A stretch of 64,000 nt of DNA from a bacterium (GTDB lineage: Bacteria; SAR324; JACQKK01): NCBI GenBank assembly GCA_965240465.1, contig OZ251219.1:192001-256000 (forward strand). The letters run 5' to 3'. Within the stretch, counting starts at the first letter, position 1; each line of letters begins with the position of its first letter. A model generated the notes under the pieces. The model was not told the origin of the DNA, made no database searches, and worked only from the letters and a program-made list of their open reading frames with translations. The translations under genes and the position numbers were made by a program. Positions 1 through 64,000 of the stretch are shown here, one piece after another.

Positions 1-592
1 TATTGTACGCTACCAAAGCTGGCACTGCCACAAACAACCCCGCAGCCGTAGCCACTAATGCCTCAGAAATCCCCGGTGCCACCACCGACAAACTTACCAA
101 ACCCGAAAGCCCAATAGAAGTAAATGCTCGTATTACCCCTAACACCGTCCCCAATAAACCCACATAAGGCGATGTACTAGCACTCAAAGACAGAAATATC
201 ATTCCACGCCGTAACCGCCGTAGCTGCATTCCAGCAGCCCCTTCCATCGCCCGTACCACACATTCCCTTATCCGTTCAGGCTCATCTTTCAAGCGATGGT
301 ACGCCTTGCCGAATTCCTGCCAGCCAGCTACATACATCCCCGCTAGTAACGACCCAGACTTGAGGGCTTCGTTCATCAGTTGCTGACGATAATCATTCGC
401 CTCCTCAGGAGTCATATGACTTAGCATTTGAAATCGTTTTGCAAATTTTTTGTTTTGAATCCTGATCCAGGAAAAAACCACCACCTTAGCAAAAACCAAC
501 GCCCAGCTACAAACACTGACAACCCCCAACAATAACAATATTAACAGCCCAGCCGTGTTCTCAGACAAGCCATCTGTCAGAATTCTCCACAT
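1..592 (-). CDS. tolQ: TolQ/ExbB/MotA proton-channel protein (3' end beyond window)
   Basis: Not in the ORF track. Hand translation from ATG at 592 (RBS GGAGG upstream) gives MWRILTDG...SPYVGLLGTVLGVIRAF...VAPGISEALVATAAGLFVAVPALVAYN; lies directly downstream of pal. Confidence 0.88.
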   Translation of the reverse strand, partial: MWRILTDGLSENTAGLLILLLLGVVSVCSWALVFAKVVVFSWIRIQNKKFAKRFQMLSHMTPEEANDYRQQLMNEALKSGSLLAGMYVAGWQEFGKAYHRLKDEPERIRECVVRAMEGAAGMQLRRLRRGMIFLSLSASTSPYVGLLGTVLGVIRAFTSIGLSGLVSLSVVAPGISEALVATAAGLFVAVPALVAYN

Positions 593-634
593 CAGTAACC
601 ACCTCCTTCCCCCTTTTCATTATTCCCCCTGTGG

Positions 635-1174
635 TTACTCTTCGGTAAATTCCACTCGCCGATTTTTCCGAAAAGCACTCTCACTGGAGCCAGTACTTAT
701 CGGACGCTCTTCTCCAAAGCTAACGGTACGAACCCTTTTCGCTGCCACCCCTGCCGCTAACAAAGCCCGCTTTACCGCATTAGCACGACGATGACCTAAG
801 GCTAAATTATAAGCATTAGTACCGCGCTCATCTGCATGCCCTTCTAGAACCAATTTGACAGAAGCATTAGCACCCAATCTCTTTACTGCAAAATTAACAA
901 CATCATTCGTACCAGGTCGTAACCTTGCACTATCAAAACCGAACAATACCACCCGATATTCATCTTGAAGTTCATATCTACCCTTCCCTTCTTTAGTAGA
1001 TTTCCCAGGTTCAGCGGCACCTTTTACGCTACAACCTCCAAACAGTAATCCCACTACCATAAATACAAATAGCGACCATCTCACAGATTTATTACCCATC
1101 ATAACCAAAATCGGACCTATACGTGCTCCTGTTTTTGAAAATCGCTCTGTTATAACACCCATTATTTTCTCCAT
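635..1174 (-). CDS. pal: OmpA-domain peptidoglycan-associated lipoprotein (Pal-like); true start probably at an internal Met
   Basis: Lipobox LFGGC; FGFDS; LEGHADERGTNAYNLALGHRRA; KNRRVEF. Confidence 0.85.
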   Translation of the reverse strand: MEKIMGVITERFSKTGARIGPILVMMGNKSVRWSLFVFMVVGLLFGGCSVKGAAEPGKSTKEGKGRYELQDEYRVVLFGFDSARLRPGTNDVVNFAVKRLGANASVKLVLEGHADERGTNAYNLALGHRRANAVKRALLAAGVAAKRVRTVSFGEERPISTGSSESAFRKNRRVEFTEE

Positions 1175-1370
1175 ATCATCGTGCTAAAAATATTTGGTTT
1201 GCATTTTACGCCAGCCTCCAGAGGTCATTGTTTCATGTTATTTAAAGATAAGCAATTAAATATCAAGAAAAATTTACTATTGTTTTCAGTACACTGTCCC
1301 TTATTTTGTTAGCCTTCTGCTAAATTGTACCTAGTTAGTACCTCGTCCCTTATTACATGCAAAAACAGCT

Positions 1371-2222
1371 ATGCAAACAATTCCTTGGAGCGTTTATTTG
1401 GATGGATCTCTACCCGGTCCCCTTAACATGGCCAGAGATGAATACCTCCTTCAATGTGCTCTCAAACATCAGCGAGCCTTCCTACGTTTGTATAGCTGGG
1501 ACATAACCACCCTCTCTCTGGGACGTTCTCAAAACCCGACCCGTGACATAAACCTTAAAGCTTGTTCGGAAAATAACATCCCCCTTGTCAGACGCATAAC
1601 CGGCGGACGCACTGTCATACACGGACAAGACCTTACCTACACTATCGCGGCTCCAAGAAATATATTTTCACAATCTGACCAAACCGGTCTCATGGATATC
1701 TACCGGCATATCAGCCAAATATTCTTTCATTTTTTTAGGTCTGTGGGCATCAATATCCAAATTCAGCCCTATACCCCTAAGCAACGTGCCAGATTGTCCA
1801 GCTCCATCTGCTTTGCCACTCCATCGGCCTTTGAATTATTATACCAAGGCAAGAAATTACTCGGCAGTGCCCAAAGAATGCTCCCTCACACCTTCCTACA
1901 ACATGGCTCTCTTCCTCTTTACCCCCAACACGAGCTCATCAAGCTCCTTTTTCTATCTCCCGAAAGAAAACTGATCCACAATAAAATGACCGACCTTTCT
2001 TCCATCAGTTCATCAAATCTTGCCAAAAGTACCTCCCAGCTACAAAAATTGCTCCTGAAAAGCTTTGAGAAAGTTTTAGGCATCCGTTTTTCGTTATCTC
2101 AGTGGCAAACCCATGACCACCAAGCCATCCAACAATTGCTACCCAATTATCCCCTTCTAAACTCTACAAACCTCCTGCCAGTCAACTCCGTGGGAACATC
2201 GCATACCACGCACTCCCCCTAA
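1371..2222 (+). CDS. Lipoate-protein ligase / octanoyltransferase (LplA/LipM family)
   Basis: NMARDE, RRITGGRTVIHG, GKKLLGSAQR and LQHGSL motifs. Confidence 0.85.
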   Translation: MQTIPWSVYLDGSLPGPLNMARDEYLLQCALKHQRAFLRLYSWDITTLSLGRSQNPTRDINLKACSENNIPLVRRITGGRTVIHGQDLTYTIAAPRNIFSQSDQTGLMDIYRHISQIFFHFFRSVGINIQIQPYTPKQRARLSSSICFATPSAFELLYQGKKLLGSAQRMLPHTFLQHGSLPLYPQHELIKLLFLSPERKLIHNKMTDLSSISSSNLAKSTSQLQKLLLKSFEKVLGIRFSLSQWQTHDHQAIQQLLPNYPLLNSTNLLPVNSVGTSHTTHSP

Positions 2223-2246
2223 TACTAAAGATTTAAGTACTCCCTC

Positions 2247-3428
2247 CTAATATCTTGGCAGTGAGGGGTCTATCTCCTTAGCCCAGCTGTCTATTCCCCC
2301 TTCTACACTGACAGCATTGAGGAAACCTTGTTCCTGCATTATACGCACCGCAGTTTCTGAGCGAATGCCATGATGACAATATACAAAAATCTTTTCCTCC
2401 TTAGGCAATAAATCCAAACCATTCGGCAAATCACCAACCGGAGCCAACCGTGCCCCCTTGATGCGTACCATGTCCCATTCATGAGGCTCTCTCACATCCA
2501 CCAGAATGACATTTCCCTTGCCCATGGATTGCTGAAGTTCTCTCACTGTTGCAGTTGGAACAGGAGTTTCCTCTGTTTTTTTCTCAGCAGTGTCCGCCTG
2601 ACTGGCATTCACAAATGATTCATAATCCATAAAACCTCTCAGACTGGGGTTATCTCCGCAAAGCACACACTTCTTGTTTTTTGCCATTTGCAGGGTTCGG
2701 ATGCTCATATCTAAGGCATCATACAGAATCAACCTATTTTTCATGACCTTGCCAATACCCACGATAAACTTTATCGCCTCGGTGGACATCAGCAAACCCA
2801 CCACGCCTGGGAGCACGCCTAAGACACCTGCTGTGTTTCAATTCGGTGCCAGGCTAGGCGGCGGCGGGACCGCGTACAAACAACGATAACAAGCCCCTCC
2901 CTCACGCGGAATAAACAAACTAACTTGTCCTTCAAATCTAAAAATAGATCCTGATATCAATGGCAAACCCGCGAACCACGCCGCATCGTTCACTAAATAT
3001 CTAGTTTCAAAATTGTCCGAACAATCCAGCACTAAATCCCAATCAGCAAAGATAGACTCCACATTCTCCACCGTTAAACGCTCCCGATACTCCTTCACCT
3101 CTACATAAGGATTCAGAGCCTTGATGCGACGCACCATTGATTCTGACTTTGGCCGGCCAACACTGGCGGTGTCATGGGCAATCTGCCGATTGAGGTTGCT
3201 TTCTTCTACCAAGTCGTTATCCACCACTCCTATAGTACCCACTCCTGAAGCTGCCAAATAAATCCCCACTGGCGAGCCTAATCCACCTGCCCCAATGTAC
3301 AACACCCGTGCCTGCTTCAAACGCAACTGCCCCGCTACTCCCACCTCCGGCAAAATTAAATGACGATTGTATCGCCGGCTCTCATCAGGCGACAACATTT
3401 CATCTGGTGTTCTATCCGACATCCACAC
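2247..3428 (-). CDS. moeB: MoeB/ThiF adenylyltransferase fused to a C-terminal rhodanese domain (MoeZ type), with an in-frame TGA at 2838-2840 (probable selenocysteine)
   Basis: ORFs 2838-3428 and 2247-2816 share one frame: GAGGLG...DNFETR...CYRC...PPPPSLAPN-TGA-NTAGVLGVLPGVVG...CVLC...rhodanese loop CHHGIRS. Confidence 0.88.
2790..2837 (-). promoter_or_regulatory. Candidate bacterial SECIS hairpin immediately 3' of the UGA
   Basis: Hand fold: lower stem CAGCAG/UUGCUG, upper stem GCUC-CCA/UGG-U-GGGU, apical loop GGCG starting 31 nt after the UGA. Confidence 0.5.
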
Positions 3429-3638
3429 TCTCCAAAGACCTAATTCATCCCATCTATCCCTGCAAAAACCCCCCCTCCACAGTACTCATTCCCTTGTTTT
3501 AATACAAGCACTAAAATTATTTCCACCCCCAGGTAAAGTCATTGATTTTCTATATCTTTAGGTGAATAATTCACTATATGCATGTATGCATGTGCTGTCA
3601 ATACCGTCCATTCAGCAATAAATTCCCAGAAATTAACC

Positions 3639-3667
3639 TTGACGAAGACACTAATAAGCGTTATGCT
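3639..3667 (+). promoter_or_regulatory. Sigma70-type promoter of the hrcA operon
   Basis: TTGACG-N17-TATGCT directly upstream of the CIRCE. Confidence 0.75.
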
Positions 3668-3670
3668 ACT

Positions 3671-3697
3671 CTAGCAGTCTCAATGAGATAGTGCTAA
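3671..3697 (+). promoter_or_regulatory. CIRCE element (HrcA operator)
   Basis: CTAGCAGTC-N9-TAGTGCTAA versus consensus TTAGCACTC-N9-GAGTGCTAA, upstream of hrcA. Confidence 0.85.
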
Positions 3698-3717
3698 CAA
3701 CCACGGATGTCAGAAAC

Positions 3718-3759
3718 CATGAATACTGGGGCATGAATACTGGAGCATGAATACTGGAG
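3718..3759 (+). repeat. 14-bp tandem repeat x3 in the hrcA leader
   Basis: CATGAATACTGGGG, CATGAATACTGGAG, CATGAATACTGGAG, then a partial GAATACTAG. Confidence 0.9.
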
Positions 3760-3818
3760 ATAGCAGAGAATACTAGCCGTAGCAACACCGATTGAGCAAG
3801 TTATGTAGGTTACAAGAT

Positions 3819-4859
3819 ATGAAGAAAGAGTCAATAGAAGAAATGGATGAGCGTACTCGCACGGTGCTGTTTGCCATTGTCCGTTATACAATTTCCACAG
3901 GGGAAGCGGTGGGATCGCGTGCTTTGAATCGTGAGCTAGATTTAGGATTATCTGCAGCCACTATTCGGGGGGTAATGGCAGAATTGACGGAACAAGGATA
4001 TTTACTGCAATCGCATATATCGGCGGGGCGTACTCCTTCAGAGCATGCGTATCGCATGTACGTGAAGCATTTAGATATTTCCAATCCTTCATCGGATGTT
4101 TGTCGGTTGATTGAAAGCACCATTGGCAATGGAGAATTAGGCCTGAATGAAATACTTAAGGAAGTGACTCAGATATTGTCTAGCCTAACCAATACGGTAG
4201 GGATGGTAACCACTCCCAAGGGATTCACTCGGTTGCGCAAATTAGAATTTGTTCTCGTGGATGAAAAGCGTATTTATGTGGTGTTAATCGCAGATTGCAA
4301 TATGGTGTATCAGGGTTTGGTGAGGGTATCTCAGCCTATGAACGAAGAAGAACTCCGCCGTCTTAGTGCACACTTAAATAGGCAATTTGCTAGTCAAGAA
4401 ATGGAAGAAGCCTCTGAGCAGGTGTGGAAGATTCTCACTGAAGAACAAGACGAATACCCAGAGCTATTTGCCCAAGTAGCCCGCATAAGTAAGAGAGCCC
4501 TTAATTTGCCTCGCCAACGAGAAATATTTGTGGACGGTCGACAAAACCTGATGCGAGGTTTTGATAATGTCAAACTGTTGCAAGAGCTGATTATGCTACT
4601 GGAAAGCAAATCTTTCTTGATTAAACAACTGGAGACCATGCTAACAGAAGAACAACCCAGGAAAGTACGAGTGACTATCGGTTCAGAAAATCCTCCCCAC
4701 TTATCTCAGTGTGCGATGGTAGCTGCGGCTTATGGTGATGGAGAGGAAAAACTCGGTGAACTAGGGGTACTCGGACCTGCTAATATGGATTATCAAAAAA
4801 TAATCCCAGTGATTGATTACACCGCCAATTACCTCTCTAATGCAGTAAGTACCTGGTAA
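3819..4859 (+). CDS. hrcA: Heat-inducible transcription repressor HrcA
   Basis: GEAVGSR, LSAATIR, HISAGRTPS, GVLGPANMDY; precedes grpE-dnaK. ATG 3819 preferred over TTG 3792. Confidence 0.95.
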   Translation: MKKESIEEMDERTRTVLFAIVRYTISTGEAVGSRALNRELDLGLSAATIRGVMAELTEQGYLLQSHISAGRTPSEHAYRMYVKHLDISNPSSDVCRLIESTIGNGELGLNEILKEVTQILSSLTNTVGMVTTPKGFTRLRKLEFVLVDEKRIYVVLIADCNMVYQGLVRVSQPMNEEELRRLSAHLNRQFASQEMEEASEQVWKILTEEQDEYPELFAQVARISKRALNLPRQREIFVDGRQNLMRGFDNVKLLQELIMLLESKSFLIKQLETMLTEEQPRKVRVTIGSENPPHLSQCAMVAAAYGDGEEKLGELGVLGPANMDYQKIIPVIDYTANYLSNAVSTW

Positions 4860-4905
4860 TCGCCAAAAAGTATCTCTTTAATTTTTTAGTAATAAAACTT
4901 ATAAC

Positions 4906-5634
4906 ATGAGTAAGTCAAAGCAGCCTGATTCTGTAAGTCATTCTCTACCTGAGGAGGTTGATTCTCCGTCTGATCAGTCATCCACTAATCGTCAAACACC
5001 CAAAGAGGATGCCTCTACGGACATAAATGATACCAACAACTCCCCCCGCAACAACTCCCCGCTATCTGAGACACCACCTGTCCAACCAGACCCAAAAACT
5101 GCCGAATTAACCTCCCAACAATGGCAGGAAAAGTACCAAGCCGCCCAGCAAGAAGCCTCACAAGCACAAGACCAAGCACTGCGATCTCAAGCTGAATTAG
5201 AAAACTTCAAAAAACGTATTCTTCGTGAGCAAGAAGAAGCTTTGCGTTACGCTAATGCAGCCATCCTCAAAGACTTTCTGGGAGCCCTGGACAACCTAGA
5301 GCGAGCAATAGCGGCTACCCACACAAATAATTCCTCTGGCGGAAAAGCCCTGCAAGAAGGAGTTTCCATGGTGGCAAACCAGATACAAGAAATTTTCTCT
5401 CGCCACGGCATGGAGCCCATCCATGCTCAGCCCGAGGCTCCTTTTGACCCAGACTCCCAAGAAGCAATCTCTACCGCCACCAGCAATATCATTAAGGCTG
5501 GACACATAATAGATGTGTTTCAAGTGGGCTGGAGATATCATCAGCGAGTACTTAGACCCGCTAGAGTGAGTGTTGCCAAAAGTCCTGACAGCGATAACCT
5601 TGGCAAAGTATCGGCTGGTAAGGAAAAGAAATGA
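4906..5634 (+). CDS. grpE: Nucleotide exchange factor GrpE
   Basis: AELENFKKR, DNLERA, PFDP, RVLRPARVSV. Confidence 0.95.
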   Translation: MSKSKQPDSVSHSLPEEVDSPSDQSSTNRQTPKEDASTDINDTNNSPRNNSPLSETPPVQPDPKTAELTSQQWQEKYQAAQQEASQAQDQALRSQAELENFKKRILREQEEALRYANAAILKDFLGALDNLERAIAATHTNNSSGGKALQEGVSMVANQIQEIFSRHGMEPIHAQPEAPFDPDSQEAISTATSNIIKAGHIIDVFQVGWRYHQRVLRPARVSVAKSPDSDNLGKVSAGKEKK

Positions 5635-5701
5635 TTTTGCAATCCGAAATTTATTTTAATTTTTATATGACTGTTATTCCCAATTATATGAGGTACAAAA
5701 C

Positions 5702-7615
5702 ATGGCAAAAGTTATAGGCATTGATCTTGGCACTACCAACTCTTGTGTAGCGGTAATAGAGGGGGGAGACCCAAAGGTTATCACCAACGCCGAAGGGGCT
5801 CGCACTACCCCATCTATGGTGGCTTTCACTAATAAAAATGAGCGTTTGATTGGTCAAGTAGCTAAAAGGCAGGCCATCACAAATCCCAGCCGCACCATCT
5901 TTGCCATTAAGCGTTTGCTGGGTAGAGCATTATCCTCGCCCGAAGCCAAAAAGGCATCCGGAAGCTGTCCCTATAGCATCGTCAAGGATGGTAATTCATC
6001 CGTGGCAGTATCTATTGATGATAAAATCTTCTCCACGGCTGAAATTTCATCCTTCGTGTTGCAAAAAATGAAGCAAACTGCCGAAGACTACTTAGGTGAA
6101 AACGTCAAAGAAGCAGTGATAACAGTACCCGCTTACTTCAATGATGCCCAAAGACAAGCCACCAAGGATGCCGGACGCATTGCCGGATTGGACGTATTAC
6201 GCATCATCAACGAACCTACCGCCGCTGCTCTCGCCTATGGTCTAGATAAAAAGAAAGATGAAAAAATCACCGTTTATGACCTGGGAGGAGGCACCTTTGA
6301 TGTCTCCATTTTAGAATTGGGAGACGGTGTGTTTGAGGTAAAATCCACCAATGGCGACACTTTCCTGGGCGGTGAAGATTTTGATGACCGCATAATTGAT
6401 TATCTGGCAGAAGAGTTCAAAAAAGACCAATCAATTGATTTGAAACAAGATAAAATGGCTTTGCAGCGTCTGAAAGAAGCTGCCGAAAAAGCCAAGCATG
6501 AGCTATCCTCTGCTATGGAAACCGAAGTCAATCTGCCCTTCATCACCGCGGATGCCTCTGGTCCTAAGCATATGAACATTCTCCTCACCCGCTCCAAGCT
6601 GGAGCAGCTGGTTGAAGATCTAGTACAGAAAACCTTAGAGCCCTGTAAAAAAGCTTTCAAAGATGCCAAACTCAATCCCAAGGATATTGATGAGGTCATT
6701 CTAGTGGGTGGCATGACCCGCATGCCACGCATCCAAAAGGTAGTCCAAGATTTCTTTGGCAAGACCCCTCACCGCGGAGTTAATCCCGATGAAGTAGTAG
6801 CTATGGGAGCAGCTATCCAAGGGGCTGTACTCAAAGGCGATGTCAAAGATGTTCTGTTACTGGATGTAACTCCTCTCTCTTTGGGCATTGAAACCATGGG
6901 AGGCATAATGACTAAGCTCATTGATCGTAATTCCACTATTCCCACCAAAAAGAGCCAAATTTTCTCAACTGCTACCAATAACCAGCCTGCTGTCAGCGTC
7001 CACGTGTTGCAAGGTGAACGATCAATGTCTGCAGATAATAAAACCATGGGCAGATTTGAACTCACTGGCATACCTCCTGCTCCCAGAGGACAACCCCAAA
7101 TTGAAGTCTCCTTTGATATTGATGCCAACGGTATCGTCCATGTATCCGCTAAGGACTTGGGAACAGGCAAAAGTCAAGATATTCGAATAACTACCTCCAG
7201 CGGACTCTCAGAAGAAGAAATAGAACGCATGCTCAAAGAGTCTAAAGAATATGCCTCTCAAGATGTCAAAAGAAAAGATGAAGCTGAGGCAAAAAATAAT
7301 GCCGAACACATGATTTATGCCGCCGAAAAGTCTCTCGCAGAAGCTGGCGAAAAGGTCTCTGCTGATACCAAGAAGAAAGTACAAAGCTCCATTGACAGCG
7401 TAAAGAAAGCCGTCACTTCAGGAGATATTGACAAAATTCGCACCGCTTCAGAAACCTTGAGCAAAGATTTCCAAGAGCTAGCTATTGCTATTCAGCAACA
7501 AGAACAGAGCAAAAAAGACTCAAAAGAAGAAGATAGCTCAAATGATAAAGCAGCTGAAAAAAACAAAGATGACGTAGTGGAAGCTGACTTCAAAGAGGTA
7601 GATGACCAAAAATAG
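5702..7615 (+). CDS. dnaK: Chaperone DnaK
   Basis: [30 protein letters not shown]. Confidence 0.99.
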
Positions 7616-7743
7616 TACCTTGTCTTATTCCTCTGGCATCGTTATATCTCTAGTATTTCGTGTTCTAGCATTGTCATGCTTCCATGGTAGAATTTTTGCT
7701 ATACAATTAAAAGCCATGCTAAAAGTATGCATGCTATTTGCAC

Positions 7744-7769
7744 ATATTTTACTTTATTAAGTAAAATAT
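7744..7769. other. Perfect AT-rich inverted repeat between dnaK and dnaJ
   Basis: ATATTTTACTT-TATT-AAGTAAAATAT. Confidence 0.6.
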
Positions 7770-7799
7770 TAACTGTTATCCCAGTCCCGAGAGAGAACG

Positions 7800-8906
7800 G
7801 TGTCCAAAGACTACTATAAAATCCTGGGTATAGATCGCACCGCCAGTGATGAAGAAATCAAACGCACTTACCGCAAGTTGGCGATGCGTTTTCACCCTGA
7901 CCGTAACCATGGCGATAAAGAAGCCGAACGTAATTTCAAAGAGGCTTCAGAGGCTTATGCTGTACTAAGTGATTCATCTAAGCGTGCCCAGTATGATCGC
8001 TTTGGGCACGTGGAGGGGATGCCAGATTTTGATTTTGAATCTATATTTTCCGGTGCAGGCGGTTTTGGTGATATATTTGGCGATATTTTCAGTGATTTCT
8101 TTGGCGGAAGTCGTTCTAGTACACGCCGGATCAGGAGGGGAAATGATTTACAATATAACTTAGAGCTAAGTTTCAAAGAGGCTACTTTTGGTGTTAAGCA
8201 TCACATTGAAATACCACGCAAAGATGAATGTCCCCGTTGTGAAGGATTGGGGGCACAATCGGCAGCAGATATTCAAGTTTGCCCTATTTGCCAGGGTTCC
8301 GGGCAACAACGCATGCAGCAAGGATTTTTTGCTGTGGCTACCACCTGTTCTCAGTGCGGAGGAAAGGGCAAAATCATTGCTATTCCTTGCAAACAATGCA
8401 AGGGCTATGGAGTAACCAAGCAGAATCGTCGCATTCAAATTTCCATTCCCCCTGGCATACATGACGGCACCCGACTCAGACTAAAAGGCGAGGGGGAAGC
8501 CGGAGAGCAAAAAGGTCCTCACGGAGATCTTTATCTCAGGGTTCGTGTTCTCAGTCACCCCATTTTTGAGCGCGGCGATGAGAACGATATCGTCTGCCAC
8601 ATGCCTCTTGACTTTATTTCAGCAACCCTAGGAGGAGTGATAATTGTTCCCACCCTGGACAGCAAGGTTAGCCTTAAAATCCCCCCGGGTACAGAAAGCG
8701 GCAAAACCTTCCGCATTAGAGGGCATGGCATTTCTAGCGACCACTCCAAAGGTGATCTTTATGTCCGATTTACCATTGTCGTTCCATCGCGAATGAGCAA
8801 AAAACAAAAACAAATCTTAGAAGAATTTCAATCCTTGCAAGAAAAAGATAGCTCTGCTCACTACCCAGCCCAAAAAGACTTTGAGCAAAAACTAGCCAAA
8901 ATCTAG
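7800..8906 (+). CDS. dnaJ: Chaperone DnaJ
   Basis: J-domain HPD, G/F-rich region, four CxxCxGxG repeats. Confidence 0.98.
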   Translation: MSKDYYKILGIDRTASDEEIKRTYRKLAMRFHPDRNHGDKEAERNFKEASEAYAVLSDSSKRAQYDRFGHVEGMPDFDFESIFSGAGGFGDIFGDIFSDFFGGSRSSTRRIRRGNDLQYNLELSFKEATFGVKHHIEIPRKDECPRCEGLGAQSAADIQVCPICQGSGQQRMQQGFFAVATTCSQCGGKGKIIAIPCKQCKGYGVTKQNRRIQISIPPGIHDGTRLRLKGEGEAGEQKGPHGDLYLRVRVLSHPIFERGDENDIVCHMPLDFISATLGGVIIVPTLDSKVSLKIPPGTESGKTFRIRGHGISSDHSKGDLYVRFTIVVPSRMSKKQKQILEEFQSLQEKDSSAHYPAQKDFEQKLAKI

Positions 8907-8943
8907 CTTCCGCTTAATCCATGATAAATATTTTCTTACAACA

Positions 8944-9780
8944 CTAATTCTTTTTGCTCTGGCGTTTTATCGATGCTGGGATAGTTTCGCCTATCATTCC
9001 TTCGCTAGGGGAAGATGACTGAGCAGACTGTCTGGGAGGAATACGCCCTGCATGATGAGCATAAAAACCAGCTTCGCAAGCCAAAGCCATGGCACGTGCC
9101 ATACCAGGAGGGTCTTCTGCCTCGGCAATGGCTGTATCAATAAGAACACCATCGCATCCTAGTTCCATAGCCTGAGCAACATCAGAGGCAGTACCGATGC
9201 CGGCATCAATAATCACAGGGCATGAGAGTCTTTGGCAGATCAGAGATATATTATAAGGGTTAAGAATTCCCATGCCCGAACCAATAGGTGCCCCCAGAGG
9301 CATTACCGCCGCACAGCCGATTTCAGCCAATTTCTGGCAGGTGATGGGGTCATCAATGCAATAGGGAAGCACCTCAAATTTAAGGCGATTGAGTTCACGA
9401 GCTGCTTGAAGGAGTTTTTCAGCATCGGGATAGAGTGTGTATTCATCGGCAATAACTTCCAACTTGATGAGATTTGTTTGCAGTGCTTCCCGGGCTAGTT
9501 CCGCGGTGTAGACAGCTTCTTTGACGGTATAGCAACCTGCGGTATTGGGAAGTACCTGTACTCCTTCTTTTTTAAGGATGGAAAAAATATCTTGCTGGTT
9601 GGTATTAGGGGTCATCCTTCTTAGAGAGACGGTAGCTAGTTTAGAGCCACTGGCACGGAGAGATTTCAACATCATCTGCTGGCTGGGGTATCGGGCTGTA
9701 CCCAGGATGAGGCGAGAAGGAATTTTATGACTGCCGAGACAGAGTCCGTCTGCAAAATATGGGCGGCATGAGAGTGACAT
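8944..9780 (-). CDS. thiG: Thiazole synthase
   Basis: LPNTAGC, IKLEVI, AVMPLGAPIGSG, DAGIG. Confidence 0.97.
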   Translation of the reverse strand: MSLSCRPYFADGLCLGSHKIPSRLILGTARYPSQQMMLKSLRASGSKLATVSLRRMTPNTNQQDIFSILKKEGVQVLPNTAGCYTVKEAVYTAELAREALQTNLIKLEVIADEYTLYPDAEKLLQAARELNRLKFEVLPYCIDDPITCQKLAEIGCAAVMPLGAPIGSGMGILNPYNISLICQRLSCPVIIDAGIGTASDVAQAMELGCDGVLIDTAIAEAEDPPGMARAMALACEAGFYAHHAGRIPPRQSAQSSSPSEGMIGETIPASIKRQSKKN

Positions 9781-9843
9781 AGTCTTGGGCTGCTTATTTA
9801 ATAGATAAACAGGAAGCTAGAATACAATACGAGGAGAAAAAGA

Positions 9844-10050
9844 TTATCCCCCCATTACAGCGGTTAAAATTTCTAATTGCTCGCCACCTTCAATAACGGT
9901 ATTATGCCAGTGATCGGAACTGATGATTTTACCATTCAGGCTGATGGCAATTGCTTCAGTTTGAGGAACTAATTTCTTCAACAATTGGCTTAGGGATGTT
10001 TTACTAGGCAGCTGTTCGGATTTACCGTTGATGTGGATAATGATACTCAT
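9844..10050 (-). CDS. thiS: Sulfur carrier protein ThiS
   Basis: 68 aa from ATG 10050: MSIIIHING...C-terminal GG; upstream of thiG. Confidence 0.92.
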   Translation of the reverse strand: MSIIIHINGKSEQLPSKTSLSQLLKKLVPQTEAIAISLNGKIISSDHWHNTVIEGGEQLEILTAVMGG

Positions 10051-10222
10051 GGCAACAATATAAAGATAAAATACCCTTTGGTAAGAATATAAATACAGGA
10101 CGCTTTTTGAAAAAATAAGATATTTTATATTATTGCAAAAAATAGGCACACATAGATTATTTTATTCACGGAGCATCCTTGGCTACGAAATACCTCCTGA
10201 TGTGTAGACCATATATTTTAAC

Positions 10223-10250
10223 TTGCATTGAGACAAAATTATCCTATAAT
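10223..10250 (+). promoter_or_regulatory. Putative sigma70 promoter
   Basis: TTGCAT-N16-TATAAT upstream of the ORF at 10298. Confidence 0.5.
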
Positions 10251-10297
10251 AGCGTGTTTGTTGTTACAATTTACTCTATGTACCTGGAATAAAATAA

Positions 10298-10609
10298 ATG
10301 GAAAGTATGTTATCCGATGATAGTCAGGAAAATGTCAATCGTGGGTTGATGTTGTTGATTTCCGGTGGAGTGACTGTACTCCTTAAGTGGGTGTTACCAT
10401 CTGTGGCTCCGTTTGCGGTGGTCGCTTATGGGGTTTATCGCTTGTATACTCGCAATTTTCAAGAAGGGGGCATTGCCATTTTGGTGGCCTTGTTACTATT
10501 GTGGCAACGTGCTGCGGTGGGATGGCTGTTGTGGTCTGTAGGAGCATTAATGGCAGGGTTAGGCTTGTTCTTGCTGATAGCAGGCCTCAGAGAGCGACTA
10601 ACTAAATAG
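10298..10609 (+). CDS. Small hypothetical membrane protein
   Basis: 103 aa with about 4 hydrophobic segments. Confidence 0.7.
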   Translation: MESMLSDDSQENVNRGLMLLISGGVTVLLKWVLPSVAPFAVVAYGVYRLYTRNFQEGGIAILVALLLLWQRAAVGWLLWSVGALMAGLGLFLLIAGLRERLTK

Positions 10610-10666
10610 CTTCTGAGATTTTAGCACTAGCTGATTTATTCTGGATCACACAAAAGTAGAATTAAA

Positions 10667-11365
10667 ATGGCGAAGTATTTTATCAAAAATATAGCAACAT
10701 TCGCAGTTTTGGCAACTGCTGTATTATCTTCTGATTGGGTATTGGCTCAATCCACCATCCGTTTGGATGATTTTTCCTCAAACTTTCAGCCCCAAACACT
10801 GCCTAAAAATTGGGAAAAGAAAACAATAAAATTTCTGGCTTCTGAGAAGGGAGAAGAATATCAGTTTTTTAATAAATCAAATGAGCATTACATTCGCATG
10901 GCTACTGGGCCGGGGAATTTTTTCAGTCTGTCACCTAAGCGAATTGTTCTGCCCGTTGATTACCCCATTCTAGCTTGGGAATGGAAAGTATCTCGCTTTC
11001 CATCAAAAACCAAAATCAAAAACGGACTGCGTAGCGACAAGGCTGCCTCTATATGTCTATTTGACAATTATTCCAGCAAATTAAAATACCGTGCTGTTTG
11101 CTATGCGTGGGAGCTAGATAGTACTAAAGATGTTCCCCTCTTAACCCCCGGCAACAAACGCATTTATTTTATAATTCTCCGTACCCAAAAAAGCGACAAA
11201 AAAGAACAGTGGTATCCTGAAAAACGTAATTTGCAAGTAGATTTCAAGAAAATCTGGAAAAAAGAACCACGTGAAGGAAGAATCGTACTTTTCGTAGATT
11301 CGGATACCTCTAAATCCAATGCAGAGGCCGCGTTCCGTAAAATAATCATCTCTAAAACTCCCTAA
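10667..11365 (+). CDS. Secreted protein, DUF3047-like
   Basis: Signal peptide; YPILAWEWKV, AVCYAWE, WYPEKRNL and VDSD motifs resemble DUF3047. Confidence 0.65.
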   Translation: MAKYFIKNIATFAVLATAVLSSDWVLAQSTIRLDDFSSNFQPQTLPKNWEKKTIKFLASEKGEEYQFFNKSNEHYIRMATGPGNFFSLSPKRIVLPVDYPILAWEWKVSRFPSKTKIKNGLRSDKAASICLFDNYSSKLKYRAVCYAWELDSTKDVPLLTPGNKRIYFIILRTQKSDKKEQWYPEKRNLQVDFKKIWKKEPREGRIVLFVDSDTSKSNAEAAFRKIIISKTP

Positions 11366-11404
11366 AACCAAGCTCTCAGGGGAGTCCCAAGCTAGGATTA
11401 GGTG

Positions 11405-12112
11405 TCAAATGGACATCGGCTGTGCTTCAAGTATTTGCATAGCCAGTTGCAACCAGTTGGGCGGTATATGTCCTTGGGAAAAAAAATCGCCAACGGAGTT
11501 ATCAAAAGGTAAGAAACAAGCATTGATGTTGAGTTCATGCTTAGTAACATGTCTACAAAGGGACTGCTTGTTTTTGCTGAACTCCGCCGCATGAAAAAAA
11601 TCTGGCGATTGAACCTGATTAAATACCACCTGTGCCAAAAAATCTCGCTCTGTTTCTACTTTGGATTGTCGCTTGATGAGAGCTGCCAACCAAGTTAGCG
11701 TCCACACATCGGGCAGAACAGGAAGGCATGGGATAAGCAACAAATCCGCGGTGCGAATAATGCTCTCGGTAGAAGCAGAAAGACCGGGAGGACCATCTAT
11801 GACTACCCAGTCTACATCAGTACGGGTACGCAACTCCAAATGCTTATCTGGTAAAGGCAGGGTTTCCAACTGCATTTCTTTAGGTAGCCCATGCATAGCA
11901 CACCAGTCACTGCTGGTAGCCTGAGGGTCAGCATCCACCAACAGTACCCGTTGGTGAAGTCGTTGCAAGGCTAGGGATGTAATTAAAGACAGGGTACTCT
12001 TTCCCACCCCCCCCTTCTGGTGCAAAAAAGCCACCACCGCAACCCTTTTCTGGTGGAGCCAAACCGCATTTGGCAACCGAAAGGTATCTTTATGACGGAA
12101 AGAACCCGTCAT
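11405..12112 (-). CDS. ParA-family ATPase (short, orphan)
   Basis: QKGGVGKST, DADPQ, IDGPP. Confidence 0.85.
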   Translation of the reverse strand: MTGSFRHKDTFRLPNAVWLHQKRVAVVAFLHQKGGVGKSTLSLITSLALQRLHQRVLLVDADPQATSSDWCAMHGLPKEMQLETLPLPDKHLELRTRTDVDWVVIDGPPGLSASTESIIRTADLLLIPCLPVLPDVWTLTWLAALIKRQSKVETERDFLAQVVFNQVQSPDFFHAAEFSKNKQSLCRHVTKHELNINACFLPFDNSVGDFFSQGHIPPNWLQLAMQILEAQPMSI

Positions 12113-12114
12113 TT

Positions 12115-13008
12115 CTACGATAAATCCAAACTCTGTAAGGCTTGGATTCGCTTTTCTAAGGGTGGATGAGTAGAAAGCAAGGCTGAAAATCCTGCTGGGC
12201 GAGAAGATATTTTCAGGGTTTTCAAAGAGGCCGGCTCTTCACCTACAGAAGCCAAATTAAGAGTCCCGCGTAAACCCTCTAACGCAGATACCATTTTTTT
12301 ACGACCCGCCAAACGTGCTCCTCCCGCGTCCGCTTTGAACTCTCGCAAGCGAGAAAACCACGTCACTACTATCATTCCCAAAAGGCTGAACACGATCTGC
12401 AGCACAATCACTATCATGAAATGCACCATCACCCTTCCTCCATCACGCATCCGTGAAGTAATGGCAAATGCAATTACTCGGGCCAAGAACATCACCACGG
12501 CGTTAATAACACCCTGCAACAGAGTCATTGTTACCATATCCCCATTCACAATATGAGAAACCTCATGAGCTAGTATCGCTTCTACCTGATCATCTTTCAT
12601 TCGCGATAACAAACCCCGAGAAACTGCCACCAAAGATCGCTTGCGGGTAGGACCGGTAGCAAATGCATTTACCTCTTGGCTCTCATAAATGCCTACTTCG
12701 GGCATAACAGTCATGCCAGCTTTCTTGCTCAATGCATGGACTTTGGCTACCAAATCCCTATCTGTGCTTCCTCCTTCTCCGGGTCGGATAACCTTTACCC
12801 CCATCATTTTTTTAGCAACCCAACGAGATATCCACAAAGACAAAAATGCTCCGCCCATGCCCCAAACTAAACAAAATATCGCCAGACTCTTATAATCCAG
12901 TCCCTGTGCCGTGACATAATTGCCCAAGCCGAGTGCACTCGTTACCACGAACAAAGTGGTAATAATCAAGATATTCACCATGAAAAATAAAGTCATTCGC
13001 CTAAACAT
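12115..13008 (-). CDS. htpX: Membrane zinc protease HtpX
   Basis: NAFATG, HEVSH, NGDMVT, REFKAD, THPPL. Confidence 0.95.
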   Translation of the reverse strand: MFRRMTLFFMVNILIITTLFVVTSALGLGNYVTAQGLDYKSLAIFCLVWGMGGAFLSLWISRWVAKKMMGVKVIRPGEGGSTDRDLVAKVHALSKKAGMTVMPEVGIYESQEVNAFATGPTRKRSLVAVSRGLLSRMKDDQVEAILAHEVSHIVNGDMVTMTLLQGVINAVVMFLARVIAFAITSRMRDGGRVMVHFMIVIVLQIVFSLLGMIVVTWFSRLREFKADAGGARLAGRKKMVSALEGLRGTLNLASVGEEPASLKTLKISSRPAGFSALLSTHPPLEKRIQALQSLDLS

Positions 13009-13139
13009 TGTTTTCTATTCTCCTCATATTGCATTTTGGTAAAATTATCTGACACTCCCCACAGGATATTCCTTCTTTTCAATTATCACAAGCTCAGCTC
13101 ATGCCAAAAATCAATTGGCAAGTACTGATATGTCAGAAC

Positions 13140-14549
13140 TTATGAAGATGTCATGGACTTAGAAAAAAATTTTACCAGTTGATGAGCCAATAAGGTTTTA
13201 GGCATCAAGGGTAATGTTAGTGGCTTATCGGGCTGTAAGCGAGTAAGCAAGGTGACTTGGTTGAAATCGGAATCAAAGCCTGCATGGGGTTGATCAATAG
13301 AATTGGCGATCACGATATCTGCATTTTTAGAGTGCATCTTGCGTTTTGCTTCTGATAGGAGGGAATTACCATGCTCAGCAACGAAGATGACAAGCAATTG
13401 TCCTTTTAGCTTTTTTTGCCCAACTTCTTTGGCAATATCAGGGTTAGGAGTAAAATTTAGGATAAGAGGAGAGGAACCGCGTTTTATTTTTTGATTATGT
13501 CGTTTTGGCTTAAAGTCGCTAACAGCAGCACAGAGTATCAAGGCATCTTGTTGGGGTTGGACTTTAAGAACGGTGGCTCTCATTTGTTCTGTATCCCGAA
13601 TTTGCAGGTGTTTTATTTTTCTTGGGGGTTTGATCCCTACAGGTCCAGAAACCAAAGTTACTTCTGCACCTAATTGCTGGCATGACTGGGCTATGGAATA
13701 GCCCATTTTCCCACTAGATTTATTGCCTATAAAACGGACCGGGTCTATATCTTCTATAGTGGGACCCGCAGTAACGAGGATTTTCTTACCCTCCAGAGAG
13801 TCTTCTTGGCGGACGTTTGTGGGCGGGATACCTGCCAGCTTTTCATTGAGCACGGTTATCAGTAGATCTGGCTCTGGCAGTCTGCCGATTGCTTGCCAGC
13901 CTTCAGCAAGCTCACCATAGGCAGGAGGAATGATTATTACCCCTCGCTGTTGCAAAATACTTACGTTCTCTTGAGTGGCTGGGTGCTCCCACATTCTATT
14001 GTTCATGGCTGGGGCCATCACAACTGGTGCAGCCGTAGCTAGCAAGGTCGCGCTGAGGGTTTCTGATGCCTGTCCACCACGATAAGAAGCCATCAAATTG
14101 GCGGTGGCAGGAACAACAAAAACCACCTCTGCCCATTCTGCCAGTTGGATATGCTCAATACGACCATCTGGGGTTAATCCCAGGCGAGACATTGCCACTG
14201 GCACCCCTGAAAGGGTCTCAAAAGTAAGGGGAGCCACAAAACGACGTGCTTCTTTGGTCAATACCACCTGTACCTCAGCTTGGCAGCGTTTTAGTAGTCG
14301 CAGTACTTCCACTGCCTTGTAGCAGGCTATTCCACCAGAAACACCCAGTAAAATTCGCCTATTAGCCAGAGCAGGCCAAACATTCTTAACCGCACTGTCC
14401 TCATTCAGTGATGCCAAATCATTTCCCGCTAAATCATCAGGCTTAACCAGATCCACGGCTACAGAGCTATTTTTGGTAGGCTCTTTCTTCCGAGCAGATC
14501 CTCTCTGAGATTTAGAATGCCCTACTTCCATGATTTCATTTTTAACCAC
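13140..14549 (-). CDS. coaBC: Bifunctional phosphopantothenoylcysteine decarboxylase/ligase
   Basis: GGIACYK, APAMN, TAGPTIEDIDPVRFIGNKSSGKMG, AAVSDF; start uncertain. Confidence 0.95.
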   Translation of the reverse strand: MVKNEIMEVGHSKSQRGSARKKEPTKNSSVAVDLVKPDDLAGNDLASLNEDSAVKNVWPALANRRILLGVSGGIACYKAVEVLRLLKRCQAEVQVVLTKEARRFVAPLTFETLSGVPVAMSRLGLTPDGRIEHIQLAEWAEVVFVVPATANLMASYRGGQASETLSATLLATAAPVVMAPAMNNRMWEHPATQENVSILQQRGVIIIPPAYGELAEGWQAIGRLPEPDLLITVLNEKLAGIPPTNVRQEDSLEGKKILVTAGPTIEDIDPVRFIGNKSSGKMGYSIAQSCQQLGAEVTLVSGPVGIKPPRKIKHLQIRDTEQMRATVLKVQPQQDALILCAAVSDFKPKRHNQKIKRGSSPLILNFTPNPDIAKEVGQKKLKGQLLVIFVAEHGNSLLSEAKRKMHSKNADIVIANSIDQPHAGFDSDFNQVTLLTRLQPDKPLTLPLMPKTLLAHQLVKFFSKSMTSS

Positions 14550-14850
14550 AATATAAAAAACCGAGTGCCAATCCAGCTATAAACACCTGCAACCAGCCTA
14601 TTTTCACCATTATGGCATATGTTGCTATTTTAAGTGGTACAACTGATAAAAAGCACCGTGAAACATCTGCTAATATGTGCCAGCCTTATGAACCACAAGT
14701 ACTTACGATATACTTCTATTTTGAAAACCTGTCCTTCCACACCTGCTATAAATATGAGACAAGTACCCAATCAAAGAGATAACAGCTATTTTTACTTCTC
14801 TGATGATTTGCCTGCCTTGTCATTCTGCCACCTACCTTTTAGAGCATACC

Positions 14851-15648
14851 ATGTCTACCACTATTGTATTCTCTAGCGAAAAAGGCGGAGTAGGCAAAAC
14901 AACTTCGGCGGTCAATTTATCTGCCAGTCTGGTTTCTGCCAATTTTCGGGTATTGGTGGTAGATATGGACCCCCAGAGCTCAGTGCGTTTCTCTTCTGGA
15001 GTCAGTAAAGAGTCCCCACTGGGTACTTACCAACTTCTTACCGACCCCCAAACTCCGCTAGAAAATTTGATTCAGATCACTCCGGGATTAGGGCTAGATT
15101 ACATATTTGCCAATTTCAAGGACTGGTCTCAGGAAAATGACACCCTCTGGCATATCCAGCCCGACACCCTTAAAAACCGTCTCAATCTGGCTTCTAATTA
15201 TGATTTCATCATCTTAGATGCCCCCGCCAGCCTCAACATGCTCACCCTGAATGCCATCACAGCCGCTAACATTGTCATTCTGCCGTTGCAGTGCGAGTCG
15301 CTAGCTATGCATTCGCTCAAACGATATTTGCAAGGGTTCCATTATTTACAGCAAAAACACAATCCTTCCATTCGTATTGCGGGAATACTGTTGACTATGT
15401 TTGATAAAAATCTTGCTATCCATCGCCGTCTCTGCCAGCAAATCTATCGCACTCTGGGGGATTCGGTGTTAAAAACCATCATTCCCCGCTCAAGGGAATT
15501 AGTGGAAGCCTCTGCCTTAGGACAATCCGTACTCACATACAATGCCCATTCCATCGCGGCTACATCCTATTTGCACCTGAGCAAAGAAATTTTACAGAAT
15601 TTTTATTATCCTCATTCTGCCACTCGCTCATACGCTAACCCTACCTAG
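14851..15648 (+). CDS. ParA/Soj-family ATPase
   Basis: EKGGVGKTTSAVNL, DMDPQ, LDAP, PLQCE, GILLTMFD. Confidence 0.9.
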   Translation: MSTTIVFSSEKGGVGKTTSAVNLSASLVSANFRVLVVDMDPQSSVRFSSGVSKESPLGTYQLLTDPQTPLENLIQITPGLGLDYIFANFKDWSQENDTLWHIQPDTLKNRLNLASNYDFIILDAPASLNMLTLNAITAANIVILPLQCESLAMHSLKRYLQGFHYLQQKHNPSIRIAGILLTMFDKNLAIHRRLCQQIYRTLGDSVLKTIIPRSRELVEASALGQSVLTYNAHSIAATSYLHLSKEILQNFYYPHSATRSYANPT

Positions 15649-15691
15649 CAACACTGAGCTCATTAACCTTTGCTTAAAAGAAATAATACTC

Positions 15692-16174
15692 TTGGTTCAA
15701 ACCCAACCTGCTACTTTAGACCCAACCCCCCAGCCCACCGGCTCACGTAGACAGAGTCGGGTATTCGCATTACAAATGCTTTACCTAATAGAAATACAAC
15801 AAAAATTACCAGCCGATATTCAATCTTCATTTTGGCGGCATGTTCGTTCCTCAAAGCAGGCACGTATTTTTACTCAAAAATTGGTTGATAACACCTGCTC
15901 TCAACAAAAAAAAATAGATGCTCTCATCTCTGGCTACTTGATAAACTGGAAATTCAATCGCTTGGCTGTCATTGTTAAACAAATCCTCCGCCTTGCAATC
16001 TGTGAAATACTGGTACTTAAGGAATCTCCCCCTGAGGTGATCATCAATGAAGCCATAGAACTTACCCGCATCTACATGGACGAAGAATCTACCAAATTTG
16101 TCAACGGTGTGCTAGATGAATGCCTGAAATCCCAGCCTGATTCCACACTGACAAATACCAAACATGAAGGATAG
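15692..16174 (+). CDS. nusB: Transcription antitermination factor NusB
   Basis: RRQSR, ILRLA, VIINEAIEL, FVNGVLD. Confidence 0.93.
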   Translation: MVQTQPATLDPTPQPTGSRRQSRVFALQMLYLIEIQQKLPADIQSSFWRHVRSSKQARIFTQKLVDNTCSQQKKIDALISGYLINWKFNRLAVIVKQILRLAICEILVLKESPPEVIINEAIELTRIYMDEESTKFVNGVLDECLKSQPDSTLTNTKHEG

Positions 16175-16233
16175 GAAATTCTTGTCTGACAAATATTAGT
16201 TTTGACCGCCACACCCTATGTTTTCGCATTGTA

Positions 16234-18318
16234 TTGTCACTATCTGCTGATATGTCCGCCCTAAGCAAAAATCAATTGCACCTTAGTCAACTGCGTAAAG
16301 AACAATTGCAGGCTTTCTCGTCTTATTACCTTGATGATTCACCACTATTAACAGACGAACAATATGATGATCTGTGTTGCCAATTGCTAGCAAGTGAAGT
16401 ACCCAATTCGCAATCAAGGGAATGGTTTTCTGAGAATGTTTGGGTGGTTTCAAATCGGAACACCCCTTTTACAAGTGGTCTGCACCAAATTCCCATGCTC
16501 AGCCTCACCAATCTTTACAACCTTGAAGAACTTAAGGCATGGTATCTCGGACTCCAGAAGCTACTTCCACAGGCATCATTGAGTTATCTATGCCAATTGA
16601 AGCTGGATGGAGTTGCAGTTTCGCTTCGTTATCAAAAAGGAGTGCTTACTCAAGCTCTTACCCGCGGTGATGGTCAACAAGGTGAAGACATTACCCGCAA
16701 CATTAAAACCGTTAGTGATGTTCCATACCGTTTGAAGCAACCAGTGGATATTGAAGTACGGGGAGAAATTTGCTACCCATTTAAGGCATTTGCTAAGGAA
16801 AATAGCCTCCGAGAATCTCAAGGGCAAGAGCTCATGAAGAATCCTCGCAATGCGGTGGCTGGATTGATGCTCACCCTAGACAGTACGATAGCTAGCCATC
16901 ACAATTTGAAGATGTGTGTCTTTGAGCTTATCACTAAGACTGACGTACCTAGCTCTAATCAGCACTCAGATGATTTATCCGCCCTGCAATGGTTAAAAGA
17001 ACTGGGGCTTCCCATAAAGGAAGATATTAGAGAAACTAATTCTATATCTGTCTTGGAAGATTTTTATAATTACTGCCTAACAAGTCGTCATAACCTAGAA
17101 TTGCCCATAGACGGGGTAGTAGTGAAACTGAATTCTCTGCAACAGCGTGACCAAGTGGGTAGCACCTTAAAATCTCCGCGCTGGGCAGTAGCCCTCAAAT
17201 TCCCTGCCGAAAAAGCATGTACCATTCTAAAAGGGGTAGAACTAAACGTGGGTCGTACTGGACGCATCAATCCCACCGCGATCTTAAAACCTGTCCAATT
17301 GGATGGCACCACAGTCGCGCGTGCTACCCTGCACAACTTTGATCAGATTGAAAGACTTCAATTGTGTATAGGGGTTCAAGTGCAGGTGGAAAAAGGCGGA
17401 GACATTATCCCCAAGGTGGTAGGCTTGGCACCCACCAAAATTGCGGCCTCCTCAAATGCACCTGCCGAAACTAACATCCCCCCACCTGATTACTGCCCTA
17501 GTTGCCACACACCCCTCAAACGCCACACAGGCGAAGTGGATTATTACTGCCTCAACCCTCTCTGCCCTCAACAATATGCAGAACGCCTGCTACATTTTGT
17601 ATCCCGACCAGCTATGAACATTGAAGAACTCGGTCCGGCTATCATTAATCAGCTACTCAACAAACAATGGGTATCTGCTTGGGCTGATATCTATGACCCC
17701 ACCTGCCTTAATCAAGACAAACTAGCTAGTCTGGAGAATATGGGTGAGAAATCAGCCCAGCTGGTGATGGAAAACATTGAATGCTCCAAGTCAGTGCCTC
17801 TTCATCGTTTTTTGCATGCGGTGGGCATACGCTATGTAGGAGCACGAACGTCACAAATACTGGCTGAAGTATTTGGCTCACTGGAAGCTGTTCAGGATGC
17901 CTCCCTTGAGCAATTATTAGATATTCCAGCCATTGGAGAAGTTATGGCAGAAAGCATTAGAGCCTTCTTTTGCAATTCATCCCAATTGGATCTTATTGCC
18001 AGAGCTCGCTCATTTGGCTTGAATCCACAGCCAATTTCACTCTTAAAAACAACTGCTCTCAGTGGTAAACGCATAGTGATTACAGGCACTCTTTCTATAT
18101 CCAGAGATGAATGGAAACAGAAGCTCTTGCAATGCGGTGTTATCGTAAGTAGCAAGGTATCGCGTAATACCGACTGTTTACTGGTAGGTGATAATCCCGG
18201 TAGCAAGAAAGAACAAGCCAAAAAGCTGGATATACCCATCTATAATGAATACCAGATCATTGACCTTCTCAATTCCCCTGGCGAAACCAACTCTATCCCT
18301 ACTGAAAATAGATCTTAA
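16234..18318 (+). CDS. ligA: NAD-dependent DNA ligase
   Basis: KLDG, TRGDGQQGEDIT, EVRGE, zinc finger, HhH repeats, BRCT domain. Confidence 0.96.
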   Translation: MSLSADMSALSKNQLHLSQLRKEQLQAFSSYYLDDSPLLTDEQYDDLCCQLLASEVPNSQSREWFSENVWVVSNRNTPFTSGLHQIPMLSLTNLYNLEELKAWYLGLQKLLPQASLSYLCQLKLDGVAVSLRYQKGVLTQALTRGDGQQGEDITRNIKTVSDVPYRLKQPVDIEVRGEICYPFKAFAKENSLRESQGQELMKNPRNAVAGLMLTLDSTIASHHNLKMCVFELITKTDVPSSNQHSDDLSALQWLKELGLPIKEDIRETNSISVLEDFYNYCLTSRHNLELPIDGVVVKLNSLQQRDQVGSTLKSPRWAVALKFPAEKACTILKGVELNVGRTGRINPTAILKPVQLDGTTVARATLHNFDQIERLQLCIGVQVQVEKGGDIIPKVVGLAPTKIAASSNAPAETNIPPPDYCPSCHTPLKRHTGEVDYYCLNPLCPQQYAERLLHFVSRPAMNIEELGPAIINQLLNKQWVSAWADIYDPTCLNQDKLASLENMGEKSAQLVMENIECSKSVPLHRFLHAVGIRYVGARTSQILAEVFGSLEAVQDASLEQLLDIPAIGEVMAESIRAFFCNSSQLDLIARARSFGLNPQPISLLKTTALSGKRIVITGTLSISRDEWKQKLLQCGVIVSSKVSRNTDCLLVGDNPGSKKEQAKKLDIPIYNEYQIIDLLNSPGETNSIPTENRS

Positions 18319-18321
18319 ACT

Positions 18322-19659
18322 ATGCAGCATGTTGTGATTGTTGGAGGAGGTACAATTGGCTCGTTTTTAGCCAAACGCATCTCTTTGGAGAATGTAAGAG
18401 TCACCATGATTGATCAAAACCCCCTGGTTCTCAAATCTCTACAGCATCAATTGGATATTGCCGTCTACGCCTGCAGTGCTACTAATTATAAAGCAGTTCA
18501 GCAAGCGGGCATTAACAATGCCGATTTATTTGTAGCTACCACCCGCCATGATGAAACTAACTTGATTGCCTGCCTCTTGGCAGACACTTTAAATATCAAG
18601 AACAAGATTGCGGTCACTCGTTACTTAGGTGCCAGAGGTCATACTTGGGTAGGTCTGAAGCAAAGCGGAAAGATTGTGAACACTAGTGAAGCCGTTTGCC
18701 AACATCTGATGGAGACCATTAGTCTGACTGGTATTCATGAACAAACCTCCTTTGCCGATGGAGAGCTGATGCTGATAGCTACTCGCTTGGGACACCATAG
18801 CCCTTTGATCGGCAAACAGGCTTCAGAATTGATGAAAATCAATCCGAATATGAGCATCACACATTTAGTACGCAACCATCATGCGATTACCTGTAAAGAA
18901 GATTCAGTTATAAAAAAGAATGATCACCTGTATTTGGTGGTGCTTCGCAAGGGCTTGCAACAAGCACATGAAGTCTTGGGAGTGAAAAATATAAATTCAC
19001 GACAGGCAGTTATCTTTGGAGGTAATTTCTTGTCTGAAATGGTTGCAGAAACACTTTCTTTGCATGGTTTTGAAGTAAATTTGATGGTTCCCGGCCGTCA
19101 TTTGGTACGCGTGAAGGATGATTTGAAAAATAGAAAGCGGGTACGAGTTACCACAGGAGAAGTGACCCTAGATAGTTTTAAGGAACATAGGGTAGGGAAG
19201 AATAGATTATTTCTGGCAGTAAGCGGGGATGACACTGTTAATTTGCTGGCTTGCATGCTAGCTAAAAGCATGGGGGCATCCAAAACTGTGGCTGCGATCA
19301 AGTCTCTAGAGTTGGAGGATCCGGCCCTAAAGAGTGGTACTGATGCCTGTATTTTTCCTCATTTGTCCACAGCACGTGCTATTCATAGCCAGCTACATAA
19401 GGATGATATTTTAGATTATCACGCTATAACTCAAACCAATTTATCGGTGGTCAAATTGAAGGCTCGTCCTCACAGCCGAGTTACTCAGGTTCCCTTAAAG
19501 CATATACAGCTACCTGAAGGAACTGTAGTCGGGGCGATAATAAACAAAGGGAAAGCTACTCTGCCCAGCCCATCACATATCATCAAATCTACAGAAGAAG
19601 TTTTACTATTGGCACATTCAGAGAACATGCCCGAAACCGAAGCCTTATTTTTTCATTAA
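18322..19659 (+). CDS. trkA: Trk potassium uptake regulatory subunit
   Basis: Two RCK N/C units; IVGGGTIG, DETNL. Confidence 0.85.
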   Translation: MQHVVIVGGGTIGSFLAKRISLENVRVTMIDQNPLVLKSLQHQLDIAVYACSATNYKAVQQAGINNADLFVATTRHDETNLIACLLADTLNIKNKIAVTRYLGARGHTWVGLKQSGKIVNTSEAVCQHLMETISLTGIHEQTSFADGELMLIATRLGHHSPLIGKQASELMKINPNMSITHLVRNHHAITCKEDSVIKKNDHLYLVVLRKGLQQAHEVLGVKNINSRQAVIFGGNFLSEMVAETLSLHGFEVNLMVPGRHLVRVKDDLKNRKRVRVTTGEVTLDSFKEHRVGKNRLFLAVSGDDTVNLLACMLAKSMGASKTVAAIKSLELEDPALKSGTDACIFPHLSTARAIHSQLHKDDILDYHAITQTNLSVVKLKARPHSRVTQVPLKHIQLPEGTVVGAIINKGKATLPSPSHIIKSTEEVLLLAHSENMPETEALFFH

Positions 19660-19695
19660 TGTCCCCACCAGCAAACCAAGAATACTGTGCCTTCT

Positions 19696-20235
19696 CTAGC
19701 GACTGTACAAAACAGGCTTATCCATTTCTATCCGTCCTTCTTCCAAAAAAAACTTAAAACCCTGGGACTTCTGTACCCACTGATTATACTCAATCAGTAC
19801 CGTATCTTCTGAATAAACTACCCCCTGATTGATGTTGTAAAACATGGTGTCGGATTCTACACTCCAATGACTACTAAAACGATCCAATCGTACTCCATCT
19901 GAAAAAAAAAGTTGACCCCTTTCCTTGTGCCAAACTGCGGCCCCACTCCTACCAATAGTTTCGCTGTTTTCACCTTTATGCAGCTGAAAGTTGACCCTAA
20001 CTAAACTAGTACGACCACCCTGTTGCAATCCTCGCTCAGCCTCCAATGACCACCTTTGGCCATCGGCATTTTCTTTATCTATATGCAGACCAACAATCCT
20101 CGTTGCCCCCTCAACCAGTTCCTCACTGACAGTAACCTCATTAACAGGTCTATCAGGTACAATCCAGCGTGCCATCCCGTATAATAAACCCATCCCCAAC
20201 ATCATAAAGCCAAAAAACAATAACAATCTCCGCAT
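19696..20235 (-). CDS. lptC: LPS export protein, LptC-like
   Basis: N-terminal TM followed by a beta-jellyroll-like pattern (WSLEAERG, VESDTMFY). Confidence 0.65.
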   Translation of the reverse strand: MRRLLLFFGFMMLGMGLLYGMARWIVPDRPVNEVTVSEELVEGATRIVGLHIDKENADGQRWSLEAERGLQQGGRTSLVRVNFQLHKGENSETIGRSGAAVWHKERGQLFFSDGVRLDRFSSHWSVESDTMFYNINQGVVYSEDTVLIEYNQWVQKSQGFKFFLEEGRIEMDKPVLYSR

Positions 20236-20345
20236 TGATACTCCACTTATTTTTGTTGATTTTTGCTTGTACTAGCCACCTATCACCATGTTAGCATGGA
20301 GAGGGTTATCGTTACTTTATCGTATTTCAACCTTAAACAACTATT

Positions 20346-20864
20346 ATGAAATCAATTTTTACTTCATCATCTCCAGTGGCCTCCCTAGGCAACAGACTCT
20401 CATGGCTTAGCTTGTTTTTGGGTTGCGATTTGCTCTTTAAATTCATTGTCTACTACAAATTATCTACCATCCAGACCCGTCCACTTATTCCCTATTTCGT
20501 AGATCTTACCCACACCTTTAACTATGGCATCAGCTTTGGCTTGATGCAAAACTTGCCAGCATCCATACGAGTTCCGCTCATTATTAGTTTGTCTGTGTTA
20601 GCGATTGGAGGATTTATCTATGCCTGGCTCAGCCGCAGGAAACGAATGGACATCTTTAGCGATTGGGGTTTCATATTAATAATCGCGGGTGCCTTAGGAA
20701 ATTTCATAGAACGTGTTTTGCGAGGAGGCGTGACCGATTTTTTTCATTTTCACGCTGGGTCAGTCAGTTTTTTCGTTAACAATTTGGCAGATATAGAGAT
20801 CAGCATCGGGGTAGTCCTACTGTTGATAGGCGGATGGCGCGAACACCGCCGAGCAGCTCGTTAG
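20346..20864 (+). CDS. lspA: Signal peptidase II
   Basis: NYGISFG, GALGNFIER, VTDF, NLAD. Confidence 0.9.
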   Translation: MKSIFTSSSPVASLGNRLSWLSLFLGCDLLFKFIVYYKLSTIQTRPLIPYFVDLTHTFNYGISFGLMQNLPASIRVPLIISLSVLAIGGFIYAWLSRRKRMDIFSDWGFILIIAGALGNFIERVLRGGVTDFFHFHAGSVSFFVNNLADIEISIGVVLLLIGGWREHRRAAR

Positions 20865-20934
20865 GGGGAAGGACACGCCAACATTTTTAACAAGTTTGTT
20901 TTGTGATGCTTGCAATTCGCCCTAGCGATTATCA

Positions 20935-22440
20935 CTAAGGAAAGATAAGAGCTAAATAGTGAACCTGACTGCCTAGGTGTACCAAAAACAAGAGTGGTTT
21001 TCCAGAGACGGTGCTGTTCAGCAATCTTTCCAACTGGCGAATTGAGCGAATACCCTTGTTATTAACCGCCCGTATTAGTGCCCCTTCACGAAGCCCAGCT
21101 TTGTCAGCTATGCTTCCCGCGGATACCTTGGCTACCAGTACTCCGTTTAGCCCTTCATATCCCAGACTAGCTGCTATGGAAGGAGTGACCTCCTTCACCG
21201 TGAAACCCAGACTATTGGCTTGAGGTCCCGTTTTTCTATTTCTTTGTCTACTGGGACGAGAATCATTTGAAGACTGCAAAGAAGTGGGCAGCTGACCTAC
21301 CTTCACTTTGAAATAACGTTGCTTGCCTGCACGCAAGACCCGTACTTCTACCGAGCTACCCGGTTTCCATCCAGCCACCCGATTACGCAATTCGCCCGTA
21401 GTACGTATCTGCTTCTTATCAAAATGAGTGATGATATCCCCTTGTCGTAACCCCGCTTTCTCTGCTGGACTACCAGCACCCACCTGAGACAATAATACCC
21501 CTGAACGAGGCTCAACTTTTAGAGCCTTGGCCAGATTGGCATCTATATCCTGAATTCTTACCCCTAGAAATCCGCGTGAAACTTTGCCATCGGCTATCAA
21601 TGCGGTCATCACCTGCTTGACCATGTTGATGGGAATCGCAAATCCCACCCCCAAATTGCCCCCACTACGACTAAAAATAGCAGTATTCACTCCAACCACT
21701 TCACCATGTAGATTGACTAGCGGTCCCCCGCTATTGCCAGGGTTGATGGAGGCATCAGTCTGAATAAAATCCTCATAGTCTACCTGCCCCAGCTGTGTAC
21801 GACCCTTAGCACTAACAATTCCTTGAGTTATGGTCTGTTCCAAGCCAAACGGACTTCCAATCGCCATCACTGTCTCCCCCACCTCCAAGGCATCTGAATT
21901 GCCCAGCTTTAATGACGGCAGACGAGGTCCATCAATCTTTAATACCGCCAAATCAGTGGCTGAATCCGCACCCACTAGCTTTGCCTTAAACTGCCGACCA
22001 TCCTTCAATTTGACCTCAACGGAACCCGCACCCACTACCACATGATTATTGGTCACCACATAGCCCTTGCGATCCACTATAAATCCCGAACCTAAACCTC
22101 TTTGAAAACGCGGCTCGTTATTTTCAGGAAGGGTACCCGGTGGAAAAAATCTACGGAAGAATGGGTCATCAAATGGATCAATGCCTGATGACGCCGTAGG
22201 CTTCTCCACACTAATGTGCACCACGGCATTGCTCACACGACGCAAAATAGCAGCCCGTGCCTTGGATGCTCTCACCAGAACCTCTAAATCCTTCTCAGAT
22301 TGAGCATGCACATCTGCCGGGGAACTAATCGCCAGCAGCAGACTGGTTGTCATATTTACGGTTGTCAATATCCCTGCGGTCAGTAACCCTGCTATCAGTA
22401 CCTTTATACTTATTGTCGCTGTTTTCATTGTTACTCTCAT
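20935..22440 (-). CDS. DegP/DegQ (Do) serine protease with two PDZ domains
   Basis: TNNHV, DLAVL, GNSGGPL, two PDZ domains. Confidence 0.95.
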   Translation of the reverse strand: MRVTMKTATISIKVLIAGLLTAGILTTVNMTTSLLLAISSPADVHAQSEKDLEVLVRASKARAAILRRVSNAVVHISVEKPTASSGIDPFDDPFFRRFFPPGTLPENNEPRFQRGLGSGFIVDRKGYVVTNNHVVVGAGSVEVKLKDGRQFKAKLVGADSATDLAVLKIDGPRLPSLKLGNSDALEVGETVMAIGSPFGLEQTITQGIVSAKGRTQLGQVDYEDFIQTDASINPGNSGGPLVNLHGEVVGVNTAIFSRSGGNLGVGFAIPINMVKQVMTALIADGKVSRGFLGVRIQDIDANLAKALKVEPRSGVLLSQVGAGSPAEKAGLRQGDIITHFDKKQIRTTGELRNRVAGWKPGSSVEVRVLRAGKQRYFKVKVGQLPTSLQSSNDSRPSRQRNRKTGPQANSLGFTVKEVTPSIAASLGYEGLNGVLVAKVSAGSIADKAGLREGALIRAVNNKGIRSIRQLERLLNSTVSGKPLLFLVHLGSQVHYLALIFP

Positions 22441-22648
22441 GCTAAGGTTAATTTTCTTTATGCCTCTTAACCGACATAACCTACACCAGACTATTCTAGC
22501 ATGCCTGATTTTTTTTAATTTTGATAGTTTGCCCCAGCAATGTATAGCTTACACAGTAAAAAATCACTGCAAGTTGGTTTGTTTATTATAAAGCGACCAG
22601 TGATTACCATCAACCTTCCACTAAAAAAATGTATCCTATAAAGCACTG

Positions 22649-24235
22649 ATGGATTTAATTTTATCTCAGTTACATAATGTTAATTTTCTGGTAGTGGGGG
22701 ATCTACTTCTGGATAGGTATTTATGGGGAGAAGCAAAAAGGGTTTCACCGGAGGCTCCAGTTCCGATAGTGCATGTGGAAAGGGAGGAATCACGTTTGGG
22801 AGGGGCTGCTAATGTCGCAAACAATTTATATGCTCTGGGAGTGAAAACTCAGGTGGTAGGTTTGATTGGCAAAGATCAGCCGGGAAGATCCTTACAAAAT
22901 TTGCTCAAGAAAACTGGCATTGATACCGATGGTCTGGTCGTGGATACCCAAAGAATAACCACCGTAAAAACTCGGGTGATGGCATCTCATCAGCAATTAT
23001 TGCGTTTTGACCACGAAACGCATCAAGTAACCAATGATATTATCAGTCAGCAGCTATGGCAACGGGTTCAGCAGGCTTTGGACACAGTGGATGGGGTGTT
23101 GGTGTCGGATTATAAAAAGGGGACTATCAGCCAAAAATTGTTTGCCAATTTGGTGACAGATTGCCAGAAAAAAGACATTCCTTTGTTTGTTGACCCAAAA
23201 GGGCAGGATTATCGTTGTTATCGCGGGGCTAGTTGTCTCACTCCTAATGAACAAGAAGCTGCCATAGCCAGTAACTTGGCTGGAACCAACACTCTACCCG
23301 ATATTGCTAACACCCCCCAAGATCTAAACCATAAAAACAGCGAGTCTCTCACAGCTGCCAAAAAATTGATGCAAGAAACCAATAGCGAAGCCCTCTGCAT
23401 CACCTTGGGAGCCAGGGGCGTATTGGTACTCACTGCCAATGGAGAACATCGGCAGCTGGCTACTGAGACTAAGGAGGTGTTTGATGTCACCGGGGCTGGG
23501 GATACCTTCATTGCGGTTTTGGCAGCAATGCAGACAACATATCGCAAAACAAACCAAAAACTAAAAAAAGGCAAACTGGCTAAAGAGGACTCGGCTTCCT
23601 CATGGTTTGAGGCTGCCACCTGGGCTAATAGAGCCGCGGGCATGGTAGTCGGTCGTTTGGGAGCTGTGACTATAAGTTCGGAAGAATTAGCAAGGGGTTC
23701 ATATGGTTCTTATCCTGCTACTGAGAAACTGCCTCTGTGGCAAAATAAATTAAGGTACGATGTCAAGCAGCTGGCAGCGGAATTGAATCAGCATCAACAA
23801 CGAGGAAAGCAGATTGTATTCACCAATGGCTGTTTTGATTTGCTTCACGCAGGACATGCCGCCTGCTTGGAATCTGCCCGCCGAGAGGGAGATTTGCTAG
23901 TGGTGGGATTAAATTCAGATGCCTCTGTAAGACGTCTCAAAGGAGACTTGCGTCCTTTATCCAAATTGGAGGATCGGGTTCGGTTGCTATGTTCTCTTAC
24001 TGCAGTAGACTATGTAACCGTCTTTGATGCCGATACTCCCCAAGAATTGATTGCCAAACTACGCCCTGATGTACTAGTAAAGGGGCAGGATTACGCCCTG
24101 GATGAAATTGTGGGTGGCCAGCTGGTAAAACGATGGGGAGGTCGGGTGGTACGAGTTCCTTTCTTAGAAGGACATTCTTCCAGCCAGTTGAGAGAATCGT
24201 GGCAGGTTGCCTCTGCAGCTGATAAAAAAACATAA
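22649..24235 (+). CDS. hldE: Bifunctional heptose kinase/adenylyltransferase
   Basis: RVSPEAPVP, DVTGAGDT, FTNGCFDLLHAGH. Confidence 0.96.
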   Translation: MDLILSQLHNVNFLVVGDLLLDRYLWGEAKRVSPEAPVPIVHVEREESRLGGAANVANNLYALGVKTQVVGLIGKDQPGRSLQNLLKKTGIDTDGLVVDTQRITTVKTRVMASHQQLLRFDHETHQVTNDIISQQLWQRVQQALDTVDGVLVSDYKKGTISQKLFANLVTDCQKKDIPLFVDPKGQDYRCYRGASCLTPNEQEAAIASNLAGTNTLPDIANTPQDLNHKNSESLTAAKKLMQETNSEALCITLGARGVLVLTANGEHRQLATETKEVFDVTGAGDTFIAVLAAMQTTYRKTNQKLKKGKLAKEDSASSWFEAATWANRAAGMVVGRLGAVTISSEELARGSYGSYPATEKLPLWQNKLRYDVKQLAAELNQHQQRGKQIVFTNGCFDLLHAGHAACLESARREGDLLVVGLNSDASVRRLKGDLRPLSKLEDRVRLLCSLTAVDYVTVFDADTPQELIAKLRPDVLVKGQDYALDEIVGGQLVKRWGGRVVRVPFLEGHSSSQLRESWQVASAADKKT

Positions 24236-24271
24236 CTATTAAAAAATTATATTATTCTCATAGGGAAAAAA

Positions 24272-25699
24272 ATGGATAATTACGATGTGGTGGTGATTGG
24301 CTCTGGCCCTGGTGGTTATGTAGCCGCCAATCGTGCTGGGCTGGCTGGCTTAAAAACAGCGGTGGTGGAAAGAGAATCTTTGGGAGGAGTGTGCTTGAAT
24401 TGGGGATGCATACCCACCAAAGCCCTGCTGAAAAGTGCAGAACTGTTTGAAGAACTTCAACAAGCTGAAAATCATGGTTTTCAAGTAACAAAGATCGGTT
24501 TTGATGCCGAGAAAATTGTGGCTCGTTCTAGAAAAATTGCCAAAAAGATGAACGCTGGGGTACGAAGTTTGTTGAATAAATATAAGGTAAAAACCATCAT
24601 GGGAGAGGCCTCCTTTAAGGATGCCCATACTCTCCAAATTTCAGCCCAAGGTCAGCCACCACAAACCATTAAGGCTAAGCATATTATCGTGGCTACTGGT
24701 GCTTCTCCGCGTTGCTGGGCAGATTTTCCTGTTGATCATCATACCGTCATCAACTACCGCGATGCCCTTGCCCTGACAAAATTTCCCAAGCAGCTTTTAG
24801 TGATCGGGGCTGGTGCCATTGGAGTAGAATTTACCTACTACTTTAGTGCCTTTGGGGTGAAAGTACACTTGGTGGAAATGCAAAACCAGCTACTACCAAA
24901 TGAAGATTCTGAAATCTCCTCCCTACTATTGAAAAACTTCCAAAAAAGAGACATCAATTGCTACCTCAACACCCGCATTAGTGAATTCAAAGCCACTAAA
25001 AACAAGGTTAACTGTAAATTGACGCCCCAAAACAAAACCGAAAAAACAATATCTCTGCAAACCGATATGGCACTGGTCGCCATCGGCATGCAAGCCCACA
25101 CCAAAAATATGGGATTAGAAAAAACAGCCATTAAAACTGATCAACAAGGATTTATCCCTACCGATCCCCACATGCGTACCAGTGTCCCCCATATATATGC
25201 CATCGGAGATGTCACCGGCCGCCAATTACTAGCTCACAAAGCCTCTGCCGAGGCTGAGATTGCCGTAAAACACATTAGTAGCTCCTCTGCTTCCTCATCA
25301 ACCCCCGCTTCGCACACTCCTATGAGCTATGATCAAATCCCTGCTTGTACTTATTGCCAGCCGCAAGTAGCCTCACTGGGACTCACAGAAAAAGCCTGCC
25401 AAGACAAAAAAATAAGCTATCAGATAGGCAAATTTCCCTATATCGCCAGCGGTAAAGCCAACGCCATTGGTCACACCGATGGAATGGTCAAACTGCTCTT
25501 CGGAAAACCCCATGGCCAATTGCTAGGAGCACATTTGATAGGTCCAGATGTTACAGAACTGTTAGCCGAACTCTCCTTAGCCATGAAATTGGAAGCCACT
25601 AAAGAGGAAATCCTGGCTACCATTCATGCCCACCCCACCCTGTCTGAATCTATCTTTGAAGCTACCGCTGTAGCTTATGGCGTAAGTGCTAATTTCTAA
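24272..25699 (+). CDS. lpdA: Dihydrolipoyl dehydrogenase
   Basis: GSGPGG, CLNWGC, HAHPTLSE. Confidence 0.97.
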   Translation: MDNYDVVVIGSGPGGYVAANRAGLAGLKTAVVERESLGGVCLNWGCIPTKALLKSAELFEELQQAENHGFQVTKIGFDAEKIVARSRKIAKKMNAGVRSLLNKYKVKTIMGEASFKDAHTLQISAQGQPPQTIKAKHIIVATGASPRCWADFPVDHHTVINYRDALALTKFPKQLLVIGAGAIGVEFTYYFSAFGVKVHLVEMQNQLLPNEDSEISSLLLKNFQKRDINCYLNTRISEFKATKNKVNCKLTPQNKTEKTISLQTDMALVAIGMQAHTKNMGLEKTAIKTDQQGFIPTDPHMRTSVPHIYAIGDVTGRQLLAHKASAEAEIAVKHISSSSASSSTPASHTPMSYDQIPACTYCQPQVASLGLTEKACQDKKISYQIGKFPYIASGKANAIGHTDGMVKLLFGKPHGQLLGAHLIGPDVTELLAELSLAMKLEATKEEILATIHAHPTLSESIFEATAVAYGVSANF

Positions 25700-25783
25700 C
25701 CATAAATAGTCAGCTGGTTTGCGAATAATAAGCATTTATGGTGAAATGGATATATACATGTTGGTTTTGTTTATTATTGCTCG

Positions 25784-27889
25784 GTGATATTTTGCATGTC
25801 AAAACAGTCTTTGGTTGCCAAAGGCACCGTTTCAAGCACAACTAAAAAATTGGAATTTCAGGTCTTCAGTCAATTGCCTTGGCCTGGCTGGATTACCAAT
25901 CCTCAAGGGCAAGTGATTAACATCAATGAAACAGCCCTACAGCTGATGCAACAGCTGAACATAAAACTAGCTGATAATGGGAAAAAACCTTTTCCAGTAC
26001 AGGAACTGCTAAAGCATTTTGACATCAGTAGCTTAGCAGAACGAAAGACGCTACAATCACACTGGGAGGGAGAATGGTTTTACCGTCAGCAGAAAAATTT
26101 GCGAACCTTCAAGGTATCTGTATTTCCTATCCACAGTAAGGAAAAGGGGGAAATCATTGGCATTAGCTATCAGTTACAGGATGGCACCAAGGAGTCTTCA
26201 AAAGATCAAGAGTTAAGTAGCTTGCATAAGCAACTGCAGAATACTCAAGCCGACTTGGAGCAAATGTTTGGGGAACTCCGCCGGGTGTACAAACTTGGCA
26301 ATGAACTTTTAGATGGTTTAACTAAGGAATTGATAATGCCTGTCAATAAATTAGTATCCCGCATTAGAGGTCTACATGATGTACGGGATTCTATGTCTAC
26401 CTTGCAACAGCAACATGTGGCAGAGATACAACAGCAGATCGAGCTATTAAGAACAATTGTTAGTAGTATTGATCACTTGGTGGAATTACAGCAGGACTTA
26501 CAAGAAACAGCCCCTGAAAAAATTGATGTCAGAGCCATGGTGAAGGATGCGTTTGCCGAAAACATTTTTTGGCAGAGGAAAAAAGGGCTTGTTTTAAATA
26601 CCAAATTTCCTGGTCAATTAGTGATTGTTAAATCTCCTGGGGCTAATTTGAAAAAATTGCTAAATTTGCTGGTACGCGAAGTACACTTGGCTTGTAAAGC
26701 TAATTCCCAAATTAAGGTGAGCTGCCACCAAGATAAAATACACGATATGGTACAGCTACATATTTTGTATCAAGGTACCCGACTAGATAAATTCGCAGAA
26801 AGTGCCTCAGGGCAAGAAAGTCAGAAACGATTTGCGATATGGTTACCGCTTTTGCAACGCAACATGCTTCAAAATGGCGGCAATTTGGAATTTGGAGAAA
26901 ATAAACATGGAGTTTATCTAGAAATAAACATGGTCCAAGATCACACAAAAACCGAGCGAACAAGGGTACTGATTTGTGATGAAAATAAGAACGATTCTCG
27001 CTTAGTCAAGAAATTATTATTCAAGCATTGGCCAAGAGCCTTAATACTTGATTTTACCAATCCCTTTGATCTGTTGGATCGCCATGACAATTTCCAACCT
27101 GATCTGGTGGTGATAGATCCTAATTTTTCTCAACCTGGTTGGGGACAGCACCGAGCGTTGGCTAGTTTGTTTCAGCAGCGTCAACATATCTGCCCAGTAT
27201 TAAGCATCAGTACCCTTTACAACAAAGAAGCTGAGTGCGTTTTGGTGGCAAAACGTGGAGTAAGCGACTACATAGCAAAACCCTGCTCAGAATTTGATTT
27301 GGATTTCAAACTTAAAAGAATGTTGACGCTTCATAGACGTGAACGCAATCTGCAACAAACCATGGGAATAACCCAACGCCAAGCCTATACCGATTTTCTC
27401 ACTGGGCTTGGCAATCGTAATCACTTTGATGACTTCCTAAAAGTACAGATCAGCTACTCCAAGCAAACCAACAAAAAATGTACCCTAGTGATGATGGATG
27501 TGGATCACTTCAAGCATTTCAATGATATCCACGGTCATCAACTGGGCGATGAATTATTGCGTAGTATAGGGCAACTATTACAAAAATCAGTACGCTCTTC
27601 TGATCTAGCAGCTCGCTACGGCGGAGAAGAATTCGTACTGGTACTACCAGAAACTGATAAAATAATGGGAGCTGCCATCGCAGAAAAAGTGAGAATCTCC
27701 ATAGAATCCATTAACATCCCAGAGGCTAAACAGCAGCCGCTGGGGTTAATATCAGCCAGCTTTGGGGTGGCTTGCTTTGATGTGGATGGCAAAGATCCAG
27801 CCTCTTTGATTCACTGGGCTGATCAATGCATGTATGCCGCAAAAGAGGCCGGCCGAAATAAGGTGATAACCAGCCTCAAGCCTTCGTAA
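25784..27889 (+). CDS. Diguanylate cyclase: PAS-like, degenerate HisKA/HATPase, REC and GGDEF domains
   Basis: DFLTGLGNR, RSSD I-site, RYGGEEF; REC motifs VLICDE/DLVVID/YIAKP. Confidence 0.88.
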   Translation: MIFCMSKQSLVAKGTVSSTTKKLEFQVFSQLPWPGWITNPQGQVININETALQLMQQLNIKLADNGKKPFPVQELLKHFDISSLAERKTLQSHWEGEWFYRQQKNLRTFKVSVFPIHSKEKGEIIGISYQLQDGTKESSKDQELSSLHKQLQNTQADLEQMFGELRRVYKLGNELLDGLTKELIMPVNKLVSRIRGLHDVRDSMSTLQQQHVAEIQQQIELLRTIVSSIDHLVELQQDLQETAPEKIDVRAMVKDAFAENIFWQRKKGLVLNTKFPGQLVIVKSPGANLKKLLNLLVREVHLACKANSQIKVSCHQDKIHDMVQLHILYQGTRLDKFAESASGQESQKRFAIWLPLLQRNMLQNGGNLEFGENKHGVYLEINMVQDHTKTERTRVLICDENKNDSRLVKKLLFKHWPRALILDFTNPFDLLDRHDNFQPDLVVIDPNFSQPGWGQHRALASLFQQRQHICPVLSISTLYNKEAECVLVAKRGVSDYIAKPCSEFDLDFKLKRMLTLHRRERNLQQTMGITQRQAYTDFLTGLGNRNHFDDFLKVQISYSKQTNKKCTLVMMDVDHFKHFNDIHGHQLGDELLRSIGQLLQKSVRSSDLAARYGGEEFVLVLPETDKIMGAAIAEKVRISIESINIPEAKQQPLGLISASFGVACFDVDGKDPASLIHWADQCMYAAKEAGRNKVITSLKPS

Positions 27890-27943
27890 AGATATCCCTA
27901 CAAATAACCATCACCAAACCCAAAACACATTCACCTTAAGAAA

Positions 27944-29842
27944 CTAAACCTTACGCTTAAAGCGGCGTTCTAGCTCATTGGGAGAAAGTTCCACCCAAAT
28001 AGGCCTGCCATGGGGGCAGTAGAGAGTAATATCCAACCTGCTAAGTTCATCCAAAATTTCTTGCATTATAGTCGTAGAGAGTTGGTCACCAGCACGAATG
28101 GCAGCATGACAAGCACCCGAACGAAGTATTTCATTAAACACTTCTTCCAAGTGCCCACTTTTGCCAAACAGAGCTAGCTCATCCAGTACTTCCAGCACCA
28201 TATCCTTTATGTTTATGCCCGACAAAATAGCTGGAATCTGACGAACTAAGCTGGTACTGGAACCAAATTGGTCTATCTCAAACCCCATCTTCTTCCACTG
28301 AGGTAAATACTGCTCTAGCAATAGAGCATTTTGCGAACTTAATTCAATGGAAAAAGGAATTAAAAGTAACTTGGACACAATACCATTACGATAAAACTGA
28401 TGGCGATAATGCTCAAACAAGATGCGTTCATGGGCTGCGTGTTGATCAATCAGCAGCAAGGAGTGCTCCCGCTGAGCAATGATATAGCTGAAGTCAAACT
28501 GAGTCAGCAATGTTAAACCTTTTTCTAAAAAGCCCGGTTGAGGGCTAGGGTCTTCAGCTGGCATCCGATGCTTACTAAGAGATGCATCAGGCTGGATGTT
28601 TTTAGTCAGGGGTTGAAAGTGAAAGTTCTTGGTTTGGGGTAGCTCGCTTTTACTTTCATCAACAGAAGCCGCTGGATCTGATGTATCAGATCTTTGGAAG
28701 TCAGAATGAGTGGTGCTTAACTCACTATGTTCAACAGAAGCTAGGAAAGGCTCAGCAGGCGGAGAATCCCAATTGCTGGCTAAGGAGGTAGCATGGTCTT
28801 TGACTGTTGATGATAAAGTAGGGCTGTCGCTACCTAGCATTTCAGATCGGGTGAGAGATTTCAGCTGATTATGCAAGCGGGTAGTAAGCACAGAATAGAT
28901 TCGCTGGGGTTGCAACAAGCGTACTTCCGATTTGGTAGGATGTACGTTCACGTCTACTTGATCGGGCGGAAGGGAAATTTTCATTACAAAGGCAGAGAAT
29001 TTTCCTCCCATCAACATGGTGCGATAGGCCTGCTGGATAGCAAATGAAAGGCGAACGTCTTTCACACCCCGACAATTGATAAACAAATGCTGCCAGCGGC
29101 GATTCGGTTTGCTATAGCTGGGGTGGGACATCATGGATTTGAACTGAAAAGCGGGATCCTTCCCCTCAATGGGTAACATTTGTGAGCCCATGGTGCGTCC
29201 AAATACCTGCTGAACCCTTTCTTTCAAGCTGGTAGCTGGAGGCCAATCCCAAATAGAGCGGCCATTGTGCCGAAGATGGAGGCTAAGATGTTCATGAGCT
29301 AATGCCAGCTGAATCAGTACCTGCTGAATGTGATGCAGCTCGGTGGATGCCGAACGGAGAAACTTACGCCTGGCAGGAAGATTGTAAAAAAGCTCTGCTA
29401 CCTTCACCCAACAACCCTTAGGCAAAGATACAACCTCTGTCTTTATAGAACCTCCCTCGCTTAATTTTACACAAATAGCTGGCTCGGATTCATCCACACA
29501 GGTATGCAACTGAAATCTGGAAACCGAGGAAATAGCTGATAAAGCCTCACCTCTAAAACCCAAGGTTCCAATGTTATCTAAATCTTGGGCAGTCTGAATC
29601 TTGCTAGTAGCATATCTTTTCACCGACATTACGGCATCCTCTTCCGACATCCCTCTACCATTATCTCTCACCGAGATTAAACGCTTTCCGCCCTCTTCTA
29701 ATTCTACCCACACCTCAGACGAACCAGCATCCAAAGCATTCTCCACTAACTCTTTCACCACCGCTGAAGGACGCTCCACTACCTCCCCTGCCGCAATGTG
29801 ATTAACTATCTCTTCAGGCAAAACTCGAATACAAGGTGCCAT
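27944..29842 (-). CDS. mutL: DNA mismatch repair protein MutL
   Basis: IAAGEVVERP, GFRGEAL, DQHAAHERILFE, CPHGRP; RBS AGGAGG before ATG 29842. Confidence 0.97.
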   Translation of the reverse strand: MAPCIRVLPEEIVNHIAAGEVVERPSAVVKELVENALDAGSSEVWVELEEGGKRLISVRDNGRGMSEEDAVMSVKRYATSKIQTAQDLDNIGTLGFRGEALSAISSVSRFQLHTCVDESEPAICVKLSEGGSIKTEVVSLPKGCWVKVAELFYNLPARRKFLRSASTELHHIQQVLIQLALAHEHLSLHLRHNGRSIWDWPPATSLKERVQQVFGRTMGSQMLPIEGKDPAFQFKSMMSHPSYSKPNRRWQHLFINCRGVKDVRLSFAIQQAYRTMLMGGKFSAFVMKISLPPDQVDVNVHPTKSEVRLLQPQRIYSVLTTRLHNQLKSLTRSEMLGSDSPTLSSTVKDHATSLASNWDSPPAEPFLASVEHSELSTTHSDFQRSDTSDPAASVDESKSELPQTKNFHFQPLTKNIQPDASLSKHRMPAEDPSPQPGFLEKGLTLLTQFDFSYIIAQREHSLLLIDQHAAHERILFEHYRHQFYRNGIVSKLLLIPFSIELSSQNALLLEQYLPQWKKMGFEIDQFGSSTSLVRQIPAILSGINIKDMVLEVLDELALFGKSGHLEEVFNEILRSGACHAAIRAGDQLSTTIMQEILDELSRLDITLYCPHGRPIWVELSPNELERRFKRKV

Positions 29843-30088
29843 CACTCCTCCTTGAAATCCTTCCCACACTTCAAACCAACTAAATGGTAATCATAATGAT
29901 AATTGTATTTATACACTCTCTTACACTGAGTTGTTTCCATTATTTACTGCTCATTTGCAAATAACTCTATCTTTTATCCTAAAAAAGAATACCAGATAGT
30001 TTGCTAATCTTGCCAAGCAGTAAGTAAAATGAATATGACATGCTCCCCCTTTAGGGTCTATAATCTTAAAACCGCTAGAAAAATCTAG

Positions 30089-31129
30089 ATGCATCTCTTA
30101 AACAAGCTTAGCCATGACTTAAAAACCGTGCAACAGGTTGCTCTTGGTGAGTTATCAACTATCACCAGCCGTGATGAAATAAGCAAGTGGCATCGGCGTT
30201 ATCTGGGACGCAAAGGGCAACTGACTATTGCCCTTCGTCAATTAAGAGAACTATCAGGCGATGAACGCCCTCGGGCAGGTGAGCTGGCTAATCAGATAAA
30301 AGAAAAGCTCCAACAAGCCATGAATGAGCATCAGCGAGCTTTGTATGATCAGGATTTAGGACGCAAGCTGGAGGAAAAATTAGATGTTAGTTTGCCGGGT
30401 AGACAGCCTGCAATAGGGCATTTGCATTTATCCACCCAAACACTTAGACGCATGACGAATATTTTTTCGGAGCTGGGATTTCAAGTATATCAATCACCAG
30501 AGGTGGAGACAGATGAATTTAATTTTGGTTTATTGAACATTCCGCCTTATCATCCAGCCCGTGATATGTGGGATACCTTCTGGCTGGATAAAAAAGATTA
30601 TCTGCTACGCACCCACACTTCTCCAGGACAGATCCATGCCATGCGAGAATATGCCCCCAATGATGTCCGAGTAATACTGCCCGGCAAGTGTTATCGCTAT
30701 GAGGCAGTAAGTGCCCGAGCCGAGCATCAATTCTTTCAATTGGAGGGACTGGCAATAGGAAAACAGATCTGTTTGACAGATTTGCTGGGTACCCTGCACC
30801 ATTTTGCAGAGAGTTTTTATGGCTTAGGACGACGCATGCGAATTAGGGGAAGTTATTTTCCTTTTACTGAACCCTCCATTGAGGTAGACATTGATTGCAT
30901 ACTGTGCCAAGCCGAGGGCTGTCGGGTATGCAAATATTCGGGCTGGCTGGAGGTAGCCGGAGCTGGCATGGTGCATCCCAAGGTACTGCAAAATGGCGGT
31001 TATGACCCTGAGGAAATCAGCGGGTTTGCCTTTGGTTTGGGAATAGAGAGACCAGCCATGCAGCTTCATGGGGTGGAAGACATTCGTTGTTTTTACCAAA
31101 ATGACTTACGCTTCCATCGCCAATTTTAG
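30089..31129 (+). CDS. pheS: Phenylalanine-tRNA ligase alpha subunit
   Basis: HPARDMWDTF, LRTHTSP, YFPFTEPS, GFAFGLGIER. Confidence 0.97.
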   Translation: MHLLNKLSHDLKTVQQVALGELSTITSRDEISKWHRRYLGRKGQLTIALRQLRELSGDERPRAGELANQIKEKLQQAMNEHQRALYDQDLGRKLEEKLDVSLPGRQPAIGHLHLSTQTLRRMTNIFSELGFQVYQSPEVETDEFNFGLLNIPPYHPARDMWDTFWLDKKDYLLRTHTSPGQIHAMREYAPNDVRVILPGKCYRYEAVSARAEHQFFQLEGLAIGKQICLTDLLGTLHHFAESFYGLGRRMRIRGSYFPFTEPSIEVDIDCILCQAEGCRVCKYSGWLEVAGAGMVHPKVLQNGGYDPEEISGFAFGLGIERPAMQLHGVEDIRCFYQNDLRFHRQF

Positions 31130-31162
31130 TAGCCACTTTTGGCAATCACTTTTAGTAGCCAC
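31124..31162 (+). repeat. 13-bp degenerate tandem repeat x3 at the pheS-pheT junction
   Basis: TTTTAGTAGCCAC / TTTTGGCAATCAC / TTTTAGTAGCCAC. Confidence 0.75.
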
Positions 31163-31205
31163 TGCGAGACCGCGTTTTTTCCTTTTTATTGCTCCTGTTT
31201 TAGTA

Positions 31206-33776
31206 ATGCCTTTACGGATACCTTATTCTTGGCTGGAGACCTATGTATCTCCTCTGCCGCCGCCCGATGAATTGGCGGAACGCCTAACCACAGCTGGATT
31301 AGAAGTGGAGACCATAGAGCGTATCGGAGCTGATTGGGATCAGGATAAACTGGTAGTAGGGGAAATTCTCTCGGTAAGCAAACATCCTCAGGCAGACCGC
31401 CTTTGCTTGGTAGAGGTTAGCTCGGGCAAAGGAAAACAGCTGACCATCGTAACTGGTGCTACCAATATAATGTCCCTGATGAACACTAAACCTGTTGGGG
31501 GTGCAAGCTTGGGTAAGGCTCCCCTAGCACTATCAGGGGCCAGGTTGATTGACCCCTATTCAGCTACCGCAGAGAAGAAACCCCTCCAGCCCAGTCGCAT
31601 TCGGGGTATTCTTTCAGAAGGCATGTTGTGCTCAGAGAAAGAACTGGGACTAGGCAATGAACATGAGGGTATTCTATTGCTACCCCCAGAAACCAAAGTG
31701 GGCACCCCGCTAACAGATGTCTATGGCGATACGGTATTGGTGTTTGATATTAAGGGCAGTTTTGGACACCTTCTCAGCGTTCAAGGGGTGGCTAGAGAAG
31801 CAAAAGCCATCTTGGGTACGATTGATAAATCAGCTGAAAAGCTGGTGAAAAGCAAATCAAAAACCTACACCGAGCAACACATAGATGAACAAATTTCATC
31901 CCTTTCGGCACCTTCATTTTTCTCATCCATTGCGAATTGCACCTCGTTTTTAGAACTTAGCATCAAAGACCCCCAGTGGTGTTCTCGTTATAGTGCGGTA
32001 CTAATTGAAGGCATACAGATGGATAACTCGCCCATCTGGATGCAAAAACGTCTACAAGCTGCTGGCATGCGACCCATTAACGCGGTGGTAGATGCTACCA
32101 ATTATGTCCTGCTGTCTCGGGGTCAGCCTCTACATGCCTTTGATTTCAACCGACTACGCGGTAAGCAAGCTCAAGCAATCGTCACGGTGAGACGTGCTAA
32201 ACCTAGAGAGAAAATCCAAACCCTTGACAACCAATCACACCTCCTGGATGAGCAAATGCTACTAATTGCCGATGCTAAAAAGCCCTTGGCTATCGCAGGT
32301 GTGATGGGCGGCAAGGAAACAGAAATTCAACCAGATACCACCGATGTACTACTGGAGGCAGCTAATTTTGATTTCCTTAACATACGCCGTACCAGTCAGA
32401 TGCTAAAAATTCGTAGCGAATCTGCTGATCTCTTTGGCAAGCGTGTAGATGCTGAGCAAACCCTAGTAGCAGCCCTTGAATGTGCCCAGCTAATTACCCA
32501 GCATTGCGGAGGTCACATCCACTCCCAAGCTGCAGATATATATACCTCCCCCAAAAAATCTGTAGCAATTGAGCTTTCGCTGGAATGGCTGGAAAGATTG
32601 CTAGGCAAGCGAATCCCCACTGCGGAAATTAAACGTATTCTCACCGCCCTCGGGCTTAAGGTCACCGGGAACGACCCTCTTTCTGTAATACCCCCCAGCT
32701 TCCGACAAGACATCTCTCAACCCGCAGATCTAGCAGAAGAAATAGCCCGCATCCATGGCTATAACCACTTCACTCCCACCCGCATGACCTCTCCCATACC
32801 CCCTCCCAGAGACAACCAACCTCTACGCTGTCAAGAACACATACGCGACATCCTAGCTGCTAGCGGATTGAATGAAATCATCACCTACTCCCTGACATCG
32901 CCTCAAGATGAACAAAAATTGCAAAATAGCTCACCACCTTCTACATCGTTTTCCTATCTGGGACTAAAAAAACCCCAAACCCCCGAACGCACTCACCTTA
33001 GACAGACCTTGCTACCAAGCATGATACGCACTGTGGCAGAGAACCTCCGTTTCTTACCGTCGGTAGCCGTATTTGAACTGGGAAAAGTATTTGCCCTGCC
33101 TGTACCCCAAAAAACCTCCTTACCCATGGAATCACTACGCTTGACAGCTGCACTTTGCGGCTTGAGAAACCAACCTTATTGGCAAAACATTGACCATAAT
33201 TCATCAGATAACTTTGACTTTTATGACCTAAAAGGCATCACTGAAACGCTTCTGACAGCCCTGCATATCGAATCCGTTACTTTCCGCACTGAAATTGCCT
33301 CATTGCATGCGGGATTTCACCCTGGTCGCCAAGCAGAAATTTGGGCGAATAATCGCTCGCTGGGATATATCGGCGAACTACATCCCTCAGCTGCGATAGC
33401 TTTTCAATTGGGTGGCCCTTCAGTCAACTTGCTGGACCTCAATGCCCAAACCCTGATTGACATGTGGCAAGAAAATCATCGCGCCCAGCCCATCAGCCCT
33501 CATCCTCCGATATATGAAGATTTAGCCTTTGTGGCTGACACCTCTTTGGCAGCTGAAGAAATCCGTCAACAGATAATCAAGGCTGGTGCCCCCTTGCTAA
33601 AAAATGTGCAACTATTTGATTACTGGGAGGGCGACACCCTGCCGAAAGGAAAAAAATCTCTGACCTATGCCCTCATCTACCAATCCCCCGAACGCACCTT
33701 GTCTGACAAAGAGGTAGCCAAAATTAGAGCTAATATTATCGGCAAATTAGAGCAAATGGGGGCCGTACTCCGCTAA
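31206..33776 (+). CDS. pheT: Phenylalanine-tRNA ligase beta subunit
   Basis: HPQADRL, SEGMLCS, GQPLHAFD, DLAEEIARIHGY, C-terminal FDX-ACB; start taken at ATG 31206. Confidence 0.97.
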   Translation: MPLRIPYSWLETYVSPLPPPDELAERLTTAGLEVETIERIGADWDQDKLVVGEILSVSKHPQADRLCLVEVSSGKGKQLTIVTGATNIMSLMNTKPVGGASLGKAPLALSGARLIDPYSATAEKKPLQPSRIRGILSEGMLCSEKELGLGNEHEGILLLPPETKVGTPLTDVYGDTVLVFDIKGSFGHLLSVQGVAREAKAILGTIDKSAEKLVKSKSKTYTEQHIDEQISSLSAPSFFSSIANCTSFLELSIKDPQWCSRYSAVLIEGIQMDNSPIWMQKRLQAAGMRPINAVVDATNYVLLSRGQPLHAFDFNRLRGKQAQAIVTVRRAKPREKIQTLDNQSHLLDEQMLLIADAKKPLAIAGVMGGKETEIQPDTTDVLLEAANFDFLNIRRTSQMLKIRSESADLFGKRVDAEQTLVAALECAQLITQHCGGHIHSQAADIYTSPKKSVAIELSLEWLERLLGKRIPTAEIKRILTALGLKVTGNDPLSVIPPSFRQDISQPADLAEEIARIHGYNHFTPTRMTSPIPPPRDNQPLRCQEHIRDILAASGLNEIITYSLTSPQDEQKLQNSSPPSTSFSYLGLKKPQTPERTHLRQTLLPSMIRTVAENLRFLPSVAVFELGKVFALPVPQKTSLPMESLRLTAALCGLRNQPYWQNIDHNSSDNFDFYDLKGITETLLTALHIESVTFRTEIASLHAGFHPGRQAEIWANNRSLGYIGELHPSAAIAFQLGGPSVNLLDLNAQTLIDMWQENHRAQPISPHPPIYEDLAFVADTSLAAEEIRQQIIKAGAPLLKNVQLFDYWEGDTLPKGKKSLTYALIYQSPERTLSDKEVAKIRANIIGKLEQMGAVLR

Positions 33777-33891
33777 TTTTCTGCTAGTATTTCTGGTATT
33801 GATGCAGATCAATCTTGGTTTTTGCTATCATAGAATAACTTTGGGATGGGGTCCTTTTATGGAAGGGGCTAGTCATCTAAGCAAGGGAGGT

Positions 33892-34349
33892 GAGGTAGTA
33901 GAGTTAGAAAACGCGGGCCGCTGTTTATGGAGGGATATAGTCCCTTACATCAAATAGAGGAAAGTCCGGGCTCCACAGAGTAGGATGCTGGTTAACGGCC
34001 AGTGGGGGCAACCCCAAGGAAAGTGCCGCAGAAAATAAACCGCCGATGGAAGATAAGCCCATTTTGGCTTAAACTTCACAGGCAAGGGTGAAAAGGTGGG
34101 GGCTATCTAGCCTTAATGTAAGAGCCCACCGCGGCGGTGGTGACATCGCTGGCATGGCAAACCCCATTCGGAGCAAGTCCAAGCAGGCAGTGATAAGGCT
34201 ACTCGTCTTTAGTGCTGCCGGGTAGGATGCTAGAAATCGTTGGCAACGACGATTCCAGATAGATGGCCCGTAGCCAATGATGGCTCTGGTGCATATTGTA
34301 TCATCATCACTGGAACAGAACCCGGCTTATTGAAAACTCTGCTACTTCG
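33892..34349 (+). ncRNA. rnpB: RNase P RNA (bacterial type A)
   Basis: GAGGAAAGTCCGGGCTCC, AGTGCCGCAGAAAA, GGCAAACCCC, GAGCAAG, ACAGAACCCGGCTTA; P1 GGTAGTAGAGTT/AACTCTGCTACT. Ends approximate. Confidence 0.96.
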
Positions 34350-34388
34350 CCTTTTTATAGTCGCTTCTTTGCTAGGAAAAACAATAGC

Positions 34389-35243
34389 ATGAATAAGAAA
34401 ATGAATTCTTTGCCTAACGAATACCACAACCAGATATTTAACCGTGACGTCATGGAGGTGCTGCGTAAATTACCTTCTGGCTGCCTTGATATGATCTACG
34501 GTGACCCTGATTACAATGTAGGGATAAATTACAATGGCCAGAAATTCAATCGTAGCTGGGAAGATTATATTGATTGGTACGGTCAGTTAAGCGAGGAATG
34601 CATGCGAGTGCTACACCCTGAAGGCAATTTGTTTTTGATAAATTACCCTCGCCAAAACGCTTGGTTGCGGGTTAAGAAATTAGAATCTTTAGCCTTTGGC
34701 GTACATGATTACGCATGGGTTTATAACACCAACATTGGTCATTCTAACCGTCATTTTACCACTGCACATCGTTCTATTTTGCATGCGACCAAGTCTAAGC
34801 ATAATAGTTTTTATAAGGAACAAGTAGCCCAGCCCTACAAAAATCAACATGACAAGCGAATTTTAGCCAGAATTAAAAACGGTCATTCTGGCCGGATGCC
34901 ATATTCTTGGTTTTATTTTGATTTGGTAAAGAATGTCTCCCAAGAAAAGACCTTCCATGCTTGCCAAATTCCCATAAAATTATTTGAAATGCTCATGCAT
35001 TCTTCTACTAAGGTAGGCGATAAAGTATTTGTTTTGTTTGGCGGTAGCGGCTCAGAGGTAGTAACTGCCAAGCACGGGCAGCGGATATTTACATCTTGTG
35101 AAATTCACCCAAAGTACTACCGATTGATTGTATCTCGCTTGTACGAAGAAAATGTCCTTTCAGCGATCAAGTCTTCTGGGGACAGATCCATTGCCTCAAA
35201 GACCAATCAACAGATTCCAATTGGGTTGGATTTATTGCCATGA
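34389..35243 (+). CDS. N4-C/N6-A DNA methyltransferase (beta-class motif order), orphan
   Basis: N-terminal catalytic motif DPDY, HACQIP, C-terminal SAM motif FGGSG; no endonuclease adjacent. Confidence 0.88.
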   Translation: MNKKMNSLPNEYHNQIFNRDVMEVLRKLPSGCLDMIYGDPDYNVGINYNGQKFNRSWEDYIDWYGQLSEECMRVLHPEGNLFLINYPRQNAWLRVKKLESLAFGVHDYAWVYNTNIGHSNRHFTTAHRSILHATKSKHNSFYKEQVAQPYKNQHDKRILARIKNGHSGRMPYSWFYFDLVKNVSQEKTFHACQIPIKLFEMLMHSSTKVGDKVFVLFGGSGSEVVTAKHGQRIFTSCEIHPKYYRLIVSRLYEENVLSAIKSSGDRSIASKTNQQIPIGLDLLP

Positions 35244-35271
35244 TAAGACCCAATCTGCATCAGCTTGCCTA

Positions 35272-36402
35272 CTAAAGCAACCTAAAATTTGCCAATGGCA
35301 TTCCTTGGGGGGATACAGCTAGTTTGCTTGAGGTAAGTTTTTTCAAGTTCACCATGGAGAGACCAAAAATATGCTCTTCAAAGGGCAGCTTACCGAGGCT
35401 AGTAATCTGGGCTACTGGGGTTTCTTCCTGTTCTGAGTTAGTAAAGGAGGAATCTTGAGGAGACCAAAGAAATGAATCACATGCAGAAGAATCCGGTGCT
35501 TCCAGCCAGAATGCTGCTAGCCGTTTTTGAAGCTTGCCCCGATGACGCAAGCGAGCATGAACTTCCTGACCTAAATAGCACCCTTTGGTCGCCGAGATAT
35601 GAGTATTCAATCCTGCTTCTGCAGTTAAATTAGCCGCATCATAATCCACTCCTGCCAAGGGACGCCCCACAGCAATACGCACCTCTTCCCAAGCTGCCCT
35701 TCCTGCCAGCTGTACCGATGAACTCAATAATGTTGCCAGTATTTCTTCTGCGTCTTCACTGGGCATAAATACCCAATACAGCGGTGGACGCGGCGGAAGC
35801 CACCAAATATCTTTGGCAGCTAGTAAAGGCATACCCTCTCCTCTTCCCCCAGTGGCAGATAACCCCCATGAGTGCAAAACTCTCTCGCTCTCCCTCCCAC
35901 TCAACCCTAGTACCAGTAGCGGTGCTTGACCAATCTCCACCTGCTCGCGAACTCTAAATCCCTCCAAATGAGCGGCTACTTCCGATAACTGACCACCAGC
36001 CGTCAATACTAAAAATTGCTCGCTATCCAAACGTAATACCTCAACCTCGTAAAGTGGCTTGCCATAACGATTGCAAAATAAATTGGGCTGAGTGTGAAAC
36101 ACATCTCTGTTTTCATCATTTTTGTCTGTTTCTCCTCTATTCTTACCAGAAATTGCTTTCCCTACCTCGTCCAAACCCGACAATCCCCGAATGTCGTTGC
36201 TGGCTAAACTATGCAGTAAACCCTCTGCATCCCGCCCCCGCACCAACAACACCCCCCTATCCTCCCACAACAACACCCCCGCACCTTCCCATAACGCCCG
36301 GGCTTCTGTTGACACATCACCATAATGCACCACCACTCCATCATTATTTAATACCCCTCCCTGAACAATATGAAATGCTTTCCAATCAGTGGTATTCATC
36401 AT
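35272..36402 (-). CDS. ygfZ: YgfZ/GcvT-like folate-binding protein
   Basis: KGCYLGQE signature. Confidence 0.85.
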   Translation of the reverse strand: MMNTTDWKAFHIVQGGVLNNDGVVVHYGDVSTEARALWEGAGVLLWEDRGVLLVRGRDAEGLLHSLASNDIRGLSGLDEVGKAISGKNRGETDKNDENRDVFHTQPNLFCNRYGKPLYEVEVLRLDSEQFLVLTAGGQLSEVAAHLEGFRVREQVEIGQAPLLVLGLSGRESERVLHSWGLSATGGRGEGMPLLAAKDIWWLPPRPPLYWVFMPSEDAEEILATLLSSSVQLAGRAAWEEVRIAVGRPLAGVDYDAANLTAEAGLNTHISATKGCYLGQEVHARLRHRGKLQKRLAAFWLEAPDSSACDSFLWSPQDSSFTNSEQEETPVAQITSLGKLPFEEHIFGLSMVNLKKLTSSKLAVSPQGMPLANFRLL

Positions 36403-36544
36403 TTTATTAAGGGAAATTTAACAATAGTACTTACCAAGCAAGCATACCGAAAAAACCATCATCAATGGGTTTTTATCTGAAAATACTATATAATTGACTT
36501 ACTTCGTAGTTTCCGCATGGAGGATCTCATGTGTGTTAATTTTT

Positions 36545-38251
36545 ATGTTCGCAATTCATCCGCGAAAAATATCATCCCTAGGTCTCTACTGTCTGTTGCT
36601 TGGTACGCTTTTATTAGCTCAGTGTGACAGCAAAAGCGATAGCCCAGCTTCCTCCAATGAGATACCTCCTGTTACTCCTGAACCTCCTGTTACTCCTGAA
36701 CCTCCTGTTACTCCTGAACCTCCTGTTACTCCTGAACCTCCTGTTACTCCTGAACCTCCTGTTACTCCTGAACCCACTTATCCTGACGATCCTCTATACT
36801 CCGTACAATGGCACCTAAACAACGACGACGATACTGATATCAACGCCCCTGAGGCTTGGGCAATAACCAAAGGAGATTCCAGTATACTGTTGTCTATTGT
36901 GGATGATGGAGTAGTAATATCCCATCCAGACTTAGCTGCTAATCACCGTGCTGGCTACAGTTATAACTATATCGACGGTGGTAGCAATCCAGACATCCCC
37001 TCCAGCGATATTGCCTCAAAGCATGGGACATCTGTGGCTGGTTTGGCAGTAGCGGTGGGTAATAATGGGATTGGCGTCAGCGGAGTAGCTCCTCAAGTTC
37101 AGTTTTTTAGCGTGAATCTTGTACAAAGATACACCCTTGCAAATTCAACAAATGCCATTTTGAGACATAAGACTGAGACAGCTGTTTCTAGCAATAGCTG
37201 GACCCGTGGTAATTCAGGATTCTTTTATCAATCTGATTCAAGCTGGAAAATTGCTCTTAATGAGGGAATCACAAATGGCTACAACGGCAAGGGAATTTTC
37301 TACGCATTTGCAACCGGAAACGATCATACCGTGAATGGCGTTCTGGCAGACAACGCTAATTACAGCGAGCATAACAACCACTACGCTATAGCTACCATTT
37401 GTGCGACTAATGATCGTGGACAGAGGGCACACTATTCATTAAAGGGAGCCAATCTGTGGGTTTGTGCTCCCTCAGGCGGCGGTACCAATGGTCTGGTAAC
37501 AACAGATGAACCTGGAGGAGAGGGTTATAATGGTTCTGATTATAACAGATCATTTACTGGCACTTCTGGTGCTACTCCTATTGTATCGGGAGTGGCAGCT
37601 TTGATGCGTTCTGCCAATTCAAGATTAGGATGGCGAGATGTGCGTCTTATTTTAGCATCCACTGCTAAAAAGATTGATGGTAGCAACGCAGGATGGTTCG
37701 CAGGAGCTGCTAGTTACAATGGCACCGATTACTCTGGCCAGAGCTATAACCATAATCATGAATATGGTTTTGGTCTTGTTGATGCTGGATCTGCTGTGAA
37801 TCAAGCTTTAAGCTGGAACAATGTAGGTAGCATGGTGGTTATAGATGGCAATAGCGAGAGCATACCTGCCAATCAACAAATTATTCCTGACAATAACGCA
37901 ACTGGGCTAAGCAGCACTATTACTGTTTCGGATGTGAATACCAACCTTGATTTTATAGAATACGTTGGGACTACCGTTGAAATAAAAGGAGATTATTATG
38001 GGAATTTAGAAATAGAATTAACTTCACCAGCAGGCACAACCAGTGTTTTGGCTGAGCAACATAGTTGTTTTAGATTAGGAAATCCAGCAAATTGTACAAC
38101 TCCCAAAAAAAATATCTATTTCGGTTCTGCCCGCCACCTGGGCGAATCTCCCAATGGAGATTGGCAATTGAGGGTCGCAGACGTTGTTGCTAATAACGAA
38201 CACGAGATTTTTTCATGGAGTCTCAAGTTTTACGGTCATAAAAAACCCTAG
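36545..38251 (+). CDS. Secreted, probably lipoprotein, S8 peptidase; kexin/furin-like with P-domain
   Basis: Catalytic VDDG, HGTSVAG, GN, GTSGATP; HEYGFGLVDA; P-domain LTSPAGT...GESPNGDWQL; LLLAQC possible lipobox. Start uncertain (36494 or 36545). Confidence 0.92.
   Translation: MFAIHPRKISSLGLYCLLLGTLLLAQCDSKSDSPASSNEIPPVTPEPPVTPEPPVTPEPPVTPEPPVTPEPPVTPEPTYPDDPLYSVQWHLNNDDDTDINAPEAWAITKGDSSILLSIVDDGVVISHPDLAANHRAGYSYNYIDGGSNPDIPSSDIASKHGTSVAGLAVAVGNNGIGVSGVAPQVQFFSVNLVQRYTLANSTNAILRHKTETAVSSNSWTRGNSGFFYQSDSSWKIALNEGITNGYNGKGIFYAFATGNDHTVNGVLADNANYSEHNNHYAIATICATNDRGQRAHYSLKGANLWVCAPSGGGTNGLVTTDEPGGEGYNGSDYNRSFTGTSGATPIVSGVAALMRSANSRLGWRDVRLILASTAKKIDGSNAGWFAGAASYNGTDYSGQSYNHNHEYGFGLVDAGSAVNQALSWNNVGSMVVIDGNSESIPANQQIIPDNNATGLSSTITVSDVNTNLDFIEYVGTTVEIKGDYYGNLEIELTSPAGTTSVLAEQHSCFRLGNPANCTTPKKNIYFGSARHLGESPNGDWQLRVADVVANNEHEIFSWSLKFYGHKKP
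36665..36772 (+). repeat. Perfect 18-bp coding VNTR x6 (PPVTPE)
   Basis: CCTCCTGTTACTCCTGAA repeated six times without a mismatch. Confidence 0.97.
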
Positions 38252-38383
38252 GGTCAGTTGTTTGACAATGTGCCGAAGGAGTGGCAACCTCAGCGAGTAT
38301 TTCTGCTCCCTAAACAATGGCAACGAATCACGGTGATTCTCACCAAAACCACTTCCTAGCGGTATATTTTTTTAGGAGACAAA

Positions 38384-39025
38384 ATGCAATTAAACACCCT
38401 GTTAATACCATCCCACCCTGTTTTGACCGCCCAATTAGGTTGGCAACGCAACATCCTGACGAAGGTTTTGTTGTGCCTAGGATTTGCTATTTTTACGTTT
38501 GCAATGGCTCAGTTGAAGATTAGGCTACCTTGGACGCCAGTGCCGATAACCGGCCAGACCCTGGCAGTGTTGTTATGTGGGATAACCTTGGGACCTCGTT
38601 TGGCAGCCGCGAGTATAGGATTGTATCTCTTGGCAGGTATATCAGGTCTACCTGTTTTTGCTGGATTCAAGGCTGGCTGGGCTGTGATAGTGGGTCCAAC
38701 TGGAGGATATTTGCTTAGTTTTCCGTTGGCAGCATCACTGGTAGGATTTTTTGCATCTCGCGGCTGGGATAGAAATCCATTACTGACAGCAATAGCCATG
38801 ACCGCAGCTTCTTTGGTGATTTATGCTATTGGACTGATATGGTTGGGCTATTGGCTAAGATTGGGAGGCAAATTGCCCGGCGGCTGGGAAGGAGCAGTAC
38901 GGACGTTCAACCTTGGAATGAAACCATTTTTGATTGGTGATGCCTTGAAAATAGTCTTGGCAATGGTGATAATGCCTTCCGCTTGGTGCTTTATTCCAGA
39001 TCGCTTCTTGTCTAGCCGGTCTTAA
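38384..39025 (+). CDS. bioY: Biotin transporter BioY
   Basis: PVPITGQT, GLPVFAG, GPTGGYL, PFLIGDALK. Confidence 0.95.
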   Translation: MQLNTLLIPSHPVLTAQLGWQRNILTKVLLCLGFAIFTFAMAQLKIRLPWTPVPITGQTLAVLLCGITLGPRLAAASIGLYLLAGISGLPVFAGFKAGWAVIVGPTGGYLLSFPLAASLVGFFASRGWDRNPLLTAIAMTAASLVIYAIGLIWLGYWLRLGGKLPGGWEGAVRTFNLGMKPFLIGDALKIVLAMVIMPSAWCFIPDRFLSSRS

Positions 39026-39091
39026 TCTGGCCTTTCTTAGACATTATGTTGTATGTCATGCGGAAACTGCTACGCCGATTAACTTAGCTGC

Positions 39092-39511
39092 TTAGTTGAG
39101 CCGAACTGGTTTGTTTTTCAGCAAGTAATCTGCTGTAGCTTGGTGTTCCACTCGTAGCATTCCGTTTTGGAGTGTACACCCTGGAGGCAGTTGTTTTTTG
39201 TTTTCGGCAAGGAATTTTTCTAGCATTTTTTCTAAGACACTCTCTCCGCCCAGAATACTCTCCAGAGCAGCAGGCAGTTTGAGCCCCAACAAAGTGTAGC
39301 TGTCCGAGGTCTCTACCACCTTAATGTGCACCGATAAAGCCCCTAATTTCCCCAGCATTCCAGGAGGACGAATACATAAACAAACACCATCCCCCTTTAT
39401 CTTGATATCATCAATCATGGCACCATTTATGTCGGGAGAAGATTTGGCTAATGCTCGTCCAAAAGCAGATAAAGCCAGGAGCAAAGAACAATCTACCTCA
39501 TTGTCACTCAT
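39092..39511 (-). CDS. Hypothetical protein
   Basis: 139-aa ORF co-oriented with and downstream of gltA; no motif recognised. Confidence 0.6.
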   Translation of the reverse strand: MSDNEVDCSLLLALSAFGRALAKSSPDINGAMIDDIKIKGDGVCLCIRPPGMLGKLGALSVHIKVVETSDSYTLLGLKLPAALESILGGESVLEKMLEKFLAENKKQLPPGCTLQNGMLRVEHQATADYLLKNKPVRLN

Positions 39512-39546
39512 AATCAGACTACAATGCTATAAAGATGTGATGTTAA

Positions 39547-39813
39547 TTATGGTTGCCAGCGGGCACGTTCCAGTGTTTTCTTGCGACGCATCTCTTGAGC
39601 CAGTGCATGCAGTCGCTCTAAGTGTAACTGAAGTGGTGACCATTCCCAATTAGGATTTTGGTGCTCTATCTCCCTTAAAACTTCCAGCGTTGTATGCCAT
39701 TGATGTAGCAACTCACTATGATCATGTTTTTCAATAGGCACTTCTGGCGTGATTGGACCAGGTTGCTGATTTTTTTTGTCAGACATTATTAGTTTTTTCT
39801 CCTCATATCGCAA
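39547..39813 (-). CDS. Small hypothetical protein
   Basis: 88-aa ORF; GAGGAG precedes an internal ATG (MSDKK). Confidence 0.5.
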   Translation of the reverse strand: MRYEEKKLIMSDKKNQQPGPITPEVPIEKHDHSELLHQWHTTLEVLREIEHQNPNWEWSPLQLHLERLHALAQEMRRKKTLERARWQP

Positions 39814-39879
39814 GCCATGACACGTCTATTCTGGTAGGTCGTAAGCCCGGATACATTGTCTACAACCATATGTGTAGCG

Positions 39880-41193
39880 TTATCCTCGTTTTGAAAGAGG
39901 CTGGAAATGGCGCTCAGTTGAGCCTGTATAAACTTGTCGGGGACGGCAAATGCGGCTTGTTTGATCTAGACGCATCTCTCTCCAGTGTGCAATCCAACCC
40001 GGCAAACGACCCAGACTGAACATTACTGTGAACATGTTTTCTGGAATTCCTATTGCTCGGTACAAAATCCCGCTATAAAAATCTACATTGGGATAAAGTT
40101 TTCGTTGTAAGAAATACTCATCTTTTAGAGCAGCTGTCTCCAATTCCTTGGCGATGTCCAACATAGGATCCTTCAGATTCAGCAATTTCAGTACCCTGTC
40201 AACATGTATCTTAATTATACGCTCACGGGGATCAAAGTTTTTATACACCCGATGCCCAAATCCCATCAATCGTATCCCATTGGTTTTATTTTTTACCTTT
40301 GATATAAAATCCTCAACCCCCATTCCATTTTTTTCAATTGCCCGTAACATTTCCAGCACTGACTGATTAGCCCCTCCGTGCAAAGGCCCCCTTAAGGCAC
40401 CTACCCCCGCGGCAATAGAGGTACACAAATCCGAATGCGAACTGCCAACCATACGCACCGTAGAAGTAGAACAATTCTGCTCGTGGTCGGCATGCAAAAT
40501 AAACAATATATCCAAAGCTCTTACCAGCTCAGGCCTGATCCGGTAAGACTGTGTGGGTAGGGAGAACATCATGTTAAGGAAATTCTCTGTGTAGCTCAAG
40601 TTGTTGTCAGGATATACCATAGGCTGATCCAGCATGTGCTTGTATATCCAAGCTGCAATAGTTGGCAGTTTAGCCATCAATTTCTGTGCGGTTAGATCAA
40701 CTTGTTCTGAGTCATATTTATCGGAAAAATCAGAATAAATTCCCCCCAGGGCCGCAACCGCTGCCGACATAAGTGCCATGGGATGAGCATGGCGACTAAA
40801 TGATCCAAAAAATCTATGGAACGCCTCTGGCAACAAAGTATGATTAGTAATCACATCTGCATATGCCTCTAACTGTTCCTTGGTAGGCAATTGACCATTA
40901 TAAAGCAAATAACTAACTTCTATAAAACTTGCTCCCTCACACAACTCCTCGATTGGATACCCCCTATATCGTAGTATTCCTTTTTCACCGTCTAGAAAAG
41001 TAATCTGGCTCTCACAAGAACCAGTATTCGCATATCCTTTATCCATGGTGATCAGACCGGTGCACTTACGAAGGAGGTTTATATCAAGTGCTCGTTCTCC
41101 TTCGCTACCCTCAATGATTGGCAATTGAAAATCATTGCCCCCATAATTAAGCTGTGCGGTTTTTTTATCCACTGATTTTATTGCATAAGTCAA
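39880..41193 (-). CDS. gltA: Citrate synthase
   Basis: HADHEQNCST, GPLHGGAN, GFGHRVYK, YPNVDFYSG. Confidence 0.97.
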   Translation of the reverse strand: MTYAIKSVDKKTAQLNYGGNDFQLPIIEGSEGERALDINLLRKCTGLITMDKGYANTGSCESQITFLDGEKGILRYRGYPIEELCEGASFIEVSYLLYNGQLPTKEQLEAYADVITNHTLLPEAFHRFFGSFSRHAHPMALMSAAVAALGGIYSDFSDKYDSEQVDLTAQKLMAKLPTIAAWIYKHMLDQPMVYPDNNLSYTENFLNMMFSLPTQSYRIRPELVRALDILFILHADHEQNCSTSTVRMVGSSHSDLCTSIAAGVGALRGPLHGGANQSVLEMLRAIEKNGMGVEDFISKVKNKTNGIRLMGFGHRVYKNFDPRERIIKIHVDRVLKLLNLKDPMLDIAKELETAALKDEYFLQRKLYPNVDFYSGILYRAIGIPENMFTVMFSLGRLPGWIAHWREMRLDQTSRICRPRQVYTGSTERHFQPLSKRG

Positions 41194-41566
41194 TTTTATA
41201 GGCGGTAATCACTGTTATACTAAGCCATCTTGGCTTATAAATATAACAGTCCTATGTTATTCTCGCAAATTCTTAAATTGGGTACAAATTATTAAAAAAA
41301 ACTTGATTTATTGAATTAAGTCTGTTACGGGTGGAGGGTATGGTGTTCTGATTTGCGATCAAGGTAAAAAAAGACTGGTTAATCAGAGGCTAGGAAAGCC
41401 GTTTTTAGTATCTAGGGTAGGAGTCAAAAGTATCTATAGTTTTTCATGCCGTGCTCCCCGGCTTTTTGGGAGTTTTGGACTAGGGCTGAAAGAAGGAATT
41501 ATGGCATGTGTTTGCGATGATTGCTTTTTTCAGGCCGTTTAACCTCATTCATTAAGGAGAATAACA

Positions 41567-42778
41567 ATGTCCAACCAAATAAAAATAGCAAGTCTGAGCA
41601 CTCTCGGAGTGACTTTGGCTCTGCTTCTAAGTACACAAGCACTCGCTCAACCGGAAATCTCTGGTATGGCGAGAACTTCTTTCGGTCAATTTGGCGTCAG
41701 TACCAAAGTGGGAAGTGATAAGGCTGAAAGTTCCTCCGGCTTTGCTGGTAGCTTCCTAGGCGGGTTGATTATTGAAGGCACAGCTGGGGCGGTCGGTTAT
41801 TCTTTCGGATTAATTGGCGAAGCCAAAAATGGTGGCACTGAGTACGGTGGTACTTACGAGAGAGATGACACTGTAGGAGTGTCAGGTGAGCTCACCTTTT
41901 CTCCCATTGAAAGCTTAACCATAGCGTTAGGAAATAGTGTAGGCGTGGGTGAGGGAAACATCACCAATGTCAGTGTCGGAGGCTACCCCATTGGAATTAA
42001 CCGACCGTCTGACTTTGGTTTCAGTGCCGGTTCTCAACTTGTGTTTCGTTTTGATGATGGTACCTTCCAAGCCGGTTTTGGATTCGGTGGTGATAAGTCA
42101 GATGAGCTGGTAGTAATAGAAAAAGCTTCAGCAGATGACGCATCTACCCCTGATGTAGACGAAACAGTTGCAGTAGTTAAAGAAGGTTCTTTAAATGAAA
42201 CACTTTACTTTGCCAATGGTAAATTACTGGATGGTGCTCTGTTTGTAGGTCTACGAGGTAACATGGTCACCGAAACCGCCACAGATGAAGAGGTAGCTAC
42301 TAAGTTAACCAATAAGACTACTAGTTCAGCCCTAGGATTTGGGGCTAAATTTACCCAAGATCTATTCTCAGTCGGTTTTGAGAGTGGCACCACCAGTGGC
42401 ACTTTGAAAATAGGTGATAAGGAAAAGCTGGATACATTTAATACTAGTATTATAGCCCTTGGAGGCTCTGTTAATGTTGGAACTGGTGTTATAGCCATTG
42501 GTTATAGTGCCGACACAACCTCCCTTGCCAAAGCTCCTAAAGGAGAAGGTGCGAAGAAAGGTGAAAAAACTGATGTGGTAACCCTGGTAGAGTATAAATT
42601 GAATCCCAACATCAATTTTGTCTTTGGTAGCCAAGCCGTTACTGATGACCTTGTTGCTGATACCTCGTTAGATACTTATGGTGCCACCAAAGATGTTGTT
42701 GTCGCTGGTGTAACGACTAGTCTCAAGTCAACAGAAACACAATCTTTCATTGGTTTGGTTCTTAAGGCTACATTCTAG
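41567..42778 (+). CDS. Putative outer-membrane beta-barrel protein (porin-like), paralog 1
   Basis: RBS AAGGAG, signal peptide, Gly/Thr-rich alternating strands, C-terminal Phe. Confidence 0.7.
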   Translation: MSNQIKIASLSTLGVTLALLLSTQALAQPEISGMARTSFGQFGVSTKVGSDKAESSSGFAGSFLGGLIIEGTAGAVGYSFGLIGEAKNGGTEYGGTYERDDTVGVSGELTFSPIESLTIALGNSVGVGEGNITNVSVGGYPIGINRPSDFGFSAGSQLVFRFDDGTFQAGFGFGGDKSDELVVIEKASADDASTPDVDETVAVVKEGSLNETLYFANGKLLDGALFVGLRGNMVTETATDEEVATKLTNKTTSSALGFGAKFTQDLFSVGFESGTTSGTLKIGDKEKLDTFNTSIIALGGSVNVGTGVIAIGYSADTTSLAKAPKGEGAKKGEKTDVVTLVEYKLNPNINFVFGSQAVTDDLVADTSLDTYGATKDVVVAGVTTSLKSTETQSFIGLVLKATF

Positions 42779-42824
42779 GATAGCTTAAAAAAGTTGCTTT
42801 TAGCAAACTGTAGCTTGACGGTTG

Positions 42825-42858
42825 AAACTCCCCATGTTACACACATGGGGAGTTTTTT
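42825..42858 (+). terminator. Rho-independent terminator
   Basis: AAACTCCCCATGT-TACAC-ACATGGGGAGTTT followed by TTT. Confidence 0.88.
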
Positions 42859-42908
42859 GTTTATGTTGACTAGAATGAATTGTCAATTACATTTTACAGG
42901 AGGACTTT

Positions 42909-44177
42909 GTGTCTAATTTTTTTAAGCTGGGATTAGGGGTTATTCTTTTTTTGCTATTAAGCACGCAAGCATTTTCCCAAGATCAGCCCCCGGCAGAAGA
43001 TTCCAGTGCTGATACAGAAGGTGAAGAGTCTTCAGAACCTCTTGAGATTAGTAGTTCTGTAAGTGTATCATATGGTCGGTTGAGTAGTACCATCAAGCCT
43101 GCTCTCAGTGGATACAGCGTTCAAGATGGGAACACATTTGGTGGTAGCTTTTCAGGCAGCTTATCTTTTAGTGGTGATACCGATTTGTTTTCTTATGGTT
43201 TTGGGCTTTCGGGTTCGTCCGGTTCGGGGACAACCAAATCTGGGGCAAACATTAGCTCTGAGAGTGGTAGCGTGTCGTTAGGCGGCTCGATAAATTTTTC
43301 TTTTGCTGAGGAATTCGGTCTTAGCATAGGCAATAGTGTTGGCAGTGGCAGTATTGTAGCAGCCAGTGTGGGTAGAGGAGGTTCTCCTGTTTCCATCAGC
43401 CATCCCTCTTCTATAGGATTATCTGGACATAGCTTCATACTAAATTATAATAGCGAACTGCTACAAGCCGGTTATGGGGTAGGTAATAGCACAGCTGCGA
43501 TACCTCTTGTAGCTGCCGATGAAAGTAATCAGGACGATACTAATGGCAATTTGACTCATGTGCTGTACTACGCCAATGCTAGCCTGCTTGATGAAAGTTT
43601 GTCATTGGGGTTCCGTTCTCGCACTTCAACCACCACAGTAGATGTTCAAAGTCAGCCCGAAAGGCCAACAAGTCCCAATAGCAATAACCTTGTCCCCGCC
43701 ATAGTTGGTCGCACCAATAGGCATGTGTCAATTAGCAATGGTTTTGATGTGCGTTTCTCCAAAGATGCCCTATCTATAGGATTTGAATCAGGGAATAACC
43801 TCAAAAGCATTGATTCAGGTGAGGGTGTTCTTAATGTAAAAGGCGACTACGAAAAAACCTCTAGTACCGCTATTGGTGCTAGCTATGGCTCATTTGCTTT
43901 TGCACAAAGTAATAGCGTAACCAAGCCTGTCACCTTTGTAGGGTTTGTAGGAGTAGGTGAAGGCAAGAAGTGGGAAAAAACTAGTATTGCCCGTACCTTA
44001 GGATATATTATCAATGACAGTACCCACGTTATCTATGGAAGCAGATCTTCTAAAGATAATTCAGACCCTGATAATGCAAATTCATTTACCGTTTACGGCT
44101 CAGCATTTATAAATGGCACAAAAGAAACAAATGAAATCTTTATTGGTGCAGTTTTCAGTGCTGGTGCTTCAAACTAA
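42909..44177 (+). CDS. Putative outer-membrane beta-barrel protein, paralog 2
   Basis: RBS AGGAGG, signal peptide, collinear motif blocks shared with 41567-42778. Confidence 0.7.
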   Translation: MSNFFKLGLGVILFLLLSTQAFSQDQPPAEDSSADTEGEESSEPLEISSSVSVSYGRLSSTIKPALSGYSVQDGNTFGGSFSGSLSFSGDTDLFSYGFGLSGSSGSGTTKSGANISSESGSVSLGGSINFSFAEEFGLSIGNSVGSGSIVAASVGRGGSPVSISHPSSIGLSGHSFILNYNSELLQAGYGVGNSTAAIPLVAADESNQDDTNGNLTHVLYYANASLLDESLSLGFRSRTSTTTVDVQSQPERPTSPNSNNLVPAIVGRTNRHVSISNGFDVRFSKDALSIGFESGNNLKSIDSGEGVLNVKGDYEKTSSTAIGASYGSFAFAQSNSVTKPVTFVGFVGVGEGKKWEKTSIARTLGYIINDSTHVIYGSRSSKDNSDPDNANSFTVYGSAFINGTKETNEIFIGAVFSAGASN

Positions 44178-44308
44178 TTGATGGTTTGTTATTTTTCAAT
44201 AAAATGAGAAATATCCAGCAGGCAACCTTGTGTACCATCCACCTCTCTTCGGGTAGTCCCCGTGGAATGATGAGGCAATGATGGGCGGTACTCGTCTGGG
44301 ATGGCCAT

Positions 44309-45214
44309 ATGGTTGGTGTTCAAATGAGTTTGCGGAGGAGGTATCGCTTTCGGGGGATTGGCATTCATAGTGGTTTGGAGACGGAGGTAATGTTAAATCC
44401 GGCAGAGGATGATAGCGGGGTGCAATTTATTTTTAATAACCAGAGGGGATATACTAGTAGCAGGAATGACTGCGATAAAAAGTTCCCTAGGTTGAAGGCA
44501 CATTGGGATAACATTAGCGATACAAACTTAAATACCACCTTGTCTGGAGAAGCAGGTACGGTTAAGACGGTTGAGCATTTACTTTCGGCATTGGTAGGCA
44601 TGGGGGTGAATAACGTATTGATTGAGACTAGCGGAGGTGAAATTCCTGCTATGGACGGAAGTGCCCGTCCATTTGTGGAGGGTATAGCTCGGGCGGGTCG
44701 GAAGCCGGGGAAGAGTACCTTGAAATACTTGAAAGTTTTGTGTGCGGTGGAGGTAGAAGAAGGAGAGGCTGTAGCTGGACTATATCCCTCGGCTGAATTA
44801 GTTTATGATTGTAGCATTGAATTTCCTCAGGTACATATCGGTAATCAACGGGTGCGGATAAAGATGTCAGCAGAGAAGTATGCTGCAGAAATAGCCGCAG
44901 CACGTACATTTGGTTTTCAGGAGCAGTTGCAGCAGTTGAAGTTGTCGGGGCGGGGTTTAGGTGCCAGCCTGCACAATGCGATAGGTTTGGGAGTAAATGG
45001 CGAGGTATTAAACGATGATGGGCTACGCTTCCCTGATGAATTGGTACGCCATAAATTGCTGGATGCAGTGGGCGATTTATCATTGGCAGGAGGACCGCTA
45101 TTGGCAGAATATCGATCTTTTAAGCCTAATCACAAGTTACATCAGCGGCTTTTGCAGGCCTTATTTTCAGATTCTTCCAATTATCGGTGGATACTGAGGA
45201 AAGAAATCTACTAG
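44309..45214 (+). CDS. lpxC: UDP-3-O-acyl-GlcNAc deacetylase
   Basis: GIGIHSG, TVEHLLSAL, ARTFGF, HKLLDAVGD. Confidence 0.95.
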   Translation: MVGVQMSLRRRYRFRGIGIHSGLETEVMLNPAEDDSGVQFIFNNQRGYTSSRNDCDKKFPRLKAHWDNISDTNLNTTLSGEAGTVKTVEHLLSALVGMGVNNVLIETSGGEIPAMDGSARPFVEGIARAGRKPGKSTLKYLKVLCAVEVEEGEAVAGLYPSAELVYDCSIEFPQVHIGNQRVRIKMSAEKYAAEIAAARTFGFQEQLQQLKLSGRGLGASLHNAIGLGVNGEVLNDDGLRFPDELVRHKLLDAVGDLSLAGGPLLAEYRSFKPNHKLHQRLLQALFSDSSNYRWILRKEIY

Positions 45215-45336
45215 GTGTTTTTAGGGTCTGTAGCAAATAAGGCGATAAGAAGCAGGTTCTCTTAGAGGATAGACGTAGGTCACAATGATGATATGGTTGT
45301 ACTTTGTTTTAGCTTATAAAGAAGGAATCCTGACGA

Positions 45337-46089
45337 GTGAACTGGCGTAAATTGATTACCCTTATTATATCCGTAGATGAGGGGCGTTCATTTTATTGGA
45401 GTTTGCCTTGCTGGCGATTGTTGCTGTGGGCATCAATGGGTGCGTTTTGTTTGGGATTGTTATTGTTTGTTTCTATTGATTATTTGTTTGCCCATGGTCG
45501 TCTGAATAACCTACAGGCACAATTAGCAGATATTACCAAGCAGGCACAAGCATTTGAGAAACGGTTGTTTTTTGCAGATAAGCGGAATTTTGAGAGTTCT
45601 TATTCACCCCCAGCTGTAGAGGGAGATGAAGATTATCAGCTACCCTTGTCCTTGAAGAGTGCTCGTGCTTGGGTTGGCAGTAATACAGTGGAGTTAGATT
45701 TTGTTCTACAGTTGAGATCTACAGGATCTTCTTACGGAGGAGATTCATTGAGTAATGTTCCTTCTCCTTTGAGTGGTACCATGGTGGCAGTGCTAGCTAA
45801 CGAGGATGAAACTCCGGTGCAGTATTTAAGTATTCCAAGAATGAATGTAACTGAGCGTGGATTTCCAAGTAATCGTTTTGCTGGTATTCATTTTTATCAG
45901 GTGCGTAGAAAGTTACATTTTCGCCGCAGAGTATCATTGTCTGTGAATAGAGATTATTTTACTCATGTTTTGCTATATGTTTTTTCCTCGCGAGGAGGCA
46001 TTATCTGGCATCAGCGTTTTAAGATGGAGCGAGAATGGTTTGCACGCCCCATAGAACACGAGCCACATCCACTTGTGTCTACTTTTTGA
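45337..46089 (+). CDS. Hypothetical bitopic protein (TM, coiled coil, beta-rich domain)
   Basis: 250-aa ORF, RBS AAGGA; lies upstream of the bactofilin gene. Confidence 0.7.
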   Translation: MNWRKLITLIISVDEGRSFYWSLPCWRLLLWASMGAFCLGLLLFVSIDYLFAHGRLNNLQAQLADITKQAQAFEKRLFFADKRNFESSYSPPAVEGDEDYQLPLSLKSARAWVGSNTVELDFVLQLRSTGSSYGGDSLSNVPSPLSGTMVAVLANEDETPVQYLSIPRMNVTERGFPSNRFAGIHFYQVRRKLHFRRRVSLSVNRDYFTHVLLYVFSSRGGIIWHQRFKMEREWFARPIEHEPHPLVSTF

Positions 46090-46103
46090 GATAGTAACAA
46101 CGA

Positions 46104-46146
46104 GCAAGATTTTTCAGTGCTAAGATTTTTTAGTGCTAAGATTTTT
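46104..46146 (+). repeat. 16-bp-period direct repeat
   Basis: Partial GCAAGATTTTT, then AGTGCTAAGATTTTT twice (46116 and 46132). Confidence 0.75.
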
Positions 46147-46272
46147 ATGAACAAGAAGACCATCAAATCATTTATAATGAGGAGATAATTGGTGAAAAAT
46201 TTGTGATTAAAGGGTCTAAGAGAATAACAATATTGATTATTAAGGTCTTATTTTAAGAAGAAAGTATACCCA

Positions 46273-46701
46273 ATGTTTTGGCGGAAATGGATAAAATCAG
46301 ATCAAGGGAATATCAGCTTATTAGGTAAGGATACTAAACTGGTGGGCGACATTTGCTTTTCTGGCACTTTGCGTATTGAAGGGAAGGTGTATGGATCAGT
46401 AAAAGGCGATGGCCAATCTACCGCCAACTTGATGCTAAATCACCAAGCCCGAGTACAAGGCCCGGTACGGGTGGATAACATCAAAATAGGTGGCTTCTTA
46501 AATGGCAATGTTCATGCCTCTCAGAGAGTGGAAGTGTTACCATCTGGTTGTTTGGATGGAAATGTTTATACTACTGATTTTGTAATTCAAAAAGGCGGTC
46601 AATTTAAGGGTACTTGTTATAAGTATTCCAATATTAAAAAACCCTTGTTCACAAAAAATAAGGTGCTTCGTCCAAAATCATCTGTTCGTAAATTATCCTA
46701 A
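46273..46701 (+). CDS. Bactofilin (polymer-forming cytoskeletal protein)
   Basis: SLLGKDTKLVGDI, LRIEGKVYG, GNVHA, GGQFKG beta-helix pattern. Confidence 0.88.
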   Translation: MFWRKWIKSDQGNISLLGKDTKLVGDICFSGTLRIEGKVYGSVKGDGQSTANLMLNHQARVQGPVRVDNIKIGGFLNGNVHASQRVEVLPSGCLDGNVYTTDFVIQKGGQFKGTCYKYSNIKKPLFTKNKVLRPKSSVRKLS

Positions 46702-46823
46702 CTACCCCATCCCAGAGACTCTTGATTGGCTACTACAAAAAAATTACAGGGTGCTAAAACACCAGCCTTGCCATTATTTTTCACTAAACATGCTTGACAT
46801 AGAGCTACTAATTTTTCCACACT

Positions 46824-48017
46824 TTGGGGATACTTGCAGAAAACAGGTCGTATTTACACATAACCTACGGTGCTACCCTGATCGAAGGACATATTTTGAA
46901 ATCATTTGTTCATTCTATTAAACATTTTTTATCTCATTGGCTCTGGCAACGATGTTTGTTCATAGGGTTAATGTTGCTGGGATTATTTTCCTTGGCAGGT
47001 TGTGATAAATCTTCTTCCACCAGACAATCTACTGAGCAAATACGCTGGAAGCTAGCTGCTGCCTATCCTTCCACCCTGCCTGTCTTAGGGGAGGGGGCCA
47101 CCTATTATGTAGAAAGAGTGCGTACCATTACTCAGGGACGGTTGGACATTAAATTATTTGAGCCTAATAAATTGGTACCCCCTTTAGAGATGTTTGATGC
47201 TGTAAGTAAAGGCTCCATTGATGCTGCTTGGTCTGCCCCAGGTTATTGGACCGGCAAGATTCCTGCGGCTGCACTTTTTGCGGCAGTGCCATTTGGTCCT
47301 GATGTTACCGAGTACCTGACCTGGATTTACCAAGGCGGAGGACTAAAATTGTGGCGTGAAATATATGGTCGCAGCAATGTCGTGCCTATTCCCTGCGGGT
47401 TGCTTCCACCTGAAGCTTCAGGATGGTTTCGGAAGCCAATTGTTTCTCCTCAGGATTTTAAGGGGATGAAAATTCGTTTTTATGGATTGGGTGGATCGGT
47501 ATTGGAAAAACTAGGAGCTTCGGTACAATTGCTACCTGTAGCAGAAACCTACCCTGCCTTGGAAAGCGGTCTTCTGGATGCTGCAGAGTTATCCATGCCT
47601 AGCATTGATGACAAGCTCGGATTCGCTAAGATAGCGAAATATTACTATTTTCCGGGTTGGCATCAACAGGCTTCTTTTTTGGAATTGTTGATAGCTAAAC
47701 CACGTTGGAAAGAATTGTCTACCGCTGATAAGAGCCTGCTGGAGAGTGTCTGTCGGGATACCATTGTGGAACATGTAGTACTAGGAGAATCTCAGCAAGG
47801 TAGTGCTTTGCGTAAGCTAGAGAGTCAAGGAGTAACTATTAATCGTTGGAATAATGAAATTCTAACTGCGTTCCGTGGTGCTTGGCAAAAAGTAGTAAAA
47901 GAACAAAGTGCAAAAGATAAAGATTTTCGCCGCGTTTATAAGTCTTACCAAACATTCCGGAATGATTACGCTCGCTGGGCAGATTTATCACGCTTGCCTG
48001 CTAAAAGTAGCCAGTAG
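46824..48017 (+). CDS. dctP: TRAP transporter substrate-binding protein (TakP-like)
   Basis: FDAVSKG, YWTGK, KIRFYGLGG, YYFPGWHQ; true start probably downstream (TTG 46896). Confidence 0.9.
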   Translation: MGILAENRSYLHITYGATLIEGHILKSFVHSIKHFLSHWLWQRCLFIGLMLLGLFSLAGCDKSSSTRQSTEQIRWKLAAAYPSTLPVLGEGATYYVERVRTITQGRLDIKLFEPNKLVPPLEMFDAVSKGSIDAAWSAPGYWTGKIPAAALFAAVPFGPDVTEYLTWIYQGGGLKLWREIYGRSNVVPIPCGLLPPEASGWFRKPIVSPQDFKGMKIRFYGLGGSVLEKLGASVQLLPVAETYPALESGLLDAAELSMPSIDDKLGFAKIAKYYYFPGWHQQASFLELLIAKPRWKELSTADKSLLESVCRDTIVEHVVLGESQQGSALRKLESQGVTINRWNNEILTAFRGAWQKVVKEQSAKDKDFRRVYKSYQTFRNDYARWADLSRLPAKSSQ

Positions 48018-48078
48018 CTAACTGAGCCACGGCTACATCCGTACCTGATACTGCCTAGGTGCGGTTGCTCCTCCTTCG

Positions 48079-48687
48079 GTGTTGGATCAGATAGGCTTAC
48101 TCTTCGGGAAAAACATGCCTAAATTGATATCTCGGCAGTGTGTTGCCAATCGTTTGGAAAAGTGGTGTTCCCTAGTAGGTAAGAAAGCAGCTTGGCTTTA
48201 TTTGTTGGTAGTTTTAGTGATTGTGTGGGATGTCATTACCAGACGGTTGTTGGATCGGGGTTCGGTGTTATTGCAGGAGTTGGAGTGGCATGTTCATTCG
48301 GTGGTTTTTTTGGCTTGTTTGGCATGGACCTATGGACGTGATGAACACATTCGGTTAGATTTGCTTCGCCCCTTTATGAGTACCAGATTGAAGGCCCAAA
48401 TAGAATTATGGGGCTGTCTACTGCTACTATTGCCCTGGAGCATTTGGACCACGGTATGGGGATGGCAATTTGTGGCTGCCTCTTTTAACATTGGCGAGCG
48501 TTCTAATGCTCCCAGCGGATTAGGTGCTCGTTGGCTGATAAAATCTGCTTTGCCACTGGGGATGATGCTGTTGACACTGCAGGGCTGGGCTCAAGTATTA
48601 CGACTGCTTACCTTATTGTTTCCTAGGTTGGCCACCGCACCTCCAAATATGTCTGTTTCTCAACAACCATCTTCTTTTGATCGCTAA
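48079..48687 (+). CDS. dctQ: TRAP transporter small permease
   Basis: LQELEWH, HIRLDL, GERS..PSGL. Confidence 0.88.
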   Translation: MLDQIGLLFGKNMPKLISRQCVANRLEKWCSLVGKKAAWLYLLVVLVIVWDVITRRLLDRGSVLLQELEWHVHSVVFLACLAWTYGRDEHIRLDLLRPFMSTRLKAQIELWGCLLLLLPWSIWTTVWGWQFVAASFNIGERSNAPSGLGARWLIKSALPLGMMLLTLQGWAQVLRLLTLLFPRLATAPPNMSVSQQPSSFDR

Positions 48688-50045
48688 TGACATGGCTTGA
48701 TTCGCTCGCTTTGCTGATGTTTCCTCTGCTGGCGTTTGGATTATTAAGTGGTTATCCAGTAGCTTTTGTGCTGGCAGGCATAGCCATGTTTGGAGGTCTG
48801 TTGGGTATGGGATTGGGATCTTTTCAAGCAGCAGAGTTTTACAACATAGTGTTGCGTAGTTGGGGAGTTGCTTCCAATCCCTTGTTAATATCCATTCCTA
48901 TGTTTGTTTTGATGGGGGTCACCCTAGAACATACTAAGATGGCAGAAGAATTACTGGAGAATTTGTCCAGTTGCCTAAGGCGTGTTCCGGGGGGATTAGC
49001 CATAGCAGTGGTAGTTATGGGAACCGTGACAGCTGCTGCCACGGGAATTATTGCGGCGTCAGTGGTTATGATGGGTCTGGTGGCCCTACGTCCGATGTTA
49101 AAACAGGGGTATCAGAAGGAATTTGCCTGCGGTACTGTTTGTGCATCTTCCACTCTGGGGATTCTCATTCCGCCCAGCATTATGCTGATACTAATGGGGC
49201 ATTTGCTTTCCCTGCCTGTTGGTGATTTGTTTTTAGGAGCTATTATTCCGGGCTTATTGCTATCATTTTTGTATGTAGGATATATTTTGCTACGTTGTAC
49301 CATGCAGCCTCAGTTAGCACCTGCCACCACGGAAAAACATAAGGAATGGTCTTGGCGAGCTATTGCTTCTCTGGTGAGGGTTTTGCTGCCAATAACATTA
49401 TTAGTGTTTTTGGTGTTAGGCAGTATTTTTAATGGTTGGGCTACTGCCACCGAAGCCTCTGGTGTGGGAGCAGCAGGGGCATTATTACTAGCGACATTAA
49501 AAAAATCTCTATCTTTGAAAGTACTCAAGAATATTGTGGAACGCAGTGCTCTGATCACGGCAAAAGCGTTCGCGATTATTTTAGGAGCGACTGCGTTTGC
49601 TTATGTTTTTCGTTCTTTGGGAGGGGAAGAATCCATAGAAAGCTTGTTGCTGGCACTTCCTTTTGACGGTTGGGGGTTACTAATTATCTTAATGGGATTG
49701 ATTTTCCTACTGGGATTTTTCTTTGATTGGATAGAGATTGTGCTGATTATTCTACCTTTATTTGCTCCACTGGCTGCCCAGCTGCCATTGGGATTGGGTA
49801 TTGATTCACAACAGCAAGTTTTGTGGTTTGCAATTTTGGTATCCATTAATTTGCAGACTTCCTTTTTAACGCCTCCATTTGGTTTTGCTCTGTTTTATCT
49901 AAAGGGCAGTGCTCCACCAGAAATATCATCAGTTCACATTTATCGTGGTATCATTCCCTTTGTGCTATTGCAATTATTAGGCTTAGGCCTAGTGATGCTA
50001 TTTCCTTCCCTGGCCTTGTGGTTACCTGCTCAAGTCAATTCTTAG
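48687..50045 (+). CDS. dctM: TRAP transporter large permease
   Basis: AATGII, LGILIPPSI, QTSFLTPPFG. Confidence 0.92.
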   Translation: MTWLDSLALLMFPLLAFGLLSGYPVAFVLAGIAMFGGLLGMGLGSFQAAEFYNIVLRSWGVASNPLLISIPMFVLMGVTLEHTKMAEELLENLSSCLRRVPGGLAIAVVVMGTVTAAATGIIAASVVMMGLVALRPMLKQGYQKEFACGTVCASSTLGILIPPSIMLILMGHLLSLPVGDLFLGAIIPGLLLSFLYVGYILLRCTMQPQLAPATTEKHKEWSWRAIASLVRVLLPITLLVFLVLGSIFNGWATATEASGVGAAGALLLATLKKSLSLKVLKNIVERSALITAKAFAIILGATAFAYVFRSLGGEESIESLLLALPFDGWGLLIILMGLIFLLGFFFDWIEIVLIILPLFAPLAAQLPLGLGIDSQQQVLWFAILVSINLQTSFLTPPFGFALFYLKGSAPPEISSVHIYRGIIPFVLLQLLGLGLVMLFPSLALWLPAQVNS

Positions 50046-51697
50046 GTATTGCCCAAGCGAGCTGCTCTCATCAGGGATACCCCTAGTGCATTTGCTGTTG
50101 TGATTTTTTGCCCGGTATCTTGATGAAGACCGTTACGCCAATGTTCTAGCAATTGTTGTGATAATACCTTTCCTAATTGTACTCCTTCTTGGTCAAATGA
50201 GTTGATATTCCACAAAAAGCCTTGAAAAACCACCTTGTGTTCATAAAAGGCTAGCAATGCTCCCATCACATATGGTGTCAGGCGGTCTGCCAACAGTAGC
50301 CAGCTAGGACGATTGCCGGGGAAAACTCGGTTTGGATTGTCGCTTTTTTGTCCTGAAGCGAGTGCCAGTACCTGTGCCAATAAATGGGCTAGCAGCTTCT
50401 GCTGGCTGGAAACACCACTTATTTTTGCGTCTTCGTGACACTGGGATTGGCGAAAGCCTATAAATTCACACGGTACAATTGATTCGCTCTGATGAATCAT
50501 CTGGTAGAAAGCGTGCTGTCCGTTGCTGCCTGGTTCTCCCCATACTACTGGTACGGTGGTAAAATCCACTTCCTTTCCAGTACGACTGATTCGTTTGCCA
50601 TTACTTTCCATTTCCAATTGTTGAAGATGAGCCGTAAATCTAATCAGGGACTCGCTGTATGGGAGTACTGCTACGGTTTCCATCCCCAATCCATTGCGAT
50701 TCCAAATCCCCAATAAGGCTGCCGTCAGCGGCAGATTTTTCTTAGGTTCAGCGGTATAAGCATGCAAATCCATCTCACGTGCCCCGCGTAGAATCTGCTT
50801 GAAATTTTCCATTCCCAATCCAAAACCCAAGCTCACCCCTCCCACCATGGAAGTAACACTAAAACGACCCCCCACATAATCAAACATTTCAAATGTTTCC
50901 AAGTAATCACCGCGACCCTCCATAGGGCTGCCTTTTCCGGTAACGCAGATAAAATGCCGCTGATCTTCTAAACCTTGTGCCTTAAAATAAGAGCGTGCCC
51001 TTAATTCATTAGTTAGGGTTTCCATTGTATTTCCACTCTTAGAAACCACGTTCACTAAGGTCCGAGATAAATTCAATCCCCTAAGTACCACCACCAATGC
51101 ATCTGGATCAACATTAGACACATAATGTACTCGCCTTTCCCGAATTCCAAATGTTTGCAAGGCTAAGTACATTGCCTTAGCACCTAAATCAGACCCTCCA
51201 ATGCCAATATTAACTAGATCGGTAAATGGCTGTTGTTCTTGATTAATCAATACCTTATCGTCTAGCTTTTTTAGAAAGGAATCCAATTTATCAAATTGTA
51301 CCCGGGCATCTAGCTGTGCTTGAGAGGTCTTTTCCATATCCTCTGGCCAAGTCAGATCATCAAACACCTGACGACTAGCTGTGTGTAGTACCTGACGATT
51401 TTCACTTTCTACCCCCGCAATTGTATTCATCACTTCCCCTGCTACCATCTGTTTAAATTGCTGCTGTATATTTGTTTGGCACGCCAAATTATACAATTCG
51501 CCCATTACAATTTCATCTACCCGCTGAGTACCATACAAAAAATCAAACCCGCAGGCTTGCAATCGCATACTCCCTATCCGTTGTGGAGTGAGAACCTGGC
51601 TGTCAGTCAAATCTACAGGCCGACCCGCCAATCTCTGCAAGGTCTTCCAAGCAGAGACATCCTTGAAACATTTATAATTAGATATTACTGCAGACAT
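50042..51697 (-). CDS. pgi: Glucose-6-phosphate isomerase
   Basis: GIGGSDLG, VGGRFS, MESNGK, FDQEGVQLGK. Confidence 0.97.
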   Translation of the reverse strand: MSAVISNYKCFKDVSAWKTLQRLAGRPVDLTDSQVLTPQRIGSMRLQACGFDFLYGTQRVDEIVMGELYNLACQTNIQQQFKQMVAGEVMNTIAGVESENRQVLHTASRQVFDDLTWPEDMEKTSQAQLDARVQFDKLDSFLKKLDDKVLINQEQQPFTDLVNIGIGGSDLGAKAMYLALQTFGIRERRVHYVSNVDPDALVVVLRGLNLSRTLVNVVSKSGNTMETLTNELRARSYFKAQGLEDQRHFICVTGKGSPMEGRGDYLETFEMFDYVGGRFSVTSMVGGVSLGFGLGMENFKQILRGAREMDLHAYTAEPKKNLPLTAALLGIWNRNGLGMETVAVLPYSESLIRFTAHLQQLEMESNGKRISRTGKEVDFTTVPVVWGEPGSNGQHAFYQMIHQSESIVPCEFIGFRQSQCHEDAKISGVSSQQKLLAHLLAQVLALASGQKSDNPNRVFPGNRPSWLLLADRLTPYVMGALLAFYEHKVVFQGFLWNINSFDQEGVQLGKVLSQQLLEHWRNGLHQDTGQKITTANALGVSLMRAARLGNT

Positions 51698-52009
51698 AAT
51701 TTTTTATTTATTAGCACCCATGTTATTTATCCCTCAAACGTATATCTATTATAGCCCAATGATAAAAATTAAAGTACGTACTAAAAAAACATCAATGTTT
51801 CCCTCACTAAAAAGGATTTCTTGCTTATTACTATCAAAAAATTATACAATAAGGTCACCAGTAGTACTGGGTTAGAATTCCCTTATAGAGTATTCTTGGG
51901 GTACTGGCTTTATAGTTGCATGAGAATTGTTAATTATTCCTTACAATTTCATAAGCTATAACGGCATTCTTTAGGATGTAGAACACCGCTCTATCATTTT
52001 ATTTATCAG

Positions 52010-54265
52010 TTGAGTGCCATGAAAACACCCTTACCAACGGTGGTCCATCCTGACGAATTACCCCTGCATAATAAAGGTGCCCACACGATTTACTCGCCTG
52101 ACCAGCAAGATAAAAATGACCCCTACCAGCGTTTTAAGGTACTCAGAAAATACTCTAAAAATTTAAGATCATTAAAATATTCAATTTATAAATGCCACAA
52201 CAAAGTTGGTTTTCGCCCCAAACGAATGCTGGCTCGTGCCTTAGCTGATGCCCGTAGTGGTCATCGGGGGCAGTGGAGAATTTCAGAGGAACCTTATATT
52301 TTACATCCTATGCGAGTAGCCCTGATGACCGCCCAGGCAGGACTGGGGGTGGAGGCTACCGTGGTGGCCTTACTGCATGATTTGATTGAAGACACCTCAT
52401 TTACCAAAACACAAATGAAGCAAACCTACGGTTCTTCAATTGCTGACATGGTAGAAGGTCTCACCAAGGTACGTCAGGTGAAAGAGGGCCCCCAGGGGAC
52501 GAGTGCGTTGCCCGTGTTTGCGACTTATCGCCGCCTTATTTCGCAGTCAGTACGGGATATTCGTACTTTGCAGGTAAAATTGTTTGATCGTCTAGACAAC
52601 ATGCGAGATCTGGAGCCTTTGTCCAGAGGCAAACAAAGGATCATCAGCCGCGAGACATGGGGAGTTTACGTACCAATGGCTGAGAGGATAGGCATGCAAA
52701 ACATATCAACAGAATTATCTTCATTGGCATTTCGTTATCTTTACCCCTTGCGTTACTCCAAGGTGGAAGCCCTATTGAAAGAAAAAAAGAAGGAAGAATC
52801 TGTTAAGGTGCGAGGACTTTGTCGCTTATTGGAAAAAGAATTAATACCTGTAACTAAAACACCAGTAGTTGAACCCATTTATCATATAGCTTCAGAATTC
52901 ATAATTAGTGATGATGTTCCCAGTTGCAGTTTTAAGGGGATAGAAATTACTGCTCAAAACGCAAAGACCTGTTACATAATACTGGGGCATCTCCACATGA
53001 TTTTTCGTGTTTCCCCCCTTAGCATTCGTGATTACATAAGTAATCCCTTGCCGAACCATTATCAGGCTTTGCACACAGAAATGTTTATAGGGGGAGAAAA
53101 AGTTTTTTTCCGCTTGGTGTCTTCTCAAATGAAACACACTAATCAGCTTGGCATTATAGCGGGTTGGAAAGGAAGTCAGGAAGAATTGGAACACTACTAC
53201 TCCAGCTATCTGGGGATGTTAGATAACTATCATGAAGATAACCTGCGAATGGAAGATGTGTTACGTCAGTCCAAAATGGATACCTTGCAAGTATTTACTC
53301 CCAAAGGAGATCTGCATACCCTTCCCGCTGGTGCCAGTGTGCTGGATTTTGCCTTTGCTATTCACACAGACCTGGGACTGCATTGTTGCGGAGCCAAAAT
53401 ATACAATAAACGCACCACCCCCTTTCAAATTCTGAATGATGGAGATGTAGTGAAAATTCTCTCTCGTGCTGATACCTTCCCAAGTTCTTCATGGCTACAA
53501 TATGTGCGTTCCAACCGTGCAAAATTGAGCATTCGTCGCTGGATCAATTATCGCACAGACAGAAACATCCGCATTATAGGACGGCAACGCATGCAAAATA
53601 TACTCAAAGATGTCCTCCCTTCAGCTCCTACCTCAAAAATACGCCGTGTGTTCTTGAAGGCTCTGCAAAAAGAAAACCTCAGACTTAAGTCTTTCTATTT
53701 TCAAGTGGGAGAAGGAAAAATAGATGCCCGCCTATTCTTCCTTAAGCATCAAATTTTTTCTAAGTCCCAGCTAAATATGCTCCAAACACAAAAAACTCCT
53801 CGTTGGATTTCCTGGTTCCAAAAAAGAGCCATCCAACCTCAACTTAAATTAAAACATAACTCAGAATCTCTTAGCATTATCAACCTTGCTCCATGCTGCC
53901 TACCACTCCCCGGAGATGAAGTCATTGCAGTCCAGAAAAAACACCAACTAACCATCCATCGTACCAATTGTGAACAGATATCTCTCATACTACCGCAGCA
54001 TCGTATCAACATTTCTTGGCAAGAATTTGAAAACAACCATCCTCCAGCCCTGCATATCCGTGTTTGGGAAAGCGGGCCCGGGCAGATATTATCCATCGCT
54101 CGTAGCCTCCGCGGATTCAACATCAGCAATATACAAACAGATACGCGTGTCACCGATAAAATTACCATACAGATGGGAGACATGAGCTTAAAAAATTTCC
54201 GTAGCATCGTTCAACGCTTGCGTGCATTGAAACCAGTCAAGGAAGTAAATATATCAAAACCTTGA
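52010..54265 (+). CDS. Long RelA/SpoT homolog with intact HD hydrolase and degenerate synthetase
   Basis: EPYILHP, LHDLIEDT, DRLDN; TGS VFTPKG..DFAFAIHT; CC zinc-finger; synthetase motifs eroded. Confidence 0.9.
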   Translation: MSAMKTPLPTVVHPDELPLHNKGAHTIYSPDQQDKNDPYQRFKVLRKYSKNLRSLKYSIYKCHNKVGFRPKRMLARALADARSGHRGQWRISEEPYILHPMRVALMTAQAGLGVEATVVALLHDLIEDTSFTKTQMKQTYGSSIADMVEGLTKVRQVKEGPQGTSALPVFATYRRLISQSVRDIRTLQVKLFDRLDNMRDLEPLSRGKQRIISRETWGVYVPMAERIGMQNISTELSSLAFRYLYPLRYSKVEALLKEKKKEESVKVRGLCRLLEKELIPVTKTPVVEPIYHIASEFIISDDVPSCSFKGIEITAQNAKTCYIILGHLHMIFRVSPLSIRDYISNPLPNHYQALHTEMFIGGEKVFFRLVSSQMKHTNQLGIIAGWKGSQEELEHYYSSYLGMLDNYHEDNLRMEDVLRQSKMDTLQVFTPKGDLHTLPAGASVLDFAFAIHTDLGLHCCGAKIYNKRTTPFQILNDGDVVKILSRADTFPSSSWLQYVRSNRAKLSIRRWINYRTDRNIRIIGRQRMQNILKDVLPSAPTSKIRRVFLKALQKENLRLKSFYFQVGEGKIDARLFFLKHQIFSKSQLNMLQTQKTPRWISWFQKRAIQPQLKLKHNSESLSIINLAPCCLPLPGDEVIAVQKKHQLTIHRTNCEQISLILPQHRINISWQEFENNHPPALHIRVWESGPGQILSIARSLRGFNISNIQTDTRVTDKITIQMGDMSLKNFRSIVQRLRALKPVKEVNISKP

Positions 54266-54339
54266 AACAATCCTTATCCTCTAAAAATATCCAAATTACA
54301 TCCCTTAGTTACAATTCTTAGTTATTTGTCATGAGCTAG

Positions 54340-57300
54340 TTATTCAGATATAGCCAAGGCCTGCTTAACCTGAAAGTCTTGAGACAACGGATGATAACTC
54401 AGCTTAGATTGATTCCTAATACTCCATAAGGATTCCACCAGAGTGCGAGATGCTTCAATAGTGGTATAGTACGGTATCTGATAATTTAATAACATTCTGC
54501 GAAAATGATATGGTTCTAAGTATTGTTTCTTGGAGCTGGTAGTATTGATCACTAAGGAAATTTCTTGGCGTGCCATGGCCTCAAAGAGGATTTGCGAGCC
54601 TTTTCCGTGCATACTTACTGTGCGTATGTTTTTAAGTCCAGCACTGATAAGGACCTGATGAGTACCCTTGGTAGCCAGTATTTTATATCCCAGCTGTTGC
54701 AATGTTTTTGCCAAGGGTGCCATATGAATTTTATCTTCATTACGTACGCCTATAAAGACACTGCCTTCCAGACGCATTAAGGGGAAAGCTGCCAGTTGTG
54801 ATTTAATAAATGCTTCAGCAAAATTATTTCCATGCCCCATAACTTCTCCTGTAGAGAGCATTTCTGGTCCCAGTTTCAGTTCTACCCCTGGCAATTTGGA
54901 AAAGGGAAATACCGTTTCCTTCACTGCAAAATAGTTACCCGGTTGAGGCAAACAAAAATTTTCTGCTAGCTTAGCCCCAATCATAAGATGAGTAGCCAGC
55001 TGAGCAACAGGCATTCCCACCGACTTGCTAACAAAAGGGACGGTACGCGAAGCACGTGGATTAACCTCTAGTAGCAATACCTGATTGTCTTTCACTGTAA
55101 ACTGAATGTTCATCAAGCCCACCACTCTCAATTCCAAGGCCAGCATCTCAGATTGAGAACGCATAGCTTCTTGCACCTCTAGAGATAAACTATGAGGTGG
55201 CAAAACACAGGCACTATCTCCAGAATGAACTCCCGCATTTTCAATATGCTCCATCATTCCTACCACCATAGCGCGCTGACCATCACAGATAACATCTACA
55301 TCCACCTCTTCAGCATTTTCTATAAAGCTATCCAGTAGTACTGGATGTCGCGGAGAAACCTTAGCTACCTGGTGAAAGAATTGCTTTAGTTCCTCTTCAT
55401 CACGTATCACCTGCATAGCCCGTCCCCCCAGTACATAGGAAGGACGCATAATCAAAGGATAACCAACCTCTCTGGCACAAATAATAGCATCGGACAAGGA
55501 AGAAGTCGTTTTACAACGAGGCTGACACAGATTAAGTTTCTCAACCAACTCAGAAAATCTTTGGCGATTTTCAGTACGGTCAATGCTGTCATAGCTGGTA
55601 CCCAGTATCGGTACTCCCGCTTCCTCTAGAGCTTGTGCGAGTTTCAATGGAGTTTGCCCTCCTAGCTGTACAATAACTCCATCGGGGGCTTCCAGCTTGA
55701 TAACCTCTAAGACATCTTCCAGAGTGATTGGCTCAAAGTAGAGCCGATGTGAAACATCGTAATCAGTGCTGACAGTCTCAGGATTGCAGTTCACCATTAT
55801 GGACTTCCAACCTGCTTCTTTCAGAGCCAGTGCAGCATGGACACAGCAATAGTCAAACTCTATTCCTTGACCGATCCGATTAGGTCCGCCGCCTAAGATA
55901 ATCGCTTTAGGACCTGTGAGAGGAGTGGCCTCATTTTCTTCTTCGTAACAGGAATAAAAATACGGGGTAGAGGCCTGGAATTCAGCTGCACAGGTATCTA
56001 CTTTTTTGAAAACTGGTCTCACTTTCAGTTGATGACGGTGTTTGCGTACTTGTTCTTCTGTTTGGTTGAGTAATTTTGCTATTCTGGAGTCAGAAAAGCC
56101 CCAACATTTCCAGGTTCGCATTTCTTGGAATTGAACACTTGAAATATCTCGGGTAGCAATTTGTTTTTCTGCCTCTACTAGTTGACGTATTTGAGTAATA
56201 AACCAAGGGTCTATGTCACTAATACGATTCACTTCAACCTCAGAAAACCCCCTGCGAAGTGCTTCTGCCACGATCAACAATCTTCTGGGAGTGGGATAGG
56301 CTAGTTCCTGACGTAAGATTTGTGCTGCTTCATTTTCATCCTTGGGTAGCAAAGGTGATATGAGTCCATCTTGTTCTAGTTCCAAGGAGCGCAGTGCTTT
56401 TTGCAAGCTTTCTTTAAAAATTCGTCCGATTGCCATCACCTCTCCCACCGATTTCATTTGCATTCCCAGTTGTAGTCCGGCACCGGGAAATTTTTCCAAA
56501 GAGAAACGCGGAATTTTTGTTACTACATAATCGATAGCTGGTTCAAAACAAGCGAGGGTTTTTTTAGTGATATCATTACATAGTTCATCCAAGGTAAAGC
56601 CTATCGCTAATTTTGTGGCTATCTTGGCAATGGGGAATCCAGTAGCCTTAGAAGCCAAAGCACTGGAACGAGATACGCGTGGGTTCATTTCAATAACCCG
56701 TATCTCTCCATTATGAGGATTAATGGCAAATTGAATGTTAGATCCACCGGTATCCACCCCTATTTCACGGATAATAGCCAGTGATAAATCACGCAGTTTT
56801 TGATATTCCTTATCACTCAAAGTTTGTGCAGGAGCTACAGTAATGCTATCCCCGGTATGGATACCCATGGGATCTAGGTTTTCAATAGCACAAACAATCA
56901 CCACATTGTCTTTGCTGTCCCGCATTACTTCCATTTCAAATTCTTTCCATCCCAAGACAGATTCTTCCACCAGCACCTGTTTTAGCGGAGAAGCTATCAG
57001 AGCAAGATTTAGCAGCTGAGCTAGATCTTCCTCATTATGAGATATGCCTCCACCCGTTCCCCCCAACGTGAAAGAGGGCCTGACAATGGTAGGCAAACCA
57101 ATCTTGCGTGCAACCAACAAGCCCTCTTCCACCGATGACACCACCGCACTACGAGGAACAACAGCACCTATGCGTTTCATGGCAGCACTAAATATCTGAC
57201 GATCTTCAGCTTTGTTGATAGAATCTATCCCTGCACCTATCAATTTTATCTTGTGTTTCTGTAGAATTCCCTCCTTATGCAACTGTAAGGTTAGGTTCAA

Positions 57301-57585
57301 GGCTACCTGTCCTCCCACAGTCGGCAACAAGGAATCGGGATGCTCTTGCTCAATTATATTTTTCAAGGTAGCTGTTGTAAGCGGTTCCATATAGGTTCGG
57401 GCCGCCATTTTTGGATCTGTCATTATAGTAGCTGGATTACTATTCACCAACACCACCCGCAAACCTTCTTCATTCAAAGCACGACAAGCCTGAGTACCAC
57501 TGTAATCAAACTCTGAAGCCTGACCAATGACAATTGGCCCAGAACCAATTACCAGCACTGTATTGATGTCTTTGCACTTAGGCAT
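54340..57585 (-). CDS. carB: Carbamoyl-phosphate synthase large subunit
   Basis: [43 protein letters not shown]. Confidence 0.98.
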
Positions 57586-57598
57586 AGCAATTGGGCTA

Positions 57599-58093
57599 TC
57601 AGGATATGCTTAAAAGAGGTCCAAAAAATTCGGCTAGTGCATGTCGGTACACATCGCGCTTAAAAGGAACTACCTCAGCAATGGCTTGTTGAGGTACTGA
57701 CCAACGCCAGCTATCAAATTCGGGTTTAGGATGCTGAACTAAAGAAATATCTTTTTCATTATTTGGCAATCGCACTAGAAACCAAGTTTGTTCTTGACCA
57801 TCGTAGCTGTATTTTTCAATTCCTGTTTGCCTAAGACGCTGCTTGACCTCAGGTGGATACACATAGCGAAGCTTATACGGCAACTGCTGCAAAATCTCTA
57901 TTTTATTTGCCCCTATTTCTTCTTGCAGTTCTCGTCTTATCCCTTGCTCAGGCACTTCGCCTTCCAAGAGACCTCCTTGAGGAAATTGCCAACGCTGCTC
58001 GATTAATTCATCCACCCGGCGAAATAACAATACCCGACGACATTCAGTATCGGTCACTACAGCACACACATTAGGACGAAACACTAGCATCAA
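57599..58093 (-). CDS. rppH: RNA pyrophosphohydrolase (Nudix)
   Basis: FRPNV, WQFPQGG, Nudix box [24 protein letters not shown]. Confidence 0.9.
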
Positions 58094-58161
58094 TATCTCT
58101 CTAGATCGCTAGATTTTTAAATCTCTCACAGCAAGATTTACCAGTTTGTTGAATACATTTT

Positions 58162-58941
58162 CTAAACTCTCGCCCGTATTTTAGTCTGCCAGTTAGTCAA
58201 CATATCTGGCTTTAGTAGCGATAGGTACAACAATGTTTGAACCGCAGCCCCAAATGGATTAGCCAAAGAAGAAAAAATAACCACTAATAATGGAGATAAA
58301 GGTCCTGGAAAAAACGAATTCTGTATTAGTAGCAAAAGAAAAGGCTGCACTTTAACTATAAGAAATACTACCAAGAACAATCCTAAACTGGTGAAAAAAT
58401 CCGAACGAATCAAACCTACCGAACGTGCCATAGCCGCATGTGGTAAAGGATTATCCCATAATGCTGTACACACCACCAGCTGCAATAGAGTCCCCAACAG
58501 TATTCCGGGAATAATCAATAATATAAATCCCAACACACTGATAAAACTAGCAGCCGCGTACGTCAGCAATACCCCTACCCAAGGAACTCCCACTGCCAGT
58601 TTCAATAAACATTTTATCCCCAACGATCGCTTGTTTTTGCCGTCATCACTGGTATTCTCAAGCACCGCATACCCCGCTGCCAAAGTCAGCATCATCAAAG
58701 ATGCTCCATCGCTTAACACCGTCACCAATAAGTAAAAACCCAGTGTCACCCCTGATATTTTATCGCCTTGTAAATCCAAACCCAATAACATCAACAATAC
58801 CACCAGCTGTGGCAACAGGGCCAAGCTAAACCACAACGATAAATTCCGAACATATAATTTGCCTGCTAATTTCAATAGCTGAAATGCAGACATCCTTTTC
58901 AAGCTCAACAATTCCATGTTTTTCTCATTTGCAGCTATCAA
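58162..58941 (-). CDS. Hypothetical integral membrane protein
   Basis: About 6 TM segments; LLIIPGI motif. Confidence 0.75.
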   Translation of the reverse strand: MIAANEKNMELLSLKRMSAFQLLKLAGKLYVRNLSLWFSLALLPQLVVLLMLLGLDLQGDKISGVTLGFYLLVTVLSDGASLMMLTLAAGYAVLENTSDDGKNKRSLGIKCLLKLAVGVPWVGVLLTYAAASFISVLGFILLIIPGILLGTLLQLVVCTALWDNPLPHAAMARSVGLIRSDFFTSLGLFLVVFLIVKVQPFLLLLIQNSFFPGPLSPLLVVIFSSLANPFGAAVQTLLYLSLLKPDMLTNWQTKIRARV

Positions 58942-59411
58942 GTTCCACTGCTACCAAAACCACCCTCGCCCCGAGTAGTCTCTGTTGAACTATCCTTACT
59001 AACTACTTGTACACGCTCCAAACGACGCACCAATAGCTGGGCGATCCTTTTGCCTAGCAATTTATCAGCTGCTACTTTCGCACTGCTAGCCGTCCCTAAA
59101 TATCGCAGCACTGCCAAGATAGGACCCCGATAACCTGCATCAATCACCCCTACTCCATTGGCCAACATAAAATCCTCCTTGCACAAACTTGAGCGTGCTA
59201 CTACCTCGCAATAATACCCTGCCGGAGGCTCCACCGACAACCCGCAATCAAATGCAAACAAAGATTCCCCCCATTGCTCAACCAACATACCAGTTAAATC
59301 CCATCCCGCATCCCCTGCATAAGCACGCTTTAACCTAGGCACATCATCTAGGCGGTAAGACACCCTTAACTGCATATTGTTTGTTGCTTTATCTGCTTGC
59401 TGATGTTCCAT
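58938..59411 (-). CDS. dut: dUTPase
   Basis: DAGWDL, RSS, GVIDAGYRG, RIAQ, RGEGGFGSSG. Confidence 0.94.
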   Translation of the reverse strand: MEHQQADKATNNMQLRVSYRLDDVPRLKRAYAGDAGWDLTGMLVEQWGESLFAFDCGLSVEPPAGYYCEVVARSSLCKEDFMLANGVGVIDAGYRGPILAVLRYLGTASSAKVAADKLLGKRIAQLLVRRLERVQVVSKDSSTETTRGEGGFGSSGT

Positions 59412-59426
59412 TCTATTATTTCGAAT

Positions 59427-60236
59427 TTAGTCCTTCCGCCTTTTTTCAGCATCATCAAAACTTTCCTTCTTACTACGTCGTATATGCATCTGTTCTACAA
59501 ATGAAGCCCCCAGCAGACCCGATGAAAATGCCAGTACCAACACCCCAAATACCTGTAAGATACCTCCCAGAAAACGACCCAAGGGAGTGACGGGAACTAT
59601 ATCTCCATAACCAACCGTAGTCAAGGTGGTTACAGCCCACCAAAAAGAGGCTGTTAGGCTGTTAAAAACTTCTGGCTGAGCATCACCTTCCACGTAGTAC
59701 ATTAAGCTAGCAGAAAAAGAGAGGGCAAATAACCATAACACTACCAACATCCACAAATATTTTCCCAAGTACGTCATTGTTTCCTTTATCAAATCAAGAA
59801 CCAAGCTATGGCGTGCTAATTTAAAAACTCGCATTAGGCGTATAATCCGAATGAGCCGTAAATCTATCCCGAGCGAAAATAAAAAAGGTAGCAATACCAA
59901 TAGATCTAGTATCATCACTGGTTGCAAAATAAATTTGATTCTTACTTTGAGTCTACTGCGTTTTTTATTCTCATATGCCGTGCAAGACCAAACCCGTAAT
60001 AGATACTCTATCAGAAACACTGCCAATGAAAATTGCTCCAAACCTTGAAGCCAGAATTCATTAGTTATTTTTATCAGCCAATCTTCCAGCAGCAACGCCG
60101 TAAAATTGACGATTATTAAAAACACCAGAAAGCCACGCACCCCAACCGCCAATCTGCTGGAAGAAATCCTCTCTTCCAGTAGCTTAAACACATATCTGTG
60201 TAGCTGAGATAAACTTAGGGGGCGGCTATTGGTCAA
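59427..60236 (-). CDS. Voltage-gated-type potassium channel
   Basis: S4 segment LRLIRIIRLMRVFKLAR; selectivity filter TVGYGD. Confidence 0.92.
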   Translation of the reverse strand: MTNSRPLSLSQLHRYVFKLLEERISSSRLAVGVRGFLVFLIIVNFTALLLEDWLIKITNEFWLQGLEQFSLAVFLIEYLLRVWSCTAYENKKRSRLKVRIKFILQPVMILDLLVLLPFLFSLGIDLRLIRIIRLMRVFKLARHSLVLDLIKETMTYLGKYLWMLVVLWLFALSFSASLMYYVEGDAQPEVFNSLTASFWWAVTTLTTVGYGDIVPVTPLGRFLGGILQVFGVLVLAFSSGLLGASFVEQMHIRRSKKESFDDAEKRRKD

Positions 60237-60258
60237 CAGGATTGGCTTCTAAAGTGAA

Positions 60259-61743
60259 CTAATTTTTTTGCCAGCGTAAGATCGGATTGCGTGCTGCGTT
60301 AACCTCATCAAGGCGGCGGCGAGGAGTACAATGAGGCGCACTTTTTACCAACTCTGGATTTTCTTTTGCTTCAGACAGAATGGCATGAAAAGCTTCCACA
60401 AAGCGATCCAGTTCTGCCTTGGGTTCGGATTCTGTCGGTTCTATCATCAAGGCTCCGCTAACGGTAAGAGGAAAATATATGGTGGGAGGATGAAAACCAT
60501 AATCCAATAATCTCTTAGCGACATCCAAGGTGCTTACACCCAACTCTGCTAAGGTTTTATCGGTGAACACCACTTCATGCATGGTAGGCAAGTTGGTGCT
60601 ACATTGAAGTACATTTTGTAATTTGTACTTGAGATAATTGGCATTGAGTACTGCCACTCTACTCATGAGGCTCAAGCCATCTCCTCCCATAGCTTTGATG
60701 TAAGAAAGTGCCCGCAACAGTATGCCCGTGTTACCATAAAAAGCAACCAGCTTACCAACGCTATGGGGTTTATCCCAGTTGAGAACATAACGATCATTTT
60801 GAGCTTCAATCCTAGGGACAGGGAGAAAAGGTTCTAATTCTTTGGTGCATAAGCAAGGACCCGCTCCCGGACCTCCACCACCGTGAGGGGTAGAAAAAGT
60901 CTTGTGAAGATTGATGTGCATCACATCCATGCCATAATCCCCAGGGCGCGATACCCCAACCTGGGCGTTCATATTGGCACCATCACAATAAATATAACCA
61001 CCCTTGTCATGGACAATATCAACAATTGTTTTAATCTGGGGCTCAAAAATACCCAGGGTGTTAGGGTTGGTTAACATCAATCCTGCCACCCGCTCATCCA
61101 TTTGAGAGTGTAGGTGCTCAATATCCATAGTACCTTGCTCAGTACTCTTTAACTCTTTAACCTCAAAGCCTGCGATAACAGCACTGGCAGGATTGGTGCC
61201 ATGTGAACTATCGGGTATCAACATAATTGGTCTTTGCTCACCTTTTTGTTTAAGTCGGGTTCGGATCAGAAAAACACCTGTTAATTCTCCTTGGGCACCC
61301 GCAGCTGGTTGCAGAGAAACTGCATCAAAACCACTTATTTCCAATAATGCCTCTTGCAAATGCCACATAACCTCCATAGTTCCTTGTGCCAATTTATCAG
61401 GTGCTAGAGGATGGACATTCTGATAAGCCGGAATACGGGAAACTACCTCGTTGATGCGAGGATTGTACTTCATAGTGCAAGACCCTAAAGGATACATAGC
61501 AGCATCAATAGATACATTCATCTTGGACAAACGAGTAAAATGACGCACAGTTTCAAATTCCGACAGCTGCGGCAACCCACTTAAACCATCCGAACGCAAA
61601 GCAACCCCTTTTAGAACTTGATTAAGATCCACCGCAGAAACATCCAGTGGATCTAATTTGACCCCACCTTCTCCTTCTTCAAGATATTCAAAACTAAGCA
61701 ACTGTTCTTGAATCATCCCCCCAAGAGTAACATGCTTACTCAT
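60259..61743 (-). CDS. gcvPB: Glycine dehydrogenase subunit 2
   Basis: PLGSCTMKYN, HGTNPAS, NLHKTFSTPHGGGGPG. Confidence 0.96.
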   Translation of the reverse strand: MSKHVTLGGMIQEQLLSFEYLEEGEGGVKLDPLDVSAVDLNQVLKGVALRSDGLSGLPQLSEFETVRHFTRLSKMNVSIDAAMYPLGSCTMKYNPRINEVVSRIPAYQNVHPLAPDKLAQGTMEVMWHLQEALLEISGFDAVSLQPAAGAQGELTGVFLIRTRLKQKGEQRPIMLIPDSSHGTNPASAVIAGFEVKELKSTEQGTMDIEHLHSQMDERVAGLMLTNPNTLGIFEPQIKTIVDIVHDKGGYIYCDGANMNAQVGVSRPGDYGMDVMHINLHKTFSTPHGGGGPGAGPCLCTKELEPFLPVPRIEAQNDRYVLNWDKPHSVGKLVAFYGNTGILLRALSYIKAMGGDGLSLMSRVAVLNANYLKYKLQNVLQCSTNLPTMHEVVFTDKTLAELGVSTLDVAKRLLDYGFHPPTIYFPLTVSGALMIEPTESEPKAELDRFVEAFHAILSEAKENPELVKSAPHCTPRRRLDEVNAARNPILRWQKN

Positions 61744-63095
61744 GCTGCCTCCTTTAGCGTTTTTACCAACAAATCCAACTTAAACTTATTCTTCAATTCC
61801 GTAACTGCTATCAGCAATCGTTTATCATCCTGATTCCTAAACTGACCCAAATCTAACCCCGGCAACACCCCACGAACTAGGCAACGTTCTACTACTTCGG
61901 CTGCCAAACAAGGACATTCCAAAGTGACCTCGTTAAACACCGCAGAAGAAAATGCTACCCTATATTGAGGTAAATCCCGCTCTATACAATCCAATAAATA
62001 CTGCATATAACTAACATTCTGATGTGCAACTTCTAACAAACCCTTTCTTCCCATAAGGGTCAAATATACCAACCCTGCCACCATTACCAAATTCTGATTG
62101 CTACAAATGTTGCTGGTAGCACGAGCACGACGAATATGCTGCTCCCTAGTAGCTAAGGTCAACACAAAACCACGGCGATTATCAACATCCTGTGTAACCC
62201 CAGCCAAACGACCGGGAATCTGACGCACATACTCCCGACACGAAGCCAAAAAACCCAAATGTGGTCCCCCAAACATAGGAGAAATCCCAAAACCCTGGGC
62301 TTCCCCAGCTACAATGTCCGCACCACACCGACCCGGAGGCCGCAATACACTCAAACTATGCGGCTCGTTCACCACTACCACCAACAATGCTCCCGCCTCA
62401 TGGACCACCTTAGCTAAATCCGTCAAGTCCTCTACTACTCCATAAAAATTGGGCTGCTGTACCACTAGGCAACTTACTTCATCATTCAAAGCCTTCCGCA
62501 AGGCTGATAAATCAACAATACCACTACCCATCTCCAACGGAACACTCTCCAAAACAATACCCAAACACTGCACATAAGACTCAGTAACCCGTCTATAAAA
62601 AGGATGCACACTCTCCGCTATTAAAACCCGAAAACGATCCCGACTACACCTATCAGCCATCAATACCCCCTCAGCACAAGCACTAGCACCATCGTACATG
62701 GAAGCATTGGAAACTTCCAAACCCGTTAATTCACAAATAAAAGTTTGAAACTCAAAAATAGCCTGCAAAGTTCCCTGACTAACCTCAGGCTGATACGGTG
62801 TGTATGAGGTGAAAAACTCACAACGCGAAATAATGCTATCCACCACCAAAGGAGAAAAATGCTCATAACAACCCGCCCCTATAAATGACTCATAACGATT
62901 ATAATCATTCTTGCTAGCCAACTGCCGAAACCACTCCAACTGCTCTGCCTCAGCCATTCCATCTGGCAACCTCAGGCTACGCTTAAAACAAGCCTGCTCA
63001 GGCACCGCTTTCAATAATAACTCCTCTATGCTGGATACTCCCATCTCTCTCAACATCTTCCGCTGAACCGCTTCGCCATTAGGAATAAATCGCAC
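61740..63095 (-). CDS. gcvPA: Glycine dehydrogenase subunit 1
   Basis: YTPYQPEVSQG, NASMYDG, TREQHIRR, SNICSN. Confidence 0.96.
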   Translation of the reverse strand: MRFIPNGEAVQRKMLREMGVSSIEELLLKAVPEQACFKRSLRLPDGMAEAEQLEWFRQLASKNDYNRYESFIGAGCYEHFSPLVVDSIISRCEFFTSYTPYQPEVSQGTLQAIFEFQTFICELTGLEVSNASMYDGASACAEGVLMADRCSRDRFRVLIAESVHPFYRRVTESYVQCLGIVLESVPLEMGSGIVDLSALRKALNDEVSCLVVQQPNFYGVVEDLTDLAKVVHEAGALLVVVVNEPHSLSVLRPPGRCGADIVAGEAQGFGISPMFGGPHLGFLASCREYVRQIPGRLAGVTQDVDNRRGFVLTLATREQHIRRARATSNICSNQNLVMVAGLVYLTLMGRKGLLEVAHQNVSYMQYLLDCIERDLPQYRVAFSSAVFNEVTLECPCLAAEVVERCLVRGVLPGLDLGQFRNQDDKRLLIAVTELKNKFKLDLLVKTLKEAA

Positions 63096-63277
63096 AAACT
63101 CCTCCTACTAAAAATTACAAAAATAACTCTTCTTCAAATACCGCTTCTAAAAACTTACCTATATCAAAATTGCTTTATTCTCATTTCAACTATATATACC
63201 TTAGTGTATTTTAATATCATAGAATATGTCTTTGTTTTACTATCAGTACCCAAAATAAAAATGATTGCCACTACCTT

Positions 63278-63353
63278 TGGTACCCCTGCCAGGACTTGAA
63301 CCCGGAACTGAGCTTTAGGAAAGCCCTGTTTTATCCAGTTGAACTACAGGGGC
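63278..63353 (-). tRNA. tRNA-Arg (anticodon CCT)
   Basis: GCCCCTG...GGGCT-TTCCTAA-AGCTC...CCGGG-TTCAAGT-CCTGG-CAGGGGT-A-CCA; 76 nt cloverleaf with encoded CCA. Confidence 0.93.
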
Positions 63354-63428
63354 ACTTCGCTATAACTTGCCTATCTTTCACTTATCAAGTCAAATTATCC
63401 TGCGTGGTACACTATAAACATTAAAACA

Positions 63429-64000
63429 ATGACAAAAAAGACCGAACCAGCACAACTGATCCTTTCTCAGGAGAAAAACCAAGCAAAACAAATCCCCCTA
63501 CGCCTGCGAACCCTAGCTAATCTGCTCATCAGCTGCCAACCTTCTAAACAACTGGCTACCGAAATTAATCAAACCATCACCTACTGGGAACAGTCCCTCC
63601 TAAGAACACCAAACCCCGATACTCCACCCCCAACAACTCCCCACCAAACCCCATCCTCTACCATTCACCCTCCCGAGTCCATAAAGGAACCTGAAATACA
63701 GGCTTGGTGCGATGGCTCTTGCTCGCCTAACCCAGGACCCGGCGGCTGGGGAGTACTCATTCACGCCGAAGGAAAAAAATATGAACTCAGCGGAGCAACT
63801 CACAATAGCACCAACAACATTATGGAACTCACCGCAGCCATCCAAGCCATCACCCCCACCCAAACAGGATGCCACCTGATTATCACTACTGATAGCCGCT
63901 ACCTCATAGAAGGTATTACTCGCTGGCTACCACGATGGAAAAAAAACGGCTGGCGTAAAGCTGATGGCAAACCAGTTCTAAATCAAAAAATCTGGCACCA
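63429..64000 (+). CDS. rnhA: Ribonuclease HI with N-terminal extension (3' end beyond window)
   Basis: Not in the ORF track. Hand translation: MTKKTEP...AWCDGSCSPNPGPGGWG...STNNIMELTAA...TDSRY...WKKNGWRKADGKPVLN. Confidence 0.92.
   Translation, partial: MTKKTEPAQLILSQEKNQAKQIPLRLRTLANLLISCQPSKQLATEINQTITYWEQSLLRTPNPDTPPPTTPHQTPSSTIHPPESIKEPEIQAWCDGSCSPNPGPGGWGVLIHAEGKKYELSGATHNSTNNIMELTAAIQAITPTQTGCHLIITTDSRYLIEGITRWLPRWKKNGWRKADGKPVLNQKIWH

Follow-up and report, generated by a model that had tools for sequence, protein, structure and literature searches.

Within the window, the 64,000-nucleotide stretch of DNA that was analysed, the open reading frame (ORF) listing contains two minus-strand ORFs in the same frame: 2838..3428 (196 aa) and 2247..2816 (189 aa). 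As originally predicted, they are parted by a single TGA at 2838-2840, and read-through translation joins them into one open frame. With TGA translated as U, 3428..2247 encodes 393 residues with one recoded codon, U197, in the context PPPPSLAPN-U-NTAGVLGVLPG. The database splits the locus into two proteins, P0122 (194 aa) and P0123 (189 aa). The gene had been predicted to span 2247..3428; the frame stands, but the start at GTG 3428 is less likely than ATG 3422, two codons downstream. The ATG is preceded by GGAGAG 5 nt upstream, and the gene caller behind P0122 chose the same codon. The features of the locus, with domain residues numbered from the GTG, are as follows.

2247..3422, minus strand: predicted MoeB/MoeZ-type sulfur-carrier adenylyltransferase/sulfurtransferase gene, 391 codons counted from ATG 3422, one of them an in-frame UGA
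2838..2840, minus strand: in-frame UGA, read as a probable selenocysteine (residue 197 from GTG 3428, 195 from ATG 3422)
2667..3371, minus strand: ThiF/MoeB adenylation domain lying across the UGA (residues 20-254), which holds GAGGLG, CYRC and CVLC
2277..2549, minus strand: rhodanese domain (residues 294-384) with the active-site loop CHHGIRS; the Cys351 codon is 2376-2378
3573..3601, minus strand: TTGACA-17-TATAGT, promoter-like in the sense of an 11/12 consensus match only, about 150 nt upstream of the start

The Pfam ThiF profile (PF00899) is continuous over the TGA, matching residues 20-254 along profile positions 1-236 of 238 (E = 1.1e-80), and a Pfam Rhodanese match (PF00581) covers residues 294-384 (E = 6.9e-17). 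Both halves were expected to have kept their motifs, and this is the case: GAGGLG (46-51), CYRC (180-183), CVLC (254-257) and CHHGIRS (351-357, all in GTG numbering) each fall on invariant columns of an alignment with 42 Cys-type homologues. These columns are G46, G48, G49, G51, C180, C183, C254 and C257, together with C351, G354, R356 and S357 in the rhodanese loop. The top NCBIfam matches are the MoeZ and MoeB models. The MoeB subfamily model NF004281 is passed (289.1 against a cut-off of 266), while the equivalog cut-offs are missed for MoeZ (NF005902, 424.8 against 647) and for MoeB (NF006444, 421 against 449; NF005646, 399 against 633). The NF005902 score therefore places the protein outside the MoeZ orthologue group. 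Modelled with AF2, the read-through protein reached a pLDDT of 89.8; within the adenylation domain confidence is lowest at residues 191-200, as expected for the crossover loop. A Foldseek search with this model retrieved Uba4 (E = 2.9e-36) and the MoeB and ThiF chains (TM 0.96-0.97, rmsd 1.1-1.2 Å).

The UGA residue aligns with Cys187 of E. coli MoeB, Cys184 of ThiF and Cys202 of CtUba4, in agreement with the prediction that it lies at the conserved Cys of MoeB/ThiF. The column is Cys in 120/120 full-length matches and an invariant Cys in all 42 of the aligned Cys-type homologues. To this can be added 80 loci obtained by scanning contig DNA with the Sec-type N-half alignment, a scan in which full-length matches ranked first and every locus was Cys-type (46-52% identity). 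A Cys codon was found at the UGA site in 73 of the 80 (TGC in 61, TGT in 12), the remaining seven having been missed by the codon search pattern. ThiF is linked to ThiS through an acyl-disulfide at C184; in MoeB, C187 is dispensable in vitro. The Lys seen at position 202 of Uba4 in PDB entries 6yuc and 6z6s is the C202K trap. The sections of PMC7527816 drawn on here describe Uba4 C202, in the crossover loop, as forming a thioester with Urm1, which is then attacked by the persulfide of the rhodanese residue C397.

The break in the frame is shared. Among the 120 best short database matches, 99 end one residue before the Cys position, namely the N half from the window and 98 relatives; these relatives are known by their protein ends alone, and the identity of the stop codon as TGA comes from the window and from published genes. 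N-half identity between the window and its database relatives is 58-75% (median 63%), and C-half identity is 37-44%. A tree was built from 236 N-half sequences; in it the 99, along with one Cys-type sequence (P0016), are separated from 136 Cys-type sequences by a split of support 1.0 on a branch 0.54 long. Since the stop is common to 98 relatives in one clade, it is ancient. On the C-terminal side, 26 of 119 relatives begin 3-7 residues past the Cys position, and in these 26 the rhodanese loop is kept in 24 and the CxxCG pair in 25. The source name of one C-half relative, P0271, is given as "SAR324 cluster bacterium". A search of 50%-identity cluster representatives with the N half gave only 9/150 that end at the UGA codon, because clustering at this level hides Sec-type halves behind longer representatives; most of the others were Cys-type or frameshifted.

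These relatives bear on the possibility that the locus is a pseudogene, created by a nonsense mutation from TGC or TGT to TGA. Such a mutation takes one base change, and neither selA, selB, selD nor tRNA-Sec was found within the 64 kb window; both points speak for this reading. However, the same stop is shared with the 98 database relatives across the observed range of N-half identity and within one clade, and every invariant motif is kept in both halves. In the 3' half, moreover, an ORF of 189 codons is intact and has a significant match to rhodanese, and the C halves of the relatives are likewise intact. A pseudogene is thus extremely improbable, and the recent nonsense mutation that the original prediction had named as the finding to set it aside is contradicted by the 99/120 best short matches.

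Elsewhere in the window TGA serves as a stop codon. It ends 8 of the 52 other ORFs (53 ORFs in the window), and the five TGA-ended ORFs with an NCBIfam match (grpE, relA/spoT, gcvPA, dut and rppH) end at the length of their family model. A global reassignment of TGA was rejected on these grounds. They also weigh against a standard amino acid (Trp, Gly or Cys) being inserted at the UGA, whether the code is altered or read-through occurs in a context-dependent way without Sec. The frame would be open under any such reading, but no other gene in the window requires TGA read-through, and the site is that of an invariant Cys, making a classic Sec/Cys pair; insertion of a standard amino acid is accordingly considered very improbable. 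The only other TGA in the window with a long open read-through belongs to a ParA-like ORF (11405-12112). It was considered as a second selenoprotein and rejected: the 87-codon extension past its TGA is without a domain and overlaps an opposite-strand DUF3047 gene.

Selenoproteins of the MoeB family were first described in 2005 from the Sargasso Sea by Zhang, Fomenko & Gladyshev (PMC1088965), and the family is listed again in the GOS study of 2008 (PMC2398784) and in reviews (PMC9312934, PMC13188914). Its earlier mention as a reported marine family was thus correct. When the supplement of PMC1088965 was compared by eye, TGA was found at the same position in 11/11 published MoeB selenoprotein genes, in the context LVPS-u-[AS]V[AS]GVLGVLPG, and the C-terminus of every complete ORF was a rhodanese. 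A literature search, with most subscription journals outside its scope, returned bioinformatic catalogues of the family only and no biochemical study.

The published genes help to assess whether the gene could be genuinely split, the N half (to 2838) and the C half (from GTG 2816) being made as two cooperating polypeptides without recoding. Gene callers yield just these two proteins, both here and in the relatives, the break is conserved over a clade, and no Sec machinery was found within the 64 kb window. Yet the break falls inside the ThiF fold and takes out exactly the catalytic residue. The seven codons between the TGA and GTG 2816 spell NTAGVLG, matching the invariant G201, V202 and G204 of Cys-type enzymes, and in the published sequences they vary, by eye, mainly at synonymous sites; together these two observations indicate that the seven codons are translated. 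Furthermore, any stop codon would do for a split gene, yet the window and all of the published members have TGA. Two separate polypeptides are therefore quite improbable.

The predicted recoding of UGA as Sec is supported by the mapping of the residue, by the large clade that ends at the codon, by the ordinary stop function of TGA in the rest of the window and by the 11/11 published TGA codons. With a probability of roughly 85%, we read 2247-3422 from its sequence as one functional E1-like adenylyltransferase/sulfurtransferase gene in which the catalytic Cys of the crossover loop has been replaced by a UGA-encoded Sec. Its product would be a genuine, divergent addition to a selenoprotein family that is already known. 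The family, its architecture and the Sec position were all published in 2005, and the finding therefore contributes a further, divergent member and the size of its clade, but no new kind of system.

Decoding of the UGA would be carried out by SelB and Sec-tRNA(Sec), directed by a stem-loop within the following 20-60 nt or so. Two candidates lie in this region, neither of them proven.

2784..2828, minus strand: candidate SECIS B, with a core stem-loop at 2796-2814, the apical loop GGCG and an extended stem of -13.6 kcal/mol
2806..2823, minus strand: candidate SECIS A, a short hairpin whose loop CGUGCU begins 20 nt after the UGA

Hairpin B reproduces the one that had been folded by hand in the original prediction: there are 30 nt from the UGA to the loop, and the first G of GGCG is the 31st base after the UGA. 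It also agrees with loose SECIS criteria, which are those of bSECISearch. Of 150 coding positions picked at random from the window, none folded as strongly, an apparent excess that is explained by a peptide rich in Gly, Val, Leu and Pro. Over 45 nt, 57/200 dinucleotide shuffles equalled or bettered the hairpin, and 61/250 synonymous recodings of the same peptide folded as well, so that its role as a SECIS is unproven. Folding of the 71 nt after the UGA is no better than that of shuffles (z = +0.65), and hairpin B is, by eye, not conserved in most published family members.

Hairpin A pairs positions 18-35, 19-34, 20-33, 22-31 and 23-30, counted from the U of the UGA. In the window it forms 5 of 7 possible pairs and is worth -0.4 kcal/mol. 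The published nucleotide sequences (PMC1088965) were compared by eye, and on this visual reading 6-7 of the 7 pairs form in 10/10 Sec-type sequences in which the region is visible; among 76 Cys-type genes, none has 7 pairs and four have 6. Rfam returned no relevant match, either for the window at the gathering threshold or for 2650-2950 at E up to 10. The sole match in the latter interval, CRISPR-DR2 (E = 3), was discarded as a chance hit.

A further proposal, which we regard as rather doubtful, is that the coding sequence at this site contains a latent SECIS. The peptide GVLGVLPG comes after the catalytic Cys in aligned MoeB/Uba4-type enzymes, and its coding (GGN GUN YUN GGN GUN YUN CCN GGN) might of itself yield a hairpin 20-30 nt downstream, easing the conversion of Cys to Sec, perhaps repeatedly. 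The Leu codon nine codons past the UGA is CTC or CTT in 11/11 Sec-type genes as against 15/76 Cys-type genes. If the proposal were true, conversion would need little beyond the tuning of a few synonymous sites, this Leu codon being an example, and repeated conversion would be hinted at by the nine of 150 representatives (50% identity) that end at the codon in other sequence contexts.

By analogy with Uba4, the selenoenzyme would adenylate the C-terminal Gly-Gly of a ThiS/MoaD-type carrier. The acyl group may then move to Sec, giving a selenoester, which a persulfide on the rhodanese residue Cys351 would resolve, freeing the carrier thiocarboxylate. In place of Cys, Sec would act as a better nucleophile and a better leaving group and would withstand over-oxidation. 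One candidate carrier is encoded nearby.

9844..10050, minus strand: thiS, possible sulfur-carrier substrate, 68 aa from Met34 of ORF 9844-10149, ending in Gly-Gly
8944..9780, minus strand: thiG (thiazole synthase), the downstream user of the ThiS thiocarboxylate (Pfam ThiG, E = 7.2e-100)

The thiS assignment is backed by NCBIfam (57.9 bits against a cut-off of 37.45) and by a Pfam ThiS match; the 64 kb window showed no thiF. The pair had been proposed as a possible substrate system. Both genes and their distance of 5.5 kb from the enzyme gene were recovered; they form a separate transcription unit, with another operon between, and the link to the enzyme is one of proximity only. 

For annotation, the database proteins of 194 and 189 aa should probably be merged into one selenoprotein of about 391 residues, and at least 98 related cluster representatives that stop at the codon would need the same correction. 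More broadly, the family would put selenium at the catalytic Cys of an E1-like enzyme that supplies sulfur for thiamin, molybdopterin or thiolated tRNA. Chemically, the replacement of Cys by Sec is of interest because the residue is one that forms a thioester, so that a selenoester intermediate is implied.

Several known systems can be compared with this locus. The SECIS of the E. coli fdhF type is a stem-loop that closely follows the UGA inside the coding sequence and has a G opening a small apical loop, and candidate B resembles it in this respect. The fdhF loop begins about 18 nt after the UGA, whereas that of hairpin B starts at 30 nt, and the latter has no Rfam match. Among proteins, Uba4/MOCS3 (PDB 6yub, 6yuc) is the closest in both sequence (E = 2.8e-61) and fold: it combines adenylation and rhodanese domains, the predicted Sec falls on its thioester Cys202, and both proteins have the rhodanese Cys. 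Unlike the window protein, Uba4 is eukaryotic and has Cys instead of Sec; its carrier is Urm1, while the putative carrier here could be ThiS, MoaD or CysO-like. E. coli MoeB (1jw9) and ThiF (1zud, 1zfn) share the adenylation fold and the zinc CxxC pairs, but both lack a rhodanese domain and both use Cys. Bacterial MoeZ (NF005902) is the best NCBIfam match, with protein residues 8-393 aligned to profile positions 11-392 of 392, but it too has Cys. The published MoeB selenoproteins differ from the window protein in having A/S-V-A/S rather than N-T-A after the Sec and, by eye, in that their conserved hairpin is not the most stable one found downstream here. They share with it the motif CYRCLY..PPP..L.P[SN]-U-..[AS]GVLGVLPG and the ThiF and rhodanese architecture, and they resemble it at the C-terminus, ..GGID.WA.E[IV]DP..P.Y.

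The UGA codon at 2838-2840 very probably encodes selenocysteine (Sec) in a functional gene, a reading to which we assign a probability of about 0.85. The minus-strand ORFs 2838..3428 (196 aa) and 2247..2816 (189 aa) share a frame; the ORF listing and translation confirm the original prediction of one gene split by a single TGA. Translation of 3428..2247 with TGA as Sec (U) gives 393 residues, with U197 the sole recoded codon, in PPPPSLAPN-U-NTAGVLGVLPG. This numbering begins at GTG 3428, the start first proposed, which overlaps a Shine-Dalgarno-like GGAGAG. ATG 3422 is the likely start codon, 5 nt after the end of GGAGAG; database protein P0122 begins there too, and counted from this ATG Sec is residue 195. 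The selenoprotein gene and hrcA diverge from the intergenic region 3429-3791, which has promoter-like sites in both directions.

2838-2840, minus strand: in-frame TGA codon (ORF listing and translation)
3601-3573, minus strand: promoter-like TTGACA-17-TATAGT (11/12, consensus match only)
3639-3667, plus strand: promoter-like site (9/12 consensus match)

In Pfam, a single ThiF domain (residues 20-254) runs uninterrupted over the TGA (profile positions 1-236 of 238, E = 1.1e-80), and a rhodanese domain occupies residues 294-384 (E = 6.9e-17). NCBIfam scores are highest for MoeZ (424.8 bits; equivalog cut-off 647) and MoeB (421 bits; equivalog cut-off 449), neither of which reaches its cut-off; for the MoeB subfamily, model NF004281 is passed (289.1 against a cut-off of 266). 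Searches with phmmer against PDB sequences align the TGA codon with Cys187 of E. coli MoeB (1jw9), Cys184 of E. coli ThiF (1zud, 1zfn) and the Cys in S-C-G-E-A-G of Chaetomium Uba4 (6yub); PDB entries 6yuc and 6z6s carry Lys at the aligned residue. Column 197 is invariant in an alignment with 42 Cys-type homologues (those with Cys at the TGA position), as are GxGxxG, the zinc pairs C180/C183 and C254/C257, and C351, G354, R356 and S357 of the rhodanese loop. The TGA thus lies at the conserved Cys of MoeB/ThiF and both halves retain their motifs, as had been proposed. AlphaFold2 models the read-through protein with a mean pLDDT of 89.8 and a pTM of 0.72; confidence within the adenylation domain is lowest at residues 191-200, as expected for a mobile crossover loop. 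Foldseek matches the model to Uba4 (E = 2.9e-36), MoeB (TM 0.96, rmsd 1.2 A) and ThiF (TM 0.97). Together, the ThiF match across the TGA, the Cys alignment and the model fold place the break in the middle of a fold, at the catalytic residue, which argues against two genuinely separate genes; such a true split, as the two called ORFs would have it, is improbable.

Another reading of the UGA is more improbable still, since TGA ends eight other genes in the window. Among 53 non-overlapping ORFs of at least 80 codons, the stops are TAA in 22, TAG in 22 and TGA in nine, eight of the latter being other genes; five of these (grpE, relA/spoT, gcvPA, dut and rppH) align with their NCBIfam models all the way to the end. 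TGA has therefore kept its standard meaning, and a global reassignment was rejected. Just one further TGA has a long open frame behind it, the stop of the ParA-like ORF 11405-12112 (87 open codons); a second selenoprotein at 11144-12112 (minus strand) was rejected because the extension carries no domain and runs into an oppositely oriented DUF3047 gene (10667-11365, plus). Two ParA/MinD-family ATPase genes, 11405-12112 (minus) and 14803-15648 (plus), lie less than 4 kb apart, flanking htpX and coaBC.

NCBIfam and Pfam scans of the ORFs found no selA, selB or selD within the 64-kb window, which likewise holds no tRNA-Sec. Rfam returned only an RNase P RNA and a tRNA-Arg. An adenine DNA methyltransferase-like ORF, 34296-35243 (plus), overlaps the 3' end of the RNase P RNA by about 50 nt, and its start is therefore probably further downstream than listed. 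Eight ORFs of 88-422 aa match nothing in NCBIfam (E up to 1e-5) or Pfam (E up to 1e-3).

33900-34344, plus strand: RNase P RNA, bacterial class A (256.8 bits, full model)
63278-63353, minus strand: tRNA-Arg (anticodon CCU), the only tRNA in the window
41567-42778, 42909-44177, 45337-46089 and 10298-10609, plus strand: unmatched ORFs
58162-58941, 39092-39511, 39547-39813 and 63600-63875, minus strand: unmatched ORFs

The best 120 full-length relatives are only 46-53% identical and all 120 have Cys at the TGA position. Among the best 120 matches to shorter proteins, 99 end exactly one residue before that Cys (for example ...PPPASLVPS, ...LVPN and ...LAPS); these include the window's own N half, the part before the TGA, and the other 98 are relatives judged by their protein ends only. 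The remaining 21 are the window's C half (the part after the TGA), 19 Cys-containing fragments and one fragment cut earlier. Over the N half, identity to the window is 58-75% (median 63) for the 98 stop-at-codon relatives and 52-61% (median 57) for 137 Cys-type sequences. A FastTree tree of 236 N-half sequences, from which Cys-type proteins with a trimmed N half of 150 residues or fewer, or not matching the pattern used, were omitted, contains a split (support 1.0, branch length 0.54) separating all 99 stop-at-codon sequences and one Cys-type protein, P0016, from the remaining 136 Cys-type sequences, and Fitch counting gives 2 changes. P0016 (source name "Deltaproteobacteria bacterium TL4") represents the closest relative with Cys or else a reversion from Sec to Cys. 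Among C-half relatives, 26 of 119 begin 3-7 residues past the Cys position, 16 of them with MLPG... or MLGVLPG...; the rhodanese loop is kept in 24 of the 26 and the CxxCG pair in 25. Some C-half relatives form large clusters, such as P0271, found on 193 contigs with one source name "SAR324 cluster bacterium".

The TGA is thus no recent nonsense mutation, and a pseudogene is the least credible reading: the stop stands at a codon common to 98 relatives in one well-supported clade, whose C halves keep their motifs. Recoding of the UGA as Sec, as originally predicted, is supported by the Cys alignment, the clade ending at this codon, the use of TGA as a stop elsewhere and a published family. In a library of 50%-identity representatives, nine of the 150 best N-half matches (P0362, P0371, P0372, P0379, P0384, P0388, P0401, P0412 and P0435) also end right before the Cys position, in different sequence contexts (e.g. 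...PEPPPPALAPT) and several with N-terminal extensions of 60-125 residues. They may have arisen as separate Sec-type lineages or as fusions to a carrier domain, and contig ends may be an alternative source of their termini.

Loose criteria for a bacterial SECIS, as in bSECISearch, are a small apical loop that has a G at its first or second base and is separated from the UGA by 16-37 nt. The hairpin originally proposed (hairpin B) exists and fits them: with the U of UGA as base 1, bases 27-33 and 38-45 form a stem capped by a GGCG loop (-6.5 kcal/mol). Extended by a lower stem (bases 13-57, window 2828-2784), hairpin B becomes the minimum-free-energy fold at -13.6 kcal/mol. It is better than all 150 random in-frame coding positions of the window. 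Its specificity did not stand: equally good folding is seen in 57 of 200 dinucleotide shuffles, and a set of 250 synonymous recodings with the codon usage of the window includes 61 whose qualifying hairpin is equal or better and 177 that pass -7.5 kcal/mol, so that the Gly/Val/Leu/Pro-rich peptide alone yields such hairpins. No Rfam family matches the region downstream of the UGA. By eye, hairpin B is impossible in the majority of the published DNA (GGA GTT GTT GGA against GGC GTG GTG GGT in the window), and a shorter candidate, hairpin A, is available in all published sequences compared. The latter pairs bases 17-36, 18-35, 19-34, 20-33, 21-32, 22-31 and 23-30, with a CGUGCU loop starting 20 nt past the UGA.

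Pairs of hairpin A (of 7) by set of sequences
10 published sequences with the region visible (by eye): 7 in 6; 6 in 4
Window: 5 pairs, -0.4 kcal/mol
76 Cys-type copies (from 80 loci; the profile search of genome contigs returned Cys-type loci only): 7 in 0; 6 in 4; 5 in 19; 4 or fewer in 53

To close the loop, the Leu codon nine codons past the UGA must have a pyrimidine in its third position. Of 10 published sequences, 9 have CTC here and 1 has CTT; these sequences are closely related, so that hairpin and codon counts are not independent. The codon is CTC in the window, where CTC is the rarest Leu codon of the genes (9%), and CTC or CTT in only 15 of 76 Cys-type genes. The MoeB selenoprotein family appears to be under RNA-level constraint directly after the UGA, and hairpins A and B are both candidates for the SECIS of the window gene.

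The two-domain gene is intact, with its UGA at the catalytic Cys and common to a large clade and a published selenoprotein family. In Uba4, the aligned Cys202 on the crossover loop is described as bound to Urm1 through a thioester, which the persulfide on rhodanese Cys397 then attacks (PMC7527816). By analogy, the ThiF domain would adenylate a ThiS/MoaD-type carrier at its Gly-Gly terminus, the acyl group would pass to Sec195/197 of the crossover loop as a selenoester, and the persulfide of rhodanese Cys351 would attack this to give the carrier thiocarboxylate. Sec would allow faster attack and release, and resistance to irreversible oxidation. ThiS is a candidate carrier. The listed thiS ORF, 9844-10149 (minus), has 101 codons, and the ThiS domain covers residues 38-101 only; the true start is probably Met34 (10050), leaving 68 aa ending in Gly-Gly.

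9844-10050, minus strand: thiS (68 aa from Met34, ends GG)
8944-9780: thiG, adjoining thiS

Both members of the suggested thiS-thiG substrate pair are present, but their link to the enzyme is weak because thiS belongs to a separate unit on the far side of the hrcA-grpE-dnaK-dnaJ operon. An N-terminal ThiS/MoaD-like PF02597 domain, absent from the window gene, is fused to ThiF and rhodanese in about half of the best full-length relatives of Cys type (470-500 aa); such fusions fit a general carrier-activating role.

The marine Sec-MoeB family invoked in the original prediction is in print. The Sargasso Sea selenoproteome names "molybdopterin biosynthesis MoeB protein" among its new selenoprotein families, with 11 sequences, and the DNA and protein of its supplement mark, in 11 of 11, a TGA between ...LVPS and [AS]-V-[AS]-G-V-L-G-V-L-P-G (PMC1088965). 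The GOS study relists the family with 19 sequences (PMC2398784), reviews of 2022 and 2026 also list it (PMC9312934, PMC13188914), and a study of Olavius symbionts gives it as "not detected" (PMC1976440). The literature searched, with subscription journals mostly outside reach, held no biochemical study of a Sec-type MoeB/MoeZ enzyme. The kind of protein, the Sec position and the architecture are therefore already known, and the window gene adds a divergent member to an established selenoprotein family. Its value lies in the correction of annotation and in the biochemistry of a Sec-bearing E1-like enzyme. In the published MoeB selenoproteins the TGA occupies an alignment position identical to that of the window gene, and the longer published ORFs run on into a rhodanese domain, ending ...GGIDLWAEEVDPDMPQY, where the window protein ends ...GGIDSWAKEIDPSLPRY (PMC1088965).
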